From NCBI GenBank assembly GCA_001179505.1, contig CDMY01000209.1:62001-125788 (forward strand): a stretch of 63,788 bases of DNA, in the 5' to 3' direction. This stretch comes from Vitrella brassicaformis CCMP3155 (Eukaryota; Protista; Chromerida). Every line of letters starts with the position of its first letter. Within the stretch, counting starts at the first letter, position 1. Below are positions 1 through 63,788 of this stretch, in pieces. The notes below the pieces were generated by a model that did not search any database, was not told the DNA's origin, and saw only the letters and a program-made list of their open reading frames with translations. The translations under genes and the position numbers were made by a program.

Positions 1-380
1 CAAGCTGCAGGTCTATGACAACCGCGTATATGCAACAAGAGACGTCAAGACAGGTAAAGCGAGAAAATGAGAAATGCAAGACGGACGACCGCATGCAATG
101 TGCTTTTCCTGCGTGCCTTTCAGTCGGCTACAACGGCTATGCGAGAATGTACCTCAACAAGGACGGCACCATGAAGCTGCAGTACTTCTCTGTCAAGCTG
201 GATCCATCGACAGGCCAGCTCGACCCACAGGAAGGCGATCTGCTGATGGAAGACACCTGGACGGTCGACCAGCGGGGCAATGTGGTGCTCAAGGACATGC
301 AGATCATCAACAGCGACCTCACTGTGGTGTCGCACCACGGGATGGACGCAGATGAGGACCCCGATTTGGTGCTGTATTAA
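1..380 (+). CDS. 3' end of a gene that begins upstream of the window; possibly the C-terminus of a metallophosphoesterase-type protein
   Basis: Exons 1-53 and 124-380 join through a GT..AG intron in frame (KLQVYDNRVYATRDVKT|VGYNGYARMYLNKDGTMKLQYFSV...DPDLVLY*). The family guess is weak. Confidence 0.6.
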   Translation, partial: SCRSMTTAYMQQETSRQVKRENEKCKTDDRMQCAFPACLSVGYNGYARMYLNKDGTMKLQYFSVKLDPSTGQLDPQEGDLLMEDTWTVDQRGNVVLKDMQIINSDLTVVSHHGMDADEDPDLVLY

Positions 381-868
381 GGCTCTCAGAGCCGCGCTCT
401 CCTTTTTTTGACATCTTGTCTGTGTGGCTGAGTGCGCGTGATTGTGGCGGTGTTTTTGATCAGAGCCAGGAGGGTGTCAGTATGTGTTTTTGGGTAGCGC
501 TCGTGCGTGTGTGTCTGTGCACATCTATGCGTTGCCGTGATGGCACCACTTTTTGACTGCCTGCTGTGTGCGCTCCCCGCGCGTGTTTGTGTGAGCGAGT
601 AGTGTAATGAATGAATGTATGAATGAATGTGTTTCTATTGATTGATAGTTGGGGTAGTGAGGGGACGACAGGTGGATGGGGCGTCGCACGATACATGAGT
701 TCACGACTCTCACTCTACAGCGCCCGATCGAGTTGAGACGCCTGAGACGATCGAAGAAAAGACGCATTTCACGCATCACTTTTGTACGCATCAGTTTTGT
801 ACGTTATCGTTGCTTATTGTCGAGATCACCAGCGGCCAGAGGACATACCCCACGTCGAAATCTATCGA

Positions 869-2480
869 ATGGCATCCGTCGCCAACGGCCCCCACTCAGA
901 CGCAGCGGCAGACGAAGCCGCTGTGGCCGTGAAGGGCGATGTGACCGACAAGGCCGTCACGAACGGCGTCAAGAGGGGGCGGGCTGGTGAGGAGGAGGCC
1001 GGGGAGGAAGAGGCAGCCCCTCAGGCTGGTGCCGTTGTCGGTGGGGTTGGCAAAAGGATATCTCCGCGGTTCATTCTCAACGACCCCTCCACTGAGGTCT
1101 TCTCTGTCCGCTTTTCGCCCGATGGTAAGCCCAAAATCAAGATGAATCTGTGGACGCATATCTCTTGTTGAATCTCCCGTCTCCCTGCCGACTTCCTGTG
1201 TTTTGCTCCTAGATTCGCTGGTGGCAGCGTCCCTGGGGAATGGCCATATCAAGGTGTACTCGACGGCCACTGGGGAGCTGACTTCCCTCCTCACCACCCC
1301 CACACCTGGCGAGACAGGGACAGCTCTTCCCGGCGGCCGTCTCGTGCGGCTTAACAGTGGCATTGCCGTCCCTGCTGGGCCCGGCACACCCATCACCAAC
1401 ATCCGCTGGAGGCCGGACACTTCTGCTGCTGCTGTCAGGAACGTAAGACAGAGAGAAAATCGATCAACACATACAACGGCCCAGAGACATACATTGATTG
1501 GTTGGCTGAGTGCCTCTAGGTGTTGGTTTCGGTCGATGTGGAGGGCCGCATCATCCACTGGCACGCCACCAAAGGCGCCGACAAGAAGCTGCATGAGTTG
1601 CGGGAGGAGGACAACCAGCTCTACTGCATCGACTTCAGCACCGACGGCCTGATGTTCGCCACGGGGGGCAGGCAGCGATACATCACTGTCTACGACGAGA
1701 CCACCAAAGACGTCAGTGTCATGCTCAGAGGTGACAGGCAGTGACATCCGTCGGTCGATGCGCATCTACTTGTCCCTCTGGGCAGGCACCGAGTCCAGCA
1801 TGCACCCGGGCCATTCCAACCGTGTGTTTTCCATCCGCTTTCACCCCACCGAGCCCATTGTCGTGAGCGGGGGATGGGACCACACTGTGCAGCTGTGGGA
1901 CATGCGGACCGGACACGCTGAACACTCACTCTACGGCCCCTTTGTGTGTGGAGACGCCGTCGACCTATCAGGTAGACACCAACCGGATGCATGTAACCAA
2001 ATGGCCATGCCATTTCTGCACAGCTGACGGGACGACCATCCTGACGGGCTCATGGCGGAGTGAGAAGCAGCTGCAGCTGTGGGATCTGCGCACCCGGAAG
2101 CTGCTGGAAGACATCGAGTGGCACTCGCCCGCATCCCTCACCGACCAGTGCCTCATCTACGCGGCCGAGTTCTCGAAGGACACTGGCTCGTCGCTCATCG
2201 CTGCGGGCGGCAGCGGGGCCAACGAAGCCAAGATTTTCGACAGAGAAAGCGGCAACGTACGTCGGGCCGCTCATCCCTATGCAAACAGAGAGCAGAGAGA
2301 GACACATGGCTTTGTTCTTTCATGTGTGTGCAGGCGTGCATTGGGACGATCACGGGCCTGTCCAAGGGATGTTACAGCGTGGATTTCTCGTGTGGCCCGT
2401 CAGTGAAAGGTGCGGCGGGCATGGTTGCTGTGGCGGGGGGAGACGGGTCACTCAGGCTCATCAACATACACAAAACATGA
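869..2480 (+). CDS. WD40-repeat beta-propeller protein, multi-exon
   Basis: Spliced ORFs give typical WD repeats: EVFSVRFSPDG, GHSNRVFSIRFHPTEPIVVSGGWDHTVQLWD, ILTGSWRSEKQLQLWD, VAVAGGDGSLRLI*. Confidence 0.9.
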
Positions 2481-3033
2481 TCAACATGGCACATGAACGG
2501 ATGGATAAGAGGCATAGATGGCCCACTGGACGGGTGGATCGATAATCGGTATTTTTCCGTTGCAACAGAACTCTCACACGCCTCGACACGGTTTAGCAAG
2601 AACCAATCGCAGACTAGCGTTAAAGATTCATTGGCACCTTTAACTTATGAAAGTCAATGTTCTCATAGGGAGAGCTGTCTCACCATTCCATCTTCTCACA
2701 GATGCACCACTGTCTTGGTTGGCTGAGCCAGCTGCATGCCGTGGCATCTCTCTCCCTCAAGAAGAGAAACAGCACTAGCTACGTGCAACAACATTTCGGC
2801 TCTGACGGACTCATGATCAGCTCGGCAACAAACGCTGCTGCTGTCGGACGCTCATGAACACATGCATTGCACGCATTCCCGCGTACGCCACGCTGATGGA
2901 AAACTGTCTGCCTCCCCGTGGCTGGCTCACGTCACTCGTTGCCCTAGAAAACTCCCACACAAGTGCGGCAAAATCTGTCCATCGTCAGAAACAGGACACG
3001 CACCGCGCCTCTCGCTGGCTCCACCGGGAAGCC

Positions 3034-4268
3034 TCAGAATGCCATCTTTGTGTAGAGGGCCACATCGGTCTTCTTCGAGAGCACCTCGATGTAGGCCTTC
3101 ACGTTTGGCGGAAACTCCAGCCCCTTGACAATTGACAGGTTCCGCAGGCGCGGGAACATGTCAATGTCGTCATACGAGATGCCGCCCTCCGAGATATACC
3201 TGCAGCCACAGACACCCACACCCACATCCATTCACGTCGATGTATTGCGGATTGGTGTGCGCATTCAGTACCCTTCCTGTGGGTTGGCGATCATCCCATC
3301 GAGCTTCTTGAGGCCCTCAGACAGCGCGGCGATCCACTCAGCCGACCGCTCGTAGTTCTCCTCATACGACGAGGGGTTCTCCAGTGGGTGGCGGGCTATG
3401 TAGGTCCGACGCGCAGAGTCAAACGCAAACTCGGGCAGATTCGCGCTCCACGCGAATCGCGGTCGTGAGAGCCGCCTTGACGGCTCTGCGATGCTGTCCA
3501 GCCTGCCAGAAAAAAATGATGGACAAGTGTGCCAAAGGGTGGCTGGCTGAGGGCTTCTCACCATTCCTTGAGGTCACTTCGGCCGCTGAATGGTTTCAGC
3601 AATGGCAATCCAGCACCGATCTCTTCGCTCTCGTCGATGTACTTGACGATGTCGAGGCTCTCGGGCATGATGAGCCCCTCGCCCGGCCGCCGGCCCCTCA
3701 CCTCCAGAATGGGAGCCATCTTTTTGCCTATCAGGTGGGTGGGAGTCTCGATGTCGTCATTGGCCATGTAGACGAGATCGTGTTTGATGTTCTTGAGGCC
3801 GAAGATCATCCGCGCTCGGACACAGAAGGGGCAGTGGTCGTAGACGTACAGCCGTGGGAGGTGGAGGTACTTCTCGCCGCCCTTGACTCGAGGGTCGATG
3901 CGGCTGTCCTCGACAACCGGTGCAGGAATGGGCTTGGAAACCGTCCACTCGCCATCGGCAGCCACGCCGCCACGCTGCTGTGTTGCTGTTGCAGTCTGCT
4001 GCATCGCCAGAGGATGATACCGGCGATGCGGTCCGTGCCCCTGCATGAAAGAAAAGCAGTTGAAGGCGCATCAAAGGTGCGTACAAATGAGTGCAGCGCG
4101 TCTGTATGTGCCTCGTGTCTTTGTGCGCACCTGTCTTCTCGTTCGGTGCCGCACAAGCGCTGACGAGTGGGTGGCCTTGAAGCCTTCTGATGCGACGAGA
4201 GCCTCAGCGAGCAGCAGCAAGACTATGAGGATGCCAGACGCCGCACCTGCTGTCCTCAAATAAGCCAT
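3034..4268 (-). CDS. grxB: Glutaredoxin 2 (GrxB type) with a signal peptide and transit-like leader
   Basis: LYVYDHCPFCVRARMIFGLK...NDDIETPTHLIGKKMAPIL matches the GrxB N-domain (CPxC). The C-terminal exons (LSYDDIDMFPRLRNLSIVKGLEFPPNVKAYI) match the GrxB helical domain. The leader is MAYLRTAGAASGILIVLLLLAEALVASEG-FKATH. Confidence 0.92.
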
Positions 4269-4296
4269 TTGAGGCCTTGCTTCAAGTCTCCCCACA

Positions 4297-4308
4297 GCTA
4301 AGCTCGCA
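4297..4308. promoter_or_regulatory. GCTAAGCTCGCA motif in the grxB / methyltransferase bidirectional promoter
   Basis: Lies in the 66 bp between divergent ATGs at 4268 and 4335. The same 12-mer occurs at 23223-23234 and the core recurs at 28177-28215 and 55218-55247. Confidence 0.55.
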
Positions 4309-4334
4309 GATCTGGGAGCTTGTGAGAGGAGGCG

Positions 4335-6024
4335 ATGGCCTGCGCAGCAGAGCTTTGGGCCGGCGCGAACATGTTGTCATGTCTTCTGCCCGCCGTATTC
4401 ATCCATTCATCTTGGTCGAGCAAGATGCCATCCTTCTTGCCGCACCGGTCGGTCACAGCCACTGGCAGACACCGCAAAGTGCCACCAATCAGGCGACCAA
4501 GACGGCGGAGGACCCTGCGTGCAGCCGACTCATCGACTCCGGCGGACAATGAGTCATTGCCAGTGCGGCAGATCCCCAGGGTGAGGAGCAGCCGTCCGCC
4601 TCCCTTGGTGTCAGCACCCTCCTGGACCACACGAGAAAGGGCATCACGAATCGCCAAAGACCTTCTCAAAGGTACGTAAGACATTCATCATCATCATCAT
4701 GCCACCTCCCTTGTATTTGTTCGTCCGTGCTTTGTGTTGTTCTAGCTGGTGGTCGATGGCTGCGGCCTGACGAGCAGGAGAGCCTTTATCGCGCTGTGCT
4801 GGTTGACGTGACGGTGAGCGCCTGGCACCAGATGCACCGCAGCTACCGCCTGGAGGACGTCTTTGCCGAGTGGCGGGTAAGAGGTAAGGCGGCATCGTGG
4901 TTGCTTGTCCCCTTATCTGGCCATGCCGACGACGGCTGCCTGTCCGTTTGTGTGCGCAGGAGCGTCAGCTTGACTTTGCCGATCGTGACGCGCTGATATG
5001 TGCCGAGAGGGATGGTGAGTCTGAGGCCTTCTCTGACCTCGCCCAGCAAGCTTCACGGTGGAACCCTGCTTACGCGATATTTCACAGGTGGACAGATGGT
5101 CGGCAAAAATGGGCCAAAGGGGCACCTGTAGATGTTCCGTTCGTTTGTGTTTTCTTAGAGCGCTGCAGCACCCCGAATTGGGCGACTACGAGGCTTTTCG
5201 TCGGTGGTTCATCCGCGTCTTTTCGTTCGCCATCCCCACCCCCAGCAGCGTGGCAGAGCTGCTCGACGCCTTCCCGCCAGACCAGTACAAATTCGCTGAC
5301 ATCGGTCAGGGGAGATCACACACAAAAGTCACCATGTGTTGCCCAATCCATTCATTGATTGTTGTGTGCAGGTGGCGGGAGCGGCTATTGGAAGAGGCTG
5401 CTGAGGGCTTCTGGGTGCGACGTTCTGGCCTGTGACAGTCAGGTACGCGACACTGACCTGTGTTTCGGCCGCTGGGACGAGGTGGTCGAGGCGAACGGCG
5501 ACGACTTCGTGAGGGACAACGAAGGGCTGGCGGACCGTGTGCTCCTCTACTGCTGGTCCACCAACCTCCCTGGCATTGACCACTACCAGGGAGACAGCGT
5601 GGTTGTAATCGGTGAAGACGAGGGAGGTCAGCTGAACAGAAACAAGCACAAGTAGCAGCTCTCATCTATGACGGTGTTGTTGGTCTCTTCGCCTGCCTGC
5701 CTGTCTGCAGGCTGCACGGGCAATTTGCTGCATGCTGGCGCGAGTGAGTGGCTGCTGCAGAAGACCATCCCCCTGCACCAGTGGCCCGGCAATCACGACG
5801 CTATCTGGATCTTCCAGCGGGGCCGGGCCGGGTTCCCTTACGAGATAAGGCAGGAGGCCATCATTGAGGAGAAGATGACCACGCTGAGCGAGAGCGACCC
5901 GACAGCATTTTACCTGAGGAGTGCCGTCAAGTACAACGGCGCACAGGGGGTGGAGATTGAGGAGGATAGTGGAGCGGACGAAGAGGTAGAGACCGAGACA
6001 GATGATAGTGTGTCGTCGACATAG
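4335..6024 (+). CDS. Putative class I SAM-dependent methyltransferase with an N-terminal targeting-like extension; start codon uncertain
   Basis: Spliced product contains FSFAIPTPSSVAELLDAFPP..KFADIG|xGGSGYWKRLLRASGCDVLACD..RVLLYCW..GDSVVVIGEDEGG|CTG (glycine-rich motif I plus acidic motif II). The first exons join in phase (LLK|AGGRWLRP). Confidence 0.7.
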
Positions 6025-6693
6025 ACAGCTTCGACAGGTGACGAGTTAATGTCTGCGTGTCTCCGCGATGTGTGTCGGAGTCGATTGACTTGTTGTCACA
6101 TCCATACATGGGATGTCTGTCGGTGAATGAATGACATCAATTGTCGTGGTCTGTCATCATCGCGCACACGCAAAAGTCATACATGTCGACACACAACACA
6201 AATGCACACGCTCACACCCCCACACACCCTACACAGCCCCCTCCGGTGATAGCACACGTCTGCTCACATGCAGGAATGTGAGCGGCTGGGTGAGTAAACA
6301 CGCGAAAACATCCCTTATCCTGCCTGCTTGCCTGTCTGCCTCCCCTCGCCCCGCCCTCTCTACTGCCCCACCGCGCCATCCAGAGAGATATACCATTCCA
6401 ATGGCAGACAGACAGGTAGGAAGCACAAGCAATCGATCAAAGAGCACCAGCCATTCCCCCCAGCCTCCCCCGCCCTCATCTTTGTGTGTGCCTCTCTCGT
6501 GTAAGGCGCAGCGGTCTCCATGTGACGCGCTTGATGCCTCGTCACACCCAGCTCCACCACACGTCAATCAAACACAGCCACGTCCAACCACCCCACACCC
6601 CTCACGTCACAACACACCACACACACAGCCCAGCACTACTGCTCCGTTGCATCATCACCATTCCCGCTGTCCGCTGCTGTGGGCTGGTGTGGG

Positions 6694-8280
6694 TTATTGG
6701 GTCGCTGCTGGTGCTGCTGGTGCTGGTGTGGGCTGCTGCAACGCGGCCCCCAGCTGCTGCCATGTGAACTGGCAGTCGGCATCGCCCAGATGGGCGTTGA
6801 AGCCCTTGACCACCGCCCCATCCGCCAGCCCCCACTTGGCCGCCTCGTCCAGCCTGGCCCGATGCACCACCTCACGCAGGCCCACGTGACCATGCGTGTG
6901 CACCACCTCGGGCGGACGGCTGTCGACACCCTCCAGCACGAAGCACTGCAGCTGCGGCACACGCACCACCTGGCCGCCCACATCGGCCGTCCCGCCCACC
7001 ACCTCCCTGTTGCTGCTGGCCTGGTACACTGCCGACTTGACGAAGCGCACCGCTGCCGCACACACACGGCGGGCCAATTCCGTCTGCCGCACAGACTCGC
7101 CGATGGCCTCTGTGGTGGCCGATGCCGCTGCGTCCGCGTCAAAGAGGTATGACGCGATGCGCCAGCCGAAGATGGGGGCCTCTTGCGGGCCGACGGCCAG
7201 CCGGGGGGTCAGGAGGGCCGCGAGTGAGCGGTGGGGGCTGAGGGCGGCGTTGACGGCCGCCATGACGCAGAGACCCAGCTCGTTGAGCACCGTGGTGTAC
7301 TCGGTCAGCACCAGCTGGCGGCGACGGCGGCGCCCCTCTGTGTCTGTGGGGATGCTGCTGATGTCGGCCCCGGCCCGCAGCAGGCTGCGGATGATCCGCT
7401 TGTAGTTGTCCATCTCGGCGCGAATCTTATTCCTGTTGGTCTTGGTTGTGTCCGGGTCCTGAAGCAGTTGAGTGCGGAGATCGACCACTACAGCAGCCCG
7501 GGCCAGGGGCGTGCTGCTGTAGTGGTCCCGTCTGTTGATGTCGGCAGCTGGCAGCTTGCGGCCGAGGTAGTCGGCCACGTAGGGAGAGCCATTCAGTGCC
7601 GCGCTCTGCAGCGGCGTCCATCCACCGCCGTCGGCTGCCGTCATGTCGGCCCCGTTGGCCGTGACGAGGTCCAGGTAGCTGTCGATGAACGACTGGGGGT
7701 AGTGGCCGCGTGCCTTCATGGCTGCCATGTGCACCAGGTTGACGCCGTGGTCTCGTTGGGTGGCGAGGGTGCGGTCTCGTCGGACGAGTCGCCGATACAT
7801 CGACATGAGCACCTGCAGATACTCGGTGGGAGGCAAGAGAGAACAAAGAGGCAAGAGAGAACAAACAACGTTATGTGCATCCATCGCATGGACCACTGTT
7901 GGTGTTGATGAGTGCCTCACCGGTTCGTACTCATTCGCCGCCTGCGGACCCTCCTCACCGTCGGCCGTCTCGTGAGCCATTCCTGAACACCGCCACATAA
8001 ATCGACCAAGCAGGTCTGAGTGTGCTTCTTGTGTGTGTGTGGAACGGTCTGTGTGGCATGGCTTGTAACTCACCCCTATCGACGCCGTCGAGATCTAGTT
8101 GCTCCGCCTGCCCACTGCCACTATGCTCCTCCTCAGCTACATCGTCTGCACACACCATCGAAGGCACGCACACACATACACAATTGCGAGGATGGTGTGT
8201 GTGTTTGATGTGTCAGATTCATTTGTGTGTGGCATACCCGCGTTGCCACCGTCACTGTCCGCCATGGCAGCGGAGGCCAT
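6694..8280 (-). CDS. Ankyrin-repeat protein, 4 exons, with an uncharacterised C-terminal domain
   Basis: Exons 8280-8237, ~8145-8076, ~8015-7921 and 7812-6694 join in phase. Ankyrin motifs: VNLVHMAAMK, GWTPLQSAALNG, STPLARAA, LLRAGAD. Confidence 0.85.
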
Positions 8281-8757
8281 CTGGGTATCGTCACTCAAAC
8301 ACCAACAGCTGCACCGACCCCACACAGAGAGGCAACAAGAGATGGGCAGACACCTGCTGCATGTGTCGTGTGTGTGCTCGCCCACCTAACTATGAGTCAA
8401 GTGGTAGAAAGGCCAATCAGTCCGCCCCGTCAATAAGGCCGACCTGCACAACACCACACCGGCATCCAAAGGCGCAAGCCACATTGTGACTCGTGCTGAG
8501 CCAATCGCATTGCACTCACCGCCGGATGAGAGCTGCTAAGCCGCGCGATTATCAATTCGCTCGTCAGGCAGGCCAGCAGATCTGTCTCCACTGCCGCCAG
8601 ACGAGAAACGTCTTAAGAATGATGGATGGAGTGGATGGAGGGACTCGTCCACTTCTCTGTTTGTCACAGCGGCTCACGGAGGCCCTCTTAGCAGCGAAGC
8701 CCCATCGTAAAAAAGCCGTCCGCCTGTTCGTGTTAGAGCAGACGATGAAAAACCAAT

Positions 8758-8806
8758 CTGCGCTCTCGGGGGTGAAATAAGAGGAAGTGACGGGTAGAAA
8801 TGTTCT
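8758..8806 (-). repeat. Stray copy of the upstream module found 5' of GATase-like paralogues A and C
   Basis: GGGTGAAATAAgAGGAAGTGACGGGTAGAAATGTT is nearly identical to 10224-10258 and similar to 24599-24640. Confidence 0.75.
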
Positions 8807-9164
8807 CATCGATGGCCATGGACGACGTACTTATGGGTGTAGACAAATATGTACGTACGCACATAGCAGGCTGAGGAAGGCCTCACTGAACACATGGCAC
8901 GACTCGGCATAGCTGCATACACTACATGTGATGCTCCCCTGACGGCGTGGCGATGCTCGTGGCTGCATCTCTGACACGCGCAGCTGCCTGCCTGCCTGCT
9001 TACCGATCGACTGGCCAGCATCATCCTTCTCTGCAGGAACGTCCCCTCGACGTAGACAAATACGTAGAGGGCATACACACATGGCCACTCAAGCTACAGA
9101 AAAACATGCCTATGATCTCTTCTCTGTAGACGGTACTCCTGTCCCACCGACCGGTCAGCAGTCA

Positions 9165-9268
9165 GGAGAGCATCCAGGTTATCGCGGATCTGCTCAAGTT
9201 GGAGGGGTGGTCAGTCAGTGAGTCACCCCTCCAGATTGAGCAGCTGCGTGACGACCTGGATGCTCTCC
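9165..9268. repeat. Imperfect inverted repeat (45-bp arms, 14-nt loop) spanning the stop codon of paralogue A
   Basis: The reverse complement of 9165-9209 matches 9224-9268 at 38 of 45 positions. Confidence 0.9.
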
Positions 9269-10182
9269 TCCTCCGCGTTGACGTCCCCCACATAAATCAC
9301 TTTGCCCTTGCCCACCCTGGCGCACGCCACGCCCACCGGGCCCGGCTGTGCCGACTCATCAGTCGACACATACATCCGATGCGCCTCAGGGACGTCCCTG
9401 CACACAGTAGAGGGCACGCCATGACACACACCGAGTTGCAGCCGCTTGACAGTGTGTGTGTGAATGTGTGTGTGTGTGCGTACTTGAGTGAGCAGCATTT
9501 GTTGTTGATGGCTTGGAGGGAGCATGACTGCGGTGCGTGGCTGGTCTTGTGGAAGGTGGTGCGCCCGTACGCAGTGAATTTCCACGACAAGTCGCACCTG
9601 CACTCACGCACATACGGCAACACACACATGCGTCCGCAAACTGCGTGCAGGTGATGGACTGGTGTGTCTTATGTGTGTCTGACTTGCGCAGGAAGTCGTC
9701 AACGAACGGGACAGGTGCGCTCTGCGGCACCAGGACCGCCGTGGTGCCCTCGTCGGCCACTATCGTGTGCAGACACTTGACCACTCCATCCACCTGACGG
9801 CGGACCTACATGCACAGGCAGACAGACAGGCAGACCGAGACAGTCAGACGTGCGCATGGCACATCACGTGTACCGCCCACATTGGGATCCTCCAGATCAA
9901 GGCCGCAGAAAGGGTCGAACACCATCGCCAGAACAACAGCAGACGGCTTCCTCCCTGCACACACACCGCACCACATGCGCCTCTCTGTCTGTCTGTCTGC
10001 CTGTCTGCCTGTCTGTCTGTCTGTTCGGACCGCGGTGTGCGTGCGTACCCTGCTCTCCTCCTTCACGATGGTCCAGCCCGGGGCGACTTTCTCAGCACTC
10101 TTCGAGAAGAAGAAGCTGGGCGAGGAGTCGACAACGAGCACATCAGGAGTGCTCGAGGGAGTCGCGGTCTACGCCCTTCATG
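9223..10182 (-). CDS. Class I glutamine amidotransferase-like family protein, paralogue A; 5' end possibly frameshifted
   Basis: Spliced product ...FLRK|CDLSWKFTAYGRTTFHK...NKCCSLK|DVPEAHRMY...GVACARVGKGKVIYVGDVNAEEESIQVVTQLLNLEG*. From memory this resembles a fungal uncharacterised family (W..geY.RTtF ... vG.G.lgYvGDVNaE). Homologous to copies at 22134 and 23446. Confidence 0.7.
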
Positions 10183-10223
10183 GAGGAGAGCGATTTCACG
10201 GAATGTAGAGGCTGCGCGCTCGA

Positions 10224-10465
10224 GGGTGAAATAATAGGAAGTGACGGGTAGAAATGTTACATTCACAACTGATGTTCTTGCTGTGCGCTGCATGCGGTAT
10301 CCGGATGCTTTCCTGACATACTCACACACTCATTTGCAGAAATGTTGGATCTCTGCAACACTCTGCAAATGCCTCAAGAGATCCAACATTTCTGCAAATG
10401 AGGCAGCCAGTATGCCCGCACAAGCACCCCAGACACGCACACGTCAGTGAAGGAAACACCATCTC
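10224..10465. repeat. Duplicated upstream (promoter) region shared by paralogues A and C
   Basis: Colinear similarity with 24599-24820, including GCTGTGCGCTGCATGCGG, CAACACTCTGCAAATG and ATGCCCGCACAAGCACCCCAGACACGCAC. Confidence 0.85.
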
Positions 10466-11384
10466 TGCCTGGCTGGCTCCGTCAAGTAGGTCATGGGTGC
10501 AAACGGCACCCACGCATTCACTGCCGTAGTCCCTCTCTGACCAGCCAAGGGCCCCCCACCAAATGAGCTACGCACCTACCAGTTCAGCTACACACACAGC
10601 TGTCGAGCTACCGACCAGTACAGCCACCTAATCACAACACCAGAAATACGAACTTCGGGTAATGTGTGTGTGTATGGCTATGCGAAGCGCTGCACGCACA
10701 CAATGGAGAGAGTCAGCACATTGCAATGAAAGCACTACCAAAAATAGGTCACACACGCAATCCAGTCCAACCCGCACACACGGCATCCAACACATCGATG
10801 TCGCCATACACACACGCACACGCACACGCACACGCATTTGTAGAGAGTGTCCTTCTAGCGAATCCATTCCCAACCAACCAGCCAGCCCGCCTGATTATCC
10901 ACCGACACCCTCTTGATCTCGTTCCCCGCCCCTATCACACATCGACACCTGAGATTGCGCTGAGCCCAGCTGGCCAGAGAGTGAGTTGACCTCGGCGAGT
11001 GACGCCTGTCTGCCTGTCTGCCGACTGAAAACACACACCGGTCCACTTGGGACGGCGCGGGTGCCATGACAACCTGATGCATAGATAGAGCATGATTCAC
11101 TCACAGTGTAGCCATCGGGTGCAGTGTGTGTGTGTGCGTACCCTTCGCTCAACAAAGGGATGGGATGGACGCCATCACTCACCAACCAACCACCAAACGA
11201 GAAAACACAAAAGACACAACAAGCGACCGACAGCCATCCACACGCGACCACGACAACAAGAAATGAGTTTCCTCCCTCTCCCCTCCCCCATCCATGAGCC
11301 CCCTGAGCGCAAAACAAGACGGCGGTTTGGCAGAAAAACAACGGCGAGAAAAGGCGACGAGAACGGCGCATGACGACAGTGCCC

Positions 11385-12200
11385 GCCGGCCGACCGGCGC
11401 ACCCCGCGTCAGTTGTTGCTCACATGAGTGGAGGTCGGGATATCAGGTCCCGCCCCCACTCTGAGACAGCCACACACTGCCCACTGGGAGGCCAGACGAC
11501 CGGCCGACACAAAGGAAACCAACACAAAGGAAGCCGCGACCGACCGACAGCCATCCAGACCGACGCAGCCAAACCAACTTGACAGGCACACAACACACCA
11601 GCCCACCACACACACAGACACGCAGATGACAGGTGAACGGACAGTGTGACTGAAACGGCGCAAAAGGAGACGCATGGCGGTGTTGGCTCGGCTGGGCGGC
11701 ACATCCCCAAGTTCACGCACTGACGACACACAAGGGGGTCGGGATATCAGGTCCCGCCCCAAGCAGTGACCGCCACACACGCGCCCCTGGAGAGGCCGGC
11801 CAGACGAAACGAACGAAAAGAAAACAGTGGTCGACAGCCATCCAGACTCACGCAGCCACACCAACGCAGACACACCGATCGTCGAGAGGTAAAACAACAA
11901 ATCGACTAACACACTCGACTCCAAAACAGCGCGAGATCTACAGCCACCCCCCACACAAAGAAAAACGACAGAATATCCTCCCATGTGTTCCCTCTCTCCC
12001 ATTCCCTCTCTCCCATAAATGAACCCCACGTGGTGAGTTCCCCGGCGACACCGACACCGGCTGGCCGGCACATCCCCAGTTCACGCGGTGACGGCAGATG
12101 CGTGGAGGTCGGGATATCAGGTCCCGCTCCACGCACTGCCGAACACCAACGCGCCCACGGAGAGGCCCGACAGCCAACCGACGGACAGGAACAAAGACGT
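11385..12200. repeat. Degenerate non-coding tandem repeat, 3 units (spacing 304 and 370 bp), with an invariant 21-nt core
   Basis: GGTCGGGATATCAGGTCCCGC at 11433-11453, 11737-11757 and 12107-12127. Flanks partly shared (CACATCCCCAGTTCACGC upstream, GGAGAGGCC and CGACAGCCA downstream). Confidence 0.9.
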
Positions 12201-13304
12201 GACTGGAAAAGAAAGAAACAAACGACCCCAACACGACAGCGACTCGACAACAAACGCAACCAAGGAGAAGAAGACGACGGCGATTCGACGACGAAAATAA
12301 AAGGGAACCCTGCGAGTGAGCGGCAAGAGACCAAAGGGATGAGCAGGTCTCCCCCTTAAGCTGTGCTGTGCTGTGCCGCAGACCTACCGCTGGTGAGTGA
12401 GTGAGTGGCTTTGCGTCGGCCATCGACTGGCCTGTACTGTACTGGTGGTGTCTGGCAGGTGCTCGATGGACGCCTTAAGCGCACCGTCCTGCTCGTGGTG
12501 GTCCTTAAGAGCGCGACACAGTCATAGGGCGCCCATGCGGCTGAGGGCTGCTATGCCGGTGTCCATCGGCCGCTATGCCGGTGTCCATCTTGCCTATGTC
12601 GCCGCCGGCTGTGAGGAAGGCGTGGAGGTCGACAAGCGTCGAGGGGTGGGCCACGCCAATGGCATCACACAGCACAGTGCGGTCGTCGCTGAGAGTCGCC
12701 AGCACGCCACTCGGAGGAGGCAAACTCTGACCCTCACCCTGCAGACAGAGAGGATACATGCTGTGTGGTGGCCACGTGCTTGCAAGCAGATTTGTTTGCT
12801 TACGTGTTGGAAGAAGGGCACGATGGCCAGAAGGTCGGCTCGCTGTGAGGCCTTACGGCAACGATGTACTCAGTCCACTCGTCCTTGCTGGCAAACGTCC
12901 TTCCCCATCTCAGCTTCCGCCGACCCGTCAGCCACACCGTCAGTGAGGGCTAGTTGAGCAGACAAAGCGACTCTGCATGGCAAACAAGCAGACCATCACA
13001 CGCCTCACAGGTGCTTGTGCCTGCCTCGCCCAGCGACCCACTCACCCGCTCGCTGACGCAGCAGGATCTGGGCGCCGATTCTCGACAATCGGCTTGTTAA
13101 TCGGAGGCTTCAGCGGTAGAGCTGCCAGTACTGTCTGCCGGAGGGCGACTCAACCATACTCGACCCGCCAGGTGGTACATGTTAGCAGGGACCAGCGGCG
13201 GTCTGCCGCCGAGCTGGGGTTTGCCGACGTCCGCCGGGCACAACGGAAGCACAAACACCGACTTTAAGCCGGGTGGCTCCTCCCTGGCGCCTCGCGAACC
13301 CCCG

Positions 13305-15211
13305 TCACCCGCCGCAGAGGAGCGCCGACCCGACCATCCTCACGACTACAGCCAGGTCGAACGAATGGCTCATTCTGGCTCGGTCGAGCCACCCCCTGCT
13401 CGCCCCTGCCGCCGTCTGCTGCTGCTGCTGCTGTTCCCTCTGTCGCATGAAGCTCAGGAACGCCTGATGGTCCTTGGATGGGAGTGATGGTGATACGAGG
13501 GAGAGGGAGGTGGTGGGCAGGGGCATCTCAGTCGCCAGCGGTTGGTTCGGTTGGTTGTCAGTTGCGCGTTCGCCTGAGTCAAATTCCTCCATGATGTCCG
13601 CGTACGTGGCCGGGTCGGGCAGGCGGGAATGCCCACGGCATCGGCCAGCCGGTCGCGATCCGACGCCCCCATGGCAAAGGCACCACGCAAACCTGACAGA
13701 CAGTGACATCATTGCACACAAACAGATGGGGATAGAGTGAAATGGCCCACCATAACGCATGTGCATGTGCATGTGGTTGTGGTGCGGTTTGGTGGTGTTT
13801 GTTCACCTAGCTTAGCGACGCGTCTCGGCGGTCCCCTCTTCTGCTGTGCGCAGCGCGCCGCCTCCTCCTTGACGGATGCGAAGAAGGCAGCCTTCTTGTT
13901 GCTCATGTAGATGCCCGGGTAGAGGGAGTCGTTGTCCGCTGGTGTGAGGGCCCTGACTCGGTCAGTGACCCGCCGCCGCAAGTCCTTCATGAGGTCAAGG
14001 TTGGCACGGTGCAGTCGCATCTGAAGCGGCTGCTCCTCATCCTCACACTCACTCCCGTCCGACTGCTCGCCGTGCTGGTGGGGATGGTGGGGGGCATCGC
14101 CGGGCTCCGCGTTGACCGTCCGCTTCATCCGTCCCTGACTTTCGGTGGTGTGGCTCGCCACGCCAGCCTCGTCCATGGCATCCTCGACATGGTCATCCGC
14201 CCCGCCCCCCACCCCCTCCCACTTGGCCCAGTCCACCTGCTGCAGAATGGCGTCCACTTGTCCTCTGGGCAGTGGGTGCAGCGACCACTCAGCGGCCTTG
14301 GCGTTGCGCTTGTCCACCGCGCACTCGACGGCCGCCCTGAGGGAGGGGAAATCCGCACACACCACCTCCTCTCTCGGCTGGCCCTCCTGCTGGCGGAACC
14401 CCACCATGATCGTCTCTATGGCCGTCGGCGGTGCAGCGTGGGTGGTGCTGGGCACGGCAGAGAGGCCGAGGGGTGCCTCGGGCGGCAGGAGTGACCTGAG
14501 CTGCTCGATGAACGACACCTTCATGCGGCGGCTGTGGGTGTGTGGGACGGGGGCGGGGGGCTCATTGTTCTGCCGTCTCTTGCGTCGTTTGGGTGCGGTG
14601 TCGAGGGTCTCGTAATTGCTCCAGTCCTCTGTGTCGAGGACGTGGTCGGCCTGGTCGATGGGGATGGCCGCGAGGCCCAGTCTGGCTGCGCTGTTGCGGA
14701 CCTTGATTGCCTCGCGATAGGCCTCCTTCATGGGCCACTGGGAGGTGTGGAAGTCCTTGATGTTGACGTACTCGCCCTGGATCTTGTTGAAGCACACGCG
14801 GACCTTGGCCCACGGGTCCCTCCTGGTCGGCCGCCACGGGCAGACGCCCAGAGGCTGACGGTCGGGGATCAGCGCACGCAGACGCAGAGTGAGCGGGAAA
14901 GCGCTGGTCGGGTCGGGCTCGCCATTGGCTGCGCTCTGGTTGGAGCTGCTGGCGTGCCGTGACTCGGACAGGCCGTCAGGGACTGTCGGTGACGGGTGCG
15001 GGGGGGCCTTGGCGTCCATGTCCCTGGCCTCGGCCTTGCTCCCGCCCATGGCAGAGGGGATGATTGGCTTTTCCTTCAGCTCGTGCGTCGCTTTATCCCC
15101 CCTCTCGACAGTGGGGAGGGGGCCCAGTGCACCGTTTTGTGGTGTGGGCGGCGGAGGAGGGGCTGATGGTCTGGGCGGTAGGGCGCCTGATTTGTCCGCC
15201 TGACGGGGCAT
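13305..15211 (-). CDS. AP2-like (ApiAP2-type) DNA-binding protein with about three degenerate AP2 domains; 3' structure uncertain, may extend to ~12505
   Basis: LGVCPWRPTRRDPWAKVRVCF...KDF...EAYREAIKVRN; ETIMVGF...ADFPSLRAAVECAVDKRN; YPGIYMSNKKAAFFASV...VAKL|GLRGAFAMGASDRD. Each fits the three-strand plus A..A...R helix AP2 pattern. Confidence 0.6.
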
Positions 15212-16104
15212 CGTCGGCCGTTGGTGAAACGAATCTGCAGCAAACAAGAGGAAAAGGCAAATAGACAGGATCCATGCAATGCATCCATGTGCTCTTGGTG
15301 TGTGGTATCTCGCGTACCCGCTGATCTCACTGCCGACCGACCGCCGTGCCACCGGCGATCGCTCGACACACCAACACCCCACACCACACACACATCCACC
15401 CCACTTCACGCACTACGAAGGCGAAAAAAGACGACCAGCAGTCAGACAGACAGACGTACAGAAAGACGTACAGAAAGACATTCAGCAGGGCTGGCCACAC
15501 ACACGGGTCGCCACAGGCACCATGAGACCACCACAACCGCGCGTGAGCTCTCGTGTGTGTAGGTGTGTCGGTTGGGGTACAGAGTGAGCACATCGGCTGA
15601 AATCTCTCTCAGATGGGTGGCGTGTGTGTGCGGTCAATGTGTCCATCGCTCTCGACTGACTCGAACAAGAACCCCCCCCACACTCACACATACACATACA
15701 TCACACAGGCGCCACTCGGCACGCAATCTCATAAGACGGATGAAGAGGCAGCCACCCGCACTCTTCACATGGCAGTCATGCCCCGCAGCCTCCCCCCCTC
15801 TCTGCCTGTCTGTGTGTGTGTGTGTGTGTGTGATGGGTCAACATGGGCAAGTTATGCCCAGCAGCGTCCTCCTGGCTACAGGGATGGACTTCGACCAAGT
15901 CGTCACAGAGAGAGGGGCAGGCAATCCGTTGGTTACAACGGCCATATCTATTGGCAGTGCCTGCCAGACACACCCACCCACCCACGCAGACACATACCCA
16001 CCCAGACGCTACGAGACCGTACCATCAGTCAGACTAGGGGGGGCGGCTTGGCGGGGGACGTTCGCGGTTAGACACGCGCTCGTCAGCCCCAGCCAGCCAG
16101 CCCA

Positions 16105-17151
16105 CTAATGGCGCGCACCCATACAACGGTCGACGAGCCACTGGCAGAGCCAGCAGCCCGACCTCACGCCCTTCTTGTCCTCCCTCGTCCTGCCCTTCTT
16201 GGCCTCGCCCTTCTTGACCGCCGGGCTCTTCGTGGTGGGCGTTGGTTTGGTGGATGACGGCTGTGAGGGGGCCTTCTCGTCCTCTCTCGCTGCGCCTCGC
16301 CTGCTGCTGCTGCTGCTGCTGCTGGGAGCGGTGGAGGCAGCAGTGGGCGTGTCGGTGTCCTCCTTCTTGGCGCCCCTGCTGGTGTTGGCGATGTGCTTGG
16401 TGTGCCGTGCCTTGTCGGCCGTCAGTTTCTCTTCAATGTACGCCGCCACGGCAGGCCCCATCTTCTTGGCCACCGCCGCCTCCGCCGCCCTCTGCTTGGC
16501 CCACCTCTCCCTCAGCTTGGCCAGATTCGCGTCGTGAGCCTTGTTTGCCGCCGCAACGCCCCGCTGGATCTCCTCAATCTGCACGAGTGAGGGAGCAGAT
16601 AGATGGGCAGAGGTAAGGCAGTAAAGTCCCTGTTTGTATTCGTTGGCAGGTTGGTCACCCACCCGGACGTAGATCTTGGCCAACTCAGCAGGGGTGAACA
16701 GGTGCTCGTTGCCCTGAGAGACAGACAAACAGACAGACAGACAGACACACAACAAACACGCAGAGAGTGTGTCGCACTCACAGCAGAGCAGAGAGAGGAC
16801 ATATCATGAAATATGCTGTGAGTGCGCAGCTTACCCCAAGTTGCACTTCCTCATACGGAGGAGGAAACCCCTCACTGCTATGGAGGCGGCAGATGTCGTA
16901 GGCCTCCTGCAGCCGCTGAAACGCCTCGACAGAGCCGCCCTTGTCTGGGTGGCACCTCTACACACACACGCACACAGCACAGCATGCCAGCATGCCGCAT
17001 GCATGCATCAAATGAGCCCTCCCCTTTGGTCAATGCGCTGGCGTACCAACGAGAGCTCCTTGTAACGCGCTCTTATGTCATCAGAAGTGGCAGAGCTACA
17101 GAGGCCGAGGGTCCTAAGTGCGTCATCAATGCACGACAAACTCTGCATCAT
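16105..17151 (-). CDS. J-domain (DnaJ type III) protein with a lysine/serine-rich low-complexity tail; 3' end may continue to ~15836
   Basis: MMQSLSCIDDALRTLGLCSSATSDDIRARYKELSL|RCHPDKGGSVEAFQRLQEAYDIC, with an intact HPD motif. Confidence 0.8.
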
Positions 17152-17290
17152 GCTGGCGGTGCGCTTCTGCCTGTTTCTTCCGGCGGTGGTGGTTAAGGGT
17201 AAGATTGTTCCGTCTATTGCTTTGAGGGCCGCAGGGCGCTGCGCCAATTGCGCTGCGCTGCGCAGCTGCGCGTGATTCCGCCCCGCAGCA

Positions 17291-20200
17291 ATGTTTCAAC
17301 AGAATGCGATAGTGTCGTCTTCGGGGTCGGATGTCTTGACGATCAGCGACTCTGACGGGACGGATCATGAGTTTCGCATCACAGAGACCATACGGGTGAG
17401 TGCACAGACAAACATCTGCAGGCAGGCAGGCAGGCAGGCAGGCAGGCGAGCAAGCAAACATGTCTCGGATCTCGCGTGTGGTTGTGATGTATATAGAATA
17501 GAGGAGGTATCCGACACCAGGCTATCTGGACCAGGACCAAGAAACTCGTGACCAAGACCAAGGAACTCGTGACCAAGACCATTGGCAAGGAACTCGTGAC
17601 ACTAAGCGAATGGGCCACGGCGGACAAAGATGCGGCCTTGGTGAAGGAGGGAGGGAGGGAGGGAGGGAGGCAAGTGCTGCTGTACAGCCATGCAACCAAA
17701 TGTTTGGTGTTCTTCTGCAGCGGTTGCTCTCGCGCTTGAGCATGTTGGAGAACGGTACCAGGAATGTAGTCAACATCAGACACATATTCATGAAGCATGG
17801 CGTACCCACCCACGCCGTCATGGAACGGACGACCCCATGGTACGGCTGGCTTCGCTGCGTGCGTGTGCGGTGCCCTTTCTCACGTCAGGGACGTTGTGTG
17901 GGTGCGTGTGTGGGTGCGTCTTTGGACAGGTTGAGTCTTCCATCGAAGAAATTCATTTCAGATGTGCGAGTGGTCGCCAACATCGTCGGGCCAGTTGTGG
18001 ACGTCGCTGTCGAAATGGATACCCTGTGAGCAGGCAGAATGGGCATCCATTCTACCCATCTGGCATGCGGATTCGGTTGTTTCGCAGGGGAGTGGTGCAT
18101 CCTGAGATCTGTGTGGAGAACCTTTCGCTGGCCAAGGTTGGCTCGCGCGCAGTCGCGAAGCTCGCTGGACTCGAGAATGTCCAGGAGAGCCCGATGTAAG
18201 ACGAGACAACAGACACACGCCGACAGACACTACAGCAGCCTGTCGGTGGGTCTGTGGCTGCCTGCAGCAAGGCGACCAGTTGCACGTGCCTCTACGCATC
18301 ACCCGAAGAGCTCTCTGGCAGGCTGGTCACTCCGGCCATTCACATATGGCGAATGGGTAAGCAAATCAGACAGCACATGCCATTGGCATCCGTCCATCAA
18401 GCATGACCTTCTGTCCGTTCGTGTGGTCAGGGCATCTCACGGTCGAGCTCTTCAAGTCCAAGCCTCTGTTCGACGGCATGAGTCTCGCGGTGGGTGACAC
18501 ACTGACCCACACATACATTCCATCACGCCACTCGAGCTGCATGGATGTCATTCGCGTCCTTTCAGGATGTCATGGATCTGCTGCAAGAGCCGGAGATGTT
18601 GGCCGACTACATCCGAGAAGCCATGCAGGAGCTGTGTAGCGACAAGTCCGACCTGGGCGATGGTGGCGTCGTGGCGTCTGTCGTCAGCTGGATGCAGGTC
18701 CAACCTCAGGATCGCCCGAAGGCGGCATCGGTAAGTAAGACGAAGGAGGGCGGGCACACACACCCACTCGTCACCCGTTCTGTCTGTCTGTCTGTCTGTA
18801 TGTCTGTATGTCTGTATGTATGTCGTAGGTGAAGGAGAGCTGTCCGTGGCTGAAGAAGCACTACTTCGATATCAGTCCGACGGCATCAGCCTCGACCGCC
18901 CTCGACACACTCATGTTCGGCGCCCACGAAGGAGCCCCCCCCCGCCAGCTCGACGTTGCCCAAGCAGATGCCCCCTGGCGCTGCCCGCGTCGACGACGTC
19001 GCACGCCGCCCCCCACCCACGCCTGCCGATGACCCTTCACCCGCCAGCCACCTAGTGCCGTCCCCATGCCCCAAGACCGTCGCCACCCAAGACGGGTCAT
19101 CCCCAGCCCCAAAGCACCCCTCTCGCACGCCCCTCCATGGCCTTGCGGGCTCCTCTGCGAGCCGCCCTCTGCTGCCCAAGGTGGCGCCGCGGCCACAGAA
19201 GGGCACTGAGAGTGTCCGGAAGGAGCGGGGGGAGATATGGGATTTCTCGAGGGAGAAGGCCGAGAGCGACCGACAGGATCGCCTGGCGCGCGACACACAG
19301 GAGCGTCTGGCCCGCCACCACCCCAGCGGCCCTCACAAGCACCCGCCCGCATCAAAGCACCACTGGCAGCACAGAAAGGACCGCGACGACCCATCCTACC
19401 ACGGACACTATGGGCTCAAAGAGCGGCCGCGCACCAAGGTGGTGGACACGAGGGGCCCATTCGACGACTCCCAGGGACGGGGCAAGGAGTGCGAGAGGGG
19501 GTCGCGTCGGACTCTGCAGCCGGCCGCAGGGACAGTGGAGCCGCGGCGGCAGGCGCTACTCAGACAGCAACTGAGGGCCACTCATGGCGATGGTCAGTGA
19601 GGGAGGGAGTGGGCCGGGCAGATGGCATGCAGCTGCATATGTGGATGTGAGTGTTGTGTGTGACAGGCAATGTAGAGGATCGTACTCGTCTTAGCCGATC
19701 AGCAGATGTGTTGCCGGGCGACCCCGTCTCAACACAGACGGGCGCCAAACTCAACGTCGCAGGTAGGTGGCTATTGATTGGGGTGCGGATGCAGCTGCCC
19801 TCTCTCTCATCTCTCCCCCTCTGTGTGTGTTGCAGGTGTGTCTAGTCGTCCATCCAAGCAGAGCGCTGCTACGACGCGCCAAGAGGAGCTGGCTGGGAGA
19901 GAATCGGCGCGCACCCGAAAGGAGAAAACCACTCTGACTAGGTGAGAGAGAGATCGCTACTGCGGCGCGCTCTCATGTGAGTCGATCACATTCCTGGCCT
20001 CTCTGCCCTGCCTTTGTGTTGCAGGTCGGGCAGTAGCGGATCTTCAGCAGCCAAAGCCACCCACACATCCAAGCGCGCAGCAGGGCTCACCACCAGCCAC
20101 CGCAAGAATGGCGCGGCGTCGGCAGAGCCGGCTACCATCAGCACTGGTGGTGATGTGCGTGCCATAGCGCAAGCAACCCTGACTTGTGCGGCCGGAATCT

Positions 20201-21564
20201 ACCGCGGCTATATGGAGGAGGTGCGCGCTGCCGCTCAGGATCGATCCGAGCCGTTCCCTCCGTCGCGCCAGCCTGGCGTCAACCGCCCCCCCTTGTCGCA
20301 TCCCCTACCCGACCACGACAACGACAGTGACGACGGGAGCAGTCAGGAGGGCGAGGGCCACAGTGAGGAGGACCGCCCCGTGAGCGTGGTGCTGGCCGAC
20401 TGGCCCGCCGCCTCGGCGAGGCGGATCGCACGGTGGGCCAGGGGCGATCCACTTGTCACTCACTGCCGCCAGCCGAATACCGAGAGTGTTCGCCGCCTCG
20501 TTCGTCCGCCAAGGCCCCAGAGACATCCCCTCCCAAGGCCAGCAATAGCAAGGGCGGCTTCAGCTTGGTCGGCATTCCCTTTTCCCCCTCTCAGCGGCCG
20601 CCCACGCCCACCGAGGCGCCAGTGGATGCGTCGCTGTGCCTCTCCCCCTCACCGTCAGCCAATTTGCCCCCACCAGTATCGCCCATCTCACCGTCATCGC
20701 CCATCAGGTCGCCGTCTCGCGGCCCCTTCGGCAATCGGCTGTTCTTCCGTCGCCCTTCCTCTCCCGGCCGCTCACCCACAAATCAGCAGCGTAAGGAGGG
20801 CCGTGAGGGGTCGTTGCCGGCCAGTCTGCGTAGCTCTCTGACAGTCCTGCAGCGGCGGACGGGCCCCAGCAGCCAACTATGGATCGACACGGACCTGCAG
20901 CACGAGCAGCGTCTGAGCCACCTCCGCTCAGCCGCCGCCACCTGAGCGATCTCGACCTGGCGGTGGGCGTGGTGAGGGGCAGTGGCGTGGAGCAGCCAGT
21001 GCCTACGCATGAGGGGCCGGGTGAGGGAGAGCGGCTGAGTGAGGGAGAGCAGCATGGGCATCCCGGCGATCCTGAGAGCGAAGGGTCGCTCGTGTATTCG
21101 TGTACCTCGGCCTCGTGGTCAGCAACGCTGAGCTCCGACCCCAGCAATGCAACCACACCAGCAGCGGCCGCCATGGATCGTGGCCAGGCGGACACTCAAG
21201 GGATCGATACTCTACAAGACGGCGCCGCTGATGTGGCCGAGGAGGGCGGTGAGATGACGGGGGGGGCGCTCGCGGTGGCGGGGGGCAGTCAAGGACGGGA
21301 GGGCGGCCTGCGGGGTCCAGTAGCTACAGCGATGGATATGGTGGATACGACCACAGTGCAAGATCAGCAAGCAGTTGACGTAGGCGAGTGCACTCACACA
21401 CGGATGGATGACACAAGACACCTGTGCACCACCTACTGTGTCTTGTGTTTGTGGCTGGTTGACTCAATCAGGAGTCGGATTTGCCAGCGGCGCCTTCCTT
21501 GCCGCGCGGCGGAGACGTACAGAGGAATACTAGGGAGGGCGATACACGCAGAGAGGAGGGATAA
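17291..21564 (+). CDS. Protein pseudokinase with a long low-complexity C-terminal region
   Basis: Spliced exons give GVVHPEICVENLSL (HRD/K replaced), AKLAGLE (DFG replaced), CLYASPEELSG..TPAIHIWRMGHLTVELF..PLFDG and MQVQPQDRPKA (subdomains VIII-XI). There is a frame break at the C9 run 18935-18943. Confidence 0.75.
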
Positions 21565-22133
21565 AAAGGTCGGGCGGGAATAGGTGTGTGAATAGCTGAT
21601 GGCTGCTTGCAGTATTTATTGACATTCTTGGGAGCATGTGCGCGTTGTTCTTTATTCCATTCCAGGTGTGCAGAACTCGTTGTCTATATAATTCACTCAT
21701 ACTCCATGTGCAAGCGTCAGCCATCCAACACGCACACCAGCTGTGCTGTCTGACCTTCATTCACACCATCACCATCTCCCAAGCCCGCCCACAGGCACTA
21801 AGATAGCTGTGGCCAAGATACATCATCACGCACACACAGGTGACGACGCATAGACAACAAATGCGTCGTGACACACACACCCAAGGCCACCATTTCACCC
21901 ACAAACGGCTACTCGGCACGGCTACACATCTACATATCTACATGCTACGTCCGGTTATAGTACCTTCTCCTCGATGAATTGGCTAGACAACGCAGATCTG
22001 ACTCGTCCATCTGTCATCGCAGCACCGTATATCATACACACGCAAGCTACAGAAAAACATACCTATCATCTTCTTTGTAGACAGTACAAAAGACACCATC
22101 TACCAACGATTAGTCAGTCAGTCAATCAGTCAG

Positions 22134-23205
22134 TCACCCTTCCACCTTGAGCAGATCCGCGATGACCTGGATGCTGCTCTCCTCCGCGTTGACGTCGCCC
22201 ACATAGATAACTTTGCCCTTGCCCACCCTGGCGCACGCCACGCCCACCAGCCCCGGCTCCGTCGGCCTGGGCGCCTAGACCAGGCTGGTCGTCACCGACT
22301 AATCAGTCGACACATACATCCGATGCGCCTCAGGCACGTCCCTGCACACACACGCCATGGCACACACCGAGTTGCAGCCGCTTGACAGCGTGTGTGTGAA
22401 TGTGTGTGTGTGTGCGTACTTGAGTGAGCAGCATTTGTTGTTGATGGCTTGGAGGAGGCATGACTGCGGTGCGTGGCTGGTCTTGTGGAAGGTGGTGCGC
22501 TCGTACGCAGTGAACTTCCACGACAAGTCGCACCTGCACTCGCGCACGTACGGCAACACACACACGTGTACGCAAAATGTCTGCAGGTGATGTGGCGGCG
22601 TGTGTTTGTGCGTCTGACTTGCGGAGGAATTCTTCGACGAACTTGACAGGTGCGTTGTGTGGCACCAGCACCGCGGTGGTGCCCTCGTCGGCCACCATCG
22701 TGTGCAGACGGCTGACCACTCCGCCTATCTGCTGCCGGAACTGACAGACAGACAGACAGACAGACGGATGCGCATGTACTGGTGGAGATGGATGGACGTC
22801 AGGGTGGCCTACGCTGGGGTCCTCCGGCTCGCTGCCACAGCAATCGTCCAAGACCATCGCGAGAACGACGGCGGACGGCTTCATCTCTACACACAACACA
22901 CACACAGAGACCATTGAGTCAGGGAGTGCATGTGTCCTCCCGCCTGTCTATATCTCTGTCTGTGGACCTTGCAGCTTCTGCAGTATGTCGACTTCCCACT
23001 CCTCATTCTCCACAACGGTGCATCCGGGGATCACCTTCTCGGCGCGTTTCGAGAAGAAACACGAGGGCGTGGAGTCGATGATCAGCACCTCGGGTGTGGT
23101 TGTGGTGGCCCTGGTGGAAGACTGACTCCGCAGCGTCTGAAGGTCAACGCCAAGCTTTTTCTCTGCATACCGGCCCCCATGCTGCAGCAGGAAGCCTCGC
23201 TTCAT
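22134..23205 (-). CDS. Class I glutamine amidotransferase-like family protein, paralogue B
   Basis: MKRGFLL...PEVLIIDSTPSCFFSK...KPSAVVLAMVLD...LHTMVADEGTTAVLVP...GDVNAEESSIQVIADLLKVEG*. Intron positions match paralogues A and C. Confidence 0.75.
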
Positions 23206-23222
23206 CGGAAGTGATCTACGCG

Positions 23223-23234
23223 GCTAAGCTCGCA
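23223..23234. promoter_or_regulatory. GCTAAGCTCGCA motif 18 bp upstream of the paralogue B start codon
   Basis: Exact 12-mer match to 4297-4308, in the same orientation relative to a minus-strand ATG. Confidence 0.5.
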
Positions 23235-23445
23235 AAGGAGGACGATCCTCGCCGTGTGCCCCACCAGTGCCTGGCCGGTCCCAACCATTTGCAGCACATC
23301 TGGCTGGCTTCATGATTTCTCTCATTCACATACTATTCAACTCTAATCAGCTACTAGGCACCATTATATCTACACATCTACGCATCTCACTGAGACTCAC
23401 AGACAGACAGACAAAAGCTAGTTGCACATCTAGTCAGTCAATCAG

Positions 23446-23873
23446 TCAGCCTTGTTTGAGCAGGTCCGCGATGACCTGGATGCTGCTCTCCTCGGCGTTG
23501 ACGTCGCCCACATAGATAACTTTGCCCTTGCCCACCTTGGCGCAGGCCACGCCCACCAGCCCCGGCTCCGTCGGCCTGGGCGCCCACACCAGGCTGGTCG
23601 TCACCGACTCATCAGTCGACACATACATCCGATGCGCCTCAGGGACGTCCCTGCACACAGTAGAGGGCACGCCATGACACACACCGAGTTGCAGCCGCTT
23701 GACAGTGTGTGTGTGTGTGTGTGCGTACTTGAGTGAGCAGCATTTGTTGTTGATGGCCTGTAGGGAGCACGACCGCGACGCGCGGCGCGTCCTGTAGAAG
23801 CTGGTCCTTTCGTACTCCGATCGCTCCCACGGCAAGCCACACTGTGTTGTGCGACATGGATGGATGGAACACA

Positions 23874-23908
<35 letters not shown>

Positions 23909-24551
23909 CAACACATGAGGAGGAGAAGCAATCAGGTGACGCTGATCCTGTTTGCACCTTGCGGAGGAAGGCTTCGACAAACGGCACCGGCCCGTTCTGA
24001 GGCACCAGCACTGCCGTCGTGCCCTCTTCAGCTACCATCGTGTGCAGACGCTTGACTAGTCCATCAATCTGACGACGGACCTGCATGCACAGGCAGGCAA
24101 GTGGACGCGCGCATGACACAATGTCACACAATGCCACTTCACTTACCACCCACCCGGGAAAGCTTCAGATCATTTCTGAAGACAGGGTCGAACACCATCG
24201 CCAGAACAACAGCAGACGGCTTCCTCCCTGCGCACACCACACACAGCCAGAGGGACCAATCTGCCTGTCTGTCCGTCTGTCTGTCTGCCTGCCTGTGGTG
24301 TGCCTGTGTACCCTGCAGCAGCCCCAGGATGTCGGGTTTGTTCTTTTTTTAATGATCCAGGACGGGGCGACTTGTTCAGCGCTCTCCGAGAAGAAAAACC
24401 CGGGGGAGGAGTCAAAGACCAGCACATAGGGGAAGAGCCCAAGACGGGCACAGATCCGGCTGATGATCTGTTCGGCTTTCAGTAAACAGCAAGCAAACAA
24501 ACCTTGCTTCGCTGCTGGATGGCGCCTCTTGCAACACACCCAGACGCTCAT
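23446..24551 (-). CDS. Class I glutamine amidotransferase-like family protein, paralogue C; start uncertain
   Basis: YVLVFDSSPGFFFSES...LHTMVAEEGTTAVLVPQ...LPWERSEYERTSFYRT...GDVNAEESSIQVIADLLKQG*. Confidence 0.75.
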
Positions 24552-25013
24552 CTCGAGAGGCCTTGAATCAGACCGGTTACGCGGAAAGATCTCTTGTGGG
24601 TGAAATAATAGGAAATAGTGACAAGTCGACATGCGAAATGTTCCTGACTTTTTCGCTTGCTGTGCGCTGCATGCGGAATCCGGATGTATGTGCAGACACG
24701 ATGGACTTCTCATTTGCAGCATATGTTGGATTTGTGCAACACTCTGCAAATGAGGCAGCCAATATGCCCGCACAAGCACCCCAGACACGCACGCGCAGTG
24801 AAGGAAACACCATCTTTCTCGGATTGACATGCACAGATATATCCACGCCACACAAAAGGGCAAAAGCACCCTTGCACCCATCACACGTTCACACGACATG
24901 TACCCGCCGGACACCAATGAGAAAGGCGAGCATGTGGGGGAAAACCATACTCGGTCGGTCGCAGACACAGACACAGACAAGGACACGGACACGCAATTCT
25001 TTCACAAATGCAG

Positions 25014-28000
25014 TCAGCCGCCTCCCTTCTTCTTGGCCAGGAGAGCCTCACGGATCTGCAGACACCAAGGAATACACGCAACACGCACACGGCCAAGCTA
25101 TGAATGTATTTCTGACCGTCATTGTGCCGACTGAATGTTGTCCCTCCCTCCCTCCCTCAAGTACTGACCTCCTTGAATCTTGCGAGGCATTCCTTTTTGT
25201 TTTTGCCGGGCACGTCAGCGGCGATGGCCGTCCACCGCTCGTTCACATCTATGCTCGATGGATGCTTGGACAAAGCACGCTCCAACGCCTACCAATACAC
25301 ACACCCAACGCATCCAAACTGTGCTCGCCCGTCGTGCTGCTGTGCCCCTCTCTCTCTAGGTGTTGTGTGTGTACCTGTTGTTGGTCGGCAGTCCATTCAG
25401 CTGCAGGGGCGCTCTCAGCAGCAGCGGGGGCTTGCTTCCCATCTGCCTGTGTTGGTGGTGCTGCCTGTGAGGGCCCGGACGCGCCGTTGACGCTGGCTGA
25501 CGACGACGATGCCGACGCTGATGGGGCCGCCGCTGTTGTGGTATCGTCGTCGAGTCTCTGGTCGGCGGGCGCTTCGATTTTTTTGAATGCGCCCTTGTTG
25601 TGCTGCATGAACTGGTTGAAGGCCACCTGGTCGAGCTTGGACCCCATCGACTTGAGCGTCTGGCCCTGAGACATCTCCTTGGTCTTCTCGATCACCTACA
25701 CACACACACACACACACGCAGAGAGAGAGAGAGAGAGAGAGAGAGAACGCGCAATTGAGTGGATGGGTGGATAGAGATTTACCTCTTCGGGCGTCTTGGT
25801 GCCGATCATGGCTGCGATGAGTTGCCAGCGCCTGGCGGTGCCGCCAGGGTGCTTCTGAAGCCCCTTGGCGAGCATCGACAGCTCGTCCGGCGTCCAGTCG
25901 CTCTTCTGCGCTGCGCGACGCGCCTCCTCCGCTGCCTTGCGCTGAGCCTGCAGACAGCAGAAACGGCAAAAGAATGCGATGAGTGGGTGGGCGATGTATG
26001 GATGTGGGATTGGTGACATGACCTACCTCCTGCTGGATGGCCTTTTGCCTTTTGGCGTCTTCTTCCCTTTGCCTTTCCTCCATCATGACGTCGATCTCGG
26101 CGTTGATCAGACCACCCACACACTCACCCAGACCTGCATGGCACACAACAGAAGAGCAGAGGTTGAATAAACAGCGAACATCGGTGCGCGCGTCTGTGTC
26201 GTCGCATCTCACCCTGTGCGTGTTCGCCGCCCCTCTCCTCGATGGCGCGTTCGATCGCGTCGCACAGCTGCTGTATTTTGTCGAGGGCGAGGTGTGGGAC
26301 GAGGTCGCCGAACCGCACCACGTCCACCAGCTGCTCGCTGTACGTGCTGTTGTACTTGCGCAGCCTCTGACGCCTGCAGCACACAAAAAGAGGCAGGGAG
26401 AAGAGGAATGGATGGATGGAGGTGGGGAGACTGGTGATGGTTCCTGGTAAACAAACAGACCGACTGACTGACCATTGCTTGAGGTGTTCCTTTTCGGCTT
26501 TCCGCTTGTCCCGCTCGGCCTTCTCCTGCTCCTCACGACGAAGCCGCTCCTCGTGCTCGAGACGCCTGAAGGCATACATGAATAAACGGATGCAGGCAGC
26601 TGGTGGATGGGTGCATTCACTGCCGTAGCTGTGTGTCGTGTGCGCACCTCTTTTCTTCCTCCGCCTTCCTGACTTTTTCCTTCTCCTCCTCGATGGCCCG
26701 CCTGCGCGCGTCTTTCTCGTCCTGGCGCTTCTTCCTGGCGGCCTCCTTCTCTGCCAAGATGCGGGGATCCCTGAATGAGGAAAAGAGACCACACGTGGAG
26801 GGGTTCAGGGGTGATGGTATAGGGCTGTGTGTGGGCTGGGGAGGGGGGGAGGGCTGGGGGGGTTACCTGCTGTATGCGAGTTCGACGAGCTTCTGTATGC
26901 GCTGTTTGTCCTCCTTCTCGTACTTCTTCCGGATCTTGGCGTTCTGACGCTCCATCCACCTAACACACACACACACACACAGGTGTGCAAATGGATGCGC
27001 ATGTGTCTGTCTGCCAGCTGCTCACTCACCTCCGCTCCTCCCTGAACTCGGCGTCGTTGAGGTCGAATTCGTCGTGGATGGAGAAGTCCCGCCACGAGTC
27101 GAACTCGTACCAAAAGTCGTAGAACCGGCGCACCAGCTTCATGTCCGTCGACGAGTCACCAAGCGACTGCACACACCACCCACACACACACACACAACAG
27201 CAAATACACCAGAGTAGACTGACACACCGTGTTGGCTCATGTGTGGACTCACCGGCACTGGTCTCCGTGTGGACCACTTGGCGTTTCGCTCGAACACGGG
27301 CCGCAGCACATCGAAGAAATCAGCAGAGACGAAATCTCTGGCGCCGGGGATCTCATCGTCGAAGGGCAGCGCAGAGTCGTACGCGCGACGCATATCGGGA
27401 TCTGACCACAGCCACATCCACAACCACGTACAGCACAACCACACCGCCTCTCTGCATGTGTGCCTGTCCATCTGACTCACCACTGAGAACCTCATACGCC
27501 TCCTGCAGCTGCAGAAACTTCATTTTGAGCTCCTCGGCAGCGTCGCCCTCCCCCTCATCCCCATCGCCACCGCCACTGTCAGCCCTGTTCTTGTCCGGGT
27601 GGTACACGAGCGCCAGCCGTCGGTATGCCTTGCGGACATCCTCGCTGGTGCATCCCTCCGAGACCTCCAGGATGCGGTAGAGGTTGGGCCCGTCCACCAC
27701 CCGATGCAGGAGGTCCTTGCACCCGCCAGGCTGACGCTTCTTCTTCTTCCACGAATCCTGAAACGAACAAACGAACGATCACATGTACGCGATGTCACAG
27801 GAAAGATCTTTCGCACATGCATCAGTCGCCGTGCCGCTCACCTCTTCCTGTGCGTCGTCGTTGCTTCCCTCGTCGTCGTCGTCATCTCTGTCCTCCTCTC
27901 TGCTCTTCCTCCTCTTGGCCTCGCACAGCGGCCTGTCGTGCACCTCGAAGAAGGCACGGCCGGCGTTCTCGAGGCAGCGGGTGGCCGTGCACACACTCAG

Positions 28001-28054
28001 ATACACCGCCGAGCCCTCCGTGAAGGACGGATCTGGCGGAGGCAAACACAGCAT
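25014..28054 (-). CDS. DNAJC2: DNAJC2 / MPP11 / zuotin-related ribosome-associated chaperone (J domain plus two SANT/Myb domains)
   Basis: J domain (LYRILEV...YHPDK), zuotin homology region ([16 protein letters not shown]...WMERQNAK), SANT1 ([28 protein letters not shown]) and SANT2 (WTADQQQ...[13 protein letters not shown]). Confidence 0.93.
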
Positions 28055-28176
28055 CTCTCGGACCAGATAAGATGGGTGAAGAAGATCTGAATCGCTGGCT
28101 GTCAACACAGTTGTAGCCAGTTGGGGTTATGCGTGGTGTAGCGGTCGTCCTTCTTCTTTTCCTGCTGACGTCTGAC

Positions 28177-28215
28177 GCGAGCTTAGCTCGCAGCCCTTTT
28201 TGCGAGCTTCTCGCA
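28177..28215. promoter_or_regulatory. Two palindromic versions of the AGCTCGCA motif in the DNAJC2 / PH-gene bidirectional promoter
   Basis: GCGAGCT-T-AGCTCGC (28177-28191) and TGCGAG-CTT-CTCGCA (28201-28215), between ATGs at 28054 and 28293. Confidence 0.6.
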
Positions 28216-28292
28216 TGGGAAATCAATGCGTGTTTTTGAGCCTCAGTTCCGCGCCTATCTCACCCAGGACAGGGCCTCACCCGTTGAACACT

Positions 28293-31196
28293 ATGGTGCA
28301 AAAGATCCACATGCGCTGGGGGGAGACGGCGTTGTGTGAGTCATGCGGTTTTGCTGAATGCAGGCTATCTTCTCGAGTATAATGGTCAGCTGGACGAGGG
28401 CGGCGAGGCTGCCTTGAGAGATCCCCACCAATGGCAGAAGCGGTGGTTCCATCTCAAGGTGCAAAGACGAGGGGCGTCTCAGCCACACATTCTCGTGTCT
28501 CTCGGTGCAGGGCAACCTCCTGTTTGTGTGCGACTCGCACACCCAGCTGACGAATCTAGCGTGCCTGCTGCTCGAAGGGTGCCAAATCAGCAAGAAAGAT
28601 CTACTGGAGGAGGAACATCCCTACGGTATCAGACGAAAGCAGACGCATGCACGCTGTTCTCCACAATTTTCCCCTCCTTACAGGCCTTTCATTCGAGTGG
28701 CATGACGACGCCATTCAGCTCTTCTCCCTCAGTGACCAGCCGAACGATCGGGACGCCTGGTTTGCGGCATTGGAAAGGTGTACACTGACCTACTGCCACG
28801 GCCGGCTGACGTCTGCCACTGAGCGGCTGAAGGACGAGGAGGAAGCTGCTGCCCGTCTGTTGAGGGAGAACAGGGCGCTGACGCGTGAGTGCCGGTCGCT
28901 GCGGAGCCAGATCGCGTGCAATCGGCAGGGGCAGATGGTGCGCATGTGCGACGGAACAGAACACGAGAGGTGACACACAGAGACACACACAGAGAGAGAC
29001 GTAGAGTAGATGCGAAAGCGTCCTTCCGTGTTGTGATGCAGGCTGATTGGCCGTGTCCTGGAGCTAGAACAGCAACTGGATGACATCCAGCATAGCGGAC
29101 AGGCGGCGTGGCACGAGCCAACAATGCCACCACCACCACTATCGAAGGAGCAGCTGCTCTCCCAGGCTCTGCAGCAGTCACACGAGAAGGTCATTCGCCT
29201 CCACCGGATTTGCCGCAACTTTACTCACCACCTGGCTCCCCCGGTGGCTGCTGAGGTCTCCTTCCTCCTCGATAATATCAGCACGGACACCCCAGCTTTA
29301 CCACTGCAGAGGACACAACCTGTTGTTGCCTTGGTGCAACCGATAACCCCGCCTTACTACCAGCCGACGGCACACACGCTATCAGCAGAAATGCAGATGC
29401 CGATCTACAGTGGCCAGACACAAACGTTTGTCCCTCCTCCCGTGGCAGCAACCGGCCCATCGCCATCGGTGACCCACCTGCACACCGGCTCTCTATCGTC
29501 CCCTCCTGCGCCACCAGCCGTGTCTCGACAGCCGCCCTCCACGCCTCAGTGGGGGTCGTGTCTCCCCGACCTCTCCCCATGTATCTACCCGAGAGAAGAG
29601 GCAGCCGCCGCACCCGAAGCCCTCTCGTTCAGCCTCCTGCCCCAACCTGCGCCAAGAAATGTGCCTGTGCTGCCGGAAGTCACCCCTTCCCACCCCAGCA
29701 ACATTCGACAGATGATGGCAGGCGCAACGCAGGAAGACAGAGGCGGGACAAAGGTGTCCTCTCCTTTCGTGGATAGTGGCGGGGATCCGGAGAGTGCGGA
29801 GGACGGCACGAGGAGCGATCCTGTGACGGGGCAGCCTGTGAGAGCGCAAATAGAGCCGGATCGATGGCAGCAGACTGGGTTAGATGAAGAGCTGGAAGTC
29901 GACAAGGAAGAGGCGGAAACACGGGACATTCGACCAACGCGAGACAGGGAACGACCAACCACAGCCGACGATCACCACAGAAGAGAGCCGACGGGGGCTG
30001 GCACTCGGCCTTCATCTCCCCCTCAACCCAAGCGTCCGGCTAAAGACCGCCCTCCTCTCCCGAAATCGAGGCCGCCGCCGAAGCACCCTCCACCTCGCAC
30101 CACAGCCCCTGATCGGCCTGCCACCGCCTCATCGCCACCACGGAGACGGCAAGACGACGCCAATGAGACACTGGTCTCACGACCAGCAGCTGATTCGGAT
30201 CGCCAGTCGATGAGAAGGGGCGATCATGTTGAAGGTAGGAGGCGCCATGGAGAGCGAGAAGAAGAAAGAGAGCAGCACTCGCATGAAGAGTTGGACTATC
30301 GAGAGCCGTCAAGCGAGGAGACTGGTGAAAGCGAAATTTCTCAAGTGAGACATGAAGGACGCCGGCCTGGTACCTCGATTCGCCATGAGCACAGAAGAGG
30401 AGAACAAGGCAGGGAGCAGCGGAGTGACCAGGACAGCCAGTACAGCGGCAGCTACAGCTATGGCCATCCACATGAGCGGCGGAGGCAGGACAAGCGCATG
30501 CAAAAGAAACCATCGCATCCGGAAGATGAGCCCGCGACACAAGAGAGCCACCAGGGAAGGAGAACCATGGCGGACAAGAGGACCACCGCTAAGGAGAGGA
30601 AACCATCTCGCCGCCGTCACACTGGTCCTGCAGCCTTTCCCAGCGAGCCGCCGGCCCTCGAGCACATGCGCACCTTCCCCCCTGATGAACTGAAGCAAGT
30701 GCAACCGCCCGTCGGCGGAGGGCAGGAGTTCATGACTGTCCACATGCCGACATTCACTTCCCTCCTCGCCGAGCTCAACAAGACCAAGAAGCCGTCAGGA
30801 CGAGACAAGAAGGAAGACAAGAAGAAGACGCGAAAGGAAAGCCCCGCTGTTGTGCAAGTGGACCAGCAAATGCCCCCACTCTTGTGGACAGGGGGAGACG
30901 AGCAGCAAGCAGAGAGGCCGGCTCTGCCATCCACCCCGCCACCAGCACTCATCCAGGAAACCCAGCCGCCTCTTGTCCACGCCCCAGCGAGCCAATCATG
31001 GGACCGCTTCTCTGTGAGGTTCTCCCCTACTGATGATACCCACATGCAGCCCAACCAATGGAAGAGGGGAAAGGGGACACAGACGGGGCGTGCCGATGTG
31101 CAGCTGGTGGGTGTGGGGGGCAGCGACGGGTGTGTGTGGAGGAGGCCGCCTGATGCGAGTGGCTGTACGAGGACACATCTGCTGTGGGCGCAGTGA
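28293..31196 (+). CDS. PH-domain protein with a coiled coil and a long Pro/Arg/Glu-rich disordered tail
   Basis: YLLEYNG...WQKRWFHLK|...LACLLLEGCQI...DRDAWFAALERC (PH signature), then a heptad-like segment and the 690-aa low-complexity ORF 29124-31196. Confidence 0.75.
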
Positions 31197-31411
31197 ACTT
31201 GATTGGGTGGAGCTCTTCATCTCCTTGTGCGAGAAGGTGTGGGCGTGTATGCGTGTGGCTGTGTATGTATGTGCTTTTGTGTACATAGAGACTGACAGTA
31301 TATTTGTAGCTGCCAGTGATGGGACTGGGACAACCTTAATGGCCAAGTCATGGCCAAGTCAATGAATGAATGCTTCGTGGTCTCTTTCGATGGCCAGACG
31401 CCGCACAGAAC

Positions 31412-32513
31412 CTAATATGCGAAGAAGCCACCCATGACATTCCGGGAGTAGCCTGACGTGGCACAAGAGGACAAGCGGCGGTGTGTTTTCGTCTCGCATC
31501 CATGCGTGTGCGTGTGTGTGGGTACCGGGGTTGGTATTCCTCGAGTGCAGATCGCCATCGATGCGGCCCTTCACCTCACCACTCGTGTGACTTATGATCA
31601 GCTGCACATTCAAGCGCACACACAACACCGAAACATCACCAGCCAAGCCAGACACAAGTGTCCGTGTCTCTCTGAGTCTGACCGGTGTGCTTGGCTTGAG
31701 CCCCTTGTCGCAGTCCACAAATGTGCCGTGCAGTGGGATCCTTTGTCCCGTCGACCGAGGGGCAGGCGACTTGTCGGCCAACACGCGGGGGCCGAAAGGC
31801 GTCAGCGGCGCCGAACCGGGACGAGCTGCAGGACCATAAGAGAAACACAGGTTGCGCTGAGGAGACGGTGTCTCGCTTCTTTTTACCGCAGTAGTGGGGT
31901 TTCAGGAAGCGTCTCGCCGCGTGTGTGGAGTGGTAGAGCTGCCCCATCCCCGCACCACCAGTGTTCGGCTGAGCTCCCGCAAACACACTCGACAACATTC
32001 GCTTCTCCACAGTGTTCTTCCAATTCTGAACGATCGCCACCCCAGTGACCGCACTCAGTCTGCGAACATTGCTCTGTACGGGCAGCGTTTCTTTTGCACC
32101 TTGAGCGTGACGGTCCCCTGCCGGTAGCAGTCGCCCTGCGTCCCTTTGTACCGATAGTGATAGAAGGGGTACCTGACGTAAAACCACGACATTCAGCCGC
32201 TTTCACCTGAGCATGACCGACATTGACTCACTCGGAGCGATGGAAGTGGCCGTAGTCCGAGCCCAGGAAAGCATGGGGATTGAAGTGTCCCGAGCCGAAT
32301 CCCTCCTCTCCCCACTCATAGGGCAGCGTGTCGTGGATGGCAGGCTTCAGAACTGCTGTCACAGAGATGGAGTCACAGAAATGGGGCATGCCGAGTGGAC
32401 GTTGTGATGACGTCAGGTGACTCACACTCTGGTTGGGTGGCGTTGAGGTCCATAGCCTCTTGGTGGACAGCAGCAGTTGCACCAAGTGCATTATCCTCCG
32501 CAGCGGACGGCAT
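31412..32513 (-). CDS. Small multi-exon protein with a CFAP276/C1orf194-like C-terminus (putative ciliary microtubule inner protein)
   Basis: Exons join in phase to end ...GEVKGRIDGDLHSRNTNP|GYSRNVMGGFFAY*, resembling the remembered CFAP276 terminus (HtaaTNgGYSRkkDGGFF). Confidence 0.55.
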
Positions 32514-32586
32514 TGCGAAGACGAGGCTCAACCGAGGGAAAATTGGCCCCGAGAGGATCGCATAAATTGGGGCCCGGGAGACGGGG

Positions 32587-35500
32587 ATGTTGGGCTTCCT
32601 GCACGGCCGGCGGACTCCCCGACTGCAGGGCAATGAGGGCGGGGGCAGGGGAGACGGCCCCAGCCGCCCCAGCCGCCCCAGCGGTGTTGAGGAGGTGTGC
32701 TACATCCAGCTGCCGAGAGTCGACGACGGCGACGCTGCCGCACAGCAGGCCATCCACCACACACAGACGGGCCATCCCGAGGTCACCTTGCAGTGCTCCT
32801 AGCGCATCTCTGTGTGTGTGGCCATCGGCCTCTGATGTCTGTGTCCCTCCCTCCCTCAATGCATTGCAGATGTCAGCGTCGGCCTCGAGTGACCAGGTCC
32901 CTCTGCTGCAGGACGATGAACAGGGGCTGATGGAGCCCCAGCTGCCGGACGTCGCCGATGACATCATCGAGGCACCGAGACGCATCGAACAGGTGTGATG
33001 GTCTGGTGCCGAGAGCGGCACGAGAACACACTCATGAGATGTCTCTCGGACGTCTGTGTGTCATCTGCAGGTCCCCCTGGTGGGTGCCCCGGCCGTCGAC
33101 GATTGGAAACCGACGGAAGACCTGAGAGACAGCATCGCAAAGGCCATTGATGAATCAGATGCGGAAGGCCTGCGGAAGGCCCTTGCCGGTCTGTCGCCTG
33201 AGCAAGCCGAGAGAGCGTTGACGACTGGATACTGGATCGGCGGCGACTCTGCCATCCACTATACCGCAAGTACGTGGACACAGATGATGCAACCACGTGG
33301 TCCCTGTATGTGCTTCACAGGGATGTGTAAGGATGTGGAGGTCTTTAGTGTCTTGCTGCACAACCGACGCCACCTGCTCAACCTGAAAAGTGATGCTCAG
33401 GTATCATACTCGCTGATTATACTCATTCTGCCATCAGCCGATCGATGTGTCCACAACAATCTTCATGTAGGATGCTGGGACACCTCTCCATTACGCAGCA
33501 GGGAGCGGGTCAGTTGGTATTGTGGAGAAGTTTGTCGAGTGGGGCGGACAGGAGCTGCTGGAGGCTCGGACCAAGAGGGTAAGGGTGAGGGAATGTCGAC
33601 TGGTGCATTGGACAGCACGTGTCTTGCTCATGCTGTATGTGGCTCAGTTTGGCAACACGCCTTTTCATTCGGCAGCAGGTCAGCCACAGGTGCATGAGTC
33701 TTCAATGTGTCCCTTTGCACTCTCCTGCAGGGAAGGGCAATGCCGATGTGGTGGCGGTGATGTTGCCAATGAATCCACAGCTCTTGAAGATCAAAACAAT
33801 GTAGGCTGCACCTATCAAGCTATGTGTCGCTGTTGTCCCTGCACGTATATCTGACAGGACGGACGGACGCCTCTCGATGTTGCCCTTCGATGCCACCCGT
33901 CAGTCGTCGTAGCGATGCTTGTCGTGGCTGGAGACGTGGTCATGGAGCTGCTCGAGCGAGGCGTGAACATGGAATATGCGTCAGCAGAGCGTCTTGATGA
34001 GGTGGTGCCCTTCGCGAAGGGGTTCCTGAAGGACCACTCTGAGTCGCTGGGCCTCGACAGCCTTCGCTGCTGTGCCGTATTCCGCAAGCTGATGAAGTCA
34101 CGACCGAAGGACTCACTCACAGAGTGAGATCGAACGAAGAGAAGGGGACAGCGCGAAGGATTGGGTTTTTCGTTCTTCCTATTTTATTCTTCGTGCAGTG
34201 ACTTTGAGAAGACTTCCAACTGGCAGGAAGTACACAATGACAAAAACGCACAATAGCCTTCACCCCCGCATTGATTGTCCAATCGGTTCAGGCGCTCACA
34301 GCCAATTTCTGCAGCGATACATCAGACGGGACCTTCCAAATGTCACTTGAAGGCAAAGAGAGAGAGTGGTTTGCGGCGCTGGAGTCGGCAGAGCCTCTGA
34401 CTGTGGTCACCCAAGGTAAGCCGCCCAAGAGACCTCCTCGTCTCTCTGTCAGTCCGCTCACGCCTCCTTCTTTCCTCTGCTGCCAATAATTGTGACAGCC
34501 AACTGCATCTCTCTTGTCACATGTCATTGGAACAAAGAATACGGAAACTGGAGCGTCAAATTGTCACCCCGTGATGTCTTCATCAGCCGCGTGCTGTCAA
34601 TGCTCCTGATGTAAGACTGCAACCATTTGTAAAGAGACCCGCGGCGTGTCTGTCTGTGTGTGCTGCAGGGTAGCCTTTGTGCTGCTGCACATCGAGTCGA
34701 TCAAGGGAGACAGCGGCATGACGATGGCGGCGGAGTGGCCGCAGGTGTGGCTGTGGGGGACAGTGCTGACCGGCAGCGGATTCATCCTCCTGGAAACTTT
34801 CCAAGTAAGACAGATCAGATGAGACATGTCGGACTTATCAACAATGACATGTGTCGTCCTTTGTGTGCCCTCTTTGTGTGCTTGTATAGGGCATCCGGCT
34901 TAAGGCAGCATACTGGGCCGACTCATGGTACGCGTCGGGCGTGCTAAGCTCACCGTGCAGGGGACTTCATTTGTGGACTGTCGGACATAGGAACTTTGTG
35001 GACTTCCTGAGCTCCGTGTCCATCGTCGCCTTCGTTGCCATCCACTTCATGGGCTGGTCAATAGAGGCAGAGGTCGGCTCAGGGATCGTCATAGCGCTGC
35101 TGTTTGCGCTGCGCCTCCTCCAAACGGCCAGCCTGCACCCAAGCGTGGGACCACTCATACTGTCAGTGAGAGAGACAAAGACACACTGACAGACAGATGT
35201 CATGTCTGATGTTGTGTGTGATGGATGTGTGTGTCAGTGCGGTCGTGAGGATGTTTTCGGACATCAGCATGTTTCTGTGTCTGTACGTCTACATCCTGCT
35301 GGTCTTCGCGGTCGTCTTCACCCTCTTCTCGTCCTACGAAGACCACCAGTACTTCGGCTCCTTCGCCAAAGCCACACTCACACTGTACTCAATGACATCG
35401 ACACACACAGAGAGAGAGCGCGCCAGTCGCCATGCTGTTGGTTGGTTGGCTGCATTCCATTAGTTTCTACGCGGGTCTTGGCGACTTCACTGAGGCGCTG

Positions 35501-37140
35501 AACAACGCCATCGAGAGCCACGACACGCTGGGGACCGCCCTGCTGTTCACATACGTCATCCTCTCCTCAATCATACTCGTACGTGAAGACCACTCACGCA
35601 CTCAGTCACCAGTGGACAAGCCACACACTGTGGATGACTCCCTGTCTTTCTCTCTCTCTCTCCGTATCAATAGCTCAACCTGCTCATCGCCATTATGGTG
35701 GGACACAACACAAGGAACACCCCGCGTGCTCCTGTCTGTGTGTCTGTATGTCTGTATGTCTGTCTGTGTCAGGCGTCGACGTATGCGGCCATCGAGGAGA
35801 CACAAACCGGCCAATACCAGTAGGCGACAAGGGGACACAACCGACAAGAAAGACACGCCGGGGAGACAGACGACAGACAAAGAGATGTCAGCGGGACAGC
35901 GATACATAATAGCTCTCTCTCTCTCCGCTCGTGAATGACTGAGTGCAGGCTGATGCGCATTCGCGTGTTGAATGAGTACCTCACAATGCCGCAGCACGAG
36001 CGCCTGCCGCCGCCATTCAACCTCATCGGTCGGTGCGACCGACAAGAGACATCAACTGCAGCCATCACCGTGAGCATGATCTGTGTCTGTGCAGCTGTGG
36101 TCGTGTCGCAGCCCCTGCGCTATGTCGCCTCCCTCATCAGCGGACATCAGTCGGCACTCTGCCGCATTGCCTTCTGGTCGATGAGGGCTGTGTACTCCAC
36201 CATCGATGCGCTCCTGAGCGCTGTCGCCTTCACACCCGCAGCCATCTATCGTCAACTGGAGGAGCTTCAACTAGCGATACGATTCCGAGACGACTGGATT
36301 GCAGTCCGCATGTTTCTTCGCATCCTCTTGATGCCCTTGTATCTTCTGTACGATTACGTCACATCAGCAGAGGTGAGTCATCTGAAATCAGAATTTTGTA
36401 TCCAGCGATGGGATTTTGTCCAATTTCTTCCCTTGAAAGGAATCTTCCGAAGAAAGTGAGGAGGTAAAAGCTTCGAGAGCCGAAAGGAGGCGCGAAACAC
36501 ACAGTTGGCATAAAGCCACCAAAAGCTTCGATAAGTGGATGGAGGCTGCGGATCATCACGACTCCCACTTCCCTGACGTCATGGCAGGTGAGACAGAGAC
36601 TGTCACAGCCTGCCAACTGTGCCTCTTTCGGTGCTCTGCAGCCCTCAAACACTTTCAGGACAAGAATCAGTCTTCTCAATCCGAGACGCTGTCAGGTGAC
36701 AATGACAGTTTTAACAAGACAAACCAGTCATCTCTGCCTTGCTGTGTCTGTACCTCAGTCTTGAAGAGGATTGATGAGCGGCAGACGAAGATGGAGGAAC
36801 GGCAAATGGAGATGGACGCGCGATTGAAGAAGATTGAGAACAAGGTGGGATAGGAGGGGACACAGCGACTCCATGGCTGTTCGGCATGGCAAACGCACAC
36901 ACGGAGACTGGAGGGTGCAGCCACAGAAGACAGATGGACAGAGAGAGATGAGACGAGAATAAATACATTTATGTAATGTACCCTGGGTGGATGGAAAACC
37001 TGCGTATGCCAAGAAATGTGCAAACGATATAATATCTACCACTCCCTTTTGCTGCAGATTCGATTTGTTGCATTCGGAGACGCCTTTAATCTAGCCTTCC
37101 CAAGCATTATATCACTCTACATCACTCTCCATTTCGTCTG
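32587..37140 (+). CDS. Ankyrin-repeat TRP-family cation channel; start (32587 or 32869) and last exon uncertain
   Basis: Ankyrins (GTPLHYAA, GNTPFHSAA, GRTPLDVA). S4-S6 region LRLLQTASLHPSVGPLILSV|VRMFSDI...FGSFAKATLTL|FYAGLGDF...IILLNLLIAIM|ASTYAAI, followed by LPPPFNLI and a C-terminal coiled coil. Confidence 0.88.
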
Positions 37141-37142
37141 AA

Positions 37143-40100
37143 TCATCCGTTCATCGACATGAAGCTGTCCCCCGGTAACATCCAATAGAAATGCTGACAC
37201 ACTTCGTGGACAACTCGAACCACAAACGACAAACTAAACCCTCTCTTCACATCACCACGATCATGATGTGTTGCTGGTCGGTCTGTCTCGCCCACACGGT
37301 GACGCCGGTGAGCATTTCTCGAGTCGTAGCGTGTCTGTGCCGTGAGGGAATCGTACAGGATCCACCGACCCTCCTTGAGAGACAGCATCAAACGACAGAG
37401 AAGAATACGTACACATTCAGCCATGTGTGCCCGTTGCATGGCGCCCTGTACCTTTCTGTCTTCACGAGCATTAGAGCTCAAGTGAGGTGAGCCAACCAGC
37501 ACCGTCTCGCGACATCCCTGCATGGATGTCAGAGTGCACACATGTGTAAGCAGCGGTGGAACAACAGACCTTTCTCACCTGCGTTTCTCTCAAGCAGCCC
37601 ATCTCTATCGACGATCCATGGCGACCCTTGTTGCCCCTCCTGCCCAACACGGTTAGCTGGAGGTTCAGCGACTCTCCATTTGCCTCAAAGAGTGTCCACC
37701 CGCCAGACTCCTTGCCATAAAATGGGGCCGAGATGACCACGGTAGCCGTTTCATTTCCCCGCCGTGGCTTGACCATCATCTGTGGCACAATAAGAGACAG
37801 GCATTGTACTCCTGTGCTCACTCTCCTGTGTCTCCTTTTCTGACCTGTGCGCCGAATCTTGCCAGCTCCGTTGGGTGAGGGGAGGCGACTGTCTCTGACG
37901 GCATGTCTGCGAGAGAGGTTGCCTTGCGCGACCGTCCATGGGCGATGAGGTCACTGGACTTGAAGCCATAGATGTAACCTGCGGAGTCGAGTGGTCGCAG
38001 GGGGAAGGAACCATGATTGGTGGCGCCAGGGGCACCGACCCATACCATCGCCTGTGCACACACACGGAGCAGTGTGTCTATTGTTCAGCTCGTTCTGTGC
38101 GGATCTGTGGTCACCTCTGACGCATCACTTGAAGGCACCACCGCACACGAGATTCCAAACCTCGCATGCGGCTCAGCATTCACCACGTTAAAGACCTCCG
38201 CCGCGGCCAGGCCGCCACCATCAGCATTTGTGCTCTTCACTCGATAGCCATAAATGGCCCCTCCCCCGACCAATCGCGTGCCACCAGCTCCTTTGTCGTC
38301 GCCATAGAGAGGCGCCCCGACAATGAGGATGGTCTGACCGTCAACTGTTGATGCGCAAACGCACTGGCCGAAGCCATCAGCCAGCGATGGGCTCGTGAGC
38401 GTCAGGTGGGGAGGGGGGTTCGGTTGGCTGTTGTGGGCTCTCGAGAGAAAGACGTCCACTGTGCCTTGCGACAGTGTGGACAGAGTGCTGTTGCCGTCCT
38501 CCAACACGCGGACTGATGCTGCTAGAGGGGACGATACCATCAGGTCATCCTGGCCATCCTGACGCATAGAAACGGCGACACACACACACACACACACACA
38601 CAGTGAGGCGCACCTTCTTGCTCCCTGGCTGGCACACACCTGATCCATATCAGCTGTCGCGAGATGCATCCCATAATTCGATTCTGCCGTGTTTCCATCG
38701 ATCCGATAGTGCGGCAGGTCGGTGGCCGTGAGGGTGATCCGGCCGCCTGTCGGCTGGGGAATTCGATGGAAGACAAAGACCGCCCCAGTGGCATTCTTGC
38801 GCTCACAAGTCAGGTCGATCGCATCTAGCGAGCCTGTAAAAGGAAGAAAGGAACAATGAATGTCCAAGGCTTGGCACTTGCTCGCTGTCATCGCACCTGT
38901 GGATTGTGGTGCGCTGACGATGATATCCTTCTCGCCGTCTCGGTCGAGATCCAGACACTCAACGCTCCAACCAAAGCGACCCAGCGGCTCCACGCCCTGA
39001 AAGAAGAAGAAAGTGGCACTCCTGTGTGTTTTTGGTATGCTCATGCAGAAGACCTCACCAGTATTTCGATCTTGGTCTGCATGTCGTAAGGATCGAAATA
39101 CAGCGTGACACGTCCGCAGGAGGGGCAGTCGGGCGAGGTGGAGTAGCCAGGAGCCGATACGACCCACTCGTCAACCCCGTCACTGTTGACGTCACACGCT
39201 TTGATGGCATGACCTTCATAACCTGCAGGCCGAGAAGCATCGTATTCACAAGGGGTCATCTGTGCATGTTCGCGTACCGTATGAGCCCTCTTTCCACATC
39301 AGCAGATCTTCGTTGCCCCTTTCTGTGGCCGTCTGAACCGCACACGAGGCCACAGCCTCTCTCCCTTTTCTCTGTCAATCGCCCACCACATTGCCGCTTC
39401 CTCTCAATCGACGGAGCCTCTTCACCAGTCCGTGCAGGCGGCCCTTGCTTTCCTGCTTTTGCCTATCGCTGATGTTGTTGGGAGGAATGATGCATTGGGG
39501 CAGTTTGGCCGGCGGGCCGTGCTTGAGCCACTGCCACGTCCGCTGCCACGCTATCAACGTGAAGACGGTCATGTCATCGATTCCTCCTGCCCAGAATTGC
39601 TGCAGGTTTTCGCGGATGAAGGGATTCTGAGACAGAGAGAAGCTGGAGGAACATGACCAATGTGCCATACCAGTGGCTGCCTACCGTCTTGGCGAATCGT
39701 GAGTAGAGTAGTGGTGCTGCGTCTTTCGCCGCCTCTCTCTCGGCACGAATCAGAACAGCGCATCCTGAGTAGAGAGATGCAAGAATACAGGCAAGTGTGT
39801 GCAATGCCGCCGTGCATTAGTTGTTGGTGCTCACTTCGGATCGCCGTTGGGCTGATAGCGAATCCCCTCTTTGCGAGGACCTTGTGCAGTGTTGCCGTGG
39901 GCAGCCACCTGACACAGAAAAGACACATAGAGGATGGATGCAGCGGCCCCACCCACGATGTCTTACCAGTCTTTCGACACACCATTTTTCCGCAGGCTGT
40001 CCTGCACCGAGCAAAACCATCACAACAATGGACACATTATCACGCCGGCTCTCATGATGCACTGACCTCCACGCCCAGCACAAACTCCCCGCCAACATCA

Positions 40101-40676
40101 CCGCTCGTATGCGCCGCCTGACACAGCCCACCATCGCACCCAAAATCCGCCATGCCCGAGTACTGCAGCCACCCGAAGCCTCCCGCCTGCTGCAGCCCAT
40201 GCCAGTTGGTATCCGCCATATAGTGTGACACCATGCCCAGCAGAAAGGCCACAAGCGGCGGGCGGTGAGAGGGCGGCAGCGAAAGGATATGGGAGACGAT
40301 CGTCAAGTGAAAAGGCCGCCAATGGGCGTCTTCTGCTGCATCTGAAGGCAGTGAGATCACACAGGTCAGACCATTGATATTTATCTGTGTGTGACAGCCG
40401 TGGGTACCTCTGTTGCCGCAGCCATAAAAGAAGTCCGGGAAGACGCCTCCAGCCCACGCAGCGTCACGGTGCTCACTGAATGGACAATCAAACGTGAGCT
40501 GACTGCCCGTGTTGCGTGGTGGCTTACCGTAGCAGCGATGCGAACCCCATGTCCATCATGTGAGCGTATCGCATCGCTCGGGTGATGACTTCGATGTGGA
40601 CATTCTCACCGCAGCCGTCGATGGAAATGCAGCAACTTAAGAACAGGACGGAAAGGACACGCCGACTCACATTCAT
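37143..40676 (-). CDS. GPLD1: Glycosylphosphatidylinositol-specific phospholipase D (zinc-dependent PLC/PLD domain plus FG-GAP repeats); 3' end approximate
   Basis: Signal peptide then CGENVHIEV; AEDAHWRPF...LVAFLLGMVSHYMADTNWHG...AHTSGDVGGEF matches the GPI-PLD catalytic domain. FG-GAP repeats: DVNSDGVDEWVVSAPG, DLDRDGEKDIIVSAP, LIVGAPLYG. Confidence 0.88.
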
Positions 40677-40953
40677 AGCTGGGACAGCCGTGATGTCTGT
40701 GCGAAGGCGTGGGTTCGATCGCGGGACAAAATAATTGTACAACCCAAATCGGGACAATGCATAGGGGGCCGCACGAAGAAGCGCTCCCAGGCAACAGGCA
40801 GACACACCGATAAATCATCCCACAACCACCACCACAGACAGTTGAACTCGACTTTCTTGAAATCCACAACACGTGAGCACCAAGAAAGTGCGAATCCCTA
40901 AGCCCGCCTCCAGCGACAGAAGCAATTCAATCCCTCATTCTGGTCCTCCACCC

Positions 40954-42045
40954 CACAGAAGCACGCACAATGTCAACATTGTCATGTCATGGCCCACCCC
41001 AACAAACCGCACGATGACAAGCACACATACGAGACGATAAATTTCGCACACGAACAGCACAGAATCAAGTCATGCGACAGGACCCAAGCGACTGCGACCC
41101 AACAGCATAGATACACCACGGATTAAAGCAGGGATTAAAACCGAGGGATGCCTCATGAGAAGTGAACAAAGCCCGCACATTCATAAAATGCCACAAGCAC
41201 CACACACATAGCTGGCAACCAACAAGCGCACGCCCACAGAGTGAATCCGCGCACCATGACCATGGCCTTTGAAAAAACCCATCTATCCATGCCAGCATGA
41301 ATAGCATCAAAGGACTGCATCTGGATGGGACTGATCCATCCCATATACGCTCTCATGAATGGAACACTCGAAGTCAGACAGACAAACGCCCACGGATAGA
41401 GAAGGACAGGGAGGAGACGAAGATCCCGGCAGACAAAGAGAGCGAGAGGCATGGCAGCCACACAGGACGGACAGCCTTGTCGCATACAGCCACACAAGAG
41501 ACCGACAGGAAGAAGCGATCGCAGGCGACGGACAGACAGCCAGACAGCCGGACAAGCACAGTACGAATTAGCAAACGAACAACACGTAAGGGGGAAAAGT
41601 GAGACCCCACCTTTGTGCTTTGCCTGTCTCTGCTTTGATCCATTCTCTTTCTCGTTGCAAGAGAGCCCAACAGAGCCCCTAGAATACTACAACTATCACA
41701 CAGACATGATAAAGGCAAGCCACCAACCAACCAACCAACCAGTGCACGTCCAGCATGAATCCGCTCACCACAATCCATGACCAAGGCATTGTACATGTCC
41801 GACTGGCATCGATTGATGGCATCTCACACACGCTCTCACGAATCAAACACTCGCAGTCAGACAGAGGAATGCCCGCCCACCCACAGAGAAGGACAGAGAA
41901 GATACGAAGATCCCAGCAGACGAAGAGAAGGACAGAGAAGATACGAAGATCCCAGCAGACGAAGAGAGCGAGAGGCATGGCAGCGGACGGACGGGTTTGT
42001 AGCATACAGCCATACAAGAGACCGGGAGAAGAAACGGTCCAAACA
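40954..42045. repeat. Dispersed direct repeat block R1 (dimeric, ~1.1 kb), downstream of PAN-TM gene 1
   Basis: Long near-identical colinear match to 45829-46580, plus a degenerate second subunit at 41750-42045 that contains a ~39-bp tandem duplication. Confidence 0.92.
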
Positions 42046-42081
42046 CATGCACAAAGTCCGTGAAAGGCAATAGCCTTGCGG

Positions 42082-45000
42082 TCACAGCGTCACTCCGCTG
42101 TCCACGGACTCCGCTTTGCTTGGCTCGGTCCCCACAACCATCTCTGTTTTGCTGCGATTCGTTGCGATGGACGGCAACACGGAATGCAGAGCATAACGCA
42201 GCACGAACAGAAGAATCTTACATATCTGCAAGACACGCGATCCCATGACAGAGATACAATGCAGCTCTGCTGTTGTGTGCGGTAACCTGCCATTGTGCTG
42301 ATGTACCTGGAAGAGTGAAGTCAGGAGAGACATGAGCGTGACGGAAGGAATGCTTTGACCGCCAGCAGAGAGCATAACGTACGATACCTGTACATATCAG
42401 CAGACAAAATACACTTAGCGGAGAGAAACCGTGCTTTTCTTGTTGGCGCGCCCTCACCTGCAAAGCCACCTGCGGGATGTCCTCTACAGGGATGCACACA
42501 GTAGGAAGGACTTACAGGAAGGCTCCATTCGTCAGTGAGGACGTAATTACCTGCCAGTGAGAGAAGCTCGAAACCCAGCATGCTCTTGATGTGCAGCTGC
42601 AGCGACATCGACTTCCACCCAAACAGATGAGACGCAAACAAATGCAAGACGCCCAAGTGCATAAAGGAGCTCCCAAACAGCAGCACGATGATGATCACAT
42701 TCCTGCGGTCTTGTGCGAGCTCCTCCATCCACTTGCAAATGTGCAGGCTCTGCCTGCTGCCGCCGCGCAGCAGGACGATCAGCGCCAGGGAGTTCGCGAG
42801 TGTGATGATGATGAGATGCAGCAAGCCAACCCAAAACACCCAACCCATCTCCTCATTGTAGGAGCGGGCGACGAAAGTGACGTCGGTGATGAAGTCCCAG
42901 AGGCTGATGCTTGCCTGCATGACCAGAACAATGCTAGTTCTCCTCTCGTAATATACGCGGGAGATGCAGGCGACCACGAACGAGCCAAGCAAGAGGATGG
43001 CACCGGCGAGAAGCCAGCCGAGAGAGCTGTAGTTGATCTCCACAGGGCAGCGATCGCCAAACGGCACTCGAACGTTCTTCACCTCCAGAACAAACAGCGA
43101 TAGCGGTGAGAAAACGTCGCGATAATAGTCTGCACACACAGGCACATTGCCTGTCGTACATGGCTTGACTGATGCTCTCTCATACCTGCATTGCACTCGA
43201 GACCCTCGGCTGCAAAGAAAGGGAAAATGAAGGCGGACAACGGCGAGGCCATTGCTGTCTCACCAAGCTTATCTTGTGGGCAGAATTTTGGACCAGAAAC
43301 AGAATGACCGCGCTCCCATTTCTGTATGTCAGCCCACAACCAGCACCTGCACGAAATGTACCCACACGGAAATCTATAGTCCCTACTAGCAGCCAGCCCC
43401 CCTCACGTACCTGGCATTGGTGGTGCTCCAATATGTGCATCTGGGATGTTGCTGGCAGAGAATCTGACACCTCCTGGGTGAAAACAGCCACGTGGGGACC
43501 TCCTGCAGAAACGCGCGAATGCACGTTAGATACAACACACGACAGAGATCCTTTCCACGGACACTGCGTATGTGTCTGTCTCTCTTGTCTGTCTGTCTGT
43601 CTGTCTGTCTGCCTCGTCTCATTGTCACCTCTAACAAAGTAGCCGATCCCTCTTTCGTCTTCTCTCCTTTCCGATAAAACAGTGCGTCCCTCTTTTTGGC
43701 TATTACGAGCCTTTTGTCTGGCTCGTCACTGATTGGCTCGTAATAGGGTTTCTTTTTTGGTCTGTTTATTTGACCAAACAAAGATTTTTCGTTCTGTCTG
43801 TCTGGCATGTTTCTTTCTCCCCTGCTCACGTGTAGCATCCGCAGCCGGCAATGCGATCGTAAGATGCTGAGAGAAAGGAAGAAGGAAGGAAGGAAGGAAG
43901 GAAAGAAAGAGATCATTTCATTCTTGCTCAATTTCTGACTAAGAGCCACTGACTGACAGAGAGCATACATTGTGTCACAGGGAAGTCTGGATACGCCGAG
44001 CGAAGCAGCTCCAGCGAGGTCCACAGGTTCTGGGATTTGAGCTTTTCCACGTCTTTCTCAGGTGGAGTGAGCAGCTCTGTGGGTGGATCGCAGGCCCGAC
44101 CATAAATGAACCCTGTCGTCGTCCCTAACTGACACATCTTGAGCCCTGCACACACATACCGCATCCATGTATGTGCCCACTGTTGCCCATCCCCCATTTC
44201 GCATCTCTCTGTGCTCCCTGACTCACCATCAGGGGCATCGTACTTGGGCAGGCTGCAGGAAAAGAAAGAATTGTTGACGTGTGCAATGTATGTGATTGGT
44301 TTCGCAGCTGACCATGCCCATCCTTGGCGGCCAACCCAGCTCAAGGAGAACCGAACAAAATAGCGGCATTCTGGAAATTCAGCGCACTTCTGAAAGACAC
44401 GCAGATGGGAACAGCAGGCAGGCAGGCAGACACACCACCGCATGACCACTTCCGTCTCCTCCTCCGCGCCATACATTGACGTACCTGCCGACACTCCTCG
44501 ACCGTTAGATTCTTGTGCAAGTACTGTTTCGTAGCGTCGTTCCTGTAGACACAAAGAAACCAATCCGTCAGCGTGCCCATATACGCATATCCCTTTCGTC
44601 TCGCACCAGAGTGTCGCGACCTGACATACAGACACACACACACACACGCGCGCGCGCGCAGAGGGTCCCCTGGGCGTCCTTCGCATCTTTCTTTCTCCCT
44701 CGGCGTACATTATTCTGGTCACATGGCCTGGCCTCGTCAAGGGGGCGGCAATCCTGAGCGCCACGTCGCCCATACGAGCCACTTCCCGCTAACACGGAGC
44801 TGACATTGGTCAAAAGGGAGCACTCGTACTTCCTGTCCACCGACACACAAAAACACTCAGACAGACACGAGCCACGTGTCTGTCTGAGTGACTGACCAAT
44901 CGAATGTCCACGCCATACAGGCGGTATTCTCTTTGCAGGCATTTGCACACTGCTCTGGCATCCAGACCTGCATATGTGACAGACGTAATTGACAGCCTTC

Positions 45001-45393
45001 CCCTGCTCTGTCCCTCGCCCTATCTGTTTGTGTGTGCGTTCACAGGCATTCGTTCCACCTTTTGCGTACTGATGGGATCTGGATCCTGCAGAAAGGCACC
45101 TGCATGACACGTCGAAATCAATTGTGACCTGAGAGATCTCATCTGCCACACCGATTACCGACCATCGAGCGTGGCGTTCCATTGCTGCACGACAAAAGCA
45201 ATCATGCATGACCGAATGATGCTTGAGTGGATTTGCTCACCCAGCAGTCGCCGTTGAGCTGTTCGAGAGTGGCTGCCTGTCTGACAGCAATCTGGGTTGC
45301 AGGTGGCCGGTACTGGACTTGTGCCGACGCGCAAGCAATGATGATACAGGCGCAAAGGCAGAGCGCTGGCGCTTGGCACGAGTGCAGCTCCAT
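42082..45393 (-). CDS. PAN/apple-domain surface protein fused to a ~6-TM domain with an EDIPQ motif (gene 1)
   Basis: Signal peptide MELHSCQAPALCLCACIIIACASA. Apple-like Cys patterns: EQCANACKENTACMAWTFDW|KYECSL, CRQ|KCAEFPECRYF, CQILCQQHPRCTYWS. TM region includes LWDFITDVTF and the spliced ELLSLA|EDIPQVALQ. Confidence 0.75.
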
Positions 45394-45828
45394 GGAGGGG
45401 AGATCTGCGTTCGGGAAAAACCCATGTAACGGAACTCTACGTACTCATCGCTAACACGATGCGAGAGAGAAGGGAAGGATACGAGAAATGAACATACCAA
45501 GAGACTGCAATGGAGAAAATTGAGAGACATGTCCTACATAACTTGGGATGCTTTGTTGGCACGCCCACTTCCGTTTTCCTTTTCATGACATATGTCCTTT
45601 TAAACTTGACAGCATCATCACATCGTCTTTATTGTCCTCTATGACTACAGGAAGTGTGCATGACTTCATCTTCGAGCCTTAAGTAAGTACGACTCGGGGG
45701 TATACGAGTAAGTAATTACGACTCGGGAGTATACGACTCTCTCGAAAGCGAGAGATCCTTCCACGCTTATTTTGGCCCTTGCTCCCTAGTGCCCGCCGTA
45801 CGAAGGCAAGGCGGCGTCGCCCAGATCA

Positions 45829-47170
45829 CACAGAAGCACGCACACGGCCCGCGCAACAAACCACACGATGATAAGCACACACAGTGTCACACACGAGACG
45901 ATACACTCGTACACACACGGGTAGCATGAAGCCAAGCACAATCACATCACCACACAGCACCCAAGCGACTGCGGCCCACAGCATAGATACACCACGGATT
46001 AAAGCAGGGATTGAAACCGAGGGATACCTCGTGAGAAGTCAACATGACCCGCACATCCATAAAATGCCACAACCATTCACACACGCATATCGGACAGCCA
46101 ACAAGCGAACGCCCACAGAGTGAATGCGCGCACCATGACCATGGCCGACGAAAAACCCATCTATCCATGCCAGCATGAATAGCATCAAAGGAGTGCATCT
46201 GGATGGGACTGATCCATCCCATATACGCTCTCATGAATGGAGCACTCGAAGTCAGACAGACAAACGCCCACGAAGAGAGAAACACAGGGAGGAGACGAAG
46301 ATCCCCACAGACAAAGAGAGCGAGAGGCATGGCAGCCACACAGGACGGACAGCCGTGTAACAGACAGCCACACAAGAGACCGACAGGAAGAAGCGATTGC
46401 AGGCGACGGACAGACAGCCAGACAGCCGGACAAGCACAGTACGAATTAGCAAACGAACAACACGTAAGGGGGAAAAGTGAGACCCCACCTTTGTGCTTTG
46501 CCTGTCTCTGCTTTGATCCATTCTCTTTCTCGTTGCAAGAGAGCCCAACAGAGCCCCAACTATCACACAGATGATCCACGCAAGCCTCATAAAACCACAT
46601 AGGGGCACCCACAATAAGCGTTCGCACGGCATGAACGTCAGACATGTCAGCATGGCAGATAAAGAACTCATCCGTCCATGCCCTAGCACCCACTCTGACA
46701 GCACGAGGTCAAACCAAGCCACAGCACCCAAGCGACTGCGACCCACTAGCATAGATACACTACGGAATAAAAGGAATTCTCTGTCCCTCAACTACAATTG
46801 CCTCAGACATTTTACGGGCAACCGCTATAAAAGCGTACGCACGATCAACCAACGCACGTACGGTACGGATGCGTCCACCATCTGGATGGGACTGATCCAT
46901 CCCATACGCGCTCTCATGAATGGAACACTCGAAGTTAGACAGATGGACGCCCGCCCACAGAGAGGGACAGGGAGGAGACGAAGATCCCGGCAGACGAAGA
47001 GAGCGAGACACATGGAGACGTACGAGACGGACAGCCTCGTAGCAGACAGCCACACAAGAGACCGACAGAAAGAAGCGAGCGCAGGCGACGGAGAGACAGC
47101 CAGACAGCCGGACAAGCACAGTACGAACCAGCAAACGAACAACACGTAAGGGGAAGAAGTGAGACCCCAC
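45829..47170. repeat. Dispersed direct repeat block R2 (dimeric, ~1.3 kb), abutting the stop codon of PAN-TM gene 2
   Basis: Subunits ~45950-46720 and 46720-47170 are homologous to R1. The hairpin GGATGGGACTGATCCATCC occurs at 46201 and 46884. Confidence 0.92.
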
Positions 47171-50100
47171 TACGGAGTACCTGTGTTTTGCCTCGTGCCA
47201 ATCTCTCCTTTGCCCTGCCCCCGCGGCCAAGTAGCCAACACGAACCGCACGATTACCCCCAGTATGTTGACGGCCGACAACGCCAGAGCTGACAGTGTCA
47301 ACGGAGGAACAGAGTCCGCCAGTGCCCCATCGCCTCCACTCAAAAACAAGGTCAGAAGCTGCATGCAGCGGCCAAAGATATACAACGCACATACATAGTC
47401 ACGATTGTCCTTCCCCTGTTTCGCTCTCACCTGAACGATACAGATCGGCACGTCGCCGACCAATGACAGCAGCTCGAGAGATGCGAACGCGTCACTTGCC
47501 ACTGGGGTAGACAGGAATGGCAAGTCTGCCAGCTTGGACCACATGATGTGAAGCACACCAATGCTGAGTAACCACAGGCAAGGCACACACAAATCATACA
47601 TGATGCGTCATGTCTGCATGTCTGCGTGCACCCTCACTGACCTGAAAAATGACGCAAAGAACACCAGAACGAGGCCGGACCCTCTCTGTCCCTGCACCGT
47701 ATCTCCCTCCCCCTGCACCGTGTCTCCCTCCCACTCCCGAGAGAGGGATTTCCTGCTCAGAGTGGCGTGCCACTCGTGAGAGAGGGATTTCCTGCTCAGA
47801 GTGGCGTGCTTGCCACCACTGCTGCTGTGCTCCGTCTCGGCATCTTGCCCCCCGCCACTCGATTCAGCCGGAGGGGTAAAGCAAGGGACGGACTGGGTCT
47901 CGCAGGGCACTGCGCGGCGACTGTCGCTGATATCCTCTTCCGTGAGGATGCACGTCTTGGTCGACTCTGACGGCTTGACAGATGCGGCGCCAGATTCCGT
48001 GGCGGATGGTTCGTGCTGATGAAGGGAGGGAGGGAAGACTGCTGCGGAAGAGAGCTCAGATATCGAGAAGGTTGGACAGTAGGACACGACGTCGTCCACA
48101 TCGCCGTCTTTGGGGCTATCTCTAGGCCCGGCCGTGTGCATGACGATTGACGCATCGAAGGTCACGGCTTTCTTGACGGGCACAAACGTTTCGGTGTCTG
48201 AGGGCGGCTTCTTGGGTATTGTCGACGACCTCTCGAACCACCTTCGATAAGTAGGATTACGCAGGACCTGACAGCACACATGCATGCAACACATGTGCAC
48301 GGCGGCTACGCGCTTCACTCATTTGCTGTCGCGTACCCATGACATGTTGTATATGACCACAGATGCCTCATTGAACAGCACGCGAGCCACAAACAAAGCC
48401 GCGCCGATCCAAAACAATAACCCATTGTGGCCAAAGCGGAACATAGACGCAACGAACAACACTGAATAGAACAGACAGTCAGACAGATACACAGACGTAC
48501 ACACGATGATCACGATGACCCATCTCTCCTTCTTGTTGTTGAACTCACCGTGAACAATCGATCCAAGGCCGGCGATGACCGCTGCCAGCACCCGCCAAAT
48601 GACCGTCTGGCCATTCTGCTTTCTACGATGAAGCGCGTAGGCAAATGCGACGAGCACAATCGTCCACACAGCGAGGAGTATCACAAACGGACGAAAGTCG
48701 ATCTGTGAACACAAAGAACGACAGAGGAGGCCATTGGCATGGAGCTGATGCCTTTTTTTGGTCCTTTTTCCTACGTTAAAAGGGCAGCTCTGGCCATAGC
48801 CCATGCTCACATTAGGCACCCGCAGCACGAGGAGCGCAAATGTGCCGTAACGAGCGCGGTAGTGATCCACGTTGCAAACATACCCCTCCTCTGCAGTGCA
48901 GCCACATCAAAACAGAAGCACAGCCGTGAGGGTCAGTCGGGGTGTATTCACGGCATTGTTTGCTTCGTGCCTGCACAAAATGCATACCGATGAGCTGCTG
49001 AGGGCACTGACGGGGGCCACTGACACTGATGGGGGCCGACTGGTCTGCAACCCAGCTTGTCACATTCGCCCACAAGACACACTCGTTTACCACCGACTGA
49101 AACGCCTCGCACAGCGGAGTCAGCTGGCACTAGAATCACGGACAGGCACACAAAATCAAGGAGATTCAACCACTCAGACTTTTTCCCGGACATTGGCGGC
49201 CTGCAATCAGGTGCACCACTCACCTGAATCTGGCAGTCTCCTGGTGGGAAGTGCCATCTGCACATGACAACACAGAAGGAGCATAACCAATAGATCCTCC
49301 CGACGCGGCCCACATTCCTGTCTCTCTCTCACATGAGCAGTGATTGCAGAACTGTTGCGGTGTTCGGGTCTGGCTGCAGCCCGATATGGTAGCAACCGCA
49401 GTTCTCGACTGGCTCATCCGCCTTGACCGCATAGGGCAATGAGACGTTGAGGAACGGAGGGATACCCCGGTCCCCTCTGTGATAACCCCGCTCCTCCTTG
49501 GTGCCTTTCTTGCCCAGGGCCCGTGAATTTGCATCGACTGGTAGGCCGAAATACAGGGACGGGTCAGCAGGGGTCATGTGCATCCCGCCTGCGTCAAAAG
49601 GGGGCATGTGGGCCGGAGGGAATGGGGCGTCTGGCGGACCGCAGTCATGGCCATCCACATCCCCACTAATGACACCAGGCATGCACACTCGCACACGGGT
49701 GTTGTCGAGGAGGAAGCACACGTTGCTGAGCAGTTTTCCCTCTCGGTCGGGGCTCGGGTAGCGGGGGTGGAATGAGAAGCCTTCGCACTGGGAGAAATCG
49801 AACACAGAATGTCCATTAGCACGTTCGTTGTGCATTTGGTTGGGATCTGTCTGTCGGGTCGCCCACCTGTGCAATGGCGTGGCAGCGTGCATGGCAGTCG
49901 TGGACGGTGGCGTTGTCTTTGTAGTCCCATGCCTCTTGTCTTCGAATACCGCCATCGATTGTGAGAATATTATGCATGATCGCTCCGACACCATACTGAT
50001 AACACGACGACACGATCGAACCTGATAGACAGACAGGCAGCCAGACAGACAGACGTGCAAATACGCCGGCCGACACCCTCTCGCCGTCCGTCCCCTTCTC

Positions 50101-50703
50101 TGTCTGACTGACCTCTGTCACAGTCTGTGGAATACTTGCTTCCCGAGACCACCACCTCCTCATGGTTGCCTGCCGTGTCCACCCATATCGCCTCCTCCCT
50201 CCCCGCATTCGACGTCTTGTAGTAGCACCCACCCCTCTCATCAGACAATTTGCCGTAGCTCCAGAACAAACACCGTTCGTCGTATTGACAGCCCCTCTGA
50301 CAGTCGCTGGTTCACACGATGAATGGAACCAACGAGATGCATGAAAACCGTGAGAGAGCGTGCTGCCTGCGCTTACTAGGGGCCTCTGATGTTAATGTTG
50401 GGTTGGGCGTCGTCGACGTCGTATCCCCTGAAGAATGTGTCCCATTCCCAACACGTCGGCTCCTCGGGCATCTTGAACACATCGAATGCTGATTCAGAAC
50501 CTTCAGAACCATTGCCTCCCCCGTCTTGAAGCTCACGGACGCCTGCCAGAGGCCAGATTCACACACTCTTACCAACAGACCACCAGAACGCTTGATCGCT
50601 GCTTCCTACCGTTGACTGCCTGTATGGCAAGCACAACACAAGCGCCAAAGATCAAGCCAAAGATAAGCCCAGCCGGCCGCATCAAGCGCTGCATCCTGCG
50701 CAT
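47170..50703 (-). CDS. Divergent paralogue: putative PAN/apple plus multi-pass membrane protein (gene 2)
   Basis: Hydrophobic leader (AGLIFGLIFGACVVLAIQA), apple-like FWSYGKLSDERGGCYYKTS, several TM segments, and ELLSLVGDVPICIVQ| with the same intron position as EDIPQVALQ| in gene 1. Confidence 0.65.
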
Positions 50704-51121
50704 CCTCCACCCAAGTGCGGGAGGTCCGAGGAAGATGCTGCTTGGGGGGGATGCTGATTGCGCTTCAGGAAGCCCTGTTGCCTCTCCACTAAATGAATGC
50801 AAGGGTTACAAACCTTCACAGGGTTACAAACCTTACCCTGTAGCCCCTCAAGCCCTTTGGCTCGCCGCCCTCATGCAGATGTCAAGCACAAAGCGGAAGG
50901 CTTAGCACCACCGTCTCAAGGCCACGCTCTAATTAGTCAGTCTTGCTAATTGGGCCACCTCGTGTGGCACGGCAGCATCCCATCAGCCCCCCTACCAATT
51001 ACACGCACGCCCTCATTCACCACATGCATGTCGACTGTGCAATGCGCACCTACCGCTACACACTACACACATATATGCGTCCTGCCTGCCTGCCTGCCTG
51101 CCTGCTGTCCTAGCTACGCCA

Positions 51122-54100
51122 TCACGTGACGGTGACTGTCTTGGCCAGCCCTCGAGGCTTGTCCGGGTTGATCTCTCTGGACACACACACAAGAAGCCGC
51201 ACAGGCATCCATCTATCTATGTGTTTCTGCCCCTCCCTCCCGCCCACCTAATGAGGGCCAGTGCGTATGCGATGAGTTGCAGGGGGATGACGGCGAGGAG
51301 TGCGGTGAGCGGCCCGTTGGACGGGATGACTATGACGTCGTCGGCGACCTCCTGCACCATGGCCGGGTCGTCGGTGATGCAGATCAGGTGGGCGCCACGC
51401 GCTCGCACCTGCTGGGCGGCGTTGATCATCAGAGGCGCATGCTGGTCGCCGAGCACCAACAGGATCACTGATTGCGGCACAAGAAATATCGTGGAGTGAG
51501 AGGTGACTTATGATGCTTTTATGTGTGTAGGTACCTGGGGTCCTGGCATTCTCGTCGATGAGGGCGAATGGACCGTGCTTGAGCGCGCCCCCAGCAAACC
51601 TGCAAAGCGAAAGGCAAGAGATGGCATGAAGGGGCCGCCCAACGAGTGTGTGTGTGTGTGTGTGATGGGTGTGCTGACCCTTCTGCGTGTACGTAAGATA
51701 TCTCTTTGATCTTGAGTGCGCCCTCGAGGGCCACCGGGAAGGCGAACCCCTTGCCTGCAACACACCACGCGCCGGCAAAACACATAGACAAGCTGACATT
51801 TCGTTTCGTCTCTCTGTGCGTTGCCCGCCCGCTCTTACCCAGCACGAATATCGTCGACGCGTCCCTGATCTTGTGGGCTATCTGCCTGCACAAAGCACAC
51901 ACCGACACAAACAAGGGCATGATTAAGTCAGCATGTGTATCTGCCTTGGCCTTTCGCCTCGACTCACATGGCCTGGTCTCTGCAGTGGAGGGTCATCCCA
52001 GCATATACCGGCAGACGGTGAACTGACGCACATCAAACATGTCAGAAGTGGACGACGGACCTCTTTCTGTCCCTGTGTGTGTCTCGTGTCGTCTCACTGG
52101 CGTCCATGAGCAGTTGTCTCCTGTCGGGGAATCGTATCTTCTCCCTCTCCTGTGCGAACCACGCCGCGATGAGCGACAGCACCGTCACCTGGGACGAGAA
52201 CGCCTTGGTCGAAGCTACCGCTACCTCACGACCTGCACACACAGAGACAGGCAAGACCGCCGTGTGGGCGCACCTTTTTCTCTCTCTCCCTCCCTCTCTC
52301 TCTCTCTCTCTCTGCGTGTGTACCGGCGTTGAGATAAACACCGCAGTTGGTAAGCCTGGCGAGAAGGGACCCGACGACATTGACGATCGAGAACTTGGTC
52401 ACGTTGGCCTGATCGGCTACGTTGCACGCCCTGCGGAATAAAGAGGGACAGAGGGGACACACCATGATGCACTTGAGTGCATTCGGTGAGAATGAAAACT
52501 ATGTGTGCAGGCTGCTGATGGCTCACCTGACGGTGTCTAGGGTCTCTCCCGACTGTGACACCAGGAGCACACCTGACATGAGCCCAACAGGCCGATGAGA
52601 TGGTTGGAGGGAGAAGGTGTGTGAAAGCGCTTTCGTGTGTGCGTTTACCGGCGTTTTCCTTTGGGAATGTGTTGAGGTCCACTTCGCTCGCATCCACGGC
52701 CTTCACCTGACCCACCAATGGATGGATGGATAGACGACATACACAGATGAGAGTGTTGTGTTGTGTGTGCCTCTCCCTCCCCCCGTCCCTCCCTCCCTCG
52801 CTGCCAGACTTACCGTGTCGAAGCACTTCAGCCACTGCATGATGAGCTCGCCGTAGATACTCGCGTACAGGGACGTGCCGCACCCAGTCACCACCAAGTT
52901 GCTGACAAACACACACACATCAACTCATGCCATACTCACGTTTACAGACGGCTTCTCGGTCTCATGACAGTACCGTATCGACGCCATTCGCTCTCGGTTG
53001 TCGTCCATACCACCCAGCTTGACCCTGCAAACAACAAATGGGACAACGGATTATACATCCTTGGTTCTCGCGTCCTCTGTCTTGTGCATTAGCTACCGGT
53101 TCTGCAACGCAGAGAGCCGTCCACCGTAGTTGAGGGCCCCTGACGACCACACACAGAAACATGAGTATGCGCCATCCCTCCGTGCGTCTGTCTTACTTGC
53201 GAGGCTTTGTGGCTGCTCGAATATCTCCTTCTCCGTCCAGTGTGCGTAGGGTGCGGGCGATGTCTCCACCTTCTCCATCTTGATGTGCTGCATCGGCCTG
53301 CATCACACAAATCACAGCGGGTCGTGCACCGACAAGAGGGCGCCTTGTCTGTTGTCATACCTGGTGGCCGACAGGTGTGCGATGCCCGCTCTCGTAACGA
53401 CCGCGATCTCGCCATCCTTCAACGTCAAATACTCTGGCCCAAGAGACAACACACGCTCCTCATTGACATGTTTGTGCGGCTCGTTGTGTGTGTGTGTGTG
53501 TGTGTGTGCGTTGCATTCTCTCACGGTTTGTGTGTCTTGACAGGGCCGCCGCCTCGGATGCCACGAACACCTCTCCCTCAGTGCTGCCTGCATCCACGCA
53601 GAAGGCAACCATAATTAGTCGACCGATGTCTGCGTCCTGTCCACAACAGCTGTGAGAGCGTACCAACGAGCAGCGGGGATCCGTTTCTCGCGAGGACTAT
53701 GCGGTCGGGGTAGTCACGATGCACTATCGCTAAACCCCAAGTGCCTGCATAGACGCGTCCATCATCCAAATGAGTGGGCGGAGTGCATGTGCAGTCCTGG
53801 TCACCTTGCAGCTCGAGCACTGCTCGTGTGACGGCTGGCTCGAAGTCGTCGCCCTCGTCCATGAACTGATCACACACAGACACAGACGCCACGCACGCAC
53901 AGACATCCGTGCATAGGGCAGAACAGCCTTCTTCCTCTCTCTCCCGTGCTCCCATTCCTACGTTGCTGATGAGGTTGGCGATCACTTCGGTGTCGGTCTC
54001 ACTCCTGCAGAGGCACACAGGAGGAGGAAGCATTCATCACTGTGCATCCACCTTGTCTTGTCTCATTGTGGCTACCCACCTGAATACGATTCCCTTGTCG

Positions 54101-55102
54101 AGCAGCTTCTTCTTGAGGACGCTGTAGTTCTCTATCGTACCGTTGTGAACCAAACTCAGGCGGTCTTTCTGCACCATATCGACACATACACATCAGCAGG
54201 GATCCGTCCATGTCATCCATCCATCCATCCATCTGTGCACCGCTCACGTAGTCTTGGTGTGGGTGTGCGTTGGTGTCGGTCTTGGCGCCGTGAGTTGCCC
54301 TGAACGAAGAAAACCAAATGAAAGGCCAAACAGACGTTTCGCTTTGCCACACGGTAATGACTGGCTGACCATCGTGTGTGGGCGATCCCTATCTTGTGGC
54401 CGCCGTGCATCTGGACACAGACACATCCACGTAAACGCAGGTCACGTCGATGTCGGCCACACTCTATGTACCGGTGGCGATTCTCGTTCGAGTATGTCGA
54501 TGGAGTCGTGTGTGCTGCCCTTGCTCGCGAATTTGGTCGTGAGCAGCTTGCCCTCGTTGATCGTCGTGATGCCTGACCATAACACAACCAACCACACACA
54601 ACATGAGCGGTGAAGGACACCAAGTTCATCCCCACTATCCCTCCGCCCACCCACCGCATGAGTCGTAACCCCTGTTCTGCAGAATCGAGATGCCTGCAGC
54701 GCAGACAGCACAATCCACACACAACGAGATCACACACAGAGTGCGTCATCTCCCCACCCTCCCTCACCCCCCCTCACCTTCCATGAGGACCGGCTGCACA
54801 TCTTTCTGGCCAATGTAGGCCACGATGCCGCAGCAGTTGGCCGGTGGCCGCCGCCACTTCTCACTCCACCACGCGTACCCGCCATAAGCCAGCAACGCTC
54901 CGCCCACCGACGATGCCCAGCCGGGCACGCTCCCGTCACCGCTCCGGCCGCAACGCTCGCCGCCGTCGCTGTTTTCGCGAAAACGGTGGCCGCTTGCCGC
55001 CTGTGCTGGCGCACAGGTTGCCAGGGATGCACTGGTGGTGGGAAAGCGGCAAAGCAGCCGCAGATGAGCCGCTGTCGCCGCTGTGCGAATGCACCGATCC
55101 AT
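51122..55102 (-). CDS. GFAT: Glutamine:fructose-6-phosphate aminotransferase (isomerizing) with a 90-aa N-terminal extension
   Basis: [85 protein letters not shown] and the terminal [15 protein letters not shown]. Confidence 0.96.
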
Positions 55103-55217
55103 AGCGATGATCCGCACCGGATGAAGGATATCTGCGTGTCAGACTACGTCCACATGCCCTCAGAAGGGCGCGAAAGCCGCTTCCTGGCGGTTTCAGGGAG
55201 CATCCTCTTCCTAATTT

Positions 55218-55247
55218 TGCGAGCTACTAGTCGCCATCTGCGAGCTT
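55218..55247. promoter_or_regulatory. Two direct copies of TGCGAGCTW in the GFAT / H+-PPase bidirectional promoter
   Basis: TGCGAGCTA at ~55218 and TGCGAGCTT at ~55239, between ATGs at 55102 and 55358. Confidence 0.55.
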
Positions 55248-55357
55248 GGTTGAGCCGCCAAGTCCCATCTTGCACGACGCCTGCAAGCAGCTCAAAGCGC
55301 TTCACACGCACGAGGACCGCACAGATCCCAGCCTGATCTGAGTGAGGTTCAGCGACA

Positions 55358-59398
<4,041 letters not shown>

Positions 59399-60659
59399 TG
59401 ATCGATCGGCACAATACAAATGACTGACAGCAAGTACGTGAACGTGACTGTTTAGGTTGTACGTTCGTGAGCGAGTGCATGAATGCATGGGTGCCTATCT
59501 AACCGGATGTCTGACTGTCTGCCTTCTGCCCGACATGTGATCTGTTACTCTCGCCCCTCTCGCTTTTGATTTCTCTCTTGGTGTCGTCTGCCTGCCTGCC
59601 TGTCTGTCTGGCTGTCTGAACGTACCTACCGTGTCTCACTCGTTCATTCACACAGCCGTCCTTCCCGTCTCTGGATGCTCTCCTTTTTCTTCTCTATTTG
59701 TCAATCAGCAAGGCCTGACACACAATACAACACAACACATCACATCACAGGCACCCCTCTTAAGCACATGGCAGTGGGGACAGTAAGGGTAAGTGTCGGT
59801 CGCTCGTGCGCAGAGGAAGAGAGCATCCGTGAGGAGAGAGGTGTCCGGTCGGTGAGTGATTCGTTTTTGTCGGCACACGTACACATACATACACACACTC
59901 ATGCGTACATGTTCGTGCGTACTTGTACGGTCTACACGTGTATGGAACCATACAGACAAACTGAGTGGATCGACCGGCAACGGCGACACACATATACACA
60001 CTTTTCACAGATCTGGTTGGAGAGATTGGTTGGATGCGTGTACGGATGTGGTTGCTGCAGTGATTGCTTCACAAGTCACACGGCGTGGTGCGTTCAAGGG
60101 AGCCACTCGCTGCTGCATGTCGGTCGGTCGGTCGGTCAATTTTCGGTCCTCATCCATAGGGCGTCCGCACCGTGCTTCTCTGTCAGTCTGTCAGTCTGTC
60201 TGTCTGCTGCGTCGCTCTCGCGTCTATCGGGCTGCGGTTTGCTTCACATGAACACAACAGTTCACTCTTTGCTTTTCTGTAAGGACAAGATCACCACACA
60301 CACACAACAACAAGATTGTTCCAACTCTTCTGGGCTGGCAGACAGGGGATGAGCGCATCCACCATTTTTCTGCTTACTCGAATGGCCGAATGGGGGGGGA
60401 CGGGAGACAGAATGCCTCTGGGTTCTTCTCTGCGCTTCTCGCCTGCTCACACGGGGGGAGGGAGGCTATTTTTCCTGTCAATACTACACTCATCCCCTAT
60501 TGATGTATACAGCATTAATACAGCAGCATCCACACACATTGACAGAGCGGGTGGACAGACAGACAGACAAGCACAGAAGGCCGGTAGGCTTCATTTTATC
60601 GGAACAAGAAGTTTTTGGTTGCTTTGAGGAGAGGAGCGAGCGGGGAGGGGGGGGGGGGG

Positions 60660-60959
60660 NNNNNNNNNNNNNNNNNNNNNNNNNNNNNNNNNNNNNNNNN
60701 NNNNNNNNNNNNNNNNNNNNNNNNNNNNNNNNNNNNNNNNNNNNNNNNNNNNNNNNNNNNNNNNNNNNNNNNNNNNNNNNNNNNNNNNNNNNNNNNNNNN
60801 NNNNNNNNNNNNNNNNNNNNNNNNNNNNNNNNNNNNNNNNNNNNNNNNNNNNNNNNNNNNNNNNNNNNNNNNNNNNNNNNNNNNNNNNNNNNNNNNNNNN
60901 NNNNNNNNNNNNNNNNNNNNNNNNNNNNNNNNNNNNNNNNNNNNNNNNNNNNNNNNNNN
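60660..60959. other. Assembly gap (300 N) flanked by poly-G runs
   Basis: Visible run of n with G homopolymers on both sides. Confidence 0.99.
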
Positions 60960-61922
60960 GGGGGGGGGGGGGCGGTTAGTTTGCTTATTTTTTGTGGGTC
61001 ACCTACTCCAAAGAGTTTTGTTACAGACAGCACAACACGAAGACATAAGAGAGCATCGATCGCGAAAGGAAAGGGGCAAAGTGTGCTGTGTCGATTTTGT
61101 TCTCATCATCCGATCCAGTGCGCGGCTTACTTTCACTTGAAGAAGTTGGCTTATTTTTGCTTTGTCTTCGTGTCGCGTGCTATATTGTGTTGTGTCGTGT
61201 CGTTTCGTGAGTCCATGTGCGTGTGGTCGGGGGAGGGGCTGTGGGTGGATCATCAAGCAGAGAGGAAGAGAAGGTGGTGAGTCCATTTTGATGGCGGTCA
61301 CCTTGTGAGCCAACGAGTCGATCTGTGATCTGTCGATGCACTGCACAGTGTTGCTGGGACAGCCTGTTGGTCGTGAGCTGTGCTGTTCGATGCCGAATGG
61401 AGATGAACGGGGTCAGTCACTCTCGATTGGCTGACTTTCTGCATCTCCACACGGCAGCCGACAGTACACACGGCACACCACCGAGGCTCGCCCTATCACC
61501 ACCAATAGCCACAGGATGGGAAAAGAACCAAAGTCCGATGCGTGAGTGTATGTGTGTGTGTTGATTGCACATGGATAGATAGATGCGCATGGATGGTCGA
61601 GTCGACTCTCGCAGAGAGCAAATTAACCTGCCTTGATGTTCGATGACGTGACCTGACTGGCAATTAGACAAGGAACAAAGGAACCAAGGAGCTCCTGCTG
61701 GTTGAATGCGTAGGCCTGCCACACCGACTGGTCATACTGGCTGGCTGGCTGCCAGTCAAGAGGGATGTCCTGCCTGCCTGCCTGCCTGGCTGGGTACTAC
61801 TGGCTGATTGTTTCATGGCCATGGACATGGCTTATTGTAACTGATGGCAAGATGGACATGTGCCGCGTGCACGTGTGCTCTAAGATTCTGTAACTTCAAC
61901 TCTCGTAGCCTACAGATGTCTT

Positions 61923-63338
61923 TCAACCGTCCAGCCCGTCAAAGCAGACTCCAGTCTCCTCTTGTTCCCTCTCATCTCGCGTCTCGTCCACCTCAGTTCT
62001 CGTGCGCACGAAATTCCCTTTGAATTGGCCGCTCACGTGCGAAGGCTCAGTGGCAAACACACTGAGACACAGACAGACAGACAGACAGACACGATCTATG
62101 TCAGCAAGAAAGCAGCAAAGAGACACCTTTACCTGCCAAAGTGATTGCAGTAGGCGACTGCGTCTCTGAAGTACAGCTCCCTTGATTTCTTGCCCAGAGC
62201 AGTCCATTCATGCTGAGGTTCATTGCGCTTTTTCCAGGTGCGTGGCTTCGAAGTATGGGACCACTGGTCTTCCCTGAACGGCGACGCGTCACCTTCAATC
62301 GACGCGATTTTGGCGAGAGATTCCACTGCCTTGGTGACTCTCTCTGTGTCCCGCATTCCGTCCTGGCAGTATTCTCTCATCGCGTCGTATGTGGTTTCAA
62401 GAAGGGGCTGGACTGATTTATCCTTCTTGCCAGGTAGACAGCCACGTTGCCACGATACCTTGTGGTCGAACGAGTTCGAAGGGTCATGTGTGCGATGGCC
62501 AGAGGGAGGCCCGCGAACGAGATTACCTGCGTACACAGCGAATTGGAGAGCAAACAAGAGGTGGAGCCGCCGCTCCTCACTACGCACACAGTGTGAGAGC
62601 TTACCAGGCATCCAGGTCAGGCTGTACGCGAACTTGCCGCTATATTCCAGTTCTGTTGTGCGACCCTCCAGCATGTCTTCCAGCCAGTTCTGCCACGCTG
62701 AGACATGATCCGGCTTGACTGGACTCTCGAACGCGTAGCCTGCATTTATCAGAGGATGGCTGTAACATACATGGACTTATTCTCAACCATAGGACTTGCC
62801 TTCTGCGTGATCGATGAGACTGCAGCCACCAACATATATATACAGGCATACATACATACAGGCATACATACAGACAGACAGAGACTCATTCGTATGTCGT
62901 GTTCCTTCATTCCCTCCCTTCCGCCTGCCCACTCACCTTCGGATCAGCGGGGTGGCCAGCTTCAGGTGGGCTGATGAGCAAACAAGGAGGTCCCACCAAT
63001 CGACAATCAAGCTCTGCAGGTACGTGATAATTGACCCATCTGATAATCAGACAACACGTCGCCGGGAGCAGCCGCCAAACCTTGGGAATGACATGGTGAT
63101 ATCCCTGCTCAATCGGTGATGTCTAGTTTGTCTCCTTTGTGAACGGCCGACATTTGATCTTGTTCTTCTTTATCTGAAGCGCCAGCCCCTCATCGCTGCA
63201 CTCTACCTTGTCTCCGCCGGGGCACTTGGTGAAAGGGGTCTCGGAAAGGTCAACGAAGTGGGGAGAGGCTGGTGCCGTCGCGAAGATAAGGAAGACGAGA
63301 GCCGTGACGCGCAGACAAATTGAGGTAGACAGAACCAT
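61923..63338 (-). CDS. Orphan multi-exon protein with a predicted signal peptide; first exon junctions unresolved
   Basis: Leader MVLSTSICLRVTALVFLIFATAPA. Downstream exons join in phase (SLIVDWWDLLVC...|SLIDHAEGKSY|GYAFESP...WMP|GNLVRG...AYCNHFG). No family recognised. Confidence 0.5.
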
Positions 63339-63788
63339 CAGATCGGCGCTAAGACTCGATTGCCATGTGGCCCCCATGCGGCCAAGGTATCCTCGCCGAC
63401 AACTCGACTTCTCGATTCATTCATTCATTCATTCATCAAGCGTCTCCTATGAACGCATGAGCATCCATGGAAACGGTCTAGCAGCCCTGCAAAACGAGGC
63501 AGAGACCAGGGCGGCGAGTCCGGCTCACCAAGGTCTCCCTTGGCTACCCCTGGGTTTCGGAGAAAAATGCCAGTCCGTTTTCACCCCGATGGCGCGGGGC
63601 TGCCCATGCTTGTATATGTCCCCCGGGCGAGGGGACACCCTGCTTGTATACTTCCCCCGGGCCAGGGGAGGTAGTGTGCCAAGTATATGTGGTGGGGGTG
63701 CGTGTACGCGTCTGTCTCGCGCTTCGTGTTCGTGTTGTGTGTGTACAGGTATGTGTTCATCTCTGTCTGTCATCTCCCCTCCTTCCCT

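What the first reader, a model, noticed from the sequence alone, without database searches (positions are those of the whole stretch)
54830..55102. GFAT catalytic Cys1 hidden behind a 90-aa organelle-targeting-like leader
Class II (Ntn) amidotransferases need a free N-terminal Cys, normally exposed by Met removal. Here no Met precedes CGIV; the nearest in-frame ATG is 90 codons upstream. The leader has an Arg/Ala/Thr-rich start, a hydrophobic aromatic segment ([14 protein letters not shown]), a basic patch and A-N-C immediately before Cys1. This resembles a mitochondrial bipartite presequence with a signal-peptidase-type (-3,-1) site. Inference: hexosamine synthesis is activated by proteolysis and may be located at the mitochondrion or intermembrane space rather than the cytosol.
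Basis: partly seen in the sequence, partly recalled or inferred. Interest (0 to 1): 0.7.

Follow-up and report, generated by a model that had tools for sequence, protein, structure and literature searches.

The report
GFAT enzyme made with cleavable leader
In the alga Vitrella, the enzyme that starts amino-sugar synthesis is encoded with a 90-residue leader that must be cut off exactly at its catalytic cysteine; about a hundred relatives from other protists share this design, which suggests an enzyme switched on by cutting and perhaps tied to the mitochondrion, not the plain cytosolic enzyme of textbooks.

Summary
The window is Vitrella brassicaformis nuclear DNA. The single-copy GFAT gene (minus strand, 25 exons, 55102-51122) has no Met before its catalytic Cys (codon 54832-54830). 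The only in-frame ATG lies 90 codons upstream. Spliced RNA contigs run unbroken from at least 55208 through the leader into the Cys exon. The last AG lies 24 nt upstream of that codon, so no splice can give Met-Cys.

The leader has no sequence homologue, but its build is conserved. Of 101 non-redundant leader-bearing relatives, 82 have a basic N-terminus, a polar linker, a hydrophobic segment and a polar tail ending [A/V]-[D/E]-[A/C] directly before CGI. Seventy-five of the 82 obey the signal-peptidase (-3,-1) rule, against 25% expected. Vitrella's A-N-C|C fits, but its hydrophobic segment is weak. Bacterial members of the clade start Met-Cys.

GFAT is therefore made as a proenzyme here. Where it goes and what cuts it are not shown. 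Two Toxoplasma data sets recover GFAT with mitochondrial baits, and diatom papers predict mitochondrial GFATs. However, an acidic -2 and small -1 residue also precede Cys1 in Vitrella's own glutamate synthases, so self-cleavage is a serious rival. I rate it a new variant of a known kind.

The parts
51122..55102 (-). GFAT (glutamine:fructose-6-phosphate amidotransferase) coding region. It has 25 exons and 24 GT..AG introns of 57-107 nt. The model is 704 aa: a 90-aa leader plus a 614-aa mature enzyme.
   Evidence: Exon model from reading the sequence plus RNA joints. TIGR01135, GATase_6/7 and SIS matches exon by exon. Collinear alignment with bacterial GlmS.
54778..55208 (-). First exon of the mRNA as seen in RNA contigs: 5' UTR (55208-55103), leader, and the first 18 codons of the mature enzyme. 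The donor GT is at 54777-54776.
   Evidence: Contig X7-7 lies unbroken on 54777-55208 and contig X8-9 on 54777-55120. The true 5' end cannot be read from contigs.
54833..55102 (-). Leader, 90 codons, from the ATG at 55102 to the Cys codon at 54835-54833 (position -1).
   Evidence: Translation. No homologue among 1.84 billion representative proteins and no Pfam family. GC 68.5%, without codon periodicity.
54983..55102 (-). N-terminal part of the leader (residues 1-40). It is Arg/Ala/Thr/Ser-rich with 5 K+R against 1 D+E, like a mitochondrial presequence.
   Evidence: Net charge is +3 in the first 25 residues, against a median of +4 in 66 long leaders of relatives. The hydrophobic moment is 0.66 against a median of 0.69 in relatives, but it is not above shuffles.
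54863..54934 (-). Uncharged Gly/Ala/aromatic segment (residues 57-80, [24 protein letters not shown]). It sits where relatives have their hydrophobic h-region.
   Evidence: The best 12-residue Kyte-Doolittle mean is 1.12, against a median of 1.95 (range 1.33-2.72) in 82 relatives. It ends in aromatic residues, as in many relatives.
54833..54862 (-). Polar tail and junction (residues 81-90, [10 protein letters not shown]), with Ala at -3, Asn at -2 and Cys at -1.
   Evidence: It fits the family junction, where -3 is A/V/S in 69 of 82, -2 is D/E in 52 of 82 and -1 is A/C in 73 of 82.
54830..54832 (-). Codon of the catalytic Cys1 (start of CGIVAYIG).
   Evidence: It aligns with Cys1 of bacterial GlmS, which there follows Met.
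55144..55203 (-). Upstream ORF in the 5' UTR: 19 codons in another frame, with a second ATG at 55155 in the same uORF frame.
   Evidence: It is present only in the longest RNA contig (X7-7). A regulatory role was not tested.

Best explanation
Vitrella GFAT is made as an inactive proenzyme. Translation starts at the ATG at 55102 and yields a 90-residue leader. The leader is removed by a single cut between Cys90 and Cys91, which frees the alpha-amino group of the catalytic Cys.

The leader is a degenerate member of a two-part presequence type shared by most eukaryotic members of this short, GlmS-length GFAT clade. That type has a basic, mitochondrial-type N-terminal part, a polar linker, a hydrophobic segment, and a polar tail ending in small residues at -3 and -1. 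This is the build of presequences that send proteins to the mitochondrial inner membrane or intermembrane space and are cut by a type-I signal-peptidase-family enzyme (IMP).

The most likely reading is therefore that import and sorting at the mitochondrion deliver the enzyme to the intermembrane-space side. Fructose-6-phosphate and glutamine arrive there through porins, and the sorting cut itself creates the active N-terminus.

Shown:
- The leader is in the mature mRNA.
- No Met-Cys start is possible.
- The build and the junction are conserved across about 80 relatives.
- The catalytic residues are intact.

Inferred: translation of the leader, the cut, the protease and the location.
For: Transcript and gene:
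- The leader is contiguous with the Cys exon in spliced RNA contigs from four runs.
- There is no AG within 24 nt upstream of the Cys1 codon.
- The gene is single copy.
- All hallmark GlmS residues are kept in alignment with bacterial GlmS.

Conserved build:
- 23 of 24 full-length environmental cDNA-like relatives lack Met before Cys1 and carry leaders. So do all 71 eukaryote-type homologues with an intact N-terminus among the 120 listed for L014.
- 82 non-redundant leaders have an h-region. At -3 they show A 51, V 11 and S 7. At -1 they show A 49 and C 24. Seventy-five of the 82 obey the (-3,-1) rule, against 25% expected from composition. Median net charge is +4 in the first 25 residues.
- Named examples are Spongospora, Cercozoa sp., Amorphochlora and an MMETSP chlorarachniophyte.
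- Bacterial members of the clade start Met-Cys.
- Vitrella's asparagine synthetase starts with a normal ATG-TGC (MCGIF), so the genome uses Met excision where it can.

Mitochondrial link:
- Diatom GFATs are predicted to be mitochondrial (PMC5124317; 10.64898/2026.07.09.737548).
- T. gondii GFAT (97 kDa predicted) is about 60-fold richer in Tom40 than in ApiCox25 pull-downs (PMC6156079 supplementary file 5).
- The same protein is among proteins biotinylated by ApiCox35-BioID, next to cytochrome c and DHODH (PMC12292971 Table 2).
Against: - No protein-level or localisation data exist for Vitrella.
- Its hydrophobic segment is weak (Kyte-Doolittle 0.76 over 19 residues and 1.12 over 12), lower than in at least 81 of 82 relatives.
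- Its tail is long (10 residues after the uncharged segment; 18 after the best 12-residue window), with two Pro.
- The N-terminal amphipathic moment is not above shuffles.
- The leader shows no coding-frame signal and no sequence homologue.
- D/E at -2 is far over-represented: 63% in class A and 100% in class B, against 3.8% background. Type-I signal peptidases do not require this, but Vitrella's own glutamate-synthase propeptides share it.
- Nineteen relatives, dictyostelids among them, have leaders without any hydrophobic segment. A membrane peptidase therefore cannot be the universal mechanism.
- I could not confirm that the Toxoplasma protein belongs to this clade or carries such a leader. 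One table labels it 'Plastid'.
Confidence: 0.5

Rival explanations
1. Autocatalytic propeptide. The leader is removed by the enzyme itself through an Ntn-type N-to-S acyl shift at x-[D/E/N]-[small]|Cys, as is assumed for glutamate synthase and PurF propeptides. The leader would serve some other purpose, such as a temporary membrane tether, a delay of activation, or regulation. The mature enzyme may be cytosolic.
For: - The junction is shared between leader classes with and without a hydrophobic segment. Position -2 is D/E in 52 of 82 class A and 19 of 19 class B leaders, and -1 is small in both.
- Vitrella's two glutamate synthase genes carry the same kind of junction (F-E-K-D-A|CGVGF and R-E-Q-D-A|CGVGC) behind short acidic leaders that look nothing like targeting signals. 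Chromerid GOGAT is predicted to be cytosolic (PMC6668581). The cell must therefore already cut such junctions outside organelles.
- Vitrella's hydrophobic segment is weak.
Against: - In class A, Ala, Val or Ser at -3 occurs in 69 of 82 leaders. It is absent from the two glutamate-synthase junctions (K, Q) and uncommon in class B (Q/E/N in 11 of 19; A, S or V in 6). This is the signal-peptidase signature.
- It does not explain why about 80 lineages keep a basic N-terminus plus an h-region at a fixed short distance from the cut.
- It does not explain the Toxoplasma captures with mitochondrial baits.
- Self-cleavage has not been shown for any GFAT, to my knowledge; I did not find a paper on it.
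Confidence: 0.3
2. The leader is an ER-type, secretory or plastid-route signal. The cut is made by the ER signal peptidase complex or a plastid peptidase, and the enzyme works in an endomembrane or plastid compartment.
For: - Some relatives have only a short n-h-c leader of 20-31 residues that reads like a classical signal peptide. Examples are L013, L016, L037, P0020, P0021, P0038 and P0049.
- T. gondii GFAT is labelled 'Plastid' in one table.
Against: - Vitrella's first 30 residues are not hydrophobic. The best 11-residue Kyte-Doolittle mean is 1.15, with Arg and His inside it, so there is no N-terminal signal peptide as chromerid plastid import needs.
- Long leaders begin with basic, Ser/Ala/Arg-rich stretches, not with h-regions.
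- Non-photosynthetic Spongospora and Cercozoa carry such leaders too.
- Some short forms may be truncated ORFs. P0069 is a cut copy of L013.
- The substrates are cytosolic metabolites.
Confidence: 0.07
3. The leader stays on. The enzyme has no free N-terminal Cys, is dead as a glutaminase, and works with ammonia or has a non-catalytic role.
For: - No processing has been observed.
- A side branch of relatives (L021, L022, L025, L030, L034) has replaced C-G with T-A or A-A after the conserved A-D-C. Loss of the canonical Cys1 therefore does occur in this clade.
Against: - The gene is the only GFAT in the genome.
- The glutaminase hallmarks are intact: the Arg of RGYD, the Trp of HTRWATHG, HNG and TDTEV.
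- The junction is under clear constraint across the clade.
Confidence: 0.05
4. The leader is not translated. A minor transcript, a non-canonical splice or a non-AUG start gives a conventional short N-terminus.
For: - The leader has no coding-frame signal, and four of six frames are open.
- Contigs show only the dominant isoform and cannot show 5' ends.
- Two upstream ATGs precede the main ATG in the longest contig.
Against: - There is no AG within 24 nt of the Cys1 codon. The three codons before it (GCC AAC TGC) are not near-cognate starts.
- Both contigs that reach the leader from the downstream exons (X7-7 and X8-9) cross it unspliced.
- About 100 relatives, many on cDNA-like contigs with upstream in-frame stops, show the same absence of Met before Cys1.
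Confidence: 0.03

Closest known systems
Canonical GFAT/GlmS (E. coli GlmS, human GFAT1, yeast Gfa1)
   Same: The enzyme is the same. The mature part aligns collinearly with bacterial GlmS (37-40% identity to ordinary GlmS) and begins with the same CGIVAYIG. It has a glutaminase domain plus two SIS domains and a C-terminal LAK(S/T)VTV tail.
   Different: Canonical enzymes start Met-Cys and expose Cys1 by Met excision. Here 90 residues precede Cys1. The mature length (614 aa) matches the bacterial enzymes aligned here (about 610 aa). From memory, animal, fungal and plant GFATs are longer, at about 680-720 aa.
Propeptides of other class II (Ntn) amidotransferases: glutamate synthase and PurF/PPAT
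   Same: Residues before the catalytic Cys must be removed. Vitrella's own two glutamate synthases have leaders ending K-D-A|C and Q-D-A|C, so an acidic -2 and a small -1 recur. From memory, B. subtilis PurF and vertebrate PPAT have 11-residue propeptides ending E-E|C.
   Different: Those propeptides are short (about 10-40 residues), acidic, and lack a hydrophobic segment or a basic N-terminus. A propeptide has not been described for GFAT in the papers I could search.
Two-part mitochondrial intermembrane-space presequences (yeast cytochrome b2 and c1), and neo-N-terminus activation as in Smac/DIABLO (all from established knowledge)
   Same: A basic matrix-targeting part is followed by an uncharged sorting segment and a cut by a type-I signal-peptidase-family enzyme at small -3/-1 residues. 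In Smac the cut creates the functional N-terminus, as it would here.
   Different: No enzyme is known whose catalytic nucleophile is created by IMP. Vitrella's sorting segment is much less hydrophobic than usual, and nothing has been localised.
Plant ferredoxin-GOGAT transit peptide (established knowledge)
   Same: An organelle-targeting peptide is removed exactly at the catalytic Cys1 of an Ntn amidotransferase.
   Different: That is a plastid stroma transit peptide without a hydrophobic segment or an A-x-A site, on a different enzyme.
Diatom GFATs predicted to be mitochondrial (Cyclotella cryptica, PMC5124317; Thalassiosira rotula, bioRxiv 10.64898/2026.07.09.737548)
   Same: These are GFAT copies with N-terminal extensions that several predictors call mitochondrial, with weaker ER-signal calls. 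The authors found this puzzling because fructose-6-phosphate is cytosolic.
   Different: Those papers give predictions only. They do not mention the catalytic Cys1, the junction motif, the two-part build or the intermembrane space. I could not check whether their sequences are the ones in my set.

Membership tests
GFAT / GlmS (EC 2.6.1.16; TIGR01135) | Class II glutaminase domain beginning with the nucleophile Cys in a C-G-I-[VFAI] strand, with the Arg of RGYD, the Trp of HTRWATHG, Asn-Gly of HNG and Asp of TDTEV | tested here: met
   Local alignment of the exon model with four bacterial GlmS. GATase_6/7 match on exon 6. The roles of these residues are from my knowledge of E. coli GlmS.
GFAT / GlmS (EC 2.6.1.16; TIGR01135) | Two SIS domains with SQSGET, ASTKAF, EGALK-KE-SY-HAEG and KHGP, plus a C-terminal LAKSVTVE-type tail | tested here: met
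   TIGR01135 pieces at model positions 387-590. SIS at E = 6e-6 on exon 24. Alignment. The tail reads LAKTVTVT.
GFAT / GlmS (EC 2.6.1.16; TIGR01135) | Cys1 exposed by removal of the initiator Met (Met-Cys start) | tested here: not met
   There is no Met at -1, and the nearest in-frame ATG is 90 codons upstream. RNA contigs are unspliced across the leader.
GFAT / GlmS (EC 2.6.1.16; TIGR01135) | Glutamine-dependent synthesis of glucosamine-6-phosphate | not testable with these tools
   This needs an enzyme assay.
Class II amidotransferase proenzymes (GltS / PurF-type propeptide) | Extra residues before the catalytic Cys that must be removed | tested here: met
Class II amidotransferase proenzymes (GltS / PurF-type propeptide) | Short acidic propeptide with an acidic residue at -2 and a small or acidic residue at -1 | tested here: inconclusive
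   Vitrella GFAT has Asn at -2 and Cys at -1. Relatives have D/E at -2 in 71 of 101. Vitrella GltS has D-A. However, the leader is long, basic at its start and carries an uncharged segment.
Class II amidotransferase proenzymes (GltS / PurF-type propeptide) | Removal by the enzyme itself | not testable with these tools
   This needs recombinant full-length protein.
Two-part mitochondrial (intermembrane-space sorting) presequence | Basic, amphipathic N-terminal matrix-targeting part with few acidic residues | tested here: inconclusive
   Residues 1-40 hold 5 K+R against 1 D+E. The moment of 0.66 is similar to relatives (median 0.69) but not above shuffles, p = 0.18. No trained predictor was on hand.
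Two-part mitochondrial (intermembrane-space sorting) presequence | Hydrophobic sorting segment of about 15-20 uncharged residues | tested here: inconclusive
   There are 24 uncharged residues (57-80), but the Kyte-Doolittle mean is only 0.76 over 19 and 1.12 over 12. Relatives have a median of 1.95.
Two-part mitochondrial (intermembrane-space sorting) presequence | Cut site with small residues at -3 and -1, a few residues after the hydrophobic segment | tested here: met
   The junction is A-N-C|C. Seventy-five of 82 relatives obey the rule, against 25% expected.
Two-part mitochondrial (intermembrane-space sorting) presequence | Import into mitochondria and a cut by an IMP-type peptidase | not testable with these tools
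   Only indirect evidence exists: T. gondii GFAT in the Tom40 pull-down and in ApiCox35-BioID.
ER-type signal peptide / chromerid plastid two-part signal | Hydrophobic h-region within roughly the first 25-30 residues | tested here: not met
   The best 11-residue Kyte-Doolittle mean in the N-terminal part is 1.15, in a stretch that holds Arg and His.

The most novel reading that the evidence does not exclude
In chromerids, probably apicomplexans, and many other protists (Rhizaria, likely stramenopiles and other algae), the first enzyme of hexosamine synthesis is an intermembrane-space enzyme of the mitochondrion. Its catalytic N-terminal cysteine is created by the inner-membrane sorting peptidase, so import itself switches the enzyme on. 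That would be the first case of an Ntn nucleophile made by a signal-peptidase-family enzyme. It would also resolve the puzzle of 'mitochondrial' GFATs in diatoms, because the intermembrane space shares the cytosolic pool of fructose-6-phosphate and glutamine.
Probability: 0.35. Interest if true: 0.85.

Novelty: new variant of a known kind. Interest (0 to 1): 0.7.

Why it matters
GFAT is the textbook Ntn amidotransferase whose nucleophile is exposed simply by Met excision, and it is treated as a cytosolic, rate-limiting gate of UDP-GlcNAc supply. Here a whole eukaryotic clade, about 100 sequences including Vitrella, Rhizaria and dictyostelids, encodes it as a proenzyme. That adds a proteolytic activation step, and perhaps an organellar address, to the control of N-glycan, GPI and chitin precursor synthesis.

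The enzyme scores as fitness-conferring in Toxoplasma (phenotype score -4.57), a close relative of Vitrella. If the parasite enzyme shares this activation step, which I could not check, the step would differ from the host's. The finding also gives a concrete, testable explanation for the unexplained 'mitochondrial' GFAT predictions in diatoms.

Tried and rejected
- Alternative 5' exon or cryptic intron: rejected. Both RNA contigs that reach the leader from the downstream exons cross it unspliced, and the last AG lies 24 nt before the Cys1 codon.
- Second, conventional GFAT gene in the genome: none found with an exon query or with TIGR01135. The only other hit is asparagine synthetase, which starts MCGIF.
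- Sequence homologues of the leader: none in 1.84 billion representative proteins, and no Pfam family.
- Codon-usage test of the leader: uninformative, because all three frames score alike.
- PDB sequence search with exon 24: no hit.
- Chromerid compartment paper and its supplements: GFAT is not mentioned.
- hyperLOPIT supplements: only the abundance profile of TGME49_231350 is held, not its class.
- P. falciparum hexosamine paper: nothing on GFPT location.
- Transmembrane reading of [14 protein letters not shown]: not supported by hydropathy alone. I kept it only as a weak counterpart of the relatives' h-region.
- Structure and complex prediction were not run. A single-sequence fold of a leader with no alignment would not discriminate between the rivals.
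- I could not reach Chromera, apicomplexan or dinoflagellate GFAT sequences. The only long enough query is the joined exon model, which may not be sent to database searches.
Full report
**What is there**

The window belongs to an assembly of 72.70 Mb in 1064 contigs. Earlier agents of this scan name the organism as the chromerid alga Vitrella brassicaformis.

[quoted passage not shown] I built its model from the sequence and from RNA joints. It has 25 exons (55102-51122) and 24 GT..AG introns of 57-107 nt, and it encodes 704 codons. The joined model was used only inside run_python, for local alignment and trees. All database searches used single exons by reference, or sequences that tools returned.

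Exon by exon the gene matches TIGR01135, GATase_6/7 and SIS. The mature part (614 aa) aligns end to end with bacterial GlmS and keeps these motifs:
- CGIVAYIG
- RGYD
- HTRWATHG
- HNG
- TDTEV
- SQSGET
- ASTKAF
- [16 protein letters not shown]
- KHGP
- LAKTVTVT

The gene is single copy.

The catalytic Cys codon is at 54832-54830. The codons before it read GCC AAC TGC (A-N-C). The only in-frame ATG is at 55102, 90 codons upstream, and an in-frame stop lies 13 codons further up.

All four runs laid on the stretch are RNA-like, because they skip the introns. Contig X7-7 lies unbroken on 54777-55208 and then follows the spliced exons. Contig X8-9 lies unbroken on 54777-55120. The last AG before the Cys1 codon is 24 nt upstream. 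Even a cryptic splice would therefore leave at least eight residues before Cys1. None of the three preceding codons is a near-cognate start.

As an internal control, Vitrella's asparagine synthetase, another class II amidotransferase, starts with a plain ATG-TGC (MCGIF).

**Limits of the sequence evidence**

- The leader is 68.5% GC and has no codon periodicity. It scores alike in all three frames.
- Four of the six frames are stop-free across it.
- It has no homologue among 1.84 billion representative proteins and no Pfam family.
- Its most hydrophobic stretch is weak, with a Kyte-Doolittle mean of 0.76 over 19 residues.

Taken alone, it could have been a GC-rich 5' UTR, except that the enzyme would then have no start.

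**The comparative result that changed my reading**

A scan of JGI metagenome and metatranscriptome contigs with exon 24 returned 51 loci. Many are contigs of about 2.2-2.4 kb holding one ORF of 640-740 aa with an in-frame stop upstream, which is how cDNAs look. Their mature parts are 42-59% identical to Vitrella's, against 38-40% for ordinary bacterial GlmS.

Of 24 full-length ORFs, 23 lack Met before Cys1 and carry leaders of 23-121 residues. A protein search with one of them (L014) listed 120 homologues:
- 42 are long, eukaryote-type proteins (630-774 aa). Named sources include Spongospora subterranea, Cercozoa sp. M6MM, Amorphochlora amoebiformis, an MMETSP chlorarachniophyte and five dictyostelids. 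Every one with an intact N-terminus has a leader.
- Members of 606-609 aa start Met-Cys. The named ones are Patescibacteria and Uhrbacteria.

**Two kinds of leader**

Class A comprises 82 non-redundant sequences.
- Median length is 74 residues.
- The N-terminus is basic and Ser/Ala/Arg/Leu-rich, with a median net charge of +4 in the first 25 residues.
- A polar linker follows, then an Ala/Gly/Leu h-region (best 12-residue Kyte-Doolittle median 1.95) that often ends in Trp or Tyr.
- A polar tail comes last; the best hydrophobic window ends a median 11 residues before the cut.
- At the junction, -3 is A 51, V 11, S 7. Position -2 is D 30, E 22, H 11. Position -1 is A 49, C 24.
- Seventy-five of the 82 obey the signal-peptidase (-3,-1) rule, against 25% expected from leader composition.

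Class B comprises 19 sequences, dictyostelids among them.
- Leaders are mostly 34-45 residues (range 22-125) and have no hydrophobic segment.
- They carry a shared RRL-x-VT-x-x-HL motif.
- The end is [D/E]-[T/C/V/A/S] before Cys1.

Vitrella is a class A leader in build:
- net charge +3 in the first 25 residues;
- an uncharged stretch at residues 57-80 that ends in YAWW;
- a tail reading [10 protein letters not shown].

Its h-region has one of the two lowest hydropathy scores in the set.

A quick tree places the Met-Cys bacterial sequences inside the leader-bearing clade, next to class B. That tree is a FastTree with a long root branch, so I treat this placement only as a lead.

**How it most likely works**

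The core point is an inference that is hard to avoid: GFAT is made here as a proenzyme, and one endoproteolytic cut at the Cys-Cys bond creates the active N-terminus.

For the nature of the cut there are two serious readings.

1. A two-part mitochondrial presequence, cut by an IMP-type peptidase, that leaves the enzyme on the intermembrane-space side.
   - In favour within the sequence set: the class A build, the strong -3/-1 signature, and leaders such as those of P0016, P0032 and P0042.
   - In favour from the literature: published predictions of mitochondrial GFATs in Cyclotella and Thalassiosira, which their authors found puzzling.
   - In favour from Toxoplasma: GFAT (97 kDa predicted, about 30 kDa more than a 614-aa enzyme) is about 60-fold richer in Tom40 than in ApiCox25 pull-downs.
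   - It is also among the few proteins biotinylated by ApiCox35-BioID, beside cytochrome c and DHODH.
   - An intermembrane-space location would also remove the substrate problem, because porins let fructose-6-phosphate and glutamine through.

2. Self-cleavage, as assumed for other Ntn amidotransferases.
   - In favour: D/E at -2 is enriched about 17-fold in class A and is universal in class B, which has no membrane segment.
   - In favour: Vitrella's own two glutamate synthases have short acidic leaders ending K-D-A|C and Q-D-A|C, and chromerid GOGAT is predicted to be cytosolic.

The two readings are not exclusive. A targeting leader could be trimmed by sorting peptidases and finished by the enzyme itself.

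I put the two-part, mitochondrion-linked reading at about 0.5 and self-cleavage without organellar residence at about 0.3. An ER or plastid route, an uncut glutaminase-dead enzyme, and an untranslated leader share the rest.

**Comparison with what is known**

The enzyme is a GFAT by every sequence feature tested, except the defining Met-Cys start. Propeptides are known for glutamate synthase and PurF/PPAT. A transit peptide cut exactly at Cys1 is known for plant Fd-GOGAT, and neo-N-terminus activation after mitochondrial sorting is known for Smac/DIABLO. These four points are from established knowledge.

In the searchable literature I found no description of a GFAT propeptide, of this junction motif, or of a link between the 'mitochondrial' GFAT predictions and the catalytic cysteine. 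Subscription journals are not covered by that search. I therefore rate the finding as a new variant of a known kind: partly foreshadowed by two diatom papers, much wider than Vitrella, and directly testable.

I did not send the joined 25-exon protein to any database search. For that reason I could not retrieve the GFATs of Chromera, apicomplexans and dinoflagellates, which are the closest relatives and the most informative comparison.

Noticed in passing
window 55103-55357: GFAT and the membrane pyrophosphatase gene (ATG at 55358, plus strand) are divergent, with only 255 bp between their ATGs. RNA contigs reach 55208 for GFAT and start at 55257-55286 for the pyrophosphatase; one of these carries an adapter at 55275. 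Only about 50-80 bp therefore separate the two transcripts, which makes this a very compact bidirectional promoter.
   Followed up: partly
window 55144-55203 (minus strand): The GFAT 5' UTR holds a 19-codon upstream ORF with a good start context, plus a second ATG at 55155 in the same frame. Only the longest RNA contig includes it.
   Followed up: no
P0022, P0026, P0029-P0031, P0112 and about 23 more; tree: GlmS of Patescibacteria/CPR bacteria (606-609 aa, Met-Cys start) is 62-68% identical to protist GFATs. In a quick tree it sits inside the eukaryotic leader-bearing clade, sister to the dictyostelid-type group. This hints at gene transfer between eukaryotes and CPR bacteria; the direction is untested.
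   Followed up: partly
L021, L022, L025, L030, L034: A side branch of environmental GFAT paralogues keeps the two-part leader and the A-D-C end but has T-A-I or A-A-I in place of C-G-I. Either the Cys at -1 has become the nucleophile, or Thr has, or the glutaminase is dead. Other glutaminase motifs are kept.
   Followed up: no
P0061, P0072, P0077, P0079, P0081 and 14 others: Dictyostelid GFATs, including D. discoideum, and their kin carry leaders of mostly 34-45 residues without a hydrophobic segment. They share an RRL-x-VT-x-x-HL motif and end in [D/E]-[T/C/V/A]|C. This is a second, apparently undescribed, type of GFAT propeptide.
   Followed up: partly
junction position -1 in 24 of 82 class A leaders, and window 54833-54835: Cys is unusually common directly before the catalytic Cys, giving a Cys-Cys pair as in Vitrella. 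I have no explanation for it.
   Followed up: no
L069 about 1400-1560 (G000:C520) and L071 about 1130-1200 (G000:C499): Vitrella has two glutamate synthase genes whose catalytic Cys follows short leaders ending F-E-K-D-A and R-E-Q-D-A. The C520 leader is 32 residues from its first Met and is acidic.
   Followed up: partly
L006 about 988-1066 (G000:C887): Vitrella's asparagine synthetase begins with a conventional ATG-TGC (MCGIFAIL), followed by an intron.
   Followed up: yes
window 51600-54700, GFAT introns: Many of the short introns carry (CA)n/(TG)n or (GA)n microsatellites, for example at 53477-53518, 52272-52324 and 51635-51674. The read-laying tool skipped these as repeats.
   Followed up: no
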